A DNA stretch of 43,360 nt from contig WGAQ01000070.1 of NCBI GenBank assembly GCA_015494735.1, positions 1 through 43,360 of the forward strand. The letters run 5' to 3'. The translations under genes and the position numbers were made by a program. The notes under the pieces were generated by a model, which was not told where the DNA came from, ran no database searches, and saw nothing but the letters and a program-made list of their open reading frames with translations. Source of the DNA: a candidate division WOR-3 bacterium (lineage in GTDB: Bacteria; Hydrothermota; Hydrothermia; LBFQ01; DSFT01). Shown one piece after another: positions 1-43,360 of this stretch (positions within the stretch are counted from its first letter, which is position 1; the number at the start of each line of letters is the position of its first letter).

Positions 1-620
1 ACATCTGCTTCCTCGAAGTTGTAGATGCACCACTGCCTTTCGAATTCCCTGTAGATGTCTCCCCACGTGTACTTTTCGTTCCACCTTATGTCGAATATGG
101 AATCCACATTCTGGACGAACATGGCTATCCTCTCGAGACCGTAAGTGATTTCGGCAGAAGGCACCTTCAAATCCACAGAACCGGACTGCTGGAAATAGGT
201 GAACTGGGTTATCTCAAGACCATCCAGCCACACCTCCCATCCCAGACCCCATGCACCCAGGGTGGGGCTTTCCCAGTCGTCCTCCACGAATCTAACATCG
301 TGTTTCTCTATATCTATTCCCAGTTCCCTGAGGGACTGGAGGTATATATCGATGACATCATCCGGAGGAGGCTTGAGTATCACCTGAAACTGATGATACT
401 GCTGGACCCTGTTGGGATTCTCCGCATAACGTCCATCCTTGGGCCTGCGGGTGGGCTCCACATACGCCGTCTTCCACTCCCTGGTGTCCAGAACCCGCAG
501 GAAAGTGGCCGGGTTGAAAGTACCCGCACCCACTTCGGAATTATAGGGCTGCATTATGACAGCCCCCCTGTCCTTCCAGAACCTCTGGAGCCTCAGGATT
601 ATCTCATCGAAGGTAAGCAT
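1..620 (-). CDS. glyQ: Glycine--tRNA ligase alpha subunit (N-terminal ~206 codons; C-terminus runs off the window)
   Basis: My own minus-strand translation from ATG 620-618 gives [46 protein letters not shown]...[27 protein letters not shown]...[35 protein letters not shown], the near-invariant GlyQ core. The ORF is open to position 1, so it is missing from the supplied track. Confidence 0.9.
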
Positions 621-641
621 CAGAAGGATTTAATTTTACAC

Positions 642-1070
642 TCAATCCTCCACCCCGTCGATGAGGGCCAGGTTGCGCTCCGGATACATCCTCCTCACTA
701 TTTTTCCAGAATCCCTGAATATGAACACCTCCAGGGTTCCCGTTATGGTCCCCTCGAAAAGGTGCCCCCCGAAAGCCCTGAACTGATTATCGGAAAGGGT
801 TATGTGGATATGGAGTATGGGCTTTTCATCCAGAACCCCCACATTCCCCATGAGGGAAGTGATTTCGTACTCCTCCGGAAACTTCTTCTTAACATAATCC
901 CTCTTCTCCAGGTCGTAATACCCCAGAGTAAAATCCTTCCCCGCACCGATTCCATGCAGGAATCCAGAGCGAATGTCCTTCTCTTCAACCACTCTCTTCA
1001 GGGATTCCCTTATCTCTTCCCCGGGCTCCAGAACGACGAGAACGCCATCGCATCTATCGAAGACCTTCAT
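642..1070 (-). CDS. PPC/DUF296-domain protein (PD1-like DNA-binding fold family)
   Basis: Track ORF 642..1571 trimmed to the internal ATG at 1070. MKVFDRCDGVLVVLEPGEEIRESL...GIGAGKDFTLGYYD...HIHITLSDNQFRAFGGHLFEGTITGTLEVFIF fits the DUF296 pattern. The longer 5' extension is antisense to the cytochrome c gene. A TAATAT box lies 7 nt upstream of the ATG. Confidence 0.7.
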   Translation of the reverse strand: MKVFDRCDGVLVVLEPGEEIRESLKRVVEEKDIRSGFLHGIGAGKDFTLGYYDLEKRDYVKKKFPEEYEITSLMGNVGVLDEKPILHIHITLSDNQFRAFGGHLFEGTITGTLEVFIFRDSGKIVRRMYPERNLALIDGVED

Positions 1071-1077
1071 GTTGATA

Positions 1078-1083
1078 ATATTA
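1078..1083 (-). promoter_or_regulatory. -10-like box TAATAT, 7 nt upstream of the PPC-domain gene ATG (leaderless-type spacing)
   Basis: Plus-strand atatta at 1078-1083 is TAATAT on the minus strand. The spacer is 1071-1077 and the ATG is at 1070-1068. There is no SD in the spacer. Confidence 0.45.
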
Positions 1084-1094
1084 CAGGGGGCGTA

Positions 1095-1100
1095 TAAAAT
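1095..1100 (+). promoter_or_regulatory. -10-like box TAAAAT, 6 nt upstream of the cytochrome c ATG
   Basis: tataaaat at 1093-1100, spacer taaagc, ATG at 1107. An in-frame TAA at 1101-1103 excludes a longer ORF. Confidence 0.5.
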
Positions 1101-1106
1101 TAAAGC

Positions 1107-1586
1107 ATGCTGGAACTTATGATAATCGGGCAGATGATGGGTCAGCACGCCCAGCAACATCCACATCTGGTGGAGAGGCACAGAACGTATAACATGGGAA
1201 AGATTCCGAAGGAATACAAGGGCCTGAAGAACCCCCTTAAGCCCACGAAGGAGAATCTGGCAGCGGGGGAGAAGATATGGAAGGAGCAGTGCGTGGCCTG
1301 CCATGGAGAGAGCGGAAAGGGCGACGGGCCGGCTGGAAAAGCCCTCAATCCACCGGCGGCTGACCTGGCATTCATCATGACCAGACCAATTGCACAGGAC
1401 GACTTCCTGTTCTGGACCATCTCCGAAGGGGGCGCCCAGTTCGGGACTGCCATGCCCGCGTACAAGAACATTCTTTCGGAAAAGCAGAGATGGCAGGTCA
1501 TACTGTACCTGAGGAAGAAGTTCACCGGAACTACCGAGCCCCCGAAGAGAATGCGCCACAGGATGATGCAACAGGGGACCAACTGA
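1107..1586 (+). CDS. Mono-haem class I c-type cytochrome
   Basis: 159-aa ORF with a single CXXCH (CVACH) in the typical context NPLKPTKENLAAGEKIWKEQCVACHGESGKGDGPAG. A distal Met region (FGTAMPAYKN) and the C-terminal helix RWQVILYLRK are present. Confidence 0.8.
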   Translation: MLELMIIGQMMGQHAQQHPHLVERHRTYNMGKIPKEYKGLKNPLKPTKENLAAGEKIWKEQCVACHGESGKGDGPAGKALNPPAADLAFIMTRPIAQDDFLFWTISEGGAQFGTAMPAYKNILSEKQRWQVILYLRKKFTGTTEPPKRMRHRMMQQGTN

Positions 1587-1618
1587 ACCATATGGGGGGA
1601 TTCTTCCCCTCGTCCCTA

Positions 1619-1624
1619 TAAAAT
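1619..1624 (+). promoter_or_regulatory. -10-like box TAAAAT, 6 nt upstream of the sucC ATG
   Basis: ctataaaattttgccATG: TAAAAT at 1619-1624, spacer tttgcc, ATG at 1631, no SD. Confidence 0.5.
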
Positions 1625-1630
1625 TTTGCC

Positions 1631-2776
1631 ATGAAACTCATAGAGTATCAGGCGAAAGAGCTCTTCAAGAAGTACGGCATGCCCATTCCTGAGGGCTACG
1701 TATGCAAAACCATAGACGAAGTCAAAGAGGTTCTGGAGAAACTTGAGTTCCCCGTAGTCATAAAGGCGCAGGTCCCCGTCGGCGGAAGGGGTAAGGCAGG
1801 TGGTGTCAAACTGGCATCCACCAGGGAAGAAGCCCTTCAGAAGGCGGAACAGATTCTCTCCATGGAAATCAAGGGAATTCCCGTAAAGAAGGTTCTCGTG
1901 GCCCATGCCGTGGATATAGCGAAGGAACTGTACCTGTCGGTGGTTCTGGACCGCAGGAACAACAAGGCTCTCATAATGGCGTCCAGAGAAGGGGGTGTGG
2001 ATATAGAGGAAGTGGCAAGGACCAATCCGGAGGCCATTCTGAAGAGGGACGTGGACCCCATAATGGGACTCAGGGATTTCGAGGCAAGGGAAATCGCCTT
2101 CTGGCTCTATCCTGACGATAAGAAGATTGCCCTGAAGATTGCGGGAATAATCAGCAAACTCTACAAATCCTATGTGGATGCGGAGGCCCAGCTGGCGGAG
2201 ATAAATCCCCTGGTGGTGGACCCGGAGGGGAATGTGTGGGTGGTGGATGCAAAGGTCATAGTGGATGACAATGCCCTCTTCCGCCATCCGGATATAGAGC
2301 AGATGAGGGACTTGGATTACGAGGACCCCAGGGAACTGGAGGCAAAGGAGTGGGGTCTCTCCTTCATAAAACTGGAGGGGAACATAGGAAATATGGTCAA
2401 CGGCGCCGGTCTGGCCATGGCAACAATGGATGTCATCAAGTACTACGGTGGTGAGCCTGCCAACTTCCTGGATGTGGGTGGCTCCTCCAATCCCGAGAAG
2501 ACCAGAAAGGCAATGGAACTCCTCCTCTCCGACCCCAACGTGAAGGCCGTATTCGTCAACATATTCGGCGGAATCACCAGGACGGATGACATTGCAAAGG
2601 GCCTCATAGAGGCATTCAAAACGCTGGATATAAAGGTGCCCGTGGTGGTGAGGCTCACCGGGACCAACGAGGATATAGCCCGCAGGATGCTGGATGAAAG
2701 TGGCCTGCCCCTCATAACTGTGAAGACCATGTCCGAGGGGGCGAAGAAGGCAGTGGAGCTGGCAAACAAATCCTGA
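1631..2776 (+). CDS. sucC: Succinate--CoA ligase (ADP-forming) beta subunit
   Basis: 381 aa. MKLIEYQAKELFKKYGMPIPEG... is an ATP-grasp N-terminus. The CoA-ligase C-terminal motifs NMVNGAGLAMATMD and VFVNIFGGITR are present. Confidence 0.95.
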   Translation: MKLIEYQAKELFKKYGMPIPEGYVCKTIDEVKEVLEKLEFPVVIKAQVPVGGRGKAGGVKLASTREEALQKAEQILSMEIKGIPVKKVLVAHAVDIAKELYLSVVLDRRNNKALIMASREGGVDIEEVARTNPEAILKRDVDPIMGLRDFEAREIAFWLYPDDKKIALKIAGIISKLYKSYVDAEAQLAEINPLVVDPEGNVWVVDAKVIVDDNALFRHPDIEQMRDLDYEDPRELEAKEWGLSFIKLEGNIGNMVNGAGLAMATMDVIKYYGGEPANFLDVGGSSNPEKTRKAMELLLSDPNVKAVFVNIFGGITRTDDIAKGLIEAFKTLDIKVPVVVRLTGTNEDIARRMLDESGLPLITVKTMSEGAKKAVELANKS

Positions 2777-2781
2777 TTCCT

Positions 2782-2806
2782 CCCCGCCGCCGGGCGGGGT
2801 TATTTT
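2782..2806 (+). terminator. Rho-independent terminator after sucC (hairpin abuts the convergent lipoprotein stop)
   Basis: CCCCGCC (2782-2788), loop gccg, GGCGGGG (2793-2799), followed by TTATTTT (2800-2806). It begins 6 nt after the sucC TGA. Confidence 0.65.
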
Positions 2807-3837
2807 CCCGAAGGGACGATTTTATAGAAAATTCCATCAACCGAAACCACACTTCCATGTAGAGTAATGGCAGGGTTTTCAGAGCGGCATGTGGCATGGA
2901 ATCTCACATAGGGTATGGGGATTATACCGATGAAAACTATTCCTATTGCCGCCGGGCGGCAGTCCAGATAGGAAAACTTTACGGGAACATACGCCCCCAC
3001 CCACCCGCCTCCCCTCCACATCCAGGCTCTTCCACCGACAGAAAATAATACCAGGGAATCGTGAACGAACATCCCCATGACCTCATTGCCGGAAACTCCT
3101 GAAGGAGGGGTAAAAGACAGATTTCCTGCTTTAATCATCTCACCGGACCAGTTCACAGGGCGGGCAAAGCCATTCACACATCCGACACCCCTGAACTCTC
3201 CTCCCACGGCCGATGTATCGATTCTGCCATTGAGATAAATCTCAAAGAATCTATTTCCCCCCACGAAGAACATCCCCACGGAGGAATCGCACAGAGCCCA
3301 ATCATCGGGAAAAGGGGCAGGAGCACGGATTATGGGTTTTCCATCCACATACAGCATGGGACTGCTGTAAGTCCCACCGATCCATACATTCTCCACCCTG
3401 AAGAATACACCACTGTCCACCGACGATTTGCTCCTCCACTCCATCAATCGATAGGGAAAATCCCCGGCAACCTCCACCTCAATACTGTGGGAGCGGTATG
3501 CAAGGAAGGAGCCACTTCTGACAGACAGGCTATGCCTTCCCTCATGGAGGGAGAGGGTTATCAGGGGAGTATCCGTTTCCATGTATTCCCTTCCATCTAT
3601 GTAAATCCTGAAGGGAGGTCTGGAAGCCCTGAACATAACAGAGCGATACAACACATCTCCTCCGAATGCCTCCTGGTAAAACCCGGGAGACGAGGAATAG
3701 GATGCCACTATTATGGAGAATTCCTCCGGCATCAGGGAGCCATCCTCCGGATACTGGATGGAAACATGCCTGGACGGAAATACCATCTCCACCGCGCATC
3801 CCGTAAGGAAAATTAAGGGTAAAACCCGGTGCCTCAT
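2800..3837 (-). CDS. Lipoprotein with PEGA-like domain, function unknown
   Basis: Track ORF 2800..4407 trimmed to ATG 3837-3835, which shares one nt with the permease stop (TGATG). The N-terminus MRHRVLPLIFLTGC is a signal peptide plus lipobox. The PEGA-like segment is RIYIDGREYMETDTPLITLSLHEGRHSLSVR. Confidence 0.7.
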   Translation of the reverse strand: MRHRVLPLIFLTGCAVEMVFPSRHVSIQYPEDGSLMPEEFSIIVASYSSSPGFYQEAFGGDVLYRSVMFRASRPPFRIYIDGREYMETDTPLITLSLHEGRHSLSVRSGSFLAYRSHSIEVEVAGDFPYRLMEWRSKSSVDSGVFFRVENVWIGGTYSSPMLYVDGKPIIRAPAPFPDDWALCDSSVGMFFVGGNRFFEIYLNGRIDTSAVGGEFRGVGCVNGFARPVNWSGEMIKAGNLSFTPPSGVSGNEVMGMFVHDSLVLFSVGGRAWMWRGGGWVGAYVPVKFSYLDCRPAAIGIVFIGIIPIPYVRFHATCRSENPAITLHGSVVSVDGIFYKIVPSGK

Positions 3838-4595
3838 CAGTAATGCCCCAGTATTCCCAGAAATTTTACCCTCCTCTCTATAAGGGAGTAAATCCACATC
3901 CCCGAAAGGAATACCAGAATGGAAGAAACCATAAGAATTATCACCTTCGGCAGGGGCAACTGGAGCAGTCCCAGATTCCCCCTCATGCTCATGGACAGGA
4001 GATGATACCCGCCGGTAAATGGAATTATATCCAGCACCCCCGGAGGGAGGAGGAAGAAAGCCACCACACCCATATTGAGAATCTGGAAGAGGCTCTGTAT
4101 GCGCTTGTAGAGGAGGGCAAGTCCTCCGAAAACATAACCCAATCCGTAGGCGGGGAGTATGGTAAAGAACAGGATGAATCCCACGGTCAGAACATCGATG
4201 TGGAGGAACTTCCCGCTTATGAGCATGATTATCAGAAGAAGGGGGATGGTGAACAGGAGGTTGGACAGGAAGGAGATACCCAGCATGGCGAGGGAGACCA
4301 GTTTGAATCCATAGGGGCTCATATAGAGTTGCTCCAGGGTTCCCTGTTCTGCTTCCGTGGTTATGCCCCACGTAAGGGTATTCATCCCGCCCAGGAGCCA
4401 GGACCACAGGAAGAATCCCACCACCAGAGCCTCCGTCGTATTCCCCAGATTGGTGGAATTACCCATTGCAAATCGGGCACCGAAGAGCAGTATGGAGAAG
4501 ATGATGACCACGGTTATGAGACCGGACAGGAAGTTGAACATATAGGACTTCATCATCTGTATCTCACGCATTACCATTGCCTGAAGCAGTTTCAT
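3837..4595 (-). CDS. ABC-2 type transporter permease
   Basis: 252 aa, multi-span hydrophobic protein (about 6 helices by eye). AGGAGG lies 9 nt upstream of ATG 4595. The gene overlaps the 3' end of the ATPase gene by 32 nt. Confidence 0.8.
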   Translation of the reverse strand: MKLLQAMVMREIQMMKSYMFNFLSGLITVVIIFSILLFGARFAMGNSTNLGNTTEALVVGFFLWSWLLGGMNTLTWGITTEAEQGTLEQLYMSPYGFKLVSLAMLGISFLSNLLFTIPLLLIIMLISGKFLHIDVLTVGFILFFTILPAYGLGYVFGGLALLYKRIQSLFQILNMGVVAFFLLPPGVLDIIPFTGGYHLLSMSMRGNLGLLQLPLPKVIILMVSSILVFLSGMWIYSLIERRVKFLGILGHY

Positions 4596-5511
4596 CGCTC
4601 CTCTCCTCCTTCATCACCCTCATGTATATGCTCTCCAGGTCCGGTTCCTGAAGGCGAATCTCCTTCAGAAGAAACCCATTGCTTCGAAGGGCATCCACCG
4701 CATCGTATATTTCCGACTGATTGAGAGATACGTAAATCCTCCACTCATCCCCCACCCTCTCCACTTTCCCATCCGGGAAGATTCCCTGCGGGGAGATATT
4801 TCCCCCGGACGCTCTGAACATATAGGTCTCGTAAGAGAACATCCTCTTCAACTGTTCAACGCTTCCCTCTGCAACGATTTTCCCCCTGTTTATGAATATG
4901 ACCCTGTCGGCGGTGTTTTCGACGAACCTCATATTGTGGGAACTGACGATGATGGTCCTGCCCATATCCTCCCTGAGGGACCTCACGATTTCCATCAGTT
5001 GATACGTGGTATCCACATCCAGCCCCAGGGTGGGCTCATCCAGTATGAGGATGGGGGTCTTCCTTGCCAATACGCTCGCAATTGCCAGTTTCTGCTGCAT
5101 TCCACGGGAGAGATTCCTCGCCTCCGTCTTCCTCTTCTCCCCGAGTCCAAACCTCTCCAGAATACCATCGATTTCCCTTTTCGAAATCTTCCTGCCGTTG
5201 AGACCCGCGAAGAATCTGATATTCTGCTCAACAGTCAATCTCCAGTAGATGTTCCTGTTCCCCTCCAGAACCCCTGAAATGAAATCATAGAGCCAGTAAT
5301 CCCCGGGACGGACATCCCTGCCCGCCACCACTATCCGACCGGAATCCGGCACTATCAGATTGAGGATGCTCTTTATGGTGGTGGTCTTACCCGCACCGTT
5401 GGGACCCAGGAGGGCCACTATTTCACCCCTTCCGACTCCGAAGGATATGCCATCCACCGCCACGGTATCCCCGAAGACCTTCCGGAGATTTTCCACTTCC
5501 ACCACACGCAT
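4564..5511 (-). CDS. ABC transporter ATP-binding protein (ABC-2 exporter type)
   Basis: Walker A GPNGAGKTT, signature LSRGMQQKLAIA, Walker B ILILDEPTLGLD, H-loop SSHNM. The start is set at ATG 5511 (MRVVEVENLRKVFG) rather than the track start 5565. Confidence 0.9.
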   Translation of the reverse strand: MRVVEVENLRKVFGDTVAVDGISFGVGRGEIVALLGPNGAGKTTTIKSILNLIVPDSGRIVVAGRDVRPGDYWLYDFISGVLEGNRNIYWRLTVEQNIRFFAGLNGRKISKREIDGILERFGLGEKRKTEARNLSRGMQQKLAIASVLARKTPILILDEPTLGLDVDTTYQLMEIVRSLREDMGRTIIVSSHNMRFVENTADRVIFINRGKIVAEGSVEQLKRMFSYETYMFRASGGNISPQGIFPDGKVERVGDEWRIYVSLNQSEIYDAVDALRSNGFLLKEIRLQEPDLESIYMRVMKEERSDETASGNGNA

Positions 5512-5542
5512 AATACCCCTAATTTTAATCTTCCTCAACCCT

Positions 5543-7492
5543 TCAGAAGTAAAAGCTATAGGCAACCTTGAAAAATTCGTTGTTGTATTTCACATCACCC
5601 ACCCTGTACGGATGCACGATGAAGTAAAGCCTGCTCCTTCCACCCCACTCGTATCCAATCACCACCTGCAGCTCTTCTCCCGGAAATGTTCCGGTGGTAA
5701 AGGACTCGTTCCTCTGATAAAAGGCGCTCACATAGAATCCCGTTTTGAATCTGACAGTGGCTCCGATATTCGCTATTAACATTCTGCTGATAGTGGTATC
5801 AGAAATCTCGTACATCTCCATGGATGCCCTCATTCGAATCCTCCCCACCATATAGGTTCCCCCGAGATTGTAATGACGCATGGGGTTCCCATCGTAAGTC
5901 CCGTATCCCGCCCCCAGCAAGATGATTCTGGAGAAATCGGGACCGATTCCAGCCGCTCCCCCCTGCACATCGTAGGAGACCGGAAGACTGGAATACCTGT
6001 TCATATAAAGCATCACGATGAGATTCCTGACGACACCGGCGCTCACATTGGCATTAATGTTTTCGGAGAAGAATTTCCCATCCTTCAAAAACCTCCTGCC
6101 GGAATAGGAAACACCGGCATTCATGAAGTAGAGATATGGACTCTTCCTGTTTCTGTTCAACCAGAGTCCGCCCCCGTAGTAAAGAAAACCGGGACCATAG
6201 GGCAGATATGCGGTGGGAAAGTCGAAATTATCCGTAAATCCTTCCACATTCAGGTAGAATCCACCGAGACCCATATGGCTGTATGTGGTGGAAAGGCCAA
6301 ATGCCTTCGCTCCTCCGCCCGTATATGCCCCCTGAAGGGAAAGGCTCCATCCCCTCCTGTAGTATCGGGCGAAAAGGCTGCCCACATTCCGCTCGAGGGA
6401 AGTGTCCCTGTAATTCAGGAAATAGGGGACCAGCAGAATGTCACCCCTCTGGTATCCCAGAGCCAGCCCCGCATAATTATTTGCGCCTTCCCTGATGTAG
6501 AAGCTCTGAAGTTTCCGGCTCTCGGATTCGTAAAACCCCTTGAATCCAAACGTTATGTCCCTTATGGCTCTTGTATAGAAGATGTCCAGAATGTCCTTAT
6601 CGATGAGCTCCAGCTTGTCCTGAAAGAAGGGCCTCTTTTCGGGAAGGTATAGCATGCTCGCCTGCTCCAGATTGAACTGGGCAACATCAGCCTCCACCTG
6701 CGAATAATCGGGAAGTATGGTGGTATATAGTCCCCACCTGTTGGTCTTCACCTCCACATCCCCACCGATTCTGTAGTGGAAGAGGGAGCCCTTTATGGGG
6801 AAATATCCTATATCCCTGTACGGATTGGTATATACGCCCACGAGATACGGGGAGACGGTAATGTTGGGCTTTCCCTTCTCGTATGTGATTCCCCCCTCGA
6901 ATACTACCCTGGACGAATGCCTTATATCGGAAATCTCCTCCAGCGGAAATTTATACGTGGACTCCAGCTGGAACCATCCCATCTCCTGCGGCAGAATATG
7001 AACCACATCCACTCTGAAACCTATGGTATCCGCCAATTCCAGCCTGTAAACCGGTATCACCATTTCGAATGTCCATACGCTGTCCCGATACACGGATGCG
7101 GATTTCCAGTCCAGGTCCCACCTCAGGGACCACCTGTTATAACTGGTTATGAGCTGGTCCATCTGTGTTCCCAGCGGATACAGACCGAGATAATATCCTA
7201 TATCCCTGTGCGACAGGGTAATGAGAACCTGGTCATCCATCACATCGTTAACCCGGTCCCTCTCCGTGGTCTGGGCATGTATTCCGTAGGGGTTTATGAA
7301 TTCTCCTCCCACGTATAGATTTTTACCATCGTGGAAAAGGTATAACCTGACGGGATATGTCCTGGTGGTATCCGGATAGATGGGATAGAACCTGTCCACA
7401 ACGAGCGCCCTTCGATATACTTCCTCATCGATTCTGCCATCCAGGGACACGGACGGCGATGCGATAAATGGTATGACCAGCAGCGTATCCAT
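5543..7492 (-). CDS. Outer-membrane beta-barrel protein with N-terminal CBM9/DOMON-like domain (DUF5916-like)
   Basis: AGGAGG (7499-7504) lies 6 nt upstream of ATG 7492. The N-terminal SLDGRIDEEVY...LYLFHDGKNLYVGGEF...WTFEMVIPVYRL resembles the carbohydrate-binding family 9-like module. The long Gly/Tyr-rich alternating region ends in the aromatic terminus KVAYSFYF, typical of OM barrels. Confidence 0.7.
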   Translation of the reverse strand: MDTLLVIPFIASPSVSLDGRIDEEVYRRALVVDRFYPIYPDTTRTYPVRLYLFHDGKNLYVGGEFINPYGIHAQTTERDRVNDVMDDQVLITLSHRDIGYYLGLYPLGTQMDQLITSYNRWSLRWDLDWKSASVYRDSVWTFEMVIPVYRLELADTIGFRVDVVHILPQEMGWFQLESTYKFPLEEISDIRHSSRVVFEGGITYEKGKPNITVSPYLVGVYTNPYRDIGYFPIKGSLFHYRIGGDVEVKTNRWGLYTTILPDYSQVEADVAQFNLEQASMLYLPEKRPFFQDKLELIDKDILDIFYTRAIRDITFGFKGFYESESRKLQSFYIREGANNYAGLALGYQRGDILLVPYFLNYRDTSLERNVGSLFARYYRRGWSLSLQGAYTGGGAKAFGLSTTYSHMGLGGFYLNVEGFTDNFDFPTAYLPYGPGFLYYGGGLWLNRNRKSPYLYFMNAGVSYSGRRFLKDGKFFSENINANVSAGVVRNLIVMLYMNRYSSLPVSYDVQGGAAGIGPDFSRIILLGAGYGTYDGNPMRHYNLGGTYMVGRIRMRASMEMYEISDTTISRMLIANIGATVRFKTGFYVSAFYQRNESFTTGTFPGEELQVVIGYEWGGRSRLYFIVHPYRVGDVKYNNEFFKVAYSFYF

Positions 7493-7528
7493 GGAAATCC
7501 TCCTTCTCAAAATAATATACGCAGAACA

Positions 7529-8317
7529 TCATCCGAAGGTTTCATTCTCCAGAGTAAAATCTCCACCGAATGTATCTGCAACAAGGAGCCTCCCCTCTCC
7601 GCTGCCATAAACATAAACCCCTCCCTTTTCCATGGCATTATACCCCTGAGGCACTTTTACGCTGCCTCCAAAGGCTCTAACCTTCACCCTTATGTTATCT
7701 ACTGGAGTCCGGACGCGAATATCCCCTCCAAATGTCTTTGCCTGCAGGTCATCGAACCTTCCGGAGAACTCTATATCCCCACCGAAGGTCTTGAGCACGA
7801 TTTTATCGAACCTTCCCTGCGCAGAAATATCTCCCCCCATGCTGGAAGCATATACGCGGGCACCATGGGGAACCGTAAAATCGCTGCCATAATAAACCCC
7901 CGGCTCCACATTGACATCACCGCTCCTCAGACGAATATCGTCCCCCATGCTCCTGATGACTATGAAACCCTCTCTCACCAGTTCATCGAATTTCTCCTCC
8001 TGTTTCATATCACCGACAGCCTCCTTCAAGGCACTGGAGAGACCCGGAATGAAGAACAGTGATTTTGAGAGAACCTCGAAAACCGAAGTCACTATCCCCT
8101 TCGCAAAATCCTCCACGCTCCGGGAGAAGTCCTCCCCGCCACTGGATTTATGGAAATGGAAATCCGTATAGGAGTCCTTTTCACTCTGCTCATCGTCAAT
8201 TCGGGATTCTATAGCAGCGATGAGCCTTTCGGCTTCATCCACCGTTATCTTTCCTTCCTGGAGCATCTCCAGAACTTTTCTAATTTCTTCATTCATGGTT
8301 TCAAAATTATAAAGCAT
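7529..8317 (-). CDS. SHOCT-like N-terminal helix + DUF4097-like beta-repeat protein (alternative start at 8296)
   Basis: EEIRKVLEMLQEGKITVDEAERLIAAIE is followed by five (S/T/A)(M/F)GGD(I/F)-type repeats (SMGGDIS, TFGGDIEF, TFGGDIRV, AFGGSVKV, TFGGDFTL). The first 44 codons of the track ORF were rejected as non-coding-looking and lying in the gap after ptsI. Confidence 0.6.
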   Translation of the reverse strand: MLYNFETMNEEIRKVLEMLQEGKITVDEAERLIAAIESRIDDEQSEKDSYTDFHFHKSSGGEDFSRSVEDFAKGIVTSVFEVLSKSLFFIPGLSSALKEAVGDMKQEEKFDELVREGFIVIRSMGDDIRLRSGDVNVEPGVYYGSDFTVPHGARVYASSMGGDISAQGRFDKIVLKTFGGDIEFSGRFDDLQAKTFGGDIRVRTPVDNIRVKVRAFGGSVKVPQGYNAMEKGGVYVYGSGEGRLLVADTFGGDFTLENETFG

Positions 8318-8426
8318 AGGTTTCAATTTTCGAAATATCTCCCCACACCACGTCCCGCGAATGGACATCCACAATCCGGATGGTCGAGGAAAGAATTTCA
8401 GGAAGAATGGGATGTGAATGGGGACT

Positions 8427-10091
8427 TCAGGAATTCCCTGCATCCTCAACGGAGGGTTTCAGAGATTCGTATAAATCCGTGGACATTTCCACTTTCCTCC
8501 CGGAAACATCCCCCTCCACGATACCCTTTTCACGCAGGACGTGAAACAGAATCCCCTCCACATCCTTCTCCGAATACGCCACCATGATGTGCCTGAAGAC
8601 GCGATTGAGGGTCTCGCCATCCATCTTCTCTATCAATTCCACCGCATCCGGAATGTAGGCCGGTGGAACGGAAAAGACCCTTATACCCAGAGACAGAAGG
8701 GCAAGGAGCCCCATGTGGCTCGCAGCCAGGTCGCCGCAGACGGAATATCTCTCCTTCTGATACCTGAACTTATCGAAGGAATACCACACCAGGCGGAATA
8801 TGGCAGGATGGAAGCGATAATCGGACACCTTCCTGTCTATGGCCATGACGTACTGGCTCAAATCGTTGGTCCCCACGCTGAAGAAACTGGCGAATTTCTT
8901 AAAACGGTCCGCTATGAGTGCAGCCGCAGGTGTTTCTATCATTATGCCGAGAGGTATATCCGCCTTCAGGAGGCGCCGGACCTCCAGGACTTCCTCCACT
9001 GTGGAAACCATCGGTATGAGGACCCTTATATTCCCCCTGACACTCGCCCTGTTGATGGCTTCTATCTGGTCCTCCAGGAGTTTCCTGTTGTACTCCAGAA
9101 GATACCTGATTCCCCTCACGTGCGAGGGAATATCCATCCCGAGGGGAGCCTTCTCCCCTCCCAGGTCGAACAGTCTTATGGTCAGGACATTGGGATAAAC
9201 GGACTCCGAAAGTTTCCTGTAAACGTACTCCTGGTCATCGCGGGACACCACCCCCATGAGATAGAGGTATTCGGTCCGGAATAGGCCTACTCCCAGTCCT
9301 TTGAAGTCTTCCAGTTCCTCGGGTATGTCCACGTTGATTTGAAGGGTAACCTCCTCGCCATCCGCCATCCTCACCCTGCCCCCATTGGTCAGCAGATGGA
9401 TAGTCTTTTTCTCCTCATTCACCTGGATACGAAGGGGCCTGCGGGAAAATTCCACGAAACCCTCCATGGCATCCAGGTACGCATACCTGTACCTGCGGGC
9501 CTTCGAAACAGCATCCCTTACCCTTATCAGGGTGGGGATTCCCCTGGATTTCAGCATCAGGATGGGATGGGACGTGAGGGAGCCCCTTTCCAGAACCACC
9601 CCCGAAACCCCGTACTTTATGATTCGGAACACGTCCATTATGTTGAGCTCATATCCCACGACGATTCTTCCGGTGCTGTTCTCCAGTATCTCGCTGTGAT
9701 GCCCTTCGACGAAGTTCTCGAAATCCCTGAGCCATATCCTCAGTTCGAATCCAAGATTGCGGAACTTCTCGTGCTCCGAGCCGGATAGCTCATCTGCATA
9801 GTCCTCTATCACCCGTACGAAAGCCCGCAGTGCATTCTTTTCACCTTCGGAGATGAGGGATTCCACCTTTTCCCACAGCTGGGGGTCGTGGAGTATGGCT
9901 TCGTAAACCCTGTATATGCTCCCCGCCCCCACATCCACGGATATCTTTTTGAGGTATTCACTGTACTTTTCGACCTCCTGCCGAAGTTCGGGGAGGGTCA
10001 GCCGCTTCTTTCTCCTCTTCTTCCTCTTACCCAGAACCAGAATCTTTCCGGCCGCCCTGCCCTTAATCGCGGGCGTTCCTTTCAAAATCAT
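8427..10091 (-). CDS. ptsI: Phosphoenolpyruvate-protein phosphotransferase (PTS Enzyme I)
   Basis: 554 aa. Phospho-His region GSLTSHPILMLKSRGIP; PEP-utilising TIM-barrel motifs FFSVGTNDLSQYVMAIDR and CGDLAAS. ATGA overlap with the ptsH stop. Confidence 0.9.
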   Translation of the reverse strand: MILKGTPAIKGRAAGKILVLGKRKKRRKKRLTLPELRQEVEKYSEYLKKISVDVGAGSIYRVYEAILHDPQLWEKVESLISEGEKNALRAFVRVIEDYADELSGSEHEKFRNLGFELRIWLRDFENFVEGHHSEILENSTGRIVVGYELNIMDVFRIIKYGVSGVVLERGSLTSHPILMLKSRGIPTLIRVRDAVSKARRYRYAYLDAMEGFVEFSRRPLRIQVNEEKKTIHLLTNGGRVRMADGEEVTLQINVDIPEELEDFKGLGVGLFRTEYLYLMGVVSRDDQEYVYRKLSESVYPNVLTIRLFDLGGEKAPLGMDIPSHVRGIRYLLEYNRKLLEDQIEAINRASVRGNIRVLIPMVSTVEEVLEVRRLLKADIPLGIMIETPAAALIADRFKKFASFFSVGTNDLSQYVMAIDRKVSDYRFHPAIFRLVWYSFDKFRYQKERYSVCGDLAASHMGLLALLSLGIRVFSVPPAYIPDAVELIEKMDGETLNRVFRHIMVAYSEKDVEGILFHVLREKGIVEGDVSGRKVEMSTDLYESLKPSVEDAGNS

Positions 10092-10378
10092 TTATCTCCG
10101 AGTTCTTCCACCAGTTCCTCTCCGAAACCGGACTCTATGAGGCTCACTATGGCTTCAACAGCCTGGTCCTCGTCGGGGCCTTCCGCTATTATGGTGAGTT
10201 CCGTCCCCGGAGGAGCGACCAGTACGAGCAGGTCCAGTATGCTGTTGGCCTCCACCCTGTTTCCGTCCTTCTCTATGAAGATATCGCTTTCATATTTCCC
10301 GGCTGTTTCCACTATCTGCATGGCGGGGCGGGCATGGAGCCCCAGCTTGTTGACGATTCGCACCTTCTTCACCTTCAT
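10088..10378 (-). CDS. ptsH: Phosphocarrier protein HPr
   Basis: 96 aa. His15 sits in KLGLHARPA and Ser46 in EANSILDLL. The start codon shares one nt with the DUF503 stop. Confidence 0.9.
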   Translation of the reverse strand: MKVKKVRIVNKLGLHARPAMQIVETAGKYESDIFIEKDGNRVEANSILDLLVLVAPPGTELTIIAEGPDEDQAVEAIVSLIESGFGEELVEELGDK

Positions 10379-10659
10379 CAGCAGAACCTCAGTTTATGGG
10401 AAACCACCTCGAATCTCCTGTCCTCCTCGATGAATTTGAGAATTTCCATCATGTACTTATTGGCAAAGGATGCGTTGTTGCTCACAAGGGCTATGGCCAG
10501 TCTGGAGCGCTGCCACAGGTCCTGATAATCCACTTCGGCTATGGAAACATCGAATCTGCTCAGAACCCTGTCCTTTATGCTGCGGAGTATATGCCTCTTC
10601 TCCTTTAGGGAGGAGTTGAAGGGCATGTGGATATCCACTTCCAGCACGGCCACTATCAT
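10378..10659 (-). CDS. DUF503 (YlxP-like) protein
   Basis: Track ORF trimmed to ATG 10659 ([32 protein letters not shown]...). ATGA overlap with the infB stop. The post-infB position is the same as ylxP-type genes in other bacteria. Confidence 0.75.
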   Translation of the reverse strand: MIVAVLEVDIHMPFNSSLKEKRHILRSIKDRVLSRFDVSIAEVDYQDLWQRSRLAIALVSNNASFANKYMMEILKFIEEDRRFEVVSHKLRFC

Positions 10660-12800
10660 AGTTCGGGTTTGACTTCCACCAGTCTGTAAGCCTCTATGAT
10701 ATCTCCCACCTTGACGTCGTTGAACTTCTCCAGTTTGATTCCGCATTCCATCCCGGCCTTGACTTCGGAAACGTCATCCTGGAAGTGCTTCAGGGATTCG
10801 ATTTTACCCTCGTAAACCACCTGCCCATCGCGAATCACCTTCACCCTGTCGGCATTCCTGGGAATGACCCCTTCTATGACATAACTTCCGGCCACCCTTC
10901 CACCCTTCACCTTGAATACCGCCTTCACTTCGGCCTTACCGATGAGCTCCTCTCTGTATTCGGGCTCGATGAGTCCGCGGAGCATGTTCTCTATGTCTTC
11001 CTTCAGGTGGTATATGATGGAATGGAATTTCATGGGAACGCTGGCACTCTGTGCGTAATCCCGGGCCTTCTTGTCCGCCTTCACCGCAAACCCGATGACC
11101 ACTCCCTCGGAGGCCTCCGCCAGCATCACATCGCTCTCCGTAATATTTCCGACACCGGAGTGAATCACCACCGGACGGACCTTGGTGCTCTTTATCTTGG
11201 ATATCATGTCCTCTATGGCTTCCAGAACTCCGTGGTTGTCAGCCTTGATTACCAGAGGCAATTCCTTTATTTCCCCTTCCTGAATCTTCTTCATTATGCG
11301 CTGAGCCAGAGACATCTTCTGTCCGCGGGCCAGTTGCTCTTTCAACTGTGATTTCCTTTCGTCGGTAATCTCGCGGGCGGTGCGCAGGTCCTTCACGACC
11401 TCGAACCTGTCTCCGGGTCTGGGCAACTCCTCGAAATTCTGGACCAGTACCGGGTCTCCGGGAAGAGCCTCCTTCACCCTGTCCTCCCGGTCGTTGTACA
11501 TGGCCTTCACCTTACCGTAGGTGAGACCGGCCACCACTATATCTCCCACCCTCAGGGTTCCTCTCTGAACGATAACGGTGGCGAGGTTGCCCCTGCCCTT
11601 ATCCTTGAAACTCTCCAGTATGACCCCCTTTGCGGAGCCTCTGGTGGTGGTTCTGCGGTCTATTTCCTCCGCCACCAGCAGTATGGCATCCAGAAGGTCA
11701 TCCACCCCCATGCCTGTCTTGGCGGATATGGGAACGAAGATGGTGTCACCACCCCAGTCATCCGGAATGAGACCATGCTCGGACAGCTGGCGCTTCACCT
11801 TCTCCGGGTCCGCATCGGGAAGGTCCATCTTATTCATCGCCACTATAATCTTCACACCGGCAGCCTTCGCGTGATTCAGAGCCTCGATGGTCTGCTCTTT
11901 AACTCCCTCCCGGGCATCCACCACCAGAATGACGATGTCCGTCACCTGGGCACCCCGGGCCCTCATTGCCGTGAAGGCTTCGTGTCCCGGAGTATCGATG
12001 AAGGTTATCTTCTTTCCACCGAATTCCACCTGATAGGCACCTATGCGCTGCGTAATCTTACCCTCTTCCTTCTCCGCAATATTGGACTTCCTTATGTAGT
12101 CTATGAGTGTGGTCTTTCCATGGTCCACGTGTCCCATAACGGTGACGATGGGCGGCCTCTCGTAGTCCAGTTCCTCTTCCGTCTCCTCCTTCACCTCTTC
12201 CTGGACCACGTCCTCTTCGATTCTCAACTCGTATCCGAAGTTCTCCGCTATCAGTTCTATCATATCCATGGGAAGGGTCTGGTTGATGGTGGCGATATAT
12301 CCGATGGAGAGCAGTTCCTTTATAATGTCGGCAGGCTCTATCCCCATTATAGTGGCCAGTTCCTTGACGGATACGGGACCCGGAATACGGATAATCTTCT
12401 CCTCCGGCTCCTTCGAGACCTGCTGCTTCTTCTCCTTTTTCCTGGGCTTGGTTCTGGGCTTCTGCTTTATCTGCCTCTCCCTCTCCTTCTGACGGTCCTC
12501 TTTTCTCTCCTTATCGGGCTTCTTCTTGAATCTCCTGGGCTTCTTCTGCTGCGAAGCGCTTATGCTCTCGTAAATCTTCTTCTTCTGCTCGAATTCCTTC
12601 TTGGATTCTTCCTTGACCAGATTCAACTTCTTCCTTACGGTTTGCTCCATCTCCCTGTTGACCTTATTGAAGGGAGACTTAACATCGTACCCCTCGTTCT
12701 GGAGAATCTCTATTATGGTCTTGGCAGAGATTCCCAGCTCCTTGGCCAGTTCCCTTATCTGAACCGGACCTTTCTTCTTCTTTCCTGTTCCACTTGCCAT
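10656..12800 (-). CDS. infB: Translation initiation factor IF-2
   Basis: 714 aa. Lys/Glu-rich N-terminal region; G domain [22 protein letters not shown]; C-terminal beta-barrel domains. A GGGGGA SD-like site lies 5 nt upstream of the ATG. Confidence 0.97.
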
Positions 12801-12819
12801 AAAAATCCCCCTGTGGATA

Positions 12820-14073
12820 CTATGTCTGGGCTGGTTCCTCTTCCTCCAGCTTCTCCTCTATGAATTCGATGAGTTTCAGCGCCGTCTTCTCATCGAGTCC
12901 TGCCTTATAAAGGGATGCCAGAGTGGGAACCTCGTTGAAAGAGAAGTACCCCGACCGCCGCAGGTATTCCACGACTGACGAGGGAAAACTCCTCGAAATG
13001 TCTATCAGAGTGACCACACCCCTCGGCTTCCTGTACTCCTTGAAGGGCACTATGGTTATATCCTTTCCCACCAGCTTGGAAGCCAGGATGACGTTGGAGC
13101 CCTCGGCCCCCTTTGCCTCCTTTATGTGCTCTTCATCCACAACCGCGTATATTCTGTCATCGAGCATGTACGCAGTGATGACGGGAGCGGGCTGAAGTGC
13201 ATTTATGGCGAATCTGATGATGTCCGGGTCCCACCTCACTATGTCCACCTTCTCGTTGTGAAGTTCCTTCTGAAGTCCCGTCATCTTTACACCCCTGGTG
13301 CCCACTATGGCGGCCACGGGGTCGATGCTGGAAATCTTGGAGTAAACTGCCACCTTCGCCCGCTTTCCGGGTATCCTGGCCACCTGCTTTATCTCTATGG
13401 TGCCATCCTGTATATCGGGGATTTCCAGTTCCAGAAGCCTCCTGAGGAAATCCGGATGGGTCCTGGAGAGTATCACGTAGTAGCGGACGTTATCGGTCCC
13501 TATGATGACAGCCTTTTTAGGATCACCCTGTCTGAACTTCTCCAGCTCACCCGGTATGAGTTCCGATGCCGGAATTATTCCCTCCGTGGTTATATCCTCC
13601 ATTCCCGGAATCTCGATGGAGAGAAATACGCTGCCGGTACGCCTGTTTATCCTCTGGACCTTGCCGCGAACCAGTTCCCCTATCCTGTGCTCGAAGTCCT
13701 TTATGAGTATCTTCCTCTCTATATTCCGTATATCGTTGACGAATCTGTTCTGAATCCTGTATATGACCGCCCTGGGCAGGTCCCTGCTGTCTATGGTTAT
13801 CTTGACCTCCGACCCCTCTATGGCCTCCGGGTCATAGGTCTTCGCCTCCTCGATACCTATCTCATTGGCGGGATTCTTAACGTTCTTCACAACCTTCTTG
13901 CTTATGGTTACCTTTATGGAATCCTCACCCACGGACACTTCCGCGTCGGTCTTATAGTAGGCTTTGACGGCATCCTCTATGACTTTCTTCAGAACTTCGA
14001 TTATATCGTTCCTGTTCAAATTCCTGGTCCTGACGAGGTAATCCACCATTGCATTAAATTCTCTTATATCCAT
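12820..14073 (-). CDS. nusA: Transcription termination/antitermination factor NusA
   Basis: 417 aa. Typical NusA N-terminus (MDIREFNAMVDYLVRTRNLNRNDIIEVLKKVIEDAVKAYY), an S1-like segment, and KH segments (GTRGVKMTGLQKEL, GAEGSNVILASKLVG). A GAGGTG SD lies 7 nt upstream. Confidence 0.95.
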   Translation of the reverse strand: MDIREFNAMVDYLVRTRNLNRNDIIEVLKKVIEDAVKAYYKTDAEVSVGEDSIKVTISKKVVKNVKNPANEIGIEEAKTYDPEAIEGSEVKITIDSRDLPRAVIYRIQNRFVNDIRNIERKILIKDFEHRIGELVRGKVQRINRRTGSVFLSIEIPGMEDITTEGIIPASELIPGELEKFRQGDPKKAVIIGTDNVRYYVILSRTHPDFLRRLLELEIPDIQDGTIEIKQVARIPGKRAKVAVYSKISSIDPVAAIVGTRGVKMTGLQKELHNEKVDIVRWDPDIIRFAINALQPAPVITAYMLDDRIYAVVDEEHIKEAKGAEGSNVILASKLVGKDITIVPFKEYRKPRGVVTLIDISRSFPSSVVEYLRRSGYFSFNEVPTLASLYKAGLDEKTALKLIEFIEEKLEEEEPAQT

Positions 14074-14077
14074 GCTC

Positions 14078-14527
14078 TCACACCTCGTTTAATCTCAGTT
14101 TTCTTATCCTGCTTCTCTCCACTTCCCTGCCACCAATATGGAGTCGGTCTTCTTCCACCTTCTCGAGTCTCCCCTGAATGTCTCTTCCGTCGTCCATGTG
14201 GGCAACCACCTTCTTACCCACAGCCCACCTTATTTCCCTCTCCTTCTTCAACTCCCTGTCGAGGCCCGGAGAGGAGACCTCCAGCGTATACCTCTCCTTT
14301 ATCGGGTCCTCCACATCCAGCATTATGGAAATCTCATTGGAGAGAGCTACGATTTCCTTCAGAGTAATGTGCCCCTTCCCTTTAGGCCTGTCCACGAATA
14401 TACGCAGATAGGATTCCCTTCCCCCGCTCTTGAATTCTATATCCACCAGCTCATAACCCATCCGCTTTATGATGGGCTCCGCCAGTTCCTCGATTTTCTT
14501 CTCGATGGCCTTCTCTCTCTCCTCCAT
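14078..14527 (-). CDS. rimP: Ribosome maturation factor RimP
   Basis: 149 aa. ...YELVDIEFKSGGRESYLRIFVDRP...YTLEVSSPGLDRELKK is the RimP signature. The gene lies immediately upstream of nusA (4-nt gap). Confidence 0.9.
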   Translation of the reverse strand: MEEREKAIEKKIEELAEPIIKRMGYELVDIEFKSGGRESYLRIFVDRPKGKGHITLKEIVALSNEISIMLDVEDPIKERYTLEVSSPGLDRELKKEREIRWAVGKKVVAHMDDGRDIQGRLEKVEEDRLHIGGREVERSRIRKLRLNEV

Positions 14528-14541
14528 AATTAAGGTTGAAA

Positions 14542-14547
14542 ATTATA
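14542..14547 (-). promoter_or_regulatory. Consensus -10 box TATAAT upstream of rimP-nusA-infB operon
   Basis: Minus strand reads gtgTATAATtttcaaccttaattATG. The box is 14 nt from the rimP ATG (short leader, no SD). Confidence 0.45.
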
Positions 14548-14587
14548 CACTACGGCCAAAACGCTGAAACACGTAAATTTAAGGGAT

Positions 14588-15649
14588 TCAGAGAGAAGAG
14601 ACTAAATCCTCAGCCACCCTGTCAACGGGATTCCCCTCACCCAGAAGGCTCTTCAGGCGGGAGATTTCCCGCACCACATCGTCCCTCTTCTCCATTATGC
14701 GTGCCACGGTCCGCGCCACCTTTTCGGGACGGATATGCTGTATGAATTCGGGAAAGACCTCTCTGCCCAGAATCAGATTCGTGAGGCTCGCCCACCTGAC
14801 CCGTGCAAACATGCGGGCAAGAATCCACGTGCTCTCCGACATGACGTAGAGGACCACGGCGGGAGTTCCCAGAATGGCAGCCTCCAGACTGGCCGTACCG
14901 GATGCCACTATCACCACATCGGAGCCCTTCATGATTTCCAGCGACTTTCCACGCAAAATCCTCATATTCTCCGATTCGGGTATCCGGAAGGATTCGTCGA
15001 GGAGGGACACGTAGAAGAATGCATCCGGATAAATCCTCTCCAGATGCTCCTTTATCCTCATCATGCGGGGAATAAGGCGCCTTATCTCGTGTTTTCTCGA
15101 GCCGGGCAGGAGTCCGATGGTGGGATTCCCCCTCCTCTCCACTCCCTCAATATCCCTTCCATAGAGAGAAGCAAGGGGATGTCCGAAGTACTTTACCTCC
15201 ACCCCCAGTTTCCTGAAGAAATCGGGCTCGAAGGGCAGTACGGAGTAAAGGCCCTCCATCTTCCGGAGGGGGGAAATCCGAAACCTGCCCCACGCCCACA
15301 ATTGCGGCAGGATATAGTAGAAAACCCTCCTGCGGGCATGGAGTAGGCGGGAGGCAAGGAGGAGATGGTACCCCGGATAATCCACCAGAATTACGGCATC
15401 CGCCAGAAGGGCATGGTGATACATGTCCCGGAAGTCCCTCATGAGGTCCGGTATGTGGGTCAGTGCCTCCTGAACTCCCACGACGGAGGATTCCCCTATC
15501 CTCTTTATCAGATGGACACCGGAGGATTCCATGAGGGGACCCCCCATTCCGTAGAATTCTATGGATGAATCGATGTCCCTGATACTCCTGACCAGTTCCG
15601 ATGCCCTCAGATCACCGGAGGGCTCCCCAGCAGAGATGAATATCCTCAT
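14588..15649 (-). CDS. lpxB: Lipid-A-disaccharide synthase
   Basis: MRIFISAGEPSGDLRASELV... is the GT19 N-terminal motif, and similarity in pattern runs the full length. The start is set at ATG 15649. A TAAAAT box (15667-15672) lies 17 nt upstream. Confidence 0.9.
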   Translation of the reverse strand: MRIFISAGEPSGDLRASELVRSIRDIDSSIEFYGMGGPLMESSGVHLIKRIGESSVVGVQEALTHIPDLMRDFRDMYHHALLADAVILVDYPGYHLLLASRLLHARRRVFYYILPQLWAWGRFRISPLRKMEGLYSVLPFEPDFFRKLGVEVKYFGHPLASLYGRDIEGVERRGNPTIGLLPGSRKHEIRRLIPRMMRIKEHLERIYPDAFFYVSLLDESFRIPESENMRILRGKSLEIMKGSDVVIVASGTASLEAAILGTPAVVLYVMSESTWILARMFARVRWASLTNLILGREVFPEFIQHIRPEKVARTVARIMEKRDDVVREISRLKSLLGEGNPVDRVAEDLVSSL

Positions 15650-15665
15650 GCATCCAGTGTTCTGC

Positions 15666-15693
15666 AATTTTAAATGCCCCCGGAAACGGGGGC
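15666..15693 (-). terminator. Rho-independent terminator after fusA
   Basis: The minus strand reads TAA tttcccct GCCCCCG tttc CGGGGGC ATTTAAAATT. It has a 7-bp GC stem (15676-15682 / 15687-15693) and a T/A-rich tail that doubles as the lpxB -10 region. Confidence 0.65.
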
Positions 15694-15701
15694 AGGGGAA
15701 A

Positions 15702-17792
15702 TTACTTGCTCTTCGCCTGCTTCTTCCTCTCTTCGATAATCTTTTTCGCTATGTTGTCGGGAACCACGTCGTAGTGGTCGAACTGCATGGAATAATATCC
15801 GCGCCCCTGCGTGATGGACCTGAGGGCGGTGGCATACTGGAGCATCTCCGCCAGAGGTACCATGGCGGTAATCACCTTGGAGTTGCTCCTGTCCTCTATG
15901 GATACTATGTGGCCCCTCCTGGAGTTTATGTCCCCGATGACATCTCCCATGTACTCCTCTGGCGTGACCACTTCCACCTTCATTATGGGCTCCAGGAGTA
16001 CGGGCCTGGCTTTCTTCATGGCCTCCTTGAAGGCTATGCTTCCCGCTATCTGGAAAGCCATATCGGAGGAGTCCACCTCATGATAGGAGCCATCGAAGAG
16101 TTTCACCCTCACATCCACCACGGGATAGCCTGCCACCACACCCTTCTTCATCGCATCCCTGATACCCTTCTCCACGGAAGGGATGAATTCGCGGGGTATC
16201 TTTCCACCGGTGATGAGGTCCACGAATTCGAAGCCCTTGCCTCTGGGCAGGGGCTCCACCTCTATCCAGACGTGACCGTACTGTCCACGACCACCGGTCT
16301 GCTTGATGTACTTGCCTTCCTGCTTGACAGATGCAGTTATGGTCTCCCTGTATGCCACCTGGGGCTGTCCCACCTCCACGTTCACCTTATGCTCCCTGCG
16401 CATCCTGTCCACCATTATCTCCAGGTGGAGTTCTCCCATGCCCGCTATGATGGTCTCTCCGGTTTCCTCATCGGTATATGCCCTGAAGGAGGGGTCCTCC
16501 TCCATCAACTTCTGGAGGGCCTTCACCATCTTCTCCTTGTCATCCTTGGACTTCGGATGTATTGCCTGGGCGATTACGGGCTCGGGAACCTCAAGGGACT
16601 CCAGAACGATAGGGTGGTTCTCATCCGAGAGGGTATCTCCGGTAAGGGTCTGCTTCAGTCCCACCACTGCCCCTATATCTCCGGCCGTCAGTTCGTTTAT
16701 ATCCTCCTGCTTGTTGGCATGCATCCTCACTATCCTGGATATCCTCTCCTTGACCCCCCTCGTTGCATTGTACACGTATTCACCCTTCGTTATCTTGCCG
16801 GAATAAACCCTGACGTAAGTTACCTTTCCTATGTACTTATCGGTCATTATCTTGAAAGCCAGAGCAGTGAGGGGCATATTCTCGTCGGGCCTCCTCACCT
16901 CCTTCTCCCCCGTCACCGGATTTATACCCTCCACGGGAGGTCTGTCCACCGGAGATGGAAGGTAATCCACTATGGCATCCAGAAGGGGCTGAATGCCTTT
17001 GTTCTTAAATGCAGAGCCGGCCAGAACCGGCACCACCTCGAATGCAATGGTCGATTTCCTTATGGCCCTGCGCAGGTCCTCCTCCGTAATCTCCTCCTCC
17101 TCCAGATACTTGAGCATTATATCCTCGTTGAACTCCGCGAGGGTCTCTATCAACTTCTCCCGCCACTCCTGAGCAAGGTCCTGAAGGTCTTCGGGGATGT
17201 CTATGATTTCGTACTCCGCCCCCAGAGTCTCATCCTTCCAGACTATTCCCTTCATGGTGATGAGGTCCACCACCCCTCTGAAATCGGACTCCGCCCCTAT
17301 CGGAATCTGGATGGCCAGGGGGACAGCAGAGAGCCTCTGCTCCATCATCTTGATGACGTTGAAGAAGTTGGCCCCCACCTTGTCCATCTTATTGACGAAG
17401 GCGATACGGGGAACCCTGTACTTGTCAGCCTGACGCCATACGGTCTCGGACTGGGGCTCGACTCCAGCCTCCGCGTCGAATATTACGACAGCACCATCCA
17501 GAACTCTCAGTGCGCGCTCCACTTCTATGGTGAAGTCCACGTGGCCGGGAGTATCGATTATGTTAATCTGATGTCCCTTCCAGAAGCAGGTCGTGGATGC
17601 TGCGGTGATGGTGATTCCCCTCTCCCTCTCCTGCTCCATCCAGTCCATCTCCGCCTGACCCTCGTGCACCTCACCTATCTTGTGCTTCTTACCCGTATAA
17701 AACAGTATTCGCTCCGTTGTGGTCGTCTTACCCGCATCAATGTGCGCAATTATACCTATGTTCCTTAATTTCTCGATTGGCAACTTCGCCAC
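15702..17792 (-). CDS. fusA: Elongation factor G (stand-alone copy, not in an rpsL-rpsG-fusA-tuf context)
   Basis: [31 protein letters not shown], and EF-G domains II-V throughout. The start is reassigned from the track ATG 17873 to GTG 17792 ([14 protein letters not shown]), which is preceded by GGAGGTG (17798-17804) at 5 nt and TTTTTATAAAA further upstream. Confidence 0.95.
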
Positions 17793-18046
17793 GATTCCAC
17801 CTCCGGGTTTTATAAAAATTAGTCCGTAAAGTTTAAAGGAATCCATTTCGGAGAATTCGACAGAGTTTCCCAAATGGCGCAGGGATATCGAAAGCGAATG
17901 CCATTTGCAGGCTGACCATAACCACGGTCCGTTTTCCCTGCCGAAGTATGCTTCAAATCTTTTCTGCGAGTCATAGTTTTATGCTTGGCAAAATAAAACC
18001 TTATTGCCCTGTAATTTGTCCCATATAGTATAAAACCCTCTCGCTT

Positions 18047-18052
18047 TATAAT
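18047..18052 (+). promoter_or_regulatory. Consensus -10 box TATAAT, 6 nt upstream of ATG 18059
   Basis: ctttataatttacagATG. An in-frame TAG at 18026-18028 closes the frame upstream. No SD. Confidence 0.5.
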
Positions 18053-18058
18053 TTACAG

Positions 18059-18865
18059 ATGTTTATCTTCGTCATAATATCGCAGATAAACGACACGATT
18101 CTGAAGGTGCCCTACGTGGATGTGGAGGTGCAGAGCTTCGATGCCAGGGGAGTGGGCTCTCTTGCGGATGACTGCGTCAGGGAGGTGGTGGCGGAAAGCA
18201 GGACAGACGGATTCGTGTATCTGGTGGCGTACGACAACGAGGGAAATTCCGGGGATATCCTGAGGTTCCCGTACCGGGGGATGCTGGTGCAGGGATTTTC
18301 CAATCCGGAGAATACGGACCAGGACCTCGACTGTATTTACAGTTTCGATGTTTCCACCAGCGGGGACACTGTAATCCTGAAGGCGATTTACGACGGGACG
18401 AGCAGAAATGAACCAGACACCGCTGAGGTCTTCAGGGCCATCTACAAGGATATATGGGTAAACAGCGCTGGATTTCCCTCCCCCACGGGAGGATACTATG
18501 CCATAAGGGCTTTCGTTGCCGGCATAAATCCGGATGGTTATGCCTTCCTGCGCATAGATACCACTTTCAACGTGACTCCGGTGGATGACCCGGAGTCCGG
18601 CAGGGATGTGGCGGAAGCTGTGGATTTCTTCCTGAGAGTCCATCTAAGAATGGATGGATGGGTGAGGTTTTCCATAGGGGTGCCCTCCAGGGGGGATGTT
18701 TACCTCTCCGTGTTCGATGTGGCTGGCAGGAAGGTCTTTTCATACCGGGAGGAGCTGGATGGCCCCGGTGTCCTTTCCTTCACCAGAAGACTTCCCTCGG
18801 GTATCTATGTGGCCAGACTATACTGGAATGGGAAGCAAAAGTCCATAAGGTTCGTGAGTTTTTGA
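18059..18865 (+). CDS. Secreted/surface protein candidate with Por (T9SS)-type C-terminal sorting domain; N-terminal region unknown
   Basis: The last ~60 aa (GDVYLSVFDVAGRKVFSYREELDGPGVLSFTRRLPSGIYVARLYWNGKQKSIRFVSF) follow the T9SS type-A CTD / FlgD-Ig-like tail pattern. The N-terminus MFIFVIISQIND is hydrophobic but has no charged n-region. Confidence 0.6.
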   Translation: MFIFVIISQINDTILKVPYVDVEVQSFDARGVGSLADDCVREVVAESRTDGFVYLVAYDNEGNSGDILRFPYRGMLVQGFSNPENTDQDLDCIYSFDVSTSGDTVILKAIYDGTSRNEPDTAEVFRAIYKDIWVNSAGFPSPTGGYYAIRAFVAGINPDGYAFLRIDTTFNVTPVDDPESGRDVAEAVDFFLRVHLRMDGWVRFSIGVPSRGDVYLSVFDVAGRKVFSYREELDGPGVLSFTRRLPSGIYVARLYWNGKQKSIRFVSF

Positions 18866-18877
18866 AAGGAGGTGGTT

Positions 18878-20326
18878 ATGATGGAAATGCTTTTGATGAT
18901 ATTAATCCAGCAGGTGAAGATGGAGGGGAAAGTGCATGAAATAAGTCCTATAAAGGAGAGGGGCATCGTTACTCTGCAACTGAAGGACGGCACGAAAGCC
19001 ACCATACAGACCACCATATCAATCGACAGGGGGCAGATAAGCATAACCAACATTCCCTACAGACCCGAGGACATCAGAGCAATCGCCATAGAGATAAACA
19101 GGAAGGGCAATGGCGAAGAGCAACCACCCAGGCTGCTGGTATGGGTGGAAGGTTCGGTACCTGTAGATACCACTCTCGACGCGTGGAAGGATACAACGGT
19201 AGATGTGGGAGGTACCCCGGTAAATATAACGAAGATGCTGGGCATCGCGAATGTGGGGACCTACGATGTCATAGGGCAGATGAATGTGGGGAGCGCCATA
19301 GACGGAATCGTGGGATTCACCGTGGGAAATAACTACTCCGGTGTATGGGGCATCGGCGCTGCCGACACCTCGGAAGGGGTGAGGGGCGAAATACTATCCG
19401 GATACATCAATTCCACCGGAGTCATGGGTCTGGTTCCGGGAGCAGCATCCGCTGCAGAGAGCAACACTGCTGTGCACGGTGAGGCACAGGGAGCATCGAC
19501 GGAATATTCCACCGGAGTTGTCGGAGCAAGGATATCCGGGACCACCTATACGGTTTACGTGAACAACGGCGTTTACGGTTATTCCGACGTGGGCTCCGGG
19601 GTGGTTGGGTTCAGAAGTACTGGAGGAACAGCCATATCCGGAGGTGTGGCCTCCCTGTACACGGTGACGAGCAGCGGAGTTGTCGGCTATTCCGGTGAGA
19701 GCGACGGATATGGAGTGGTCGGTCTGGCGGACGGAGGCGGCTTATCCTCATCTGCCCACATCGCAGTGCTCGGATATGATATGAATGCCACGAGCAACAG
19801 TTATGCCGTCCTGGCATATGGTGATTTCGCCGCCACAGGAGGAAAGTCCTTCATAATGGACCATCCCCTGGACCCCGCCAACAAATTCCTGAAACATTAC
19901 TCCATCGAGTCCAACGAAATCCTCAATGTTTATCGGGGCACAGTCTCCCTGGACGCCAACGGCGAAGCGGTGGTGTACCTTCCCGATTACTTCGAAACCA
20001 TAAATACGGAGTTCTCGTATCAGCTGACCCCCATCGGGGCTCCCATGCCGAATCTCCACATCAAGCAGGAAGTTTCCGGAAATAGATTCGTCATCGCGGG
20101 AGGGGAGCCCGGGATGAAGGTATCCTGGACGGTGTATGCCCGCAGAAATGACCCGTACGTGCGGCACAACAGAGAGAAGTTCAGGGACGTGGTGGAGAAA
20201 CCCGCAGAACTGAAAGGGAAGTACCTCTATCCGGAATTCTACGGCAGAAGCAGAGCAGCATCCATAATCCAGCCCAGAGAAGAGAATCGGAGTATGAGGA
20301 TAGTAAGGACAGAGTGGAAGAAATAG
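18878..20326 (+). CDS. Fibre/adhesin-like protein with Gly-Val-Ser-rich repeats and conserved C-terminal globular module
   Basis: GGAGG (18868-18872) lies 5 nt upstream of ATG 18878. The central ~200 aa hold imperfect G(V/I)(V/Y/W)G(F/Y/L)-type repeats (GIVGFT, GVWGIG, GVMGLV, GVVGAR, GVYGYS, GVVGFR, GVVGYS, GVVGLA). The C-terminal module is KSFIMDHPLDPANKFLKHYSIESNE...FSYQLTPIGAPMPNLHIKQEVSGNRFVIAGGEPGMKVSWTVYARRND. Confidence 0.6.
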   Translation: MMEMLLMILIQQVKMEGKVHEISPIKERGIVTLQLKDGTKATIQTTISIDRGQISITNIPYRPEDIRAIAIEINRKGNGEEQPPRLLVWVEGSVPVDTTLDAWKDTTVDVGGTPVNITKMLGIANVGTYDVIGQMNVGSAIDGIVGFTVGNNYSGVWGIGAADTSEGVRGEILSGYINSTGVMGLVPGAASAAESNTAVHGEAQGASTEYSTGVVGARISGTTYTVYVNNGVYGYSDVGSGVVGFRSTGGTAISGGVASLYTVTSSGVVGYSGESDGYGVVGLADGGGLSSSAHIAVLGYDMNATSNSYAVLAYGDFAATGGKSFIMDHPLDPANKFLKHYSIESNEILNVYRGTVSLDANGEAVVYLPDYFETINTEFSYQLTPIGAPMPNLHIKQEVSGNRFVIAGGEPGMKVSWTVYARRNDPYVRHNREKFRDVVEKPAELKGKYLYPEFYGRSRAASIIQPREENRSMRIVRTEWKK

Positions 20327-20332
20327 GAATCC

Positions 20333-20351
20333 GGGGGGCTACGCTCCCCCC
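20333..20351. terminator. Possible bidirectional hairpin between the convergent fibre-like and mutase genes
   Basis: GGGGGG (20333-20338), loop ctacgct, CCCCCC (20346-20351). It overlaps the last codons of the mutase gene. The T-tract is weak. Confidence 0.3.
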
Positions 20352-21631
20352 TTCAGAGATTTCCTCACCATATCGATGAATTCCCTGTCCGTACTCTCCG
20401 CATAGACCCTGACGATGGGCTCCGTGTTGGAAGGTCTTATGTGAAGCCAGGAATCACCCCTGCGGAAATAGTATCCATCCTCCATCACGAGGTCGAAATC
20501 CTTCACGAGGGGCCGGAACCTCTCCAGGACCATATCCACATCCTCCCCTTCCACCTTATCCTTGAGCATATAGGTTCGTGGAAGGCTCTCGAGAGTATCG
20601 AGCAACTGACCGGACACGTATGACGAATACAGCACAGCCGATGCCAGTACACCATCCCGCGTTGCATTTATCTCCGGGAATATCAGCCCCCCATTCCCCT
20701 CCCCTCCCAGAGGGGAACCCGTTTCCTCCATCTTCCTGAGGACATTGGCCTCGCCTACGGGAGCCCGTATGACCCGTACCCCGTGCTTCCGGGCAACGAA
20801 TTCTACCAGAATGGAAGTGGAATAATTCACCACCACATCCCCCCTGACGAAGTTGAGCAGGTAATCCACCGAGAGGGCCACAGTCATCTCCTCGCTGAGC
20901 ATCCCATACCCCGCGACGCCCAGGACCACCCTGTCCCCATCGGGGTCGGTGGCAAAAGCGAGTTCGAATCCACTCCCGAGGTATTCATCCAGATGTCCCA
21001 GATACTCCTTCCTCGGCTCCGGGTTCCTTTCGAATCTTCCGGATGACTCGCAGTATATCTTCTCCACATCCGCCCCCAGGCGGGTCAGCACGAGGGGGAG
21101 GGCCCTGTACATGGCTCCATTGACGCAGTCGGCTACGACCCGTGCATTCCCCTCCCTCATATAACCGGATTCCACCACCGCCCTCACGTGCTGCTCCACC
21201 GCATTCCCCACCTCTATCCTCTCACCCCACGGCACCACCCACCGGTAATCATCCAGATAGGAGAGAAGTTTCTCCAGTTCATCCCTGAAGAGGAATCTGC
21301 CCCCTTTCGCTGAGAGCTTCAGAGCATTCCAGTTTTCCGGATTGTGGCTTGCGGTAAGGATTATTCCACCATCCATATCCATCTTCCGGCTCACGAACTG
21401 GGCGGTGGGAGTGGGAGCAATTCCGATGGAATAGACATCCTTCCCCGCCATCCTGAGGGTATTGGCAACGATATCGTAAAAGAGGGCTCCATGGGGCCTC
21501 GTGTCCCGCGCCAGAAGAATCCTGTTCCCCTCGATAATCCGGGAAAAGGCAGAGGTGTATCGCACCACGAGGAGGGGATTGAAATCATCCGGAACGGTTC
21601 CCCTTATGCCGGACACCGATACCTTGAGCAT
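20339..21631 (-). CDS. Phosphoglucomutase/phosphomannomutase-family enzyme (GlmM/ManB-like)
   Basis: 430 aa. SGIRGTV N-terminus, phosphoserine loop TASHNPENWNALK, metal loop ATDPDGDR, sugar loop GGEGNGG. Confidence 0.9.
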   Translation of the reverse strand: MLKVSVSGIRGTVPDDFNPLLVVRYTSAFSRIIEGNRILLARDTRPHGALFYDIVANTLRMAGKDVYSIGIAPTPTAQFVSRKMDMDGGIILTASHNPENWNALKLSAKGGRFLFRDELEKLLSYLDDYRWVVPWGERIEVGNAVEQHVRAVVESGYMREGNARVVADCVNGAMYRALPLVLTRLGADVEKIYCESSGRFERNPEPRKEYLGHLDEYLGSGFELAFATDPDGDRVVLGVAGYGMLSEEMTVALSVDYLLNFVRGDVVVNYSTSILVEFVARKHGVRVIRAPVGEANVLRKMEETGSPLGGEGNGGLIFPEINATRDGVLASAVLYSSYVSGQLLDTLESLPRTYMLKDKVEGEDVDMVLERFRPLVKDFDLVMEDGYYFRRGDSWLHIRPSNTEPIVRVYAESTDREFIDMVRKSLKGGA

Positions 21632-21637
21632 GGTGTA

Positions 21638-21643
21638 ATTTTA
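21638..21643 (-). promoter_or_regulatory. -10-like box TAAAAT, 6 nt upstream of the mutase ATG
   Basis: Minus strand reads cttaaaattacaccATG: TAAAAT, spacer tacacc, ATG 21631-21629. Confidence 0.5.
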
Positions 21644-21715
21644 AGCAGTGGCAATCCAGAGGGACATCATCCGGCAGGCCACATTCGTGAAACTGGAGAA
21701 TTCTTCCAGTTCCTT

Positions 21716-21721
21716 TAAAAT
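21716..21721 (+). promoter_or_regulatory. -10-like box TAAAAT for the envelope operon (leadered; GGAG SD precedes ATG 21748)
   Basis: cctttaaaatttcagcacgatttgaagttGGAGtctATG. The box is 26 nt upstream of the ATG. Confidence 0.4.
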
Positions 21722-21747
21722 TTCAGCACGATTTGAAGTTGGAGTCT

Positions 21748-23511
21748 ATGAGGAAAATCTTCGCCGGGATTCTGCTGAGCGTGGGGGTCGCGTTCTCCAC
21801 ATCCATAGAGGCAGGTGGTCCGGTTCTGGACATATATCCGGGGGCGAGGCCCACGGGAATGGGAGGAGCATTCACTGCATTCTATGGTGACATAATGTCG
21901 ACATATTACAACGATGCCGGGCTTGCATTCATCGAAGGATTTCAGGTCTATTCACTCCAGCACTCCAACTGGCTCCAGGGGTTGATTGGAGATGCCTATT
22001 ACGAATACGGGGTGGTGGCCATACCGGCCTCGAGGGGTGTCATCGGCGTATCCCTCACCTATCTGACAGTGGGGGAAGTCACGATAACCGATGAAAACAA
22101 CGTGACTTATTCCTTCGTTCCATACGACATCGTCTTCAAAACCTCCTATGCGAGCAGATTGAACGATAAATTGAGTTTTGGAATAGGGGCCAAGTTTTAC
22201 TACAGTTTTCTCGTTCCCGCAGATATACTGAGGGAGGTGTTCGGTGTGGTGGGGGATGGTTCGGCGAAGACCTTCATGATAGACGGAGGACTTCTATACA
22301 GGGAGGGTCCTCTCTCTATGGGTCTTTCTTTACTCCACCTGGGTCCCGAGTTGCGCTATTCGGGAAGCGACCAGCCCAATCCCCTGCCATGGACGATAAG
22401 GATGGGCACGAGGTACCAGCGCACCTTCGGAAACGTGAGTTTCACTCTGGCAGCAGACCTGAGCAAAATTCTGGTCAATATCCAGAGGGATCTGGCCGAT
22501 AGCGGACTGGCCTTCGTATGGAGGGACACGTACAAGCACATAGGACTGGAGATAGGATTTGCCAACATCATATACCTGAGGGCAGGATATTTCGAAGACC
22601 TTCTGGGCTCCAGGGTGGGACCCACATTCGGACTGGGGGCAAGGTACGAGAACTTCGCATTCGATATATCGGATGACAGATTCATCTATGCATTCACCGA
22701 TAATCAGAACAACGTTCCCAACTACAGGTTTCAACTCACATTCATGAGGAGCATAAAGCACGCCGGAGAAAAAGCGGACAGTCTCAGGAAACCCTCCCTC
22801 ATCGTCGAAGTAAGAGACAGTTCGACGGGGAAACCCATAGAGGCGGCCATCAATCTAAGGGACCTGAAGACGGGAGACATCATAACCGCGGAAGGTAATG
22901 GAAGCGTGGAGTTGAAGACAGATCCGGGAACCTATATACTGAACGTGGAGAATAACGCGTACTATCCCTACGAGGACACAGTCGCATTCGAGAAGGACGG
23001 TCAGGTGATAAGAGTTTCGCTGAAGAAGAAACCCCACGGGAGACTCACCATAATGGTGATGGACAGCGTCAGGAATAAGCCCATATTCGCCAGCATCATG
23101 ATAGGCGATGTGGAGGTTGATACCAGCCGCATAACCCTGCAACTGCCCGAAGGCACCTACGCCCTCAGGGTGGAATCGCCCGATTACAGCATGTATTACA
23201 ACATCATCGAAGTCAGAGGAAATACGGACGATACCATACTGGTGAAGCTGAGTCCCATAACCTCCAGACTGAATGTAGTGATAGACAGGCCCATCCAGAT
23301 AAACATCTACAGGGGAGAGGAACTGGTCATAAGCGAAAACCTCAGGAGGAACAAATCCTACAGTCTCGGGATAGGCACCTTCAGGGTCGTGGTGGATTGC
23401 GAGGATTGTGAAAAGAGAGAGCTTGAGGTAATATCCAGGCCCGGCCACGACATGTTGCTGGAAATCAGGGACAACAAGGTTCAATTGAAAGAAGGAGGAG
23501 AAGGTTCATGA
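21748..23511 (+). CDS. PorV/PorQ-like outer-membrane beta-barrel fused to three CarboxypepD_reg/PEGA-like beta-sandwich domains
   Basis: Signal peptide MRKIFAGILLSVGVAFS. The hallmark PGARPTGMGGAFTAFYGD...YYNDAGLAF matches the PorV/PorQ (UPF0164-like) family. After ~aa 345 there are three ~75-aa repeats (SLIVEVRDSSTGKPIEAA..., GRLTIMVMDSVRNKPIFA..., SRLNVVIDRPIQINIY...). Confidence 0.7.
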   Translation: MRKIFAGILLSVGVAFSTSIEAGGPVLDIYPGARPTGMGGAFTAFYGDIMSTYYNDAGLAFIEGFQVYSLQHSNWLQGLIGDAYYEYGVVAIPASRGVIGVSLTYLTVGEVTITDENNVTYSFVPYDIVFKTSYASRLNDKLSFGIGAKFYYSFLVPADILREVFGVVGDGSAKTFMIDGGLLYREGPLSMGLSLLHLGPELRYSGSDQPNPLPWTIRMGTRYQRTFGNVSFTLAADLSKILVNIQRDLADSGLAFVWRDTYKHIGLEIGFANIIYLRAGYFEDLLGSRVGPTFGLGARYENFAFDISDDRFIYAFTDNQNNVPNYRFQLTFMRSIKHAGEKADSLRKPSLIVEVRDSSTGKPIEAAINLRDLKTGDIITAEGNGSVELKTDPGTYILNVENNAYYPYEDTVAFEKDGQVIRVSLKKKPHGRLTIMVMDSVRNKPIFASIMIGDVEVDTSRITLQLPEGTYALRVESPDYSMYYNIIEVRGNTDDTILVKLSPITSRLNVVIDRPIQINIYRGEELVISENLRRNKSYSLGIGTFRVVVDCEDCEKRELEVISRPGHDMLLEIRDNKVQLKEGGEGS

Positions 23512-24317
23512 AGAGGTATTTACTGGCAGGCCTGATAACCCTGGGCCTGTTCGCATGCAATAAATCGGGGGAAACGGGCGCAGGCCAACCCGAAGGACAG
23601 GTCATAGCGAGAATAGGGGACATAGTGGTGACCGATAAGGACATAGAACTCAGCCTTCAGGGGTTGCCTCCAGGGCAGTTATCTCCCCAGCAGAGGGAGG
23701 CGATAAAGCAGGACCTCATAAAGACAGCCCTGTTCTACAAGGCAGCGATGGATGAGAAGATAGACACCAACAGGAATCTGATGAGGCGAATCGAATGGAT
23801 GAAGCGCTCCATAATTGCGCAGGAATACCTGAGGTCCAAGTACGGGAACAGGCAGATTACCCCCCAGCAGGTGGATGAATTCATAAAGAAGAGAGGCAAT
23901 CTATTCTCCAGGAAAGCGTCCTTCATCATGGTCCTTTACTTCGACTCCACCCTGAAAGACACCATAAGGGAACTGTTGCTGGATGGAAGCATGGTGGCCA
24001 ATAAGTATCTCGACGATATGACCAAGAAGGGGCTGATAAATCCCCAGGTAATACCCCCCTCCAATCTGGGGCTCCTGTCTCTGGACATGCCGGAGGATAT
24101 GATAAACGCCATACTCAAGGCAAGGAGGAACCAGGTTCTGGGTCCCTTCAAACTCCAGGATGCATACGCATTCGTAAAAGTCCTTTCAGTTGAAAACGAC
24201 AATCCCCAGAGGCAGGATGTTCAGCAGGCCGTATTCCAGTATCTGACGATGAAGGACCAGCAGAGATTTGCGGACTCTCTCTACAATGCTCTCAAGAGCA
24301 AGTATCTCAAGGAATAA
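23508..24317 (+). CDS. SurA/PrsA-like periplasmic chaperone lipoprotein (parvulin part degenerate)
   Basis: ATGA overlap with the upstream stop. MKRYLLAGLITLGLFAC is a signal peptide plus lipobox. A SurA_N-like segment (VIARIGDIVVTDKDIELSL) is present, and the C-terminus LGPFKLQDAYAFVKVLSVEN resembles the end of a PpiC domain. Confidence 0.65.
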   Translation: MKRYLLAGLITLGLFACNKSGETGAGQPEGQVIARIGDIVVTDKDIELSLQGLPPGQLSPQQREAIKQDLIKTALFYKAAMDEKIDTNRNLMRRIEWMKRSIIAQEYLRSKYGNRQITPQQVDEFIKKRGNLFSRKASFIMVLYFDSTLKDTIRELLLDGSMVANKYLDDMTKKGLINPQVIPPSNLGLLSLDMPEDMINAILKARRNQVLGPFKLQDAYAFVKVLSVENDNPQRQDVQQAVFQYLTMKDQQRFADSLYNALKSKYLKE

Positions 24318-24352
24318 AATAACTGGCTGGTGTAACCAGCCCCCTTCCTGCA

Positions 24353-26137
24353 TTGATTAGCAAGGAATTCCTCAAACTCCTTCTGAAGCACTGGAAACTC
24401 ATTACGATTCTCGTATTCGTGATGTTCCTCGGCTCCATAATAGACGGAATTTCCCTCAGTTCCCTCCCCATAGCCCTCAGAATCATATTCAACAGCCAGG
24501 AGCCTCCCCACTACTTCCAGCACATACCCTCTCTTCAATTCCTGGACGAAGTAATCGCAAACACATTCTTCCGCGTCCCCCCGACCGTCGCAATCTTCCG
24601 TCTGTCCGTTTTCATCCTGATACTCTTCCTGCTGAAGTTCCTCATTCTCTACACCAAGGACCTGATGGTGGCCTACGTGGAGGAGAGAATCATAATGAAT
24701 CTCAGGAACGACATGTTCAGACACCTCCTGACCTTACCGGTAAATTACTTCCGTCGTCATGGTGAGATAATAAGCCGATTCACCAACGATACCAAGCTCC
24801 TTAAGGGAGCCCTGACGGAGGGCCTGTTCGACTTCGTGAATTCCACCATAAAGGCTCTGGTATTCATAACGATAGCCTTCCTCATGGCGAGCCAGCTCAT
24901 GCTGGTGGGCATCATAACCATAGTTCCCCTCGGACTATTCCTCGGATGGGTTTCCAGAAGACTCAGGAGGAGATGGGACAGAATCAATTACTACATGGGA
25001 GAGATAGCCGGATACATAAATTCCGTATCCAGAGGGATAAAGGTGATAAAGATATTCTCCACCATAGAGCGGGAGTTCGAAAGGTTCAGGCGAATTTCCA
25101 GGAAGTACTTCATCTCCGCCCTGAAACTGGAAGCACTGGGCAAATTTGCACAGCAGTCATCGGAATTCCTGGTGGCAATACCCATAGTCCTGCTCCTCAT
25201 ATACAGCAGTCATCTCATATTCGTCGAGAGGAGTCTCACCAGTGACCAGTTCATGGTCTTCCTCCTGGTCGTCATATCCACAATCAGCCCCGTGAAACGC
25301 ATATTCAGGTCCAACAACTTCATACAGCAGGGAGTGGCGGCATATCACAGATGCCTGGAGCTCTTGAACCTCCCCCCGGAGCCCCGCGGCGGAAATACAC
25401 CCTTCACAGGACTGGAAAGGGAAATCGAGATAAAGGACCTGTGGTTCTCCTACGAAAATCATCCCGTTCTCAGGGGACTGAATCTAAAGATAAGGAAAGG
25501 GCAGAAGGTGGCCATAATAGGCCCCTCGGGGGCGGGGAAGACCACCTTTCTCGAAATACTCGCCGGTCTCCTCAAACCCGTAAAAGGTCAGATTCTCATG
25601 GATGGGAAAGACCTCTGGAGTTTCGACATATACTCTTACCGCAGGAGAATCTCCATAGTCCCCCAGGAGACCTATCTCTTCGAGGGCACCATATACGAAA
25701 ACCTGACTATGGGAGAGGACATACCCCTGGAGAGGGTAATAGAAGCATGCAAAATCGCCGATGCTCACGAATTCATAGAGAAACTGCCCGGCGGATACTT
25801 CTACCATCTGGACGAAGGGGGGACCAATCTCTCAGGAGGGCAGAAGCAGAGGCTCGCCATTGCCAGGGCCATACTGAGGAATCCGGACCTCATACTGCTG
25901 GACGAGCCCACATCCAATCTGGATGCGGAGAGCGAGGAGAAGGTGAAGAATGCCCTTTCCAGAGCCCTCAAGGGGAAGACCTCCATCATCGTGACCCACA
26001 GGCTATCCACAGCGGTGGATTCGGATTTGATAGTGGTGATGGATGGAGGACGCATTCTGGACACGGGAAATCACGAAGAACTCCTGAAGCGATGCAGGGT
26101 CTATCGCAATCTGGTATCCCTGCAATCCCTTACATAA
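24353..26137 (+). CDS. msbA: ABC exporter, fused permease/ATPase (MsbA-like lipid A/lipid flippase family)
   Basis: 594 aa. Six-helix ABC_membrane N-half. Walker A GPSGAGKTT, signature LSGGQKQRLAIARA, Walker B LILLDEPTSNLD. A TTG start at 24353 is assumed because there is no earlier in-frame ATG. The msbA symbol is by family and context (lpxB, bamD) only. Confidence 0.8.
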   Translation: MISKEFLKLLLKHWKLITILVFVMFLGSIIDGISLSSLPIALRIIFNSQEPPHYFQHIPSLQFLDEVIANTFFRVPPTVAIFRLSVFILILFLLKFLILYTKDLMVAYVEERIIMNLRNDMFRHLLTLPVNYFRRHGEIISRFTNDTKLLKGALTEGLFDFVNSTIKALVFITIAFLMASQLMLVGIITIVPLGLFLGWVSRRLRRRWDRINYYMGEIAGYINSVSRGIKVIKIFSTIEREFERFRRISRKYFISALKLEALGKFAQQSSEFLVAIPIVLLLIYSSHLIFVERSLTSDQFMVFLLVVISTISPVKRIFRSNNFIQQGVAAYHRCLELLNLPPEPRGGNTPFTGLEREIEIKDLWFSYENHPVLRGLNLKIRKGQKVAIIGPSGAGKTTFLEILAGLLKPVKGQILMDGKDLWSFDIYSYRRRISIVPQETYLFEGTIYENLTMGEDIPLERVIEACKIADAHEFIEKLPGGYFYHLDEGGTNLSGGQKQRLAIARAILRNPDLILLDEPTSNLDAESEEKVKNALSRALKGKTSIIVTHRLSTAVDSDLIVVMDGGRILDTGNHEELLKRCRVYRNLVSLQSLT

Positions 26138-26156
26138 CTATAAACTTTCGGGGACG

Positions 26157-26831
26157 ATGAGACGACTCCTATTCCTTTCGCTTGCCATAGCGCTGGCAGG
26201 ATGCTCTTTTCTGCGCAATACCAATCAGGTGCAGGAGATAAAGGACCCCAAAGTTCTATATCAGCAGGCGATGGCTCTCTACGAACAGGGGGAATACAAG
26301 AAAGCACTTCCCTACTTCAGGAAACTCCTGTATGGAATGGGCATAAACGACTACACGGATGAAGCCCAGTACTACCTCGCCGCCACATACTACCACCTGA
26401 AGGAGTACGACCTGGCGATTCTGGAACTGGAATTCTTCATAAAAAACTTCCGATTCAGCGAACTGTATCCGGATGCTCTGCTACTCCTTGCAAAAGCCTA
26501 CGAGGGGAAGTACAGCAATATACACCTGGACATAAGTCCCCTGAAAAAGGGCCTGAAGTACGCGCAGAGAGCAAAAGAAATCCTCAAGGGAACGGATAAG
26601 GAAAAGGAAGCGGATGTAGTCATCAGGTCCATAAGGGAGAAGTTTGCCCGCAAGCACCTCCTGGCAGCATGGGTTTATAACAAACTGAAGAAGTACAAAT
26701 CCGAACTCCTCTATCTCGAACTGTATCTGAAAGAATATCCGGATATGGATAACGTGGATTCGGTCAGGGCAAGGGTGAAGGAGTTGAGGGAGATTGTCAG
26801 AGATGCAGAAAATTCTGGTAATAGGCGGTAG
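26157..26831 (+). CDS. bamD: Outer membrane protein assembly factor BamD-like TPR lipoprotein
   Basis: MRRLLFLSLAIALAGC is a lipobox. TPR-like repeats follow (LYQQAMALYEQGEYKKALPYFRKLL, AQYYLAATYYHLKEYDLAI, DALLLLAKAY), as in YfiO/BamD. Confidence 0.75.
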   Translation: MRRLLFLSLAIALAGCSFLRNTNQVQEIKDPKVLYQQAMALYEQGEYKKALPYFRKLLYGMGINDYTDEAQYYLAATYYHLKEYDLAILELEFFIKNFRFSELYPDALLLLAKAYEGKYSNIHLDISPLKKGLKYAQRAKEILKGTDKEKEADVVIRSIREKFARKHLLAAWVYNKLKKYKSELLYLELYLKEYPDMDNVDSVRARVKELREIVRDAENSGNRR

Positions 26832-27390
26832 ATTCGACCCCATCCACATAGGCCACCTCATAATAGCAGAGGACATGAAAGAAGAGTTGAATGTGGATAA
26901 AGTGTTCTTCATCCCCAGTTATAACCCGCCCCACAGGGAAGTGGAGACCCCCTTCGAGCACAGATACAATATGGTGAAACTGGCCATAGATGAGGAACCT
27001 TCCTTCACCGTAAGCGACATAGAAAAACGCCTCGGCCTGGAAAAGAGCTATTCCTATCTGGTAATGCAGGAATTCAAAAAGCAATTTCCCGATTCCAGAA
27101 TCCTCTTCCTCATAGGAAGCGACCAGTTCAAAACCTTCAAGACATGGTATAAATACGAAGACCTTTTGAATCTGGTGGAGGTGGTGGTGGCACTCCGGAA
27201 CACTGCCGACAAAAAGTATTACCCGAGGGACCTAATAGAGAGGGTAAAATTCGCCCACAACAGAATCATAGAGGTCTCAGCATCCGAAGTGCGCAGGAGG
27301 GCAAGGGAAGGGAAGCCCTTTCGATTCATGGTCAGAGAGCCGGTTTATCAGTACATTCTGGAAAATAATCTGTACAGGGAGGCGAAATGA
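26803..27390 (+). CDS. nadD: Nicotinate-nucleotide adenylyltransferase
   Basis: MQKILVIGGRFDPIHIGHL is the (H/T)xGH nucleotidyltransferase motif, and a late ISASEVRRR motif is present. The start is set at ATG 26803. The gene overlaps the bamD 3' end by 29 nt. Confidence 0.9.
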   Translation: MQKILVIGGRFDPIHIGHLIIAEDMKEELNVDKVFFIPSYNPPHREVETPFEHRYNMVKLAIDEEPSFTVSDIEKRLGLEKSYSYLVMQEFKKQFPDSRILFLIGSDQFKTFKTWYKYEDLLNLVEVVVALRNTADKKYYPRDLIERVKFAHNRIIEVSASEVRRRAREGKPFRFMVREPVYQYILENNLYREAK

Positions 27391-28058
27391 TTCTGGCAGT
27401 CGATACGACGACGAAATATCTATCGTCTGCAATCGCCGATTCGCGGGGGAAAGTAATACTGGAAATCAATCAGTATGAGCCATTCATGCACGCCGAGAGA
27501 ATCAACATAATAACCGATTTCCTCATAAGAGCATCCGGAAAGCAACCATTCGATATACGCCATCTAATAATATCAGAAGGACCCGGACTGTTTACATCCC
27601 TGAGGGTATCGGCCTCCTTCGCAAAGGGGTTCGCCGTAGTGTATCCCCATGTGAAAGTGGTTGCCATAAGTTCATTCCGGGCGCTCTGGTATCCATTCAA
27701 AGGGCATAAGGTGGCGGTCCTTCTGGATGCCAAGAAGCGGGAGGTCTTCGCCTCTGCATTCGACGAAAATGGAAATGTGATAATGGAGCCGACCATAATA
27801 AAACCAGCATACCTCTATGAAAAGCTGGGAGATGAATTCCTCTATGTAGGGGAGGGGGCGGAGATTTATAGGGACATCTTCAAGAACGTACCCCCCAACA
27901 ACCCCACCTTTCCCCACGCAAAGGACATGATTCCCCTTGCCATGGAGGAGATAGAAAAGGGGAACTTCGTGGATATAGACACATTCGAGCCCCACTACCT
28001 GCGCCAGCCCGACGCAGTGGTGAAGAAGAGAGGTTCAGAGTCCAAACCATCCCCTTAG
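27387..28058 (+). CDS. tsaB: tRNA N6-threonylcarbamoyladenosine biosynthesis protein TsaB (YeaZ family)
   Basis: MILAVDTTTKYLSSAIA...ISEGPGLFTSLRVSASFAKGFA is the TsaB/YeaZ ASKHA-fold signature. ATGA overlap with nadD. Confidence 0.85.
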   Translation: MILAVDTTTKYLSSAIADSRGKVILEINQYEPFMHAERINIITDFLIRASGKQPFDIRHLIISEGPGLFTSLRVSASFAKGFAVVYPHVKVVAISSFRALWYPFKGHKVAVLLDAKKREVFASAFDENGNVIMEPTIIKPAYLYEKLGDEFLYVGEGAEIYRDIFKNVPPNNPTFPHAKDMIPLAMEEIEKGNFVDIDTFEPHYLRQPDAVVKKRGSESKPSP

Positions 28059-28622
28059 GGTTTCAACCAGTTTCCTGAATGCCCTATCGCGACAGTTTTC
28101 CACATGATTTCTGTTTACCTTTCTTGCAATTTCTCGAAACAGGGATGGACTTTGAGGTCTTCCTACTTCCCTCAGTATCTTTTCAAATTCCTCTTTGGGA
28201 CGAGATGGCTTGAAATCGTACCGGGGCACTTTTTTGCCAAATATATCCGGAAACTTATCGGCCACTCCCCAGACCCATATCTCCAGTTCCGGTTTCACCA
28301 CTATAACTTCCACGTCATCCCTCTTCCATCGCGTATTCCTGACAACATTCTCCCCGATTTCTTCCTCCAGTTCCTCTGGAAGACCCTCGAAACCGCTTCC
28401 TTCATAGTCCAGAATCACCATAGCCTTCACATAATCGTCCTGATGAATCCTGAGCACTTCATGGGCACCTTTACGAACACCTGGATCCCTGTTGGGATGA
28501 TTAATAACACGGAACTCTATTGCTCTAATTTGTAATTGGTGCCGGGATTTCTCTTCAATAAGGGTTTCGATAACCGCTTTCATATCTTTATCGGCCACGA
28601 GAACTATAAGATCCCCCTTCAT
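28035..28622 (-). CDS. Small acidic alpha/beta protein, Toprim/DUF4276-like candidate effector partner of the upstream ATPase
   Basis: 195 aa, with no signal peptide or TM helix. Three hydrophobic-strand+acidic motifs: LIVLVADKDMK, MVILDYEGSG, VVKPELEIWVW. The start codon overlaps the ATPase stop (ATGA, 28619-28622). The 3' end overlaps the tsaB 3' end by 24 nt. The family call is by eye only. Confidence 0.5.
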   Translation of the reverse strand: MKGDLIVLVADKDMKAVIETLIEEKSRHQLQIRAIEFRVINHPNRDPGVRKGAHEVLRIHQDDYVKAMVILDYEGSGFEGLPEELEEEIGENVVRNTRWKRDDVEVIVVKPELEIWVWGVADKFPDIFGKKVPRYDFKPSRPKEEFEKILREVGRPQSPSLFREIARKVNRNHVENCRDRAFRKLVETLRGWFGL

Positions 28623-29899
28623 AACACCCCGCTTGCTATAAGACTATCCATGGAAACTTTTTTCTTCCAGTCCCTCAACTTGGGATGTACATTCCCGCGA
28701 ATTATATCAGTGGAACCCTTTTTCGTCTTTCCAAATATAAGCAAATCATGAAGTTCAGCCATAGCAAGAAAAACAGGCGAATGGGTGGCAACCAGAATTT
28801 GGTTTCCGCTCGTATAACCTCCCTTCAGGGACTGAAAAACCCCCTCTATGGCAAGGGGATGGAGTCCATTTTCCGGCTCTTCTATCATAAAAACACGCTC
28901 TCTGCGAGGAAGATACGGTATTATACTGAGTGCAAGGAATCGAAGGGTTCCATCCGAAAGAAGCCATGAAGGGGTGTCCAGGCTATACCTGTATTTGACA
29001 TTCAGATAAATGAAATTATTCTCCGGCAGTTTCCTCACATCTATGTCTTCTACATCGTTCAGGAATTCTTTCACATGGCTTACCCACCAGCGGAATCTTT
29101 CAGGATGCTCCCTCCTGAGAATATCCACAACTTTTGCAAGATTGGAACCGTCGGGGCGAAATCTTCCAGGGGTGTCAGGTGGTATTGGTTTCCTCATGGC
29201 ATCCGTATTAAGATGCATGAACACAACATTCTCTCCCAGAAGTCCCTTGAACCACAAAGAAGCCCTGAATCGATTTATATCTTCCAGAATTACGGACAGG
29301 AGAGACCTTCGGGGATCTATATCGAAATTCACATTGAATTTACTCGTTTCGGATCTCATATGCACCCTCGAGCCATATTCCTTTCTCCTTGCAACCAATC
29401 TATAACCGGACAAAGACCTGACATCAGCTCCCGATTCAGGAAGTATGGGTGTATCTTCCATGAGAGTGGGGAAATCGAACAGTCTGGTTCTAAGATGTCC
29501 CCTTCTGACTCTCTCGCTTACCAGATACAATTCCTCCCTATCAGGGCCAATCCCATCGTTTCCCGAAACGATTCGCACCTGATATCTGATGAACCGATAT
29601 CTTTTTCCAGTTTTCTTATTCAAATGCTCTTCTATTTCTGAAGGGATACGGGCATCTATACCGATTTCAAAAGCACTACCCTCCCCCTTCCATACAATTT
29701 CCTGGATTGTTCTTCCTCTTTTCAATACAGCACCGTGAAAACCCTCCTCCATAGTGAGAGCATCCCTCAAAAAAAGAAGAACATCGAGAAAGTTACTCTT
29801 TCCACTCGAATTGGGACCAACGAGGATGTTGAAAGATTCGAGTTCAACATTTACCCTCTTCAAACTCTTGTAATGCCTCACCTCCACCCTTTCCAGCAC
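28619..29899 (-). CDS. Soluble ABC-type ATPase of the AAA_15/AAA_21 (RecF/SMC-like, OLD/AriA/AbiL-type) class
   Basis: Walker A GPNSSGKSN, then ~280 aa of insert, then LSDGTLRFLAL (signature/Q-like), Walker B + D-loop VFMIEEPENGLHP and H-loop VATHSP. GTG 29899 (VLERVEVRHYKSLKRVNVEL) is chosen because TAAAAT lies 7 nt upstream. An alternative ATG at 29941 would overlap the polX start. Confidence 0.85.
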   Translation of the reverse strand: MLERVEVRHYKSLKRVNVELESFNILVGPNSSGKSNFLDVLLFLRDALTMEEGFHGAVLKRGRTIQEIVWKGEGSAFEIGIDARIPSEIEEHLNKKTGKRYRFIRYQVRIVSGNDGIGPDREELYLVSERVRRGHLRTRLFDFPTLMEDTPILPESGADVRSLSGYRLVARRKEYGSRVHMRSETSKFNVNFDIDPRRSLLSVILEDINRFRASLWFKGLLGENVVFMHLNTDAMRKPIPPDTPGRFRPDGSNLAKVVDILRREHPERFRWWVSHVKEFLNDVEDIDVRKLPENNFIYLNVKYRYSLDTPSWLLSDGTLRFLALSIIPYLPRRERVFMIEEPENGLHPLAIEGVFQSLKGGYTSGNQILVATHSPVFLAMAELHDLLIFGKTKKGSTDIIRGNVHPKLRDWKKKVSMDSLIASGVL

Positions 29900-29906
29900 G
29901 CCAACT

Positions 29907-29912
29907 ATTTTA
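29907..29912 (-). promoter_or_regulatory. -10-like box TAAAAT, 7 nt upstream of the ATPase GTG
   Basis: Minus strand reads tttaaaatagttggcGTG. Confidence 0.45.
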
Positions 29913-29926
29913 AAGCCACGGAGCAG

Positions 29927-29932
29927 TAAAAT
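29927..29932 (+). promoter_or_regulatory. -10-like box TAAAAT, 7 nt upstream of the polX ATG
   Basis: agcagtaaaattaaattcATG. The box is only 14 bp from the oppositely oriented ATPase box. Confidence 0.5.
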
Positions 29933-29939
29933 TAAATTC

Positions 29940-31694
29940 ATGGACAACAATCAGAAACTGGCAAAGATATTCGATGAAATCGCAGATGCTCTCGAATTCC
30001 TGGGAGAAAATCCATTCAAGGTCAGGGCTTATAGAACTGCCGCCCGGATTCTCGAGGGGCTGGATAAGGACATAAGCTGGTATATCGAGCACAACAAACA
30101 GATCAAGGGAATAGGAACCTCCCTCAGGGCAAAGATTAAGGAATTTCTGGAAACGGGGAAGGTCCGAAAACACGAGGAACTGCTCCAGAAGGTGCCGAAG
30201 GGTATATTCGAGGTAATGGCGATTCCCGGCGTGGGACCAAAGACAGCGAAGATTCTATACGATAAATTCGGTGTAAAGAGCATAGAGGATTTGAAGAAGG
30301 TGCTAGAAGACGAGAGAATCTACCAGCTCAGGGGGTTCGGTCCGGGTAAGGTGAAGAATATAAAAGAGGGACTGGAGCTCTACGAGAAAGCCCACAGCAG
30401 ATTCCCGATAGGATTCGTCTACCAACCCATTATGGAACTGAAGGACAGAATTTCAAAAATAGAGGGGGTCCATCGAATAGCCGTCGCAGGCTCATTCAGA
30501 AGGATGAAGGAGACGGTGGGGGATATCGACATACTCATAACCACAGACAGACCCGCGGAAGTGGGAAACGCCATTGTGAATCTCCCCAATATAGAGAGGG
30601 TTCTCCTCAAGGGTATGACGAAAATCTCCTTCATCTATACTCTTCCCCGCGACCAGCTCATACAGGTGGATGTGAGAATCGTCAAGGATGAGAACTGGGG
30701 AGCATCCCTCATGTATTTCACAGGCTCGAAGGAACACAACATCGCAGTCAGGGACATAGCGATAGAGAAGGGCTACAAGTTGAACGAGTATGGCCTCTTC
30801 AAGGATGTTCATGTAATCGCCAGCAGGACGGAGGAGGAGATTTACGAAGCACTGGGCATGCAGTATATACCCCCGGAGCTCAGGGAAAACAGAGGCGAGA
30901 TAGAAAAGGCTCTCCGGCACGAGATTCCACGACTCGTTGAATTGAAGGACATAAAGGGGGACCTTCAGGTCCACAGCGTATATTCCGATGGACAGATGAC
31001 CTTCGAGGAGATAGAAAAGCACGCTCTGGAGCTGGGATACCAGTATGTGGCAGTAACGGACCACTCCTACAGCCTGAAAGTGGCAGGGGGACTCGAGGAG
31101 AGCAGGCTATTCGAAAAAATGGAGAAGATAAGGGAATTCAACAAGAAATCCAGAGTGAAGCTCCTCATGGGGGCAGAGGTGGAGATCAGGATGGATGGAA
31201 CCCTGGATTACCCGGATGAGGTTCTGAAGGAACTGGATATAGTGCTGGCATCCGTACATAACGTCAGGAAGAACGAGGACATAACACAGAGGTATCTCAG
31301 GGCAATGGAAAGCCCCTATGTAGATATAATCGCCCATCCCACCGGACGTCTGGTAACAGGCAGGAAACCCTACCCATTCGATGAGGAAAAGGTCTTCAGG
31401 ACAGCCGCAGAAAGGATGGTTCTCATGGAGATAAACGCCCATGCCAACCGTCTGGATCTAAACGACATCATGATAATGCGGGCAAAGCCCTACGGAGTCA
31501 AATTCTCACTGGGAACCGATGCCCACGGGAAGGGAAACATGTGGATGATGGTTCTGGGAGTGGGACAGGCGAGAAGGGCATGGCTGACTCCGGAAGATAT
31601 AGTCAATACCCTGGACCTGGATGAATTGATGGACTTCATAAAGAAAGCGAGAAAACACAGGGAGAAGATGTTGAAGGAATCCAGAAAACAGTAG
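29940..31694 (+). CDS. polX: Family X DNA polymerase with C-terminal PHP (3'-5' exonuclease/phosphoesterase) domain
   Basis: 584 aa. The N-terminus has the lyase-domain-like HhH segment (LAKIFDEIADALEFLGENPFKVRAYRTAARIL) and the HhH motif IPGVGPKTAKILYD. The palm has GSFRRMKETVGDIDILI. The PHP domain has DLQVHSVYSDG...AVTDHS...LGTDAH. Confidence 0.9.
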   Translation: MDNNQKLAKIFDEIADALEFLGENPFKVRAYRTAARILEGLDKDISWYIEHNKQIKGIGTSLRAKIKEFLETGKVRKHEELLQKVPKGIFEVMAIPGVGPKTAKILYDKFGVKSIEDLKKVLEDERIYQLRGFGPGKVKNIKEGLELYEKAHSRFPIGFVYQPIMELKDRISKIEGVHRIAVAGSFRRMKETVGDIDILITTDRPAEVGNAIVNLPNIERVLLKGMTKISFIYTLPRDQLIQVDVRIVKDENWGASLMYFTGSKEHNIAVRDIAIEKGYKLNEYGLFKDVHVIASRTEEEIYEALGMQYIPPELRENRGEIEKALRHEIPRLVELKDIKGDLQVHSVYSDGQMTFEEIEKHALELGYQYVAVTDHSYSLKVAGGLEESRLFEKMEKIREFNKKSRVKLLMGAEVEIRMDGTLDYPDEVLKELDIVLASVHNVRKNEDITQRYLRAMESPYVDIIAHPTGRLVTGRKPYPFDEEKVFRTAAERMVLMEINAHANRLDLNDIMIMRAKPYGVKFSLGTDAHGKGNMWMMVLGVGQARRAWLTPEDIVNTLDLDELMDFIKKARKHREKMLKESRKQ

Positions 31695-31702
31695 ATTTTC
31701 GC

Positions 31703-32665
31703 CTACACTATTTCCAGTTGCAACATCCGGAGTAGTTGTTCGTAATCGTATGCCAGGGACCTGTCCAGATTATCGAAGGAATATCTAACAGGCAATATAA
31801 TGGATCGGAAGGGTAAGGATCTGGGAAAATCCTTTGCCACCAATATGCCTCCCGCCACTTCGGAGCCCATTTCATCCATATAACCCTTCAATTGTTCGAA
31901 ATCCTTTCTCGAAGCCCTGCCTGTTTTCACCTCTACGAGCAGGTACATATTCCGCGCAGATGGATGTCGTGGTTTTATAAAAATATCTACATAACCTTCC
32001 GGAAGAGCTTTTTCACCAAGTACCTCCATTTCGCCGGAAGAACCCTCTATTCCAAAAATTTCCATCGCATTCTGCAGGACAGTCTTTCTGATTTTCTTCC
32101 TCACCAGCGATTGGAGTATAAGTTCCCTGAAATAGAATTTCTCCGGAATATGCTGATTTCTTCTGTCGAACACAATTCTGGGTATGAAAGGTTCCGCATC
32201 CAGTTCCAGAGGTTCTGGTTGACCGTGAGATGGAGTCCCCATTTCCGACACTTTATAAAAGGTAATCGTATCTGCATGAAAATGCGTCTTCCTGTAGCCT
32301 CCCCGCAGGAGCAAATTCTCGGCAACATACGAAAACTCCGGTCTGACCATGGACTCCTCGAATTCCCTCTTCTGCTGTAGAAACAATCTGAAGGGAAAAC
32401 TATATGTTCGCCCCGATTGAAAGGTGATAGGAGGCCATGGAGGAAGCCTTTCGGCATTCCTGTAAGCGACTTTCCTCACCACCTGATATAGATTTCTCAC
32501 CCTGCCTCCATACAGAAACGATATGTAGTCTCCAATTTCTATATCGAGAAAAGTCCACAGCCCATTTATACTGCTTGTAAATCCCGCCATAGCATATTTT
32601 ATACATAGATCCAGATTTTTCCTGTTGGAAACGGAAACGAGGAAATAAGCATTCTGTTTGCCCAT
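31703..32665 (-). CDS. PUA-like (EVE/ASCH-type) reader domain fused to NucS/DUF91-like PD-(D/E)xK nuclease domain; candidate modification-dependent restriction enzyme
   Basis: 320 aa. N-terminal [24 protein letters not shown]...[22 protein letters not shown] has an EVE-like strand/helix pattern. The C-terminal [10 protein letters not shown]...[24 protein letters not shown] carries D...E-x-K and a downstream QL..Y, as in NucS-type nucleases. A TAAAAT box (32679-32684) lies 13 nt upstream. Confidence 0.5.
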
Positions 32666-32719
32666 TCCGTGTTCGGGAATTTTATACCATTACACCAGCC
32701 CCTTTAAATTTATCGAACT

Positions 32720-34081
32720 ATGCATGGAATGGAACACGCTTCTGGACTTTTACACGCTCTGGGCTTTGACCTCACCGTCGAGCAACTCAGATGGTTTGCC
32801 GTTGCCATCTTCGTGGGCGTTTACGCCATGATCATGCTGGAGAAGTACTTCCACCGCACCGTTGCAGCGATGCTGGGAGCCGCGATAATACTGGTCCTGG
32901 GTATAATGCCTCCCGATAAAGCATGGGCAGCGATAGATTTCAATACCATATTCCTCCTCTTCGGAATGATGAACATAGTCACCCTGCTGGTATGGAGCGG
33001 ATTCTTCAACGTGCTGACCAAGTGGGTCCTGCGATACACGGGTATCAATCCCATAAAGATTATGATAGTATTTGCTGTGGTGACCGCTGTCCTCTCGGCG
33101 TTTCTCGATAACGTGACCACCGTTCTCTTCATCACCCCGATAATAATCAAAATCACCGAGGTTCTCGAATTGAATCCCATACCTTATGTCATCTCCATAA
33201 TCCTGGCATCCAACATGGGGGGAACCACAACCCTGATAGGCGACCCTCCCAACATCATAATCGGAAGCATCGCCGGCAAACACTTCATGGATTTCATAAT
33301 AAATGTGGCACCCTTCGCAACGATAGCCTTCATCGTGGGACAGGCACTGAACGTATTTCAGGTAAAGGTGGAGGGACACCTCGACATAAGCGATCAAATA
33401 GACCTGGAAGAACTGGAAAAACTTGAATTCGGTGATGTGAAGCCAAAACTGATGTACAAGGCTGTAACCATATTCATCCTCACCATCCTCCTCTTCTTCA
33501 TCGGACATATAATCCACATAGAGCCCGGAATCATAGCGCTCTTCATGGCCACCATACTCATGCTGTGGTCCGGCATATCTCCCGTGCAGATTCTGGAGAA
33601 AGTGGAATGGGCAACCCTCATCTTCTTCATGGGACTATTCATAGTGGTGGGTTCTCTTGAATACACGGGAGTATTCGAAATAGTCGCCAACTGGCTACTC
33701 GGAATAATGGGCAACGACATCGGTAAGGGGATATGGATAGTTGGAGGATTCTCCGCTCTCATATCCGGAATCGTCGATAACATCCCGTTCACTATGTCCA
33801 TGGCCCTCGTCCTCAAGGACATTGCCCACGTAATCGGACCCGCCTCAGACCATCTCTGGTGGGCCTTATCCCTGGGGGCATGTCTCGGAGGAAACTTCAC
33901 CCTCATAGGAGCCTCCGCCAACATCGTCGCCGCGGACATATCCACCAGACACGGACACCCCATAACCTTCATGACATTCCTTAAATATGGAACGCCCGTG
34001 GCAATGATCTCCACCTTCACAGCCCTGATAATCTACTATCTGGTCCACATAATTATGCTCAAAACCCACATCGGAGTATGA
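32720..34081 (+). CDS. ArsB/NhaD-superfamily (CitMHS/YbiR-like) anion permease
   Basis: 453 aa and ~11-12 hydrophobic helices. It contains the conserved DNVTTVLFITP and GGTTTLIGDPPNIII hairpin-loop motifs of the ion-transporter superfamily, plus the second repeat IVDNIPF...GGNFTLIGASANIV. Confidence 0.8.
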   Translation: MHGMEHASGLLHALGFDLTVEQLRWFAVAIFVGVYAMIMLEKYFHRTVAAMLGAAIILVLGIMPPDKAWAAIDFNTIFLLFGMMNIVTLLVWSGFFNVLTKWVLRYTGINPIKIMIVFAVVTAVLSAFLDNVTTVLFITPIIIKITEVLELNPIPYVISIILASNMGGTTTLIGDPPNIIIGSIAGKHFMDFIINVAPFATIAFIVGQALNVFQVKVEGHLDISDQIDLEELEKLEFGDVKPKLMYKAVTIFILTILLFFIGHIIHIEPGIIALFMATILMLWSGISPVQILEKVEWATLIFFMGLFIVVGSLEYTGVFEIVANWLLGIMGNDIGKGIWIVGGFSALISGIVDNIPFTMSMALVLKDIAHVIGPASDHLWWALSLGACLGGNFTLIGASANIVAADISTRHGHPITFMTFLKYGTPVAMISTFTALIIYYLVHIIMLKTHIGV

Positions 34082-34971
34082 TGGCAGGCTCCCGCCTGCC
34101 CTTAGCAATCGAAGTAATCGACCTGCACAAGTGGTATGGAAGGAAGCATGTACTGAAAGGGATAAACCTGTCCATCGAGAGGGGCCAGTACACTTCCATA
34201 CTCGGGCCAAACGGGGCAGGGAAAACCACTCTTATAAAATCCATAATCGGAATGGCCAGATTCCAGAAGGGCATCGTGAGGATAATGGACATCGATGTGA
34301 GGGAAGACATTCGAAGGGCAAAATCTCTCATGGGAATAGTGCATCAGGAAAACAATCTGGACATCTATCTGAGCGTTATCGAAAATCTCGTGATATACGG
34401 GTACATGATGGACCTTCCGAAAAGGGAATCCAGGAAGAGGGCGGAAGAACTACTGGAATTCATGGACATAGACAGGGGACTATGGAATGAGAAGGTGGAA
34501 AACCTTTCCGGAGGCACGAAGCGCAAGCTCATGATTGCCCGCGCCCTTCTCTCCGACCCTCCCATAATAGTGATGGATGAACCCACCACCGGACTCGACC
34601 CCTCCATAAGGCGAATCCTGTGGGACAGGATACTGACCCTGAAGGAAAAAGACAAGACCCTCCTCCTCACCACCCATTACATGGAGGAGGCCCATTACCT
34701 GAGCGACAGGGTGGTATTCATGCACGAGGGGGAAGTGATAGAGGATGGTCCTCCCGATAAACTGATAGAGAAGCATCTTCCTCCTTATGCGGTGGAGATA
34801 TCCCCTCCAATCGAACCCGGCAGCAGGCCCCACGTGAAGACAGGGAATTCCATCATAATATACGTGAAAGACCCCTCAGAAATCGGACCAGATAGAAGCA
34901 CAGGCCGATTCCTCATACGCAGAACAACCCTGGAGGATATATTCCTCTACCTGACGGGGAAGGGATTATGA
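34078..34971 (+). CDS. ABC transporter ATP-binding protein (DrrA/NodI-like)
   Basis: Walker A GPNGAGKTT, signature LSGGTKRKLMIARA, Walker B IIVMDEPTTGLD, H-loop TTHYM. ATGA overlap with the permease gene upstream. Confidence 0.9.
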   Translation: MMAGSRLPLAIEVIDLHKWYGRKHVLKGINLSIERGQYTSILGPNGAGKTTLIKSIIGMARFQKGIVRIMDIDVREDIRRAKSLMGIVHQENNLDIYLSVIENLVIYGYMMDLPKRESRKRAEELLEFMDIDRGLWNEKVENLSGGTKRKLMIARALLSDPPIIVMDEPTTGLDPSIRRILWDRILTLKEKDKTLLLTTHYMEEAHYLSDRVVFMHEGEVIEDGPPDKLIEKHLPPYAVEISPPIEPGSRPHVKTGNSIIIYVKDPSEIGPDRSTGRFLIRRTTLEDIFLYLTGKGL

Positions 34972-35720
34972 ATCCGGAGTACGCCTGGAAAATCTTCTAC
35001 AGGAATCTCGTGGCATGGTGGAAACTGGGATGGGCCATAGTCGTAAACGCTCTGGATCCCCTCATACTTCTCGCCGCATTCGGTTTCGGGCTGGGGAAAT
35101 TGATAGGGGAAGTGGACGGGATTCCATACGTCCAGTACATAGCCCCCGCCATGGTCTCCATAGCAGCGCTGTACGGCTCCCTTTTCGAAACCACGTACAA
35201 CTCCTACGTCAGGATGTACTACGACCACCTCTATGAAGCCTACATCTCCACCAGGGTGAATCTGGAGGACCTCGTTGTAGGGGAAATCGCGTGGGGCACC
35301 TTCAGGGGAATGGTCTATGCCCTCCTCGTCATAATCGTTCTCATGCTCGCTGGAATAATATCCCCCTTGCAGGGATTCATCCTGCTCCTGCTGTCCATAC
35401 CGGTGGCTCTCGTATTCTCTGCAATGGGCATGCTCCTGACCTCCACGGTGCCATCCATCACCTTCTTCGATTACATTTACTTCGTCTATATCAGCCCCAT
35501 GATGCTCTTCTCCGGAACCTACTTTCCCCTGGACGTACTCCCCGGCTTTCTTCAGGCCATAATTCCCTTTATATTCCCGCTGTATCACGGAGTTCACATG
35601 CTCAGGGGGTTTCAGATGACCGGTAACGTGGAATTCTTCAGTCCGGGCATACTGCTGCTTACCTCATCGATACTGACCCACCTCTCAATCGTATTCATGA
35701 GGAGAAGAATCATAAAATGA
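34968..35720 (+). CDS. ABC-2 type transporter permease (NodJ/DrrB-like)
   Basis: 250 aa, six hydrophobic segments. ATGA overlap with the ATPase stop. Confidence 0.85.
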   Translation: MNPEYAWKIFYRNLVAWWKLGWAIVVNALDPLILLAAFGFGLGKLIGEVDGIPYVQYIAPAMVSIAALYGSLFETTYNSYVRMYYDHLYEAYISTRVNLEDLVVGEIAWGTFRGMVYALLVIIVLMLAGIISPLQGFILLLLSIPVALVFSAMGMLLTSTVPSITFFDYIYFVYISPMMLFSGTYFPLDVLPGFLQAIIPFIFPLYHGVHMLRGFQMTGNVEFFSPGILLLTSSILTHLSIVFMRRRIIK

Positions 35721-35736
35721 CCGCTCCATCCACCTC

Positions 35737-35742
35737 TAAAAT
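35737..35742 (+). promoter_or_regulatory. -10-like box TAAAAT, 6 nt upstream of the OmpA-family ATG
   Basis: cctctaaaatttgtccATG. Confidence 0.5.
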
Positions 35743-35748
35743 TTGTCC

Positions 35749-36624
35749 ATGCTAATCTGCCTTATAGCATTATCCAGTCAGCAGGACACGACGGCCAGTC
35801 CAATCTCCATCACGGGCAAAGTACTGGACGCGCAGACGATGAAACCCATATCCGGGGCCGTGGTTTACATAGATTCCCTGAAAGCGGTCACCTCCAGCGA
35901 TGGTACATACAGGATAAGTGGAGTGAAAGCGGGATTCGTGAACGCCAGAGCGGAGGCGAGCGGGTACAGGACCCACATCGAAACCTTCGAGGTGCCCGAC
36001 CAGGGCGAATATATAAAGAACTTCTATCTGGTAAAGAAGAGGGCCAGACTCATAATCACCGTTCTGGATGATTACAGCGAAAAGCCCATAAGGGCCACGG
36101 TGAAGGTGGGGAATAAATCTTACACCACGGATGAATCCGGCATGGTGGAATTGAAACTCCCCGAGGGCAACTACGATGTGGTCGTAATACCGCGCAGCGA
36201 TATTTACGATAAAAAAGAATTGAATGCTCAGGTTGTCGGTCCCATAAAGGTGTTGAAAATAAACCTGATTCCTGCGAAGATAAATCTGGGAGACCTGAGA
36301 TTCGAATCGGGGAAAGCCGATATAAAAGAATACATGATTCCCAAACTGGAAGAGGCATGCAGGCTCCTTAAGAGATACCCCGAAGCCCGTATCATAGTGG
36401 AAGGGCACACCGATACCAGGGGCTCTGCAGAATACAATCTTCGACTCTCCAGAAAGAGGGCGGAGGCTGTAAAGAACTGGCTCGTGGAGCACCAGTGCGT
36501 GGATCCGGAAAGGATAGAAGCGAGAGGATACGGTGAGAGCAGGCCCATCGTGTTTCCGGAGAAGCGACCGGAGGATTACGCGAAGAACAGGAGAGTGGTT
36601 CTGCGGATAGTGATGCCCGGGTAA
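35749..36624 (+). CDS. OmpA-family peptidoglycan-binding protein with two CarboxypepD_reg-like N-terminal domains
   Basis: The start is set at ATG 35749 (MLICLIALSS...). The N-terminal domains are ISITGKVLDAQTMKPISGAVVYID...SDGTYRISG and LIITVLDDYSEKPIRATVKV. The C-terminal OmpA_C motif is IIVEGHTDTRGSAEYNLRLSRKRAEAVKNWL...GYGESRP. Confidence 0.85.
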   Translation: MLICLIALSSQQDTTASPISITGKVLDAQTMKPISGAVVYIDSLKAVTSSDGTYRISGVKAGFVNARAEASGYRTHIETFEVPDQGEYIKNFYLVKKRARLIITVLDDYSEKPIRATVKVGNKSYTTDESGMVELKLPEGNYDVVVIPRSDIYDKKELNAQVVGPIKVLKINLIPAKINLGDLRFESGKADIKEYMIPKLEEACRLLKRYPEARIIVEGHTDTRGSAEYNLRLSRKRAEAVKNWLVEHQCVDPERIEARGYGESRPIVFPEKRPEDYAKNRRVVLRIVMPG

Positions 36625-37299
36625 TCAGCCCTCCCCGATATTTTCACCCATTATCCAGTTGAGGATTATCTCCTCGGGCATCCTGTCCATGTTGAACTTC
36701 GAGGGAATGGATGATGGATTCAGGTGGCATATAAATTCCCCCTCATCGATACTTAGTATGTGGTATGCCGCCTTATCCCCCTCCAATTCCCCGCACCTTG
36801 CGAATCTGACCCTCCTATCTATTATGAGCAGGAAGCAGTCCTTCTTATCCGGAATCTCCACGAGCCACGGGACTTCCGAGGATGAAAGGAACTGCAACAG
36901 GGTGGCTATGGGGAAGGCCTTGATGCTTCCATACAGTCTGGGCGTATCCGTTTCCATAACCTCCCTGAAGGCCCTGTAGAAGTTGGAGAAAAAGACCGGT
37001 TTGCGCAGGAGTCTGGTTCTCGAAAAGCGGAGCACGAACCTGTCTATATAGGCATCCTCCAGACCGGTGATGACCAGCGTAGGCACATTGTACTTGACCG
37101 TGAGTTCCGAGAGAAGGGACAGGCCGGACATACCCGGAAGATTTACATCCAGTATGAGAACATCGGGAACGAAGAAGTTCTGCATGAACTCCTCAACCGA
37201 GGCGAAGGACACCACTTCAGAGTCGGGGTCTATCTGGCCCATATAGTCCCGATAGAGATCCACGAGATCAGGGTCATCTTCTATCACCAGAACCCGCAT
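36625..37299 (-). CDS. Response regulator: REC receiver + DUF4388 domain (no DNA-binding output)
   Basis: The track ORF is trimmed to ATG 37299. REC features: MRVLVIEDDPDLV, phospho-acceptor context VLILDVNLPGMSG, LVITG, and LRKP. The C-terminal GSIKAFPIATLLQFLSSSEVPWLVEI...RFARCGELEGDKAAYHIL fits DUF4388. Confidence 0.8.
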   Translation of the reverse strand: MRVLVIEDDPDLVDLYRDYMGQIDPDSEVVSFASVEEFMQNFFVPDVLILDVNLPGMSGLSLLSELTVKYNVPTLVITGLEDAYIDRFVLRFSRTRLLRKPVFFSNFYRAFREVMETDTPRLYGSIKAFPIATLLQFLSSSEVPWLVEIPDKKDCFLLIIDRRVRFARCGELEGDKAAYHILSIDEGEFICHLNPSSIPSKFNMDRMPEEIILNWIMGENIGEG

Positions 37300-37696
37300 T
37301 GCGCTCCACCCTGTACTCCAGTTTCTGCAGAAGTTCCTCCAGAGTTTCGCTGTCGTAAGAGGGCATGGTAAATGCCATGTAGTATCGGTCGAAGAGCCTG
37401 TTACCAAAGGTATCCCTCAGCTCAGGGAACTTGTTCAGGAGGATCCTGGCCAGCCCGGACTTTATACCATTTGTGAAGAAGGCAGGAGATTCCCGGGGGG
37501 GAAGTTCCACCTTGGCCATGATATAGTAATTATTCACGCTATAATCGATCAACCTCCCCTTTATCCGATTCATCGCCTCCTTCAGGTAATCTCCCACCAC
37601 ATCCTTTATCCTCTCCACGTCCCCCTCCTTCAGGGGCCGGGCAAACGGCCAGACGAACAAGTACTTGAAGTCCCCAATCACATATCGGAATTTCAT
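37274..37696 (-). CDS. IS200/IS605 TnpA (Y1 HUH transposase)-fold protein lacking HUH and catalytic Tyr; likely domesticated/inactive
   Basis: 140 aa. By-eye alignment to IS200/IS608 TnpA: FKYLFVWPFARPL vs KYHIVWxPKYRR; NNYYIMAKVELPPRESPAFFTNGIKSGLARILLNKFPEL vs DHIHILxxIPPxxSxSxFxxxLKGxSSRxLxxEF; LFDRYYMAFTM..ETLEELLQKLE vs LWxxxYFxxTVG..xxVxxYIxNQ. The 3' end overlaps the response-regulator start by 26 nt. TATAAT (37708-37713) and a GGAG SD lie upstream. Confidence 0.5.
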   Translation of the reverse strand: MKFRYVIGDFKYLFVWPFARPLKEGDVERIKDVVGDYLKEAMNRIKGRLIDYSVNNYYIMAKVELPPRESPAFFTNGIKSGLARILLNKFPELRDTFGNRLFDRYYMAFTMPSYDSETLEELLQKLEYRVERNAGSGDRR

Positions 37697-37826
37697 CGTC
37701 TCCGAAAATTATAAAGCGTGTTAAAGGATAACATTTTGCCTTAAATTATTCGAGCACTTTGATTTTTCGAATTCCCACATTATTACCTACGAAATATAGT
37801 TTCCTCCCCTCGAATTCTTTAGAGAT

Positions 37827-37832
37827 TAAAAT
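37827..37832 (+). promoter_or_regulatory. -10-like box TAAAAT, 6 nt upstream of the FecR-like gene ATG
   Basis: agagattaaaattttagcATG. Confidence 0.5.
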
Positions 37833-37838
37833 TTTAGC

Positions 37839-39359
37839 ATGTTAAACGCTCAACTGCTGCTCTACACATTGCTGGCTCAGGCTCCTGCAAACGAGCAGGT
37901 GGTGGCGATAGCACTGAGCATACATGGGGAGGCTTATATACAGCCACCGGAAATACCAATATATACTTCGCTGGTTCCCCTTCAGGAAATCAGGGAAGGG
38001 AGCGTAATAAGGATAGAGTCCAATTCGATGGTGGTATTCAAGATAGACGGGAACATAATAAGGCTCTTCGGCCCCACCACCATCAAGGTGGAGGAGATAG
38101 GGAATGAAAAGGGCATAAACCTGATAGACGGAAGAATATACGGAAACTTTAAGAAACCCTTCAGATTGAAAACCAACAGAGTATCTGCGGTGATACGGGG
38201 AACCAAGGTCTCGGTGATAAAGAGGGGACAGGAAATATGGAAGGTCATAAAGGGAACGATAGATGTGGAGGGGATGGGACCGCTGGAGGAGGGGAAGCAG
38301 TTGAACCTCGAGAAAGGGGGAGTGGAAAAACTCGTTCTCGACTCCATAGACCTCCTGAATCTGGCCCTCGATGCGAGGGGTCAGGATACCGTCCCGCCCG
38401 AGATAAAGATAGAGAAAGCCGATATCACCAACAGCAAAGCCTACTCCTTCAGGGTACTCACGGAACCGGGAGCGGTGGTTAAGTTCCAGGGCAGGAGGTA
38501 CACCGTGGATTCCACGGGGCAGATAGTGCTGAAAACGACGCTGAAGAGAGAATTCAACTACCTGACCCTCACCGCAACGGACAGCGCGGGCAATATGTCC
38601 AGAGCAGGATTCCTGGTGAAACTGGACACCGTTCCTCCCAGAATCGATATACCCCTGAGAAGTGGCCTCTATAGCAAAATCCCCCGGACGGCCATTCCGG
38701 TAGAGGGGGACCCGGGGGCAATCGTCAGGGTTGGAAACGGGGGACAGAGGGAAGTACCCCCCTCGGGATATCTTCAGGAGGTGGTCAGTTTGAATCCCGG
38801 GGAGAACACCGTGAGGATACAGGGAATAGATGAGGCCGGCAACTCCACGCAGAAGAAGATCAAACTCATCTTCGACAACACCATACCTTCCATAGCAGTC
38901 ATAAGCCCCACCGACACCCTCACGAGCGAAAGGAGCATAACCCTTCGGTTGAAGGTGATGGACGACAGGTTGAAGGGTGTGGTGGTGAACGGAAAAGTGG
39001 CACCCGTGAAGAACGGCACGGTGACGAAGACGTTCCAGCTAAAGGAAGGCCCCAACACCTTCGAAATATACGCGGTGGACAGCGCGGGCAACATAACAGC
39101 AACCCGGATAAGGGTGGTAAGGGACACGCGTCCCCCTCTGGAGAAGAAAGAACTGACCGTGGACACGTATCAGAACATCACGGGAAGGGTGAAACCCGGC
39201 TCGCTGGTATTCATAAACGGAAATCCCGTACCGGTATCCCCCGATGGAGAATTCTCCCACAGGGTCAGACTGCACAGGGGTAAGAATGTGGTGATAATAA
39301 GGGTGGTGGATATGGCAGGAAATGAAACGGTGGAGAAGCGCATAATAGAAGTTCCCTGA
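37839..39359 (+). CDS. Secreted FecR-domain protein with four Ig-like repeats
   Basis: The short signal-like N-terminus is MLNAQLLLYTLLAQA. The FecR-like beta segment is EGSVIRIESNSMVVFKIDGNIIRLFGPTTIKV...RVSAVIRGTKVSV. Four ~90-aa repeats follow, each opening with DT(V/R)PP or DNTIPS and containing (A/G)(T/V)D.AGN. Confidence 0.7.
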   Translation: MLNAQLLLYTLLAQAPANEQVVAIALSIHGEAYIQPPEIPIYTSLVPLQEIREGSVIRIESNSMVVFKIDGNIIRLFGPTTIKVEEIGNEKGINLIDGRIYGNFKKPFRLKTNRVSAVIRGTKVSVIKRGQEIWKVIKGTIDVEGMGPLEEGKQLNLEKGGVEKLVLDSIDLLNLALDARGQDTVPPEIKIEKADITNSKAYSFRVLTEPGAVVKFQGRRYTVDSTGQIVLKTTLKREFNYLTLTATDSAGNMSRAGFLVKLDTVPPRIDIPLRSGLYSKIPRTAIPVEGDPGAIVRVGNGGQREVPPSGYLQEVVSLNPGENTVRIQGIDEAGNSTQKKIKLIFDNTIPSIAVISPTDTLTSERSITLRLKVMDDRLKGVVVNGKVAPVKNGTVTKTFQLKEGPNTFEIYAVDSAGNITATRIRVVRDTRPPLEKKELTVDTYQNITGRVKPGSLVFINGNPVPVSPDGEFSHRVRLHRGKNVVIIRVVDMAGNETVEKRIIEVP

Positions 39360-41419
39360 TGCCAGATAAATTCTTTCTGTCCAACATCGTAATCATATTC
39401 ACGATAGGTCTGGCATATACGTACTTCTTCGGATATCAGAACAACGTGGAGAACTTCCTCTACTCCATGTCCTACAGAGAAGAGGAGATGAACACGGACG
39501 ACATAATCATCATAGACCTGGACGACAGAACCCTGAAAAATGTGGGCAGATGGCCCATCCCAAGGAGTTATTACAGGAAGATACTGGAAAAGGCTTCCCG
39601 TGGAGATGCCATAGTCTTCGACATCATCTTCTCGGAGGCATCTCTGGGGGATTCGCTGGTCCTGCCCCTCCTGGACTCCCTGAAGGACAAAATCGTTATG
39701 CCCATAGTCATACACGACACACAGATTATCTGGCCCAATCAAAGCATGATGGGAAAGATAAAGTATCTGGGGACCTCCTCCATCATAGTGGAGAATAACG
39801 GATTCGTCTTCCGGGTTCCGTCCATAGAAAAGGCGGGCAGGATGATGGTGTATTCGATTTCCATTCTGGCTGCATATCTCCACTCGGGAATAGAGCCCTA
39901 CTCCATCGTGAAGAACTACGGGGATATCCTGTACTTCTCCATACCTGCGAAGAAGTCCAGAAGAATCAGCGCGTGGGACTTCGTGAATTCCAGAGATACA
40001 TTTTCCCTGAAGAACAAAATCGTCTTCATAGGCTCCTCAGCCATAGGGGTGGGGGACTTCTTCACACTTCCCACAGGTCAGATAGTACCCGGCGTGGAGA
40101 TACACTCATACGTTACCGCCTCCATCCTGAACGATAAGATCAAGAAGATTGCGGACCCCATCAAGATGATGCTCATATACCTGCTCATGTCCATCATGCT
40201 TCTACTGATATTCAACGAATTGCCCTTCATAACATGGTTCCCCGTCGCCATCATATACGCAATCTCCATCATAGTGGTACAGAGAATCAACATAGAGAAG
40301 GACCTGCTTACTCCTGCTTTCTTCTTCCTGCTTCCCATCATATACATCTTCCCCGCATATACAGTCAGGTTCCACGTGAAGATACTGAACAAATCCCTGG
40401 AAATGTTCAGAAAACTGGCCGAGAGAATCGCCCTTGAGGAGGAAATCCCGGACAGGTTCCCCACGACCAAGGACATATACACCATGGACTATCAGGACCT
40501 GATGGATAACATGCAGTACATCAGCGAATACATAAACAAGGAGATACACCTCATCAGCAAACTATCCGACACCCTCAACGTGGGCATAATGATAGAGAAC
40601 CGCTCGGGGGAAGTCCTGTACATGAACAGGTTCTTCCAGCAGGTGGCCCCGGACAGGGATGACCTGAATCAGGAGCAGATAGAGAAGGATGGAAGATTCT
40701 TCAAGGTGGACAGATTCGACTTCGAGCACTTCCGCATATACACCATCGCAGATGTGACGCATCAGGAAAGGCAGGCCAGGGATTTTCACCTCCTCTTCAG
40801 GATGCTCAATCACGAGATACGGACACCCCTCAACATAGTAATAGGCTACTGGGACATTCTGAAGGTGAAGGGGAAACTGGACCAGGAAGCCATGCAGAAG
40901 ATAGACAAAGCCATAGAGACCATACTGACCATACTGGACAACTTCACCATCATCGCCAAGAGCAGGGCGGGGTTGATGAACACAATACGGGAAAGGGTGA
41001 ACATATCCGGAACGGTTAAGGAATTGCTGGAGAGACTCCGCAGTTCCTACACCAGACCCCTGAACATAGAACTCAGGTGCATGGACATGGAAATCGAGAC
41101 GGACCCCATCCTGATTCGCATAATCCTGAAGAACCTGCTGGAGAATGCCCTGAAATATGCCGAGAGCCGAATAGTGGTTGAATGCAGGAACAACATGGTA
41201 TCGGTGGCCAACGATACGGGAATAACTGCAAGGGATATTCAGATTCTGTCCGAGCCCTTCCGCAGAGGGGACAACGTTATGGGAAGGAAGGGTATAGGGC
41301 TCGGCATGACCATCATACGGGAGCTGGTCAATGCTCTGGGGATAGATATGAGGATAGAGGATGCCCCCGATGTGGGGGGCATAAGGATAACCCTCATATT
41401 CCCAGAATCTTCAGAATGA
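39359..41419 (+). CDS. CHASE2-domain sensor histidine kinase
   Basis: The start shares one nt with the FecR-like stop (TGATG). There is an N-terminal TM helix. The CHASE2-like region is DDIIIIDLDDRTLKNVGRWPIPRSYY...DAIVFDIIFSE. It is followed by hydrophobic helices by eye, the H-box FRMLNHEIRTPLNIV, the N-box LKNLLENALKYA, and the G-boxes NDTGIT / GIGLGMTI. Confidence 0.85.
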   Translation: MPDKFFLSNIVIIFTIGLAYTYFFGYQNNVENFLYSMSYREEEMNTDDIIIIDLDDRTLKNVGRWPIPRSYYRKILEKASRGDAIVFDIIFSEASLGDSLVLPLLDSLKDKIVMPIVIHDTQIIWPNQSMMGKIKYLGTSSIIVENNGFVFRVPSIEKAGRMMVYSISILAAYLHSGIEPYSIVKNYGDILYFSIPAKKSRRISAWDFVNSRDTFSLKNKIVFIGSSAIGVGDFFTLPTGQIVPGVEIHSYVTASILNDKIKKIADPIKMMLIYLLMSIMLLLIFNELPFITWFPVAIIYAISIIVVQRINIEKDLLTPAFFFLLPIIYIFPAYTVRFHVKILNKSLEMFRKLAERIALEEEIPDRFPTTKDIYTMDYQDLMDNMQYISEYINKEIHLISKLSDTLNVGIMIENRSGEVLYMNRFFQQVAPDRDDLNQEQIEKDGRFFKVDRFDFEHFRIYTIADVTHQERQARDFHLLFRMLNHEIRTPLNIVIGYWDILKVKGKLDQEAMQKIDKAIETILTILDNFTIIAKSRAGLMNTIRERVNISGTVKELLERLRSSYTRPLNIELRCMDMEIETDPILIRIILKNLLENALKYAESRIVVECRNNMVSVANDTGITARDIQILSEPFRRGDNVMGRKGIGLGMTIIRELVNALGIDMRIEDAPDVGGIRITLIFPESSE

Positions 41420-43022
41420 CCTGAATCAATCCCACAGTGAACCCTATGGGAATCCCCAGCAACTCTATGGTCCTGAACTCTCTCCTCATCATTCCGAAGA
41501 CCAGTTCCTCCATCTCCTCCACACTGTATCCCATTATCCTGTCCAGAACAATGGACCTGACATCGATTTTTTCCACGAGTCCCTCGATGACATCCACTAT
41601 CCTGTCGAATATGGCATCTATGAAATCCTCGACGAACTTCCGAACATCGATGTACTCCTCCAGGCGTTTCCTCGGATTGCCTATGGGCTTCTCGCTCAAT
41701 TTGTCGAGGGTTTCCCCGATTACCCTCTCCACCTGCGGGCTGGTGAGGATACGGGTCAGGACCTCCCTTATCTCATCCTCGTACTTCTCATAAATGTTCA
41801 TGAGGACGGGCTTATCCCTGTTGCGCTCGTAAATCCCATCTATCCACTCGAGTCCCCTCTCCTTCAATCTCTCCATAAATCCGGGAGAGACGATTTCGGA
41901 GACCTTCATCCGGGACAGATTGGATGCAAGGGAGATTATGTCCTGACGGACGAAGTGGACCATCTTCCGGAGGGCTTCCACGAATTGAGTTTCATCTATG
42001 TAGCGGGAGATGGGGTTTTTGAGGAATTTCTCCACCTCCCTCTTTACATCCTCCACTATCGCAGGGTCGCTCTCCAGTCTGTTGGCCAGATTCTCGATGT
42101 ATTCCGAGACCCTGCTTTCCAGGTCCAGCAGCAAACTGGCAATCTCCATGCCCAGCTTGACCAGAAAATTGGCCCTCTCCTTAACCGCCTCTATTATGAG
42201 CCTGGATAGGCGCATCCTGAACTGGGGGTCCCTGAGCTTATTTGCAAATGCTTCTATCAGTCTGTCGCTTATCTCCACGGAGCGGGGATAGATATCGTAT
42301 ATGCTCCTGTCCCTGAATGCACCGTAGAGGGAAGAGAGGGCCCTGTCATCGATTCTGTCCAGGAGGCGGGCCACCATATCCTCTATGTCCCTGTTTCCGA
42401 ATATCTCCCCCACCGTCCTTTCGGAGAAACTGGAAATCATCTGTCCGCTGTATTCCTCGAGCCACCTCCGAATCCTGCCGTACCGATTCTCATTCAGGAA
42501 CTCCTTCAGGGGCCTTCGGGCCACATCCTGCATAACCCTGTCCAGGAATCGGAGCACAGCACCGTAATTGTTCATGTAATAATCCAGAATGAACTGACGG
42601 AGGCGGGGATAGTTGGCACCGAGCATTTCCCTCAGGGACGGGTAATCCCTGTCCAGTTCCCCCAGGATGAAGTCAACCAGACCCCTCTTTATGTCCCTCT
42701 TCCTCTGCTCCTCCATAAGGTACTCCTTGATTAACCGGGCATTTACCAGTTCCTGCTCCACCGTGGTGGCCAGATTCTCGGCAATCCTGTCCCTGGACTT
42801 GGGTACCAGCCCCTGCCACGTGAAGAGGAGGAAGTTGATGGGCTTCTTCGGGTTGAATATCATCCAGATGGCCAGGACGTTGGTCATGTATCCGATAAGG
42901 GCTCCCACGGTGGGGAATATGAGATAGGAAGCGAAGGGGAAGAATCTGGAGACAAGCACCTCCGCAATCACAAGAAGAACGAGAGCCCATAGAATCCAGT
43001 CCTTCCATATCCTCATTCCCAT
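41394..43022 (-). CDS. DUF445-family membrane protein
   Basis: 542 aa. An N-terminal TM pair carries GALIGYMTNVLAIWMIFNP...GLVPKSRDRIAENLA, the DUF445 hallmark. A long helical middle region and the C-terminal TM helix IELLGIPIGFTVGLIQVILKILGI follow. The 3' end overlaps the kinase 3' end by 26 nt. Confidence 0.75.
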   Translation of the reverse strand: MGMRIWKDWILWALVLLVIAEVLVSRFFPFASYLIFPTVGALIGYMTNVLAIWMIFNPKKPINFLLFTWQGLVPKSRDRIAENLATTVEQELVNARLIKEYLMEEQRKRDIKRGLVDFILGELDRDYPSLREMLGANYPRLRQFILDYYMNNYGAVLRFLDRVMQDVARRPLKEFLNENRYGRIRRWLEEYSGQMISSFSERTVGEIFGNRDIEDMVARLLDRIDDRALSSLYGAFRDRSIYDIYPRSVEISDRLIEAFANKLRDPQFRMRLSRLIIEAVKERANFLVKLGMEIASLLLDLESRVSEYIENLANRLESDPAIVEDVKREVEKFLKNPISRYIDETQFVEALRKMVHFVRQDIISLASNLSRMKVSEIVSPGFMERLKERGLEWIDGIYERNRDKPVLMNIYEKYEDEIREVLTRILTSPQVERVIGETLDKLSEKPIGNPRKRLEEYIDVRKFVEDFIDAIFDRIVDVIEGLVEKIDVRSIVLDRIMGYSVEEMEELVFGMMRREFRTIELLGIPIGFTVGLIQVILKILGI

Positions 43023-43029
43023 GCCAGAA

Positions 43030-43035
43030 ATTTAA
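43030..43035 (-). promoter_or_regulatory. -10-like box TTAAAT, 7 nt upstream of the DUF445 gene ATG
   Basis: Minus strand reads ctcctttaaatttctggcATG. Confidence 0.4.
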
Positions 43036-43087
43036 AGGAGCAGGTTTTCCAGATTCACGATATGGAATCCGGATGGCGAAAATCCAG

Positions 43088-43112
43088 ATATAAAGCGGAG
43101 AGCAGTCTCCGC
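43088..43112 (-). terminator. Rho-independent terminator after proS
   Basis: Minus strand reads GCGGAGA ctgc TCTCCGC TTTATATCTGGATTTT. The 7-bp stem is at 43095-43101 / 43106-43112, 36 nt after the proS TAA. Confidence 0.65.
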
Positions 43113-43147
43113 AGGTCAGAATTTCCTACGATTCAGGTCGGTTAAAA

Positions 43148-43360
43148 TTACTCCTTCAATTCGTAAAGTTCCATCTCCTCATCCAGAATCCTCTTGAATT
43201 CATCGACGAACTGCTCCAGAGGTATGTCCCACCTGTGGCCATCCCGGCGTCTCTGCACCTCCACCACCCCATCGGCAGCCTTCCTTCCCACCACGATTTT
43301 GAATGGGATGCCTATCAGATCCGCATCCTTGAATTTGACACCGGGCCTCTCATCCCTGTC
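43148..43360 (-). CDS. proS: Proline--tRNA ligase, C-terminal anticodon-binding end (partial; N-terminus off window)
   Basis: My own translation gives [70 protein letters not shown]. The [19 protein letters not shown] motif is the class II anticodon-binding domain end, as in bacterial ProRS. Confidence 0.75.

Follow-up and report, generated by a model that had tools for sequence, protein, structure and literature searches.

MADS is an eight-gene anti-phage system, and mad3-mad4 are embedded among its genes. The methylation-associated defense system, as the abbreviation is spelled out, is reportedly the subject of Maestri et al., 2024, in Cell Host Microbe 32:1412. In a canonical MADS operon, found on a Piscinibacter plasmid, mad3-mad4 are flanked by the MAD2 methylase on one side and the S-like MAD5 on the other. 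'MADS3-4' has been named among the systems that combine an ABC ATPase with a TOPRIM protein (PMC11464382), and DUF4276 (Mad4) has been assigned to the Toprim superfamily (PMC12065111). PARIS is composed of the ABC ATPase AriA and the DUF4435 Toprim protein AriB, and its ATPase scaffold, when triggered, frees a tRNA-cutting nuclease (PMC11464382). [quoted passage not shown] It is the nearest tested relative of the pair described below and the one stand-alone relative that has been tried, and it gave protection in E. coli against none of the phages tried (bioRxiv 10.1101/2024.01.29.577857).

The window analysed here is a 43,360-nt stretch of DNA from a candidate division WOR-3 bacterium. On its minus strand, two open reading frames lie where the initial annotation had placed them: 28619-29899, encoding a MAD3-like soluble ABC ATPase of 426 aa, and 28035-28622, encoding a MAD4-like, DUF4276/RloB-related Toprim-like protein of 195 aa. 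The TGA stop of the ATPase gene overlaps the ATG of the smaller gene at 28619-28622, and the junction, ...GTGTT-ATGA-AGG, contains the ATGA that had been reported and is indicative of translational coupling. The start codon of the 426-aa frame is a GTG at 29899 rather than an ATG, and the frame remains open upstream to a TTG at 29950; the GTG is preferred because homologues have 426 aa and the NCBIfam profile alignment covers residues 1-426. The neighbours of the pair are tsaB, with a convergent overlap of 24 nt (28035-28058), and polX, across a divergent gap of 40 bp (29900-29939), both as first described, and no MAD2 methyltransferase lies alongside. The 40-bp gap is too short for two independent promoters, and no sigma-70-like site was found in it. 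Promoter and terminator signals around the pair did not rise above shuffled expectation, flanking repeats around it were not convincing, and tRNA genes were found nowhere within the window. The flanks of the pair are without mobile-element hallmarks, which weighs against a defence reading.

The motifs first noted in the ATPase are all present, namely GPNSSGKSN (Walker A, GPNSSGKS), LSDGTLRFLAL (signature-like, LSDGT), VFMIEEPENGLHP (Walker B/D-loop, MIEEPENGLHP) and VATHSP (H-loop, ATHSP), with a long insert separating Walker A from the signature motif. Its proposed class, a soluble ABC ATPase of the AAA_15/AAA_21 type, is supported by a Pfam AAA_21 match (1.4e-29, residues 23-378). The protein aligns end to end with the NCBIfam model antiphage_MADS3 NF047739 (415.1 bits, E 3.8e-124; 1-426 aligned to 1-427 of 427), and judged by this alignment its homology to MAD3 is certain, though the curated threshold of 420 bits is narrowly missed; identity to the MAD3 of the canonical Piscinibacter operon is 30%. 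Its best PADLOC matches are to HEC-01A (PDLC04178, E 9.5e-45, 151 bits, covering 2-399), followed by mad3 at 114 bits and AriA at 107 bits, the latter only to a generic AAA_21-like AriA model. In a sequence search of the PDB, the N-terminus resembled GajA and the C-terminal half an OLD-family nuclease.

The 195-aa protein likewise aligns over nearly its whole length with antiphage_MADS4 NF047734 (158.7 bits, E 2e-46; 4-193 aligned to 2-205 of 206), just under the cut-off of 160 bits, and is 28% identical to the canonical Piscinibacter MAD4. PADLOC mad4 was matched at 7.9e-10, while the full-length match to HEC-01B PDLC04202 was weak (E 0.011). Within the MAD4 family, mad4 was matched by 117 of 119 members, HEC-01B by 48 (PDLC04210, <= 1e-3) and Pfam DUF4276 by 20; the last model was not reached by the window's own protein. 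The AlphaFold2 (AF2) model (pLDDT 95.4) has a β-α-β-α-β-α-β-α core and a helical C-terminal part. The three motifs originally described as hydrophobic strands followed by acidic residues (LIVLVADKDMK, MVILDYEGSG and VVKPELEIWVW) were recovered as β1, β3 and β4 of this high-confidence model. They overlap D11, D72 and E112/E114 from the set of invariant or near-invariant family residues (D11, H42, D46, D72, E74, E112, E114); D11 follows β1 and D72-x-E74 follows β3, both conserved in the family. The layout expected of the DUF4276/RloB branch of Toprim proteins is a three-layer α/β fold of four parallel strands, in which an acidic residue comes behind β1 and a DxD-type motif behind β3; the first acidic residue here is Asp instead of Glu. 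A fold search of BFVD gave an RloB-like protein as the best match (E 2.7e-4, TM 0.52, probability 1.0). In the PDB, Foldseek had no match at E <= 1e-3 and its top 50 lacked any Toprim entry, a profile search built on the MAD4 family yielded chance-level matches only, and neither the protein nor its 119 relatives matched DUF4435/AriB in Pfam or PADLOC. The Toprim/DUF4276-like assignment made from motifs alone therefore draws on the DUF4276 matches of the relatives, the RloB-like BFVD match, the motif logic and the literature, which concurs (PMC12065111), and the protein is a predicted metal-dependent nuclease effector.

The family had at first been taken for an uncharacterised one, yet it carries names already (NF047739 and NF047734; PADLOC mad3/mad4), and the ATPase matches the PADLOC candidate HEC-01. 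Judging from these profile matches, the pair is a recognisable stand-alone member of the already catalogued MAD3/MAD4 (HEC-01-like) family. The first description is thus likely to have over-read as a new cassette what is a divergent stand-alone mad3-mad4 module, and the discovery is in itself incremental. The kinship with PARIS and OLD that had been proposed agrees with the literature, in which 'MADS3-4' is listed beside such systems (PMC11464382).

With MADS the pair shares full-length homology of both proteins and the gene order and 4-nt overlap of the Piscinibacter plasmid operon, whereas the other six genes and a linked methyltransferase are missing, the equivalog cut-offs are just missed and identities are low. 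In tblastn searches with the Piscinibacter set, MAD1, 2, 5, 6, 7 and 8 were absent from the window, only MAD3 and MAD4 being found at E <= 1e-3. HEC-01 is close in that HEC-01A is the best PADLOC match of the ATPase and HEC-01B is matched by many relatives of the small protein, but the window pair lies outside any Hma system and its own small protein matches HEC-01B only at E 0.011. PARIS, which likewise teams a soluble AAA_15/21 ABC ATPase with a small, separately encoded Toprim effector, serves as the mechanistic template; it differs in that the effector of the window pair belongs to the DUF4276/MAD4 type instead of DUF4435, and in that PARIS often resides on satellites and phages while the MAD3/MAD4 family was not found among viral contigs. 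The RloB-like structural match provides a likeness to the restriction-linked RloA/RloB-type pairs, and the two halves of the ATPase provide one to GajA and OLD. In OLD and GajA, however, the ATPase and Toprim domains share one polypeptide, in contrast to the two separate ORFs here, and Gabija requires the GajB helicase, whereas the pair has no helicase neighbour.

By analogy with these systems, the pair is probably best read as an autonomous PARIS/OLD-like conflict module, a stand-alone MAD3/MAD4 pair in which a sensor ATPase would control a Toprim nuclease. As in PARIS and OLD, the ATPase might form oligomers that hold its co-translated Toprim partner in check. A signal from a phage or disturbed DNA metabolism could be sensed via the large insert of the ATPase and would lead to ATP-dependent release or activation of the Toprim protein, which may cleave nucleic acid through an acidic metal site formed by D11, D72-x-E74 and E112/E114. 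Infection would be halted in this way, possibly at a cost to the cell. Complex formation, trigger, substrate and defence phenotype are what we infer from the analogy; the acidic catalytic motifs are intact in the window pair. If shown, the trigger and target of a stand-alone pair would explain the role of MAD3-MAD4 in MADS and of HEC-01 in Hma.

The pair occupies the tsaB/polX slot in at least five WOR-3 lineages under purifying selection, with dN/dS of 0.04-0.15, similar to that of neighbouring genes, and with saturated synonymous divergence. Stable inheritance at such dN/dS is unusual for fast-turnover defence genes, which weighs against the defence reading. The GC3 of the two genes (0.444 and 0.443) lies well below the mean of 30 other ORFs (0.639, sd 0.055; z about -3.6), and two relatives show the dip in their orthologues of the pair as well. 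The low G+C content first remarked upon is real, but its size had been overstated: the genes are at 44.6-45.6%, the window mean is 51%, and the neighbours are at 47-51% rather than 55-58%. Despite the low GC3, a recent horizontal acquisition is ruled out by synteny across at least five lineages between which dS is saturated. In place of the recent island originally implied, the pair has long resided in the slot in the WOR-3 clade and has been passed on vertically.

In one WOR-3 MAG (JALSOK010000063.1, hereafter L014), a 1577-bp deletion, corresponding to 28200-29776 of the window, took most of both genes and left out-of-frame stubs (blastn: 1-1390 of that contig matches 26819-28199, and 1396-3260 matches 29777-31667). 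It was the one locus obtained when genome contigs were searched with PolX for the lineage survey. In L099/L100, also from WOR-3, the flanking genes are 94-96% identical while the pair reaches only 67%/59%, with dN of 0.26-0.30 against 0.02-0.03 in the flanks. Low GC3, deletion and allele divergence show accessory behaviour of the pair, which is counted toward the conflict-module reading. According to the initial annotation, universal conservation of the pair at this locus with native composition would have spoken against a defence role; long retention at the slot was indeed found, but the composition is non-native, the pair was deleted in L014 and a divergent allele is present in another relative. 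The slot offers a clean natural comparison, with the pair in several lineages, deleted in one and represented by a strongly divergent allele in another.

The order ATPase-then-MAD4 held without exception at the 80 metagenome loci surveyed and in the 8 annotated contexts, a MAD3-like gene stands directly 5' of MAD4 in every locus with upstream sequence, and the junction of the metagenome relatives is a 4-nt overlap in 62 of 75 cases. The pairing of the two genes is obligate and translationally coupled. Most related loci consist of the pair alone, with MAD1, 2, 5, 6, 7 and 8 found at 0/80, and stand-alone pairs of Armatimonadota and Cystobacter, whose surroundings lack the remaining MADS genes, exceed the NCBIfam cut-offs. 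One related locus adjoins HsdR and an ABC-3C gene. Most contexts are made up of housekeeping genes rather than defence islands, and no relative was found in a scan of 2.9 million viral contigs; both observations weigh against a defence reading. Nine plasmid records matched. The family is sporadic, amounting to 1745 clusters (50% identity) among 1.84 billion representatives. Because most close relatives stand alone, the pipeline label 'methylation-associated defense system' implies a context that is not there.

A broader and rather unlikely reading is that stand-alone pairs make up a very widespread class of their own, drawn mostly from uncultivated lineages, autonomous, methylation-free and outside defence islands. 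This class might represent a PARIS-like abortive-infection system that senses a trigger, is inherited vertically and turns over its alleles at particular slots; alternatively it would have no immune role and be a RecF/RecR-like ATPase-Toprim maintenance module, borrowed repeatedly by larger systems such as MADS and Hma. In either form, if true, it would make the automatic naming misleading.

The same retention and housekeeping surroundings could instead reflect a DNA repair or maintenance module, RecF-RecR-like or class 2 OLD-like and tied here to the divergent repair polymerase PolX, an explanation that we regard as unlikely. The divergent gap to polX is 32-41 bp in every pair-carrying WOR-3 genome, including the relatives L001 and L003, the pair has long been retained under purifying selection, housekeeping genes make up most of its surroundings in other phyla, viral copies were not found, and the ATPase N-terminus has weak RecF/SMC similarity. 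The match to RecF TIGR00611, however, is confined to residues 2-74 and reaches 28 bits where the cut-off is 172, well short of equivalog level. The linkage to polX is limited to this clade; polX families are missing from those listed for the 8 annotated contexts and from the top 25 of the 12 long metagenome loci, and the close relative L014 lost the pair yet kept polX. Sporadic distribution, recurrence of the family within methylase-based defence operons and atypical codon composition likewise argue against a repair module.

The recurrence in methylase-based operons raises the possibility, quite improbable for this locus, that the pair serves as the restriction arm in a dispersed, methylation-based system (a split or 'mini' MADS), cutting DNA that lacks a mark set by an unlinked methyltransferase. 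Besides the position of mad3-mad4 between MAD2 and MAD5 in canonical MADS, this is suggested by 11 of the 80 related loci, where a type IIG-like methylase, a 377-aa protein, MAD3 and MAD4 form an operon, and by a Dam-type methylase lying 2 kb away, beyond polX, in L001 and L003. Against it, an adjacent methylase is missing at 29 loci with enough flanking sequence, and a tblastn search of the entire window, the 43 kb of genome visible, with MAD2, type IIG and Dam methylases as queries gave nothing better than E = 0.2. Here, moreover, the slot of the Dam-type methylase is filled by a nuclease predicted to read methyl-adenine, and such an enzyme would clash with Dam-type methylation.

A selfish addiction or toxin-antitoxin-like cassette, in which the ATPase would restrain a nuclease toxin and which would be retained without host benefit, would fit the tight translational coupling, the Pfam description of AAA_21 (putative AbiEii toxin domain, type IV TA system) and the scattering of copies as single insertions between housekeeping genes, but it is highly improbable given the clean joint loss of both genes in L014, the lack of mobile-element features or of plasmid or phage enrichment (9 plasmid records only, none among viral contigs), and the purifying selection that both genes have undergone while their synonymous divergence reached saturation, which argues for a host-useful function.

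A second variable slot lies on the opposite side of polX, 2 kb from the pair, and is occupied by a minus-strand gene of 320 aa (31703-32665; GC3 0.474), outside the pair itself. In Foldseek searches with its AF2 model (pLDDT 92.5), the N-terminal half of the protein resembled MJECL36 and YTH m6A readers and the C-terminal half the NucS structure 2vld, from which the protein, a YTH/EVE-like reader joined to a NucS-like PD-(D/E)XK domain, is predicted to be a modification-dependent nuclease. It was considered as a MAD2 remnant and rejected: the PADLOC mad2 match (E 1.8e-6) is confined to the generic PD-(D/E)XK domain, and the gene is a complete, highly conserved member of the YTH/EVE-NucS family. 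In L001 and L003 the slot holds PDDEXK_11 together with the Dam-type methylase. This second slot alternates: it carries an adenine methylase system in some genomes and, in the window, the nuclease predicted to read methyl-adenine. Such a conflict-type neighbourhood, together with the methylase-linked loci and the locus beside HsdR elsewhere in the family, counts toward the conflict-module reading.

The pair consists of two minus-strand genes, a small gene encoding 195 aa (28035-28622) and an ATPase gene whose open frame, read from TTG, spans 28619-29950 and whose 426-aa version begins at 29899 with GTG, not ATG. This GTG is the right start, as orthologues have annotated lengths of 426 aa and residues 1-426 align with positions 1-427 of the NCBIfam MAD3 profile. 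The ATPase stop overlaps the small-gene start as ATGA, tsaB converges on the small gene with a 24-nt overlap, and polX diverges from the ATPase gene across a 40-bp gap. These ORFs and junctions had been reported in the initial annotation and are confirmed on the sequence, and the motifs it quoted were all found in the translations.

The initial annotation proposed an uncharacterised anti-phage cassette. The architecture was right and the novelty was not, as both proteins match named families. The 426-aa protein is an AAA_21/AAA_15 ABC ATPase with a full-length match to NCBIfam antiphage_MADS3 (E 3.8e-124, 415.1 bits; curated cut-off 420), while the 195-aa protein, which has no Pfam match of its own, matches antiphage_MADS4 (E 2e-46, 158.7 bits; cut-off 160). 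PADLOC, the check recommended at that stage, placed the ATPase nearest to HEC-01A (151 bits), ahead of mad3 (114 bits) and a generic AriA model, and the small protein with mad4. The cassette is a slightly divergent stand-alone MAD3/MAD4 (HEC-01-like) pair and not a previously unknown kind. The small-protein family has at least 1612 matches in a database clustered at 90%, where some carry the names 'MAD4' or 'DUF4276 family protein', and 1745 clusters in a 50% representative library (E <= 1e-3), all single-domain and roughly 200-220 aa. Among 119 aligned members, PADLOC mad4 matched 117, HEC-01B 48 and Pfam DUF4276 20 (best E 1.2e-8).

AlphaFold2 models the 195-aa protein with very high confidence (pLDDT 95.4, pTM 0.90), as four strand-helix units and then a helical C-terminal region. 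The three 'strand plus acidic' motifs recognized earlier correspond to strands 1, 3 and 4, which are followed by D11, D72-x-E74 and E112/E114; these residues, like H42 and D46, show little or no variation in the family. A Foldseek search gave no match to a solved structure at E <= 1e-3. In a viral model library the top match was an RloB-like protein (E 2.7e-4, probability 1.0, TM 0.52/0.48), and topoisomerase, primase and Toprim proteins ranked after it, more weakly. DUF4276, with Mad4 named, and RloB have been assigned to the Toprim superfamily, with strand 1 followed by an acidic residue and strand 3 by DxD (PMC12065111), and 'MADS3-4' has been grouped with AbiL under ABC ATPase plus TOPRIM systems (PMC11464382). 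Both sources agree with a Toprim (DUF4276/RloB) placement. Identity and fold evidence, from the DUF4276 matches of relatives to the RloB-like match and motif residues, together with these published placements, indicate that the original guess of a Toprim/DUF4276-like fold was a good one.

We favor, with some reserve, a PARIS- or OLD-like reading in which the pair is an autonomous sensor ATPase and Toprim nuclease. The ATPase would restrain the nuclease and later license it; we infer that the two proteins form a complex, as well as their trigger and substrate. What the data show is the list of parts, the intact motifs, the coupling of the genes and the population-level behavior of the pair. The main caution on a defense role is that HEC-01, the only stand-alone relative tried, gave no protection in E. 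coli (bioRxiv 10.1101/2024.01.29.577857).

The window belongs to a candidate division WOR-3 bacterium, and the history of the tsaB|polX slot was traced in WOR-3 relatives. The pair occupies it in the window and in L017 (98-99% identical), in L001/L002 (MAD3 94%, MAD4 78% identity), L018 (88%, 74%), L003-L005 (86%, 72%) and L099/L100 (67%, 59%), with MAD4 outpacing MAD3 in divergence in every comparison. Saturated dS (0.6-3) and low dN/dS (0.04-0.15, similar to neighbors) show that the pair is old at this slot and under selection. In the WOR-3 MAG contig JALSOK010000063.1 (L014), the equivalent of window 28200-29776 is missing and out-of-frame stubs of both genes remain, with a scar (L014 1232-1532) in which the first ~41 ATPase codons, through Walker A, run out of frame into the last ~53 MAD4-like codons. 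In L099/L100, flanking genes (the YfiO-like gene, nadD and polX) share 94-96% identity with the window, whereas dN is 0.26-0.30 in the pair versus 0.02-0.03, which speaks for a divergent allele at this site. The neighborhood comparison suggested initially had a mixed outcome: the slot is kept in several WOR-3 lineages, but the deletion and the divergent allele mark the pair as accessory. A RecF/RecR-like maintenance role tied to PolX is considered unlikely. No tRNA, repeat or integrase was found at the borders of the pair. A useful by-product is a natural presence/absence/allele series at one WOR-3 slot. The cassette-abutting tsaB (27387-28058, plus strand) seems to diverge faster than its neighbors, its product being 80-82% identical to that of every relative but L017, including relatives whose adjacent nadD is 88-94% identical.

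The cassette had been described as AT-rich. Its GC3 anomaly is strong: GC3 is 0.44 in both genes, lower than in any other ORF of the window, versus 0.639 ± 0.055 in 30 other ORFs (z ~ -3.6). The hand-counted G+C figures were off, the genes having 44.6% and 45.6%, the window 51% and neighbors 47-51%. Orthologous pairs of two relatives show the same dip. The sole other strongly low GC3 value (0.478) belongs to a 535-aa ORF (2800-4407, minus strand), which may be a foreign gene or a wrong-frame call.

A canonical MADS operon was located on a Piscinibacter plasmid, in the order HTH, MAD2 methylase (1015 bits), MAD3 (547), MAD4 (233), MAD5 (469), kinase, MAD7 (658) and an 1858-aa protein. The window ATPase is 30% identical to its MAD3 and the small protein 28% to its MAD4; searching the Piscinibacter proteins against the whole 43-kb window recovered nothing else. 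The pair is flanked by housekeeping genes (nadD, tsaB, polX, a YfiO-like lipoprotein, an ABC exporter and a CitMHS transporter), and the window cassette is not a MADS system. Methyltransferases of the tested kinds are absent from the window, and the view of the pair as the restriction component of a system whose methylase is unlinked is judged quite improbable.

The autonomous pair recurs widely. Eight annotated contexts from different phyla contain a 414-428 aa AAA_21 ATPase gene followed by a MAD4-like gene, mostly with a 4-nt overlap and with no other MADS gene. Stand-alone pairs of Armatimonadota (L011) and Cystobacter fuscus (CP022098, L012) score higher than the equivalog cut-offs of NCBIfam and bear the corresponding names, the former that of 'methylation-associated defense system protein MAD4'. 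Because neither has a methylase or other MADS gene within 10 kb, the 'methylation-associated defense' annotation over-reaches. A metagenome scan yielded >465 relatives; in each of the best 80 loci whose upstream sequence is available, the next gene upstream is MAD3-like, the junction is a 4-nt overlap in 62/75, and MAD1, 2, 5, 6, 7 and 8 are absent from all 80, 29 of the 80 having sufficient flank on both sides to show missing MADS genes. Neighbor proteins (n=94, from 12 long loci) are mostly metabolic. There are two kinds of exception among these 80. HsdR and an ABC-3C gene adjoin the pair in one locus, and eleven loci forming a subclade of the family (L027, L042, L035, L093, L048, L040, L030, L031, L034, L038 and L050) carry a four-gene operon in which genes for a type IIG-like N6 methylase and a 377-aa protein precede MAD3 and MAD4, exemplified by L027 5492-10588 with a 707-aa Eco57I/MmeI-type enzyme. 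The 377-aa protein has no Pfam match, and in L027 and L042 its gene overlaps its neighbors by 4 nt; this operon is a possible 'mini-MADS'. IMG/VR viral contigs contained no relative and only nine plasmid records matched the ATPase; an addiction cassette is very unlikely. The pair is a recurring autonomous module, and it is a second useful by-product that most close relatives of the MAD3-MAD4 module stand alone.

A second variable slot lies beyond polX, where DNA homology to relatives stops at ~31667-31671 and restarts at ~32690. In the window it holds a 320-aa gene (31703-32665, minus strand; GC3 0.47) whose product is 60-71% identical to homologues from archaea such as Thermococcus and Archaeoglobus, suggesting that it moved across domains of life. 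The protein model (pLDDT 92.5) combines an N-terminal YTH/EVE-like reader domain, matched by Foldseek to MJECL36 (2p5d) and the m6A readers YTHDC1/YTHDF2, with a C-terminal NucS-like PD-(D/E)XK nuclease, and the protein is predicted to be a methyl-adenine-dependent nuclease, with the layout expected of such a restriction enzyme. The same polX|CitMHS slot in two sister genomes encodes PDDEXK_11 and a Dam-type (MethyltransfD12) methylase (L001 5700-6944, L003 5695-6940), and looks like one that alternates between a methylating system in relatives and a methylation-dependent system in the window. The location of polX between two conflict-type cassettes lends modest support to the defense reading of the pair.

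Follow-up and report, generated by a model that had tools for sequence, protein, structure and literature searches.

A gene on the minus strand of the 43,360-nt stretch of DNA analysed here (the window), which comes from a bacterium of hydrothermal vents, encodes what is probably, though by no means certainly, a single-chain modification-dependent DNA endonuclease of a type IV or type IIM-like kind, with a role similar to that of DpnI. Computational analysis of this protein, which we call the reader-nuclease, and of its relatives reveals two recognizable folds, an intact active site, a host genome in which no DNA methyltransferase was recognized, a cassette that alternates with a restriction-modification operon in related genomes, and a sporadic distribution.

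The reader-nuclease gene occupies positions 31,703 to 32,665 on the minus strand, stop codon included, as indicated by the list of open reading frames, by homologues and by a full-length AlphaFold model. Its reading frame starts with ATG and encodes 320 amino acids. A preliminary description of this DNA, which was made from the sequence alone, had delimited the same 320-amino-acid minus-strand reading frame, and the translation contains every peptide quoted there. The gene is also, as described, convergent with polX across 8 nt, with polX spanning positions 29,940 to 31,694 and the gap consisting of positions 31,695 to 31,702. It is likewise AT-richer, with a G+C content of 44.4% compared to 51.0% in the window and 51.9% in the genome. 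The description had further assigned the gene its own TAAAAT box. The box is indeed present (positions 32,684 to 32,679 on the minus strand, 13 nt before the ATG), and in a consensus scan it is part of a candidate promoter, TTTAAA-18-TAAAAT (positions 32,679 to 32,708, minus strand), with 9 of 12 matches. However, it is no more than a candidate, because the scan found two promoter-like sites in the region, which corresponds to chance expectation (a mean of 2.3 in shuffled sequences). This candidate promoter would give rise to a very short leader without a clear Shine-Dalgarno sequence. The gene itself is not an assembly artefact, since four studies of hydrothermal-vent metagenomes contain a near-identical sequence.

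The C-terminal part of the protein, residues 158-320 (positions 31,706 to 32,194, minus strand), is predicted by a domain model, Foldseek and profiles to be a NucS/EndoMS-like PD-(D/E)xK domain. A separate model of these residues has a pLDDT of 95. Its closest structures in Foldseek are EndoMS (5gke) and NucS (2vld), with probability 1.0 and 22-23% identity, followed by MspJI, Bax1, Cap4, AspBHI and BamHI, whereas the whole chain gives weak matches to AspBHI, MspJI and EndoMS. The catalytic core, GYVD(227)-x17-E(245)VK(247) (positions 31,925 to 31,987, minus strand), is invariant in 79 of 79 sequences of the family, and the same is true of E218, K219, Q258 and Y262 near the core. In a profile alignment to P. 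abyssi NucS, GYVD(227)...E(245)VK(247)...Q(258)LxxY(262) pairs with the NucS catalytic motif. The proposal in the preliminary description of a NucS-like nuclease with a D...ExK signature in the C-terminal part is thus borne out, with D227, E245 and K247 all intact. The NucS_C, PDDEXK_9 and NA-iREase1 profiles match the window protein at residues 214-278 with scores below the curated cut-offs, and they match 34-36 of 36 family members. The NCBIfam NucS equivalog NF003270 reaches 21.8 bits against a cut-off of 216, and covers residues 216-279 only. The Pfam profiles DpnI and DpnI_C match neither the window protein nor any of the 36 family members.

Residues 1-150 (positions 32,216 to 32,665, minus strand) form a predicted PUA-like domain with the EVE/YTH fold, according to a Foldseek comparison of the AlphaFold model with the PDB. 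The full-length model has a pLDDT of 89 and a pTM of 0.86. The best match of the N-terminal domain is the EVE protein PH1033 (1wmm, E-value 3.9e-5, probability 1.0), and probability 1.0 is also reached by a second EVE protein, Atu2648 (1zce), and by dozens of YTH domains of m6A readers; TM scores, normalized to the target length, are 0.5-0.63. The fold therefore agrees with the PUA-like N-terminal half that had been suggested from the sequence. At the level of profiles, the Pfam models for EVE, YTH, ASCH and SRA have no match at E≤1 in the window protein or in any of 36 family members, and sequence and profile searches against the PDB yielded nothing usable for this half. Profile searches with Pfam, NCBIfam and PADLOC likewise returned sub-threshold matches to the nuclease core and none to the N-terminal half. 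An AGFTxSxNGxW motif at residues 27-37 is invariant, and the domain contains a further block at residues 110-129 ([20 protein letters not shown]). In the alignment of 79 members, invariant aromatic and polar residues of the domain include F29, N34, W37, F50, Y52, Y60, W77, F82, Y88 and F90. This pattern of conservation is compatible with a base-binding pocket, for which these residues are candidates. There is, however, a precedent for a PUA domain that does not read the mark: in HhiV4I, m6A is sensed by a winged-helix domain (PMC11037411), so the PUA-like domain need not be the sensor in the reader-nuclease either.

The reader-nuclease has more than 1000 homologues at 90% clustering, which form 175 clusters at 50% clustering. 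The matches listed at the top, which include sequences from Thermococcus, Archaeoglobus, Thaumarchaeota, Saccharicenans and Desulfofervidus, are 60-71% identical. Across 79 sequences, from Thermococcus to the bacterial copies, about 50 positions, those of the catalytic set among them, show no or almost no variation. To judge from their sequences, these proteins are a tight family largely of thermophilic archaea and bacteria. Their tree has two clades, with the window protein in clade I beside Thermococcaceae, and as a whole it calls for no fewer than 5-10 changes between archaeal and bacterial hosts. No relative was found on viral contigs, and a fold search of BFVD returned only generic small PUA-like or PD-(D/E)xK matches. 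A literature search found no description or test of the family; Bell et al. (2020) devote one sentence to YTH-like and EVE-like domains fused to PD(D/E)XK nucleases (PMC7641849).

An indication of what the reader-nuclease might recognize comes from a survey of gene context at 80 genome loci and several metagenome loci. At about 20 of 78 loci, the nuclease gene is flanked, nearly always directly upstream, by one family of circularly permuted N6_N4 DNA methyltransferase. The upstream copies end at many different truncation points, and when they are aligned to full-length DpnII-linked references, the conserved C-terminal 40-60 residues are missing from every one. Five loci (L049, L070, L072, L054 and L015) were considered as combinations of an intact methyltransferase with an intact nuclease, but were rejected, as all five lack this C-terminal part. 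The truncated methyltransferases of L049 and L070 retain the SAM and HPPY motifs and might, from their sequence, still be active. The C-terminal block is kept in two copies only, both downstream of an intact nuclease (L086 and L075); the L075 copy lacks the N-terminal ~45 residues, and the two are otherwise almost full-length.

The L015 stub shares 78-87% identity with full-length members of this methyltransferase family. In WOR-3, in Dictyoglomus and in another bacterium, an intact methyltransferase is followed immediately by a DpnII-family endonuclease (PF04556), giving the gene order of a GATC restriction-modification operon. Remnants of the second gene of this pair are found on the other side of the nuclease cassette: in Calescamantes, Methanothermococcus, Thermodesulfatator and Fervidibacter, 5′-truncated DpnII stubs lie directly downstream of it. 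These stubs comprise residues 81-289 in L015, 184-289 in L017, 248-282 in L025, L003 and L004, and 116-283 in L090, and both methyltransferase (M) and DpnII (R) stubs flank the cassette in L015, L017, L025 and L090. From this pattern we conclude that the nuclease cassette is placed at the junction of M and R in a DpnII-type operon, where M has lost its 3′ end and R its 5′ end. The association with the operon spans at least five phyla.

In one genus of the order to which the window genome belongs, one and the same locus contains M and DpnII in one genome (G055, L105:6916-8710), but only the nuclease in three others (G049, G050 and G058, loci L106-L108). The flanks of this locus are 80-87% identical, and homology ends 1-3 nt from the gene borders on both sides. 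This swap belongs to the relatives and not to the window locus. Among 41 relatives of the same class as the window genome, to be placed in WOR-3 on the basis of contigs in common with named loci, six have a full-length nuclease, five have a full-length DpnII and none has both. We also examined 42 further nuclease-bearing genomes from many phyla. None contains a full-length DpnII, strong DpnII matches being confined to cassette-side stubs, and the methyltransferase matches above 50% identity are also stubs only, with no close full-length M.GATC. When the genomes are pooled, an intact DpnII is present in 0 of ~46 nuclease-bearing genomes, versus 5 of the 35 relatives that lack the nuclease (Fisher p ~0.012, for sets that are not phylogenetically matched); within the 41 relatives alone, the comparison has no power (Fisher p = 1).

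A second, smaller gene may also connect the family to the recognition of methylated GATC. In 18 of 32 clade I loci, the nuclease is followed by a gene for a protein of ~80 amino acids (Pfam AF_1447), a position taken by other small ORF families in clade II. A 47%-identical AF_1447 homologue follows a protein with PLDc and DpnI_C domains, and this architecture has been reported to exhibit Dam+-dependent toxicity (PMC11037411). The window copy of the nuclease has neither M or DpnII stubs nor an AF_1447 partner. Its DNA homology to relatives ends at the ends of the reading frame, so that a donor flank is not traceable.

These associations bear on which mark is read. A modification-dependent nuclease could instead read another mark, such as m4C, 5mC or 5hmC, or a hypermodified phage base, in which case the shared DpnII locus would merely reflect a defence hotspot or one historical insertion. 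The N-terminal domain matches EVE domains no less well than YTH domains, and the EVE reader of VcaM4I binds 5mC and 5hmC; the whole chain resembles the 5mC-dependent enzymes MspJI and AspBHI. Moreover, all M and R stubs could stem from one ancestral insertion that later spread, and the stubs would then record history rather than repeated incompatibility; two loci also retain a near-complete methyltransferase. However, the link is to one specific type of operon, M.GATC with DpnII, in at least five phyla and including one swapped locus, and the AF_1447 partner is shared with an enzyme that has a DpnI_C domain. We therefore regard a mark other than GATC methylation as unlikely, while taking it seriously.

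The same stubs also invite a more far-reaching reading, which we consider doubtful: that in both archaea and bacteria the nuclease, together with AF_1447 where present, acts as a mobile 'anti-Dam' cassette and actively drives out GATC operons of the DpnII type. On this reading, the M and DpnII stubs that are carried along may provide homology arms by which the cassette recombines into an intact operon. Chromosomes that are still GATC-methylated, or competing cells or phages that are, may then be eliminated by the m6A-dependent nuclease in a gene-drive-like 'epigenetic homing', and AF_1447 might delay the action of the nuclease while methylation dilutes out.

Returning to the reader-nuclease as a restriction enzyme for methylated DNA, the surroundings of the window gene indicate that it is an accessory gene. 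In a genome of the same genus (G043), polX and a CitMHS transporter gene are present, the nuclease is absent and the MAD genes are reduced to stubs. Both borders of the nuclease cassette coincide precisely with the ends of two contigs in this genome, so the alternative site is not visible there. Contigs from vent metagenomes break at 31,650-31,674 and at 32,690-32,719, and one metagenome run has a contig with a different sequence to the left of 32,690; the alternative junction of run X4 has no exact match in metagenome contigs. From the contig breaks and the alternative contig sequence we conclude that the locus is polymorphic in nature. Its low G+C content, its absence from G043 and the contig breaks at its borders thus mark the nuclease gene as accessory. 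The MAD genes of the window are a MAD4/MAD3-like pair at positions 28,035 to 29,950, 1.75 kb from the nuclease, with NCBIfam scores slightly below the cut-offs (158.7 versus 160 and 412.8 versus 420). MAD4 and MAD3 are a split OLD-type ATPase and a Toprim nuclease (PMC13662399). We rejected the possibility that the reader-nuclease is MAD2 of a MADS system: the PADLOC mad2 model gives only a local 25-bit match (model positions 6-81 of 492), the MAD3- and MAD4-like genes stand alone without a mad1-mad8 operon, and none of the methyltransferase families searched for is present.

This accessory character is difficult to reconcile with a role in repair. Under such an explanation, the protein would be a damage- or structure-specific nuclease of thermophiles, a NucS/EndoMS-type cutter directed to its target by a pocket for deaminated or otherwise damaged bases. 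The mismatch endonucleases EndoMS and NucS are indeed the nearest structures of the nuclease domain, the family, found mostly in thermophiles, is unusually conserved, with its ~50 invariant residues, and the window gene adjoins the gene of a repair polymerase, polX. But adjacency to polX is kept at no other locus, the N-terminal domain of NucS is absent, and the distribution is sporadic (6 of the 41 relatives, with G043 lacking the gene within the same genus). Many transfers between archaea and bacteria and the alternation with a restriction system at one locus likewise argue against a repair function, which we judge quite improbable. A Vsr-like variant, in which nuclease and methylase together counteract deamination, was rejected, since the associated methylase belongs to the amino-methyltransferases and the nuclease, besides its sporadic occurrence, trades places with a restriction system.

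The remaining explanations depend on the host, whose genome is 1.76 Mb and 95% complete. The preliminary description had noted that no cognate methyltransferase is present in the window, and this extends to the whole genome, which has no match to PF01555, PF02086, PF02384 or PF00145. The genome also contains no DpnII, no relative of the methyltransferase associated with the family and no AF_1447. As the host has no recognized methyltransferase and no DpnII, an enzyme that cuts unmodified DNA would be lethal. The type IV logic that had been suggested is strengthened by the lack of the four methyltransferase families and by the context in relatives, which points to loss or replacement of GATC-methylating systems. 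GATC itself is strongly depleted in the genome, with 696 observed sites against 8762 expected (a ratio of 0.079), and the remaining sites are clustered in a few regions, including positions 28-38 kb of the window; three lie inside the nuclease gene.

One might suppose from this depletion (0.08 of expectation) that the protein is an ordinary type II endonuclease left behind after the loss of its methyltransferase, and is tolerated since its site is absent or rare in a GATC-depleted host. The ancestral order, M and then the nuclease, would also be that of type II systems. Yet the 696 remaining sites, three of them within the nuclease gene, and the lack of all four main methyltransferase families in the host are at odds with this proposal, and dozens of lineages keep a constrained nuclease while the methyltransferase is truncated or gone. 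We thus give this explanation very little credence. Least probable of all is an enzyme acting on RNA, in which a PD-(D/E)xK RNase would be joined to a YTH-like domain that recognizes m6A or a different mark on RNA: although most structural neighbours of the N-terminal domain are RNA m6A readers and RNA-targeting type IV-like systems have been proposed (PMC11090510), the genomic linkage is specifically to an operon of a DNA methyltransferase and a DNA endonuclease, and the closest nuclease folds all act on DNA. The repair, type II and RNA explanations all fit poorly, because of the lack of methyltransferases in the host, the sporadic distribution and the specific linkage to DNA restriction-modification.

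For the modification-dependent endonuclease that we favour, we infer the modified base, its sequence context, the cleavage and the role in defence as follows. The N-terminal PUA-superfamily domain would flip a modified base into its conserved, aromatic-rich putative pocket. The base read would most probably be N6-methyladenine in a GATC context, as produced by methyltransferases of the Dam/DpnII type. The NucS-like PD-(D/E)xK domain would then cut the DNA nearby, using D227, E245 and K247. The DNA of the host would be safe, as it is nearly free of GATC and the genome encodes no recognizable DNA methyltransferase. Methylated DNA arriving from neighbours that carry the alternative cassette of M.GATC and DpnII, which is present in 5 of the 41 relatives, would be destroyed.

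Among known systems, DpnI is the closest in its presumed role. Like DpnI, the reader-nuclease is a predicted single-chain PD-(D/E)xK enzyme that would cut G(m6A)TC in a host without GATC methylation, and, as in the DpnI/DpnII cassettes of Streptococcus pneumoniae, the nuclease occupies the locus at which relatives have a GATC methylase and DpnII. Many nucleases of the family are followed by a gene for a small protein of no assigned function, and in the DpnI system dpnD follows dpnC. However, the reader of DpnI is a C-terminal winged helix, while here a PUA-like domain is N-terminal, the nuclease is NucS-like and there is no DpnI_C match; the family is also spread over archaea and bacteria. MspJI, AspBHI and LpnPI, which are 5mC-dependent and have an SRA-like reader, share with the reader-nuclease an N-terminal PUA-superfamily reader and a C-terminal PD-(D/E)xK domain, and the nuclease domains are structural neighbours. 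They differ in that no sequence relationship was detected, with whole-chain TM scores of 0.17-0.18, and in that the reader here is nearer to EVE and YTH than to SRA and the predicted mark is m6A rather than 5mC. Judging by the profiles and domains that define the two families, which the protein lacks, it belongs to neither the DpnI nor the MspJI family.

Other systems resemble the reader-nuclease in one module or in overall design. The N-terminal domain of McrB from Thermococcus gammatolerans is a YTH-like PUA-superfamily reader between EVE and YTH that functions in the restriction of m6A-containing DNA (PMC7641849). It is thus also a PUA-superfamily reader of a thermophile, but the protein described here is a single chain without the McrB GTPase or McrC. 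NucS and EndoMS share the C-terminal catalytic fold and the D-ExK motif, but their N-terminal domain is absent here, and the gene, unlike a core repair gene, is accessory. The EVE-HNH enzymes VcaM4I and TspA15I and the PLD-wH and wH-HNH enzymes are likewise modular combinations of a reader and a nuclease (PMC6765204, PMC7897488, PMC11037411), and the PLD-wH type has the AF_1447 partner gene in common with the reader-nuclease family. In the EVE-HNH and winged-helix fusion enzymes, however, both modules differ from those of the reader-nuclease. Of particular interest here are a predicted PUA-type reader of adenine methylation in a single-chain enzyme, and the alternation of cassettes in the style of DpnI and DpnII across archaea and bacteria.

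If this reading is correct, the reader-nuclease would represent a new and widespread family of m6A-dependent restriction enzymes that use a PUA-like pocket, whereas the characterized enzymes specific to G(m6A)TC use a winged helix. Its members would be naturally thermostable methyl-dependent nucleases, and thus DpnI-like reagents for use at high temperature, and the unusual conservation of the family makes it a good structural target for understanding how a PUA-like domain may read DNA adenine methylation. The 'either-or' strategy of the pneumococcal DpnI and DpnII systems would then also exist in thermophilic archaea and bacteria, and would move between the two domains of life.

GATC is strongly depleted throughout the genome that contains the window, with 696 sites observed against a Markov expectation of 8762, a ratio of 0.079, and CTAG is likewise reduced to 0.04 of its Markov expectation. 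None of the methyltransferase families searched (PF01555, PF02086, PF02384 and PF00145) is present in this genome. The remaining GATC sites are bunched in a few regions, and 20 of the 27 sites in the window fall within 28-38 kb (window 28000-38000). On contig C59, at about 9-14 kb, GATC sites reach up to 17 per 3 kb.

Metagenome contigs from four runs end abruptly at either edge of the nuclease gene (window 31650-31674 and 32690-32719). In run X4, what lies left of 32690 on one contig is unrelated sequence; depth in this run is ~44 at the nuclease versus about 100-250 in the flanks. The contig breaks, the unrelated sequence and the lower depth together suggest that the natural population is polymorphic at the nuclease gene, through either presence and absence or an alternative cassette. 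The alternative allele at this site was not recovered from the metagenome contigs.

The minus-strand genes in window 28035-29950 are a split OLD-type ATPase and Toprim pair, in which the MAD4-like member spans 28035-28622 and the MAD3-like member 28619-29950. Their NCBIfam scores, 158.7 and 412.8, lie slightly below the respective equivalog cut-offs of 160 and 420; PADLOC additionally matches HEC-01A at the pair, which stands without any further MADS gene alongside. Taken at its longest, with TTG at 29950 as start codon, the MAD3 open reading frame shares 11 nt (window 29940-29950) with the beginning of polX, which starts at 29940 and is divergent to it. Since the NCBIfam alignment begins only at residue 19, the true start is probably some 17 codons inside this frame. 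In a same-genus genome that lacks the nuclease, window 28200-29776 is deleted, leaving the MAD4 3′ end and the MAD3 5′ end as stubs.

Among relatives, the nuclease homologue of Thermococcus thioreducens lies inside a series of small ORFs with an IS605 TnpB nearby, ~3.5 kb from a gene for DpdA (7-deazaguanine DNA modification; L001:3709-4491), in what looks like an integrated-element setting. In clade II of the nuclease family, loci from Dehalococcoidia, Nitrospirota and Patescibacteria carry an upstream methyltransferase (L049:132-1082, L070:239-1141, L072:1801-2637 and L054:4336-5013) with an additional N-terminal zinc-finger/HTH-like extension. The L049 and L070 proteins share the same C-terminal truncation point (...GFWYEVK/S). 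The SAM and HPPY motifs are retained, and the clade II protein may be repurposed or still active rather than debris.

A small protein of the AF_1447 family, some 80 aa long (MKKRLFxFITPDGVTYSS...), is encoded after nuclease-family genes and also after a PLDc+DpnI_C nuclease (L091:272-1407; L001:8954-9190; others); the genome that contains the window lacks it. In other lineages, the slot directly 3′ of the nuclease is filled by two further, unrelated small ORF families (L022:5959-6201, L049:2069-2260 and similar loci), one starting MVEVD...WIAEGK...DVIYWD and the other a CxxC...CxCG zinc-ribbon, neither with any Pfam match. The AF_1447 protein may be an accessory factor common to m6A-dependent enzymes.

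Follow-up and report, generated by a model that had tools for sequence, protein, structure and literature searches.

A putatively non-catalytic IS200/IS605 TnpA-like gene overlaps a REC-PATAN response regulator gene in a candidate division WOR-3 bacterium

Introduction

Can a transposase gene that seems to have lost its whole active site, and that lies among signalling genes, still serve the cell that carries it, and in what capacity? This question is raised by a small gene in a stretch of 43,360 nucleotides from a candidate division WOR-3 bacterium (contig WGAQ01000070.1), which we refer to as the window. The HUH motif and the catalytic Tyr of Y1 transposases are essential for catalysis, as established for IS608 and ISDra2 (PMC3597680, PMC3479197), and the main survey of the Y1 superfamily set aside homologues lacking them as probably non-functional (PMC6006769). 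A first-pass annotation of the window, made from the letters and their open reading frames, had nevertheless proposed that the gene encodes a domesticated TnpA fold, recruited as a partner or output of a two-component pathway. Here we follow up that proposal with profile, structure and comparative analyses of the locus and its orthologues. The features discussed are collected in Table 1.

Results

A TnpA fold without its active site

The first-pass annotation had aligned the product by eye to Y1 transposases over its full length, and both profile searches and Foldseek returned significant similarity to these enzymes. The protein matches Pfam Y1_Tnp (PF01797) with 28.5 bits and an E-value of 1.9e-6, above the gathering threshold (cut-off 23), and the same family is matched by 6/6 of its orthologues (best E 1.3e-7). 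In phmmer searches against the PDB, residues 11-125 matched the TnpA of S. tokodaii (Sulfolobus; 2ec2, E 5.8e-9) and that of S. solfataricus (2f4f, E 1.9e-7), and a profile of the family matched these two structures with E-values of 6.7e-9 and 9.7e-9. The AF2 model (pLDDT 83.7, pTM 0.80) gave equivalent results when used in Foldseek: the best 29 PDB matches are all IS200/IS605 TnpA proteins (E 1e-9 to 2e-6, TM 0.6-0.77), and the RAYT structure 4er8 ranks after them (E 2e-4). On the NCBIfam equivalog for functional IS200/IS605 transposases (NF033573) the protein scores 28.4 bits, below the cut-off of 55. Judging from these profile and model comparisons, the gene descends from an IS200/IS605 Y1 (HUH) transposase and has kept the TnpA fold.

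Active-site positions were assigned from three independent alignments (phmmer, HMM and MAFFT), the last of which included L005 (HVH...YIRYQ), an active TnpA found in this phylum. Both His of the HUH motif had been described as replaced, by Asn and Tyr. The loss itself stands but the residues do not, as the aligned positions are occupied by Y58 and M60 and the original placing was 1-3 residues off. The reported change of the catalytic Tyr to Leu is reproduced by all three methods, which place L122 there, and the Gln of the same helix has also been lost (L126). Y58, I59 and L122 are invariant in the six orthologues, which have M or I at residue 60 and L or M at residue 126; HUH, catalytic Tyr and Gln are thus missing from all six. 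With all four catalytic residues gone (both His, the nucleophilic Tyr and the Gln) the protein is predicted to be non-catalytic, and no metal site should be able to form because both metal ligands and the Gln are absent.

The gene is immobile and under strong purifying selection

Profile searches of the 1.76-Mb metagenome-assembled genome (MAG) for TnpB and for a second Y1_Tnp found neither, in agreement with the earlier remark that no tnpB/iscB accompanies the gene, which is present in a single copy; MAG incompleteness could conceal further IS copies. Its flanks contain no hairpins and their inverted repeats are at chance level, and folding of the 142-nt intergenic region as ssDNA gave no significant hairpin (z = +0.36 and -0.08), so that the lack of a flanking subterminal hairpin, noted in the first reading, holds under calculation. 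The G+C content of the gene (0.47-0.53) is equal to that of its neighbours, as its native-looking composition had suggested. One copy at a fixed locus, without IS ends and without TnpB, the gene is immobile.

It is also under strong purifying selection. Pairwise dN/dS, computed over 129 non-overlapping codons from the DNA alignment of the loci, is 0.03-0.09, with dS saturated between subclades. The reading frame is intact in all six lineages, and 21 consecutive residues at the N-terminal end of the protein are invariant, third-position changes being the only ones found there. Identity between subclades is 76-78%, the highest in the module: the regulator reaches 59-62%, the FecR-like protein 61% and the kinase 55%, and the flanking OmpA/ABC genes lie at 52-61%. 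The low dN/dS and this top conservation therefore indicate a selected, non-catalytic, domesticated TnpA-fold protein, and give the domestication proposed in the first-pass annotation a quantitative backing.

Overlap with a response regulator gene and signalling neighbours

The overlap of 26 nt with the start of the next gene, noticed in the first reading, was measured at the same length (regulator ATG at 37299) and is 20 nt in the other subclade. The pairing on which that reading depended is found in every relative that has the gene, always as TnpA-like gene plus REC-PATAN gene. The downstream gene had been named REC-DUF4388, which is upheld by its REC domain (46.4 bits) and, for the second half, by its orthologues, 6/6 of which match PF14332 (best E 4.7e-7) while the copy in the window reaches 18.2 bits, under the cut-off of 25. 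Its phospho-acceptor residues (D8, D9, D51, T78 and K100) are intact and invariant among orthologues. A Foldseek search with the AF2 model of the regulator retrieved REC-domain matches only, with nothing on the PATAN half. The two products differ in charge, the pI being 9.2-9.4 for the TnpA-like protein (9.2 for active TnpA) versus 4.6 for the regulator. On the other side of the intergenic region, the CHASE2 kinase has the same genus-restricted distribution as the TnpA-like gene. Sequencing runs that match the locus are DNA metagenome runs only, with no RNA run containing it.

Table 1. Features of the locus, with positions in the window.
Feature	Position	Strand	Basis
REC-PATAN (DUF4388) response regulator (P0002), 224 aa	36625..37299	-	Pfam Response_reg 46.4 bits; PF14332 in orthologues; AF2 model
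Predicted catalytically dead IS200/IS605 TnpA-fold gene (P0001), 140 aa	37274..37696	-	ORF; Pfam; PDB matches; AF2/Foldseek; dN/dS
Out-of-frame overlap of 26 nt, 3' end of TnpA-like gene and 5' end of regulator gene (putative translational coupling)	37274..37299	-	Retained in all orthologous loci (26 or 20 nt)
L122-L126 codons; L122 at the catalytic Tyr position, L126 at the Gln of the YxxxQ helix	37319..37333	-	Alignments to 2ec2/2f4f and to in-phylum TnpA L005
Y58-I59-M60 codons at the HUH metal-binding motif	37517..37525	-	Alignments to 2ec2/2f4f (HIH) and to in-phylum TnpA L005 (HVH)
Divergent promoter region, 142 bp, between the TnpA-like/regulator operon and the FecR/CHASE2 operon	37697..37838	.	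Six-locus alignment
TATAAT box, putative -10 element	37708..37713	-	Invariant in six-locus alignment; 11 nt upstream of the TnpA-like ATG
Conserved 18-bp near-palindrome AAAGT(G/A)(C/T)TCGAATAATTT, candidate operator	37743..37760	-	Six-locus alignment
FecR-like / Ig-repeat secreted protein, 506 aa, divergent	37839..39359	+	ORF; FecR, Big_6, Big_13 and Glucodextran_B (Pfam) in orthologues
CHASE2 sensor histidine kinase, 686 aa, presumed cognate kinase	39359..41419	+	ORF; CHASE2, HisKA and HATPase_c on orthologues

A conserved near-palindrome in the intergenic region

The six-locus alignment of the region between the two divergent operons reveals a conserved block, the 18-bp near-palindrome, which ends 29 nt upstream of the equally conserved TATAAT box. 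The block is kept in 6/6 loci except at two R/Y positions, and the intergenic DNA flanking it has diverged. The exact sequence occurs once in the genome. A search for a regulon with up to 3 mismatches produced four match rows at three places versus two for the reversed-pattern control, and no regulon was retained. As the TATAAT box lies so close to the start codon, the transcript would have a very short leader, if the box is indeed the -10 element. An Rfam search of the locus gave no match. The conserved block could be mere promoter elements.

A narrow distribution

The TnpA-like gene was found in one genus of candidate division WOR-3 only, in vent metagenomes, and always at the same locus; synteny is identical in every locus recovered from several vent metagenomes and MAGs. 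The family is present in 2/64 genomes of the class, and the search of the phylum gave 2 real matches among 201 genomes. Otherwise, close orthologues only were returned from among 5.8 billion proteins, and phmmer, run exhaustively against 1.84 billion representatives, returned the family's own cluster plus a single further protein (P0008, 30% identity). The latter, encoded on a 2-kb contig next to an AAA_22/WHD_MalT gene, has lost HUH but kept Tyr and Gln; we regard it as an unrelated case. Of the other matches in the phylum and class, L005 is the ordinary active TnpA used in the alignments and L004 is spurious, lying inside a radical-SAM gene.

The regulator, the kinase and the TnpA-like gene share this narrow distribution. 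The relatives of the REC-PATAN protein found in the order belong to another, longer paralogue, which adjoins a PorV-like gene, has no Y1-like neighbour and carries in cis an extra C-terminal domain of ~150 aa. We had considered whether the four-gene module was gained as a unit, given that the regulator and the kinase are undetectable in the sister genus, but the flanking ABC2 permease is undetectable there too. The four genes thus do not stand out by their phyletic pattern, and the argument was dropped because the sister genus has diverged too far for the comparison to be of use. Since the family is confined to one genus, any co-occurrence statistics rest on a single evolutionary origin.

Discussion

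We consider the best explanation of these data, with a probability of about 60%, to be that a domesticated, non-catalytic TnpA descendant acts with the REC-PATAN regulator downstream of the FecR-like protein and the CHASE2 kinase. To judge by the overlap, the TnpA-like protein and the regulator would be produced together, in about equal amounts, from a single short-leader transcript, and would work together, with the FecR-like/CHASE2 histidine kinase system of the divergent operon acting upstream of them. The acidic, phosphorylatable REC-PATAN protein may use its PATAN domain to bind a basic TnpA-like dimer as its effector or adaptor, and phosphorylation may govern a nucleic-acid-binding activity directed at structured ssDNA, RNA or an operator, for which the near-palindrome in the shared promoter region would be the first candidate site. 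We infer that the protein is a partner or output of the two-component regulator because the overlap is conserved, the pI values are 9.2 and 4.6, the helix of hairpin-binding type is invariant and no PilB-type ATPase was found.

As to what the protein might bind, residues E64-K89, which cover the basic helix after the PPR motif, are invariant save for position 86. In TnpA_REP the alphaB/alphaC surface contacts the hairpin (PMC3479197), and the helix in E64-K89 would correspond to that surface in our own reading, which is not a superposition. Nucleic-acid binding is therefore a plausible candidate activity, given this invariant helix and the basic pI. As to the regulator, PATAN outputs act through protein-protein contact with PilB/PilC (bioRxiv 10.1101/2021.06.11.447907), and a PilB-type ATPase is the only characterised PATAN target found in the literature. 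We detected no T2SSE/PilB-family ATPase in this 95%-complete genome, with a control search matching 13/14 genomes, so the PATAN domain here would need a non-canonical partner, with the reservation that MAG incompleteness could conceal a PilB gene. The argument drawn from the regulator's lack of a DNA-binding domain of its own is weaker than it first seemed, as PATAN is itself a proven protein-protein output in cyanobacteria (bioRxiv 10.1101/2021.06.11.447907).

Protein contacts could even be all that the TnpA-like protein provides. It would then be a pure adaptor or modulator, an alpha/beta dimer that has given up nucleic-acid binding and either binds the regulator or connects it to some cellular machine, tuning its phosphorylation or localisation like the small connectors of two-component systems. 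Known PATAN regulators do signal in this way (bioRxiv 10.1101/2021.06.11.447907), the translational coupling points to a complex of fixed stoichiometry, the N-terminal MKFRYVIGD is invariant yet predicted to be disordered (pLDDT 38), resembling a docking motif, and the ~150-aa C-terminal domain of the same-order paralogues implies that PATAN proteins here pair with small modules. We nevertheless find a pure adaptor somewhat unlikely, as the protein remains strongly basic and its conservation peaks in the helix with which active homologues contact DNA (PMC3479197). Quite improbable, in our opinion, is an independent DNA- or RNA-binding protein (a nucleoid, replication-fork or ssDNA factor) that lies in front of the regulator gene only because the ancestral IS happened to insert there: constraint from elsewhere would account for its being more conserved than every gene of the signalling module, but not for the retention, in both deeply diverged subclades, of an out-of-frame overlap with the regulator start codon, nor for the shared narrow distribution of regulator, kinase and TnpA-like gene, and no orthologue was found apart from the regulator.

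The missing active site leaves two further readings. An enzyme still active as nuclease or transposase through a non-canonical nucleophile, for instance Tyr58 or Y105-Y106, could be imagined from the invariant Y57, Y58, Y105 and Y106 near the former active site, and D. radiodurans DR_0177 (2fyx) also has Tyr at the first His position in the phmmer alignment. It is most improbable with both metal ligands and the Gln lost, when HUH and Tyr are essential in IS608 and ISDra2 (PMC3597680, PMC3479197), and with one copy at a fixed locus lacking ends, hairpins and TnpB. A decaying IS200 remnant, or a wrongly called frame without function, would fit the low NF033573 score (28.4 bits against 55) and the opinion of Quentin et al. 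2018, who regarded Y1 homologues lacking core motifs as probably non-functional (PMC6006769). This is scarcely credible here: dN/dS of 0.03-0.09 effectively refutes it already, and the frame is intact in six lineages with saturated synonymous sites and 21 invariant N-terminal residues.

The domesticated partner of the regulator that we favour can be compared with several known systems. With the IS200/IS605 TnpA proteins (2ec2, 2f4f, 2a6m/2vjv of IS608 and 2xm3 of ISDra2) it has in common the fold, the size of ~140 aa, the basic pI and 24-30% identity over the full length, including the YxFVW strand, the PPR motif, the K-x-x-x-A-R helix, the FP motif and the strand at LW..SYF..T. It differs from them in lacking the HUH His (Y58, M60), the Tyr (L122) and the Gln (L126), and in its genetics, being a single-copy gene at a fixed site with neither subterminal hairpins nor TnpB/IscB, under host-type purifying selection and overlapping a regulator gene. 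RAYTs (TnpA_REP, class 2 of the TnpA_Y1 superfamily; 4er8) are likewise single-copy, vertically kept Y1 homologues regarded as domesticated, but they retain HUH and Tyr, show catalytic activity in vitro and have on either side the REP hairpins that they process, none of which applies here; in structure the protein is closer to IS200-type TnpA (E 1e-9) than to RAYT (E 2e-4). A parallel in evolutionary logic is offered by the TldR proteins, TnpB-like nuclease-dead repressors that are RNA-guided, derive from the RuvC nuclease TnpB and have a demonstrated repressor function. There too an IS200/IS605 protein has lost catalysis and been recruited by the host for regulation, although TldR comes from TnpB, whereas the protein described here comes from TnpA, has no known guide and has a putative function.

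The neighbouring genes also have counterparts. BiofilmReg of Burkholderia contaminans is an operon of a response regulator, a FecR-like protein and a CHASE2 histidine kinase (PMC5192318), and operons of this type contain the same recurring trio as the present locus. However, the BiofilmReg operon has no gene of transposase origin, and its regulator acts as a transcription factor that binds DNA, whereas here the regulator is a REC-PATAN protein preceded by the dead-TnpA gene. Regulators of the PatA type (PatA, PixG, PixE, TaxP; PF14332) combine REC and PATAN, as here, with PATAN as the output by protein-protein contact. Their order is PATAN-REC, but here it is reversed to REC-PATAN and the PATAN domain is short (~100 aa); their PilB-family target was not found in this genome.

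The family is limited to a single uncultivated genus, and the function proposed for it is putative. The protein should be easily expressed, because it is small, soluble-looking and from a probably thermophilic vent organism. By all appearances the gene encodes a former mobile-element enzyme that the cell has turned into an accessory protein of signalling. Domestication of Y1 (HUH) transposases as active enzymes is known from the RAYTs; here, a "dead" copy is under very strong purifying selection in a two-component operon, in parallel with the TnpB-derived nuclease-dead regulators, which suggests that the TnpA fold, with its hairpin binding, can be reused as a module without catalysis. The protein is also a candidate for the partner that a PATAN regulator would have in an organism without a detected type IV pilus ATPase. 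In its most specific form, which we hold to be unlikely at present, the response regulator would be split, and the dead TnpA would be its output module, the part that binds nucleic acid: the CHASE2 kinase would phosphorylate REC-PATAN, the PATAN domain would control the transposase-derived dimer, and the dimer would recognise an ssDNA or RNA hairpin or the near-palindrome at 37743-37760 and so switch the transcription of the divergent operons. If true, two-component systems would have a new class of output, based on the fold of a Y1 transposase.

A TnpA fold devoid of catalytic residues

The resemblance of the 140-aa TnpA-like protein of the window (P0001) to Y1 transposases, proposed by eye in the first-pass annotation, was borne out by several lines of comparison. 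P0001 matches Pfam Y1_Tnp at 28.5 bits (cut-off 23; E 1.9e-6), as do all six orthologues, and phmmer aligned its residues 11-125 to PDB transposases from Sulfolobus tokodaii (2ec2, E 5.8e-9) and S. solfataricus (2f4f, E 1.9e-7), the family profile giving E 6.7e-9 and 9.7e-9. An AlphaFold2 model built from the six orthologues (mean pLDDT 83.7, pTM 0.80) shows the order strand-helix-strand-strand-helix-helix-strand-helix, and its best 29 Foldseek matches in the PDB are all IS200/IS605 transposases (2ec2, ISDra2, DR_0177, 2f4f and IS608; E 1.3e-9 to 1.7e-6, TM 0.6-0.77), the RAYT 4er8 ranking after them (E 2.3e-4). P0001 adopts the TnpA fold along all these lines; against the NCBIfam equivalog for working IS200/IS605 transposases it reaches 28.4 bits, far under the cut-off of 55.

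The active site was mapped by three independent alignments, which concur: phmmer of P0001 to 2ec2, 2f4f and 2fyx; the family HMM to 2f4f and 2ec2; and a MAFFT alignment that includes an ordinary active TnpA (L005:1471-1887; motifs HVH and YIRYQ), found in a different genome within the phylum. Y58-I59-M60 occupies the H-U-H position, L122 that of the nucleophilic Tyr and L126 that of the Gln four residues on; Y58, I59 and L122 are invariant among orthologues, with M or I at position 60 and L or M at 126. Every catalytic residue of P0001 is lost. The earlier claim of a dead HUH and Tyr thus stands, while the N and Y that it named as His replacements were misplaced by one to three residues. The crystallised 'putative transposase' 2fyx (D. 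radiodurans DR_0177) carries Y-V-H at the expected HUH in the phmmer alignment, its Tyr for the first His being the same substitution as Y58.

An immobile gene under purifying selection

The TnpA-like gene is the sole Y1_Tnp match in its MAG (1.76 Mb, 95% complete), where no TnpB-type domain was found. Flanking inverted repeats are short and do not exceed chance; folded as ssDNA, neither strand of the intergenic region does better than shuffled sequence (z = +0.36 and -0.08), an Rfam search of the locus gave no match, and the G+C of the gene is native. The lack of tnpB and of flanking hairpins and the native composition, all noted at first pass, therefore hold. Nei-Gojobori dN/dS, computed over the 129 codons before the regulator gene begins, is 0.03-0.09 wherever dS is estimable; synonymous sites between the two subclades are saturated (pS 0.71-0.82), and changes in the DNA alignment follow the classic third-position-only pattern. 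The gene is therefore neither mobile nor a relic, and its protein is under strong purifying selection. Its conservation between subclades is the highest in the neighbourhood except for one permease. That ArsB/CitMHS-family permease (32720-34081) is 93% identical between subclades, all neighbouring genes being at 52-78%, a sign either of exceptionally strong constraint or of a recent recombination or transfer event affecting that gene alone. One orthologue, as publicly called (P0007, L013:3801-4217), is 113 aa and begins at an internal Met; it is short only through the gene caller, the full 138-codon frame being intact, invariant N-terminus included.

Distribution

The TnpA-like family is very narrow in distribution. 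A word-indexed search of 5.8 billion proteins returned five clusters, all orthologues of P0001, and exhaustive phmmer against 1.84 billion representatives its own cluster plus one 30%-identical protein of unrelated context. The gene occurs in the two genomes of the window's genus and in no other, both in a sample of 201 genomes from the phylum and in a family-profile search of the class (64 genomes from 20 genera). Sequencing runs containing the window are hydrothermal-vent metagenomes, and orthologues at 76-93% identity occur in further vent metagenomes and MAGs. The REC-PATAN (DUF4388) regulator and the CHASE2 kinase are equally restricted; so is the flanking ABC2 gene, and the phyletic pattern is thus no argument for the four genes travelling as a unit. 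The 30%-identical protein (P0008, 160 aa, L028:126-608, JGI metagenome) is a Y1_Tnp homologue upstream of an AAA_22/WHD_MalT gene; having lost HUH (S-V-Y) and kept Tyr and Gln (NYLEQQ), it is, by these motifs, another, independent, partly dead TnpA.

A conserved locus with a REC-PATAN regulator

Features of the locus, with window coordinates and amino-acid identity between the two subclades
Feature	Position	Strand	Identity	Remark
TnpA-like gene (P0001, 140 aa)	37274-37696	-	76-78%	ORF
REC-PATAN regulator gene (P0002, 224 aa)	ATG 37299 to end 36625	-	59-62%	ORF
FecR-like/Ig-repeat protein (506 aa)	37839-39359		61%	divergent to TnpA-like gene
CHASE2 histidine kinase (686 aa)	39359-41419		55%	same divergent pair
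OmpA-like			52%
ABC2 permease			61%
ABC ATPase			61%
Intergenic gap (142 bp)	37697-37838			between TnpA-like/regulator pair and divergent pair
Near-palindrome (18 bp)	37743-37760			AAAGT(G/A)(C/T)TCGAATAATTT; conserved in six loci except two R/Y positions
TATAAT box	37708-37713			conserved; near-palindrome ends 29 nt upstream; 11 nt before TnpA-like ATG
Y58-I59-M60 codons	37517-37525			H-U-H position, three alignments
L122 to L126 codons	37319-37333			Tyr and Gln positions, three alignments

Since the regulator ATG lies inside the TnpA-like ORF, the two genes overlap out of frame by 26 nt, as had been claimed, and this overlap is conserved in orthologous loci. The TnpA-like/REC-DUF4388 pairing also recurs in relatives: every locus recovered, as far as each contig extends, has the FecR-like and CHASE2 kinase genes diverging from the TnpA-like and REC-PATAN genes, towards which ABC, ABC2 and CarboxypepD_reg-OmpA genes read in that order.

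The receiver domain of P0002 scores 46.4 bits, with D8, D9, D51, T78 and K100 invariant. In each of the six orthologues the last ~100 aa match PATAN/DUF4388 (best E 4.7e-7); by itself the window copy reaches 18.2 bits, under the cut-off of 25. In cyanobacteria, PATAN is an output domain that works by binding PilC and PilB1, the ATPase of type IV pili (bioRxiv 10.1101/2021.06.11.447907). A T2SSE/PilB-family ATPase (PF00437) was not detectable in the 95%-complete MAG by a search positive in 13 of 14 control genomes, and this MAG encodes two PATAN proteins, on the window contig and at C159:39494-39787 on another; unless such a gene is hidden by the incompleteness of the MAG, PATAN must have a different partner here. 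A second REC-PATAN family, of 342-359 aa with an additional C-terminal domain of ~150 aa, is conserved throughout the order (L020:1045-2073, minus strand; L022:1492-2571, plus strand), directly adjoining genes for a PorV-like outer-membrane protein and a phosphoribosyltransferase-like protein; the genome that contains the window also encodes a paralogue (C159).

In the divergent promoter region the near-palindrome is the sole strongly conserved block; its exact sequence occurs once in the genome, and its subclade 2 version pairs at 8/9 positions (AAAGTATTC with GAATAATTT). A conserved TAAAAT box (window 37827-37841) ends 6 nt ahead of the FecR-like ATG (37839), a spacing that suggests a leaderless or near-leaderless FecR-like mRNA; the TATAAT box of the TnpA-like gene is likewise closely spaced.

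Possible function

The TnpA-like proteins are basic (pI 9.2-9.4, against 9.2 for active TnpA) and the regulator acidic (4.6). Segment E64-K89 of P0001, invariant except at position 86, takes in K79, R84 and K89 on the helix following the PPR motif; by our own reading this helix may be the counterpart of the alphaB/alphaC surface of TnpA_REP, whose alphaC enters the hairpin minor groove (PMC3479197). Given this contrast in pI and this invariant helix, we favour a non-catalytic dimer with a nucleic-acid-binding or adaptor role, which would be co-translated with the REC-PATAN regulator, act with it, and be controlled by its phosphorylated form. More speculatively, the near-palindrome could be its target.

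P0001 might instead be a pure protein adaptor, with which its invariant yet disordered N-terminal nonapeptide is consistent, or have a DNA-associated function of its own, its place before the regulator gene being accidental. An active enzyme of a non-canonical kind is very unlikely, the metal ligands being gone, and a relic is excluded by the dN/dS.

Domesticated Y1 transposases in the literature are active ones, the RAYTs (PMC3333891, PMC8266576); the main superfamily survey explicitly excluded homologues without core motifs as likely non-functional (PMC6006769), and in the searchable literature we found no description of a dead TnpA within a signalling operon. The interest of P0001 is limited by its single-genus distribution, and its function is putative. 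Operons of a response regulator, a FecR-like protein and a CHASE2 kinase are an architecture already known (PMC5192318), to which the dead-TnpA gene is here an unusual extra.
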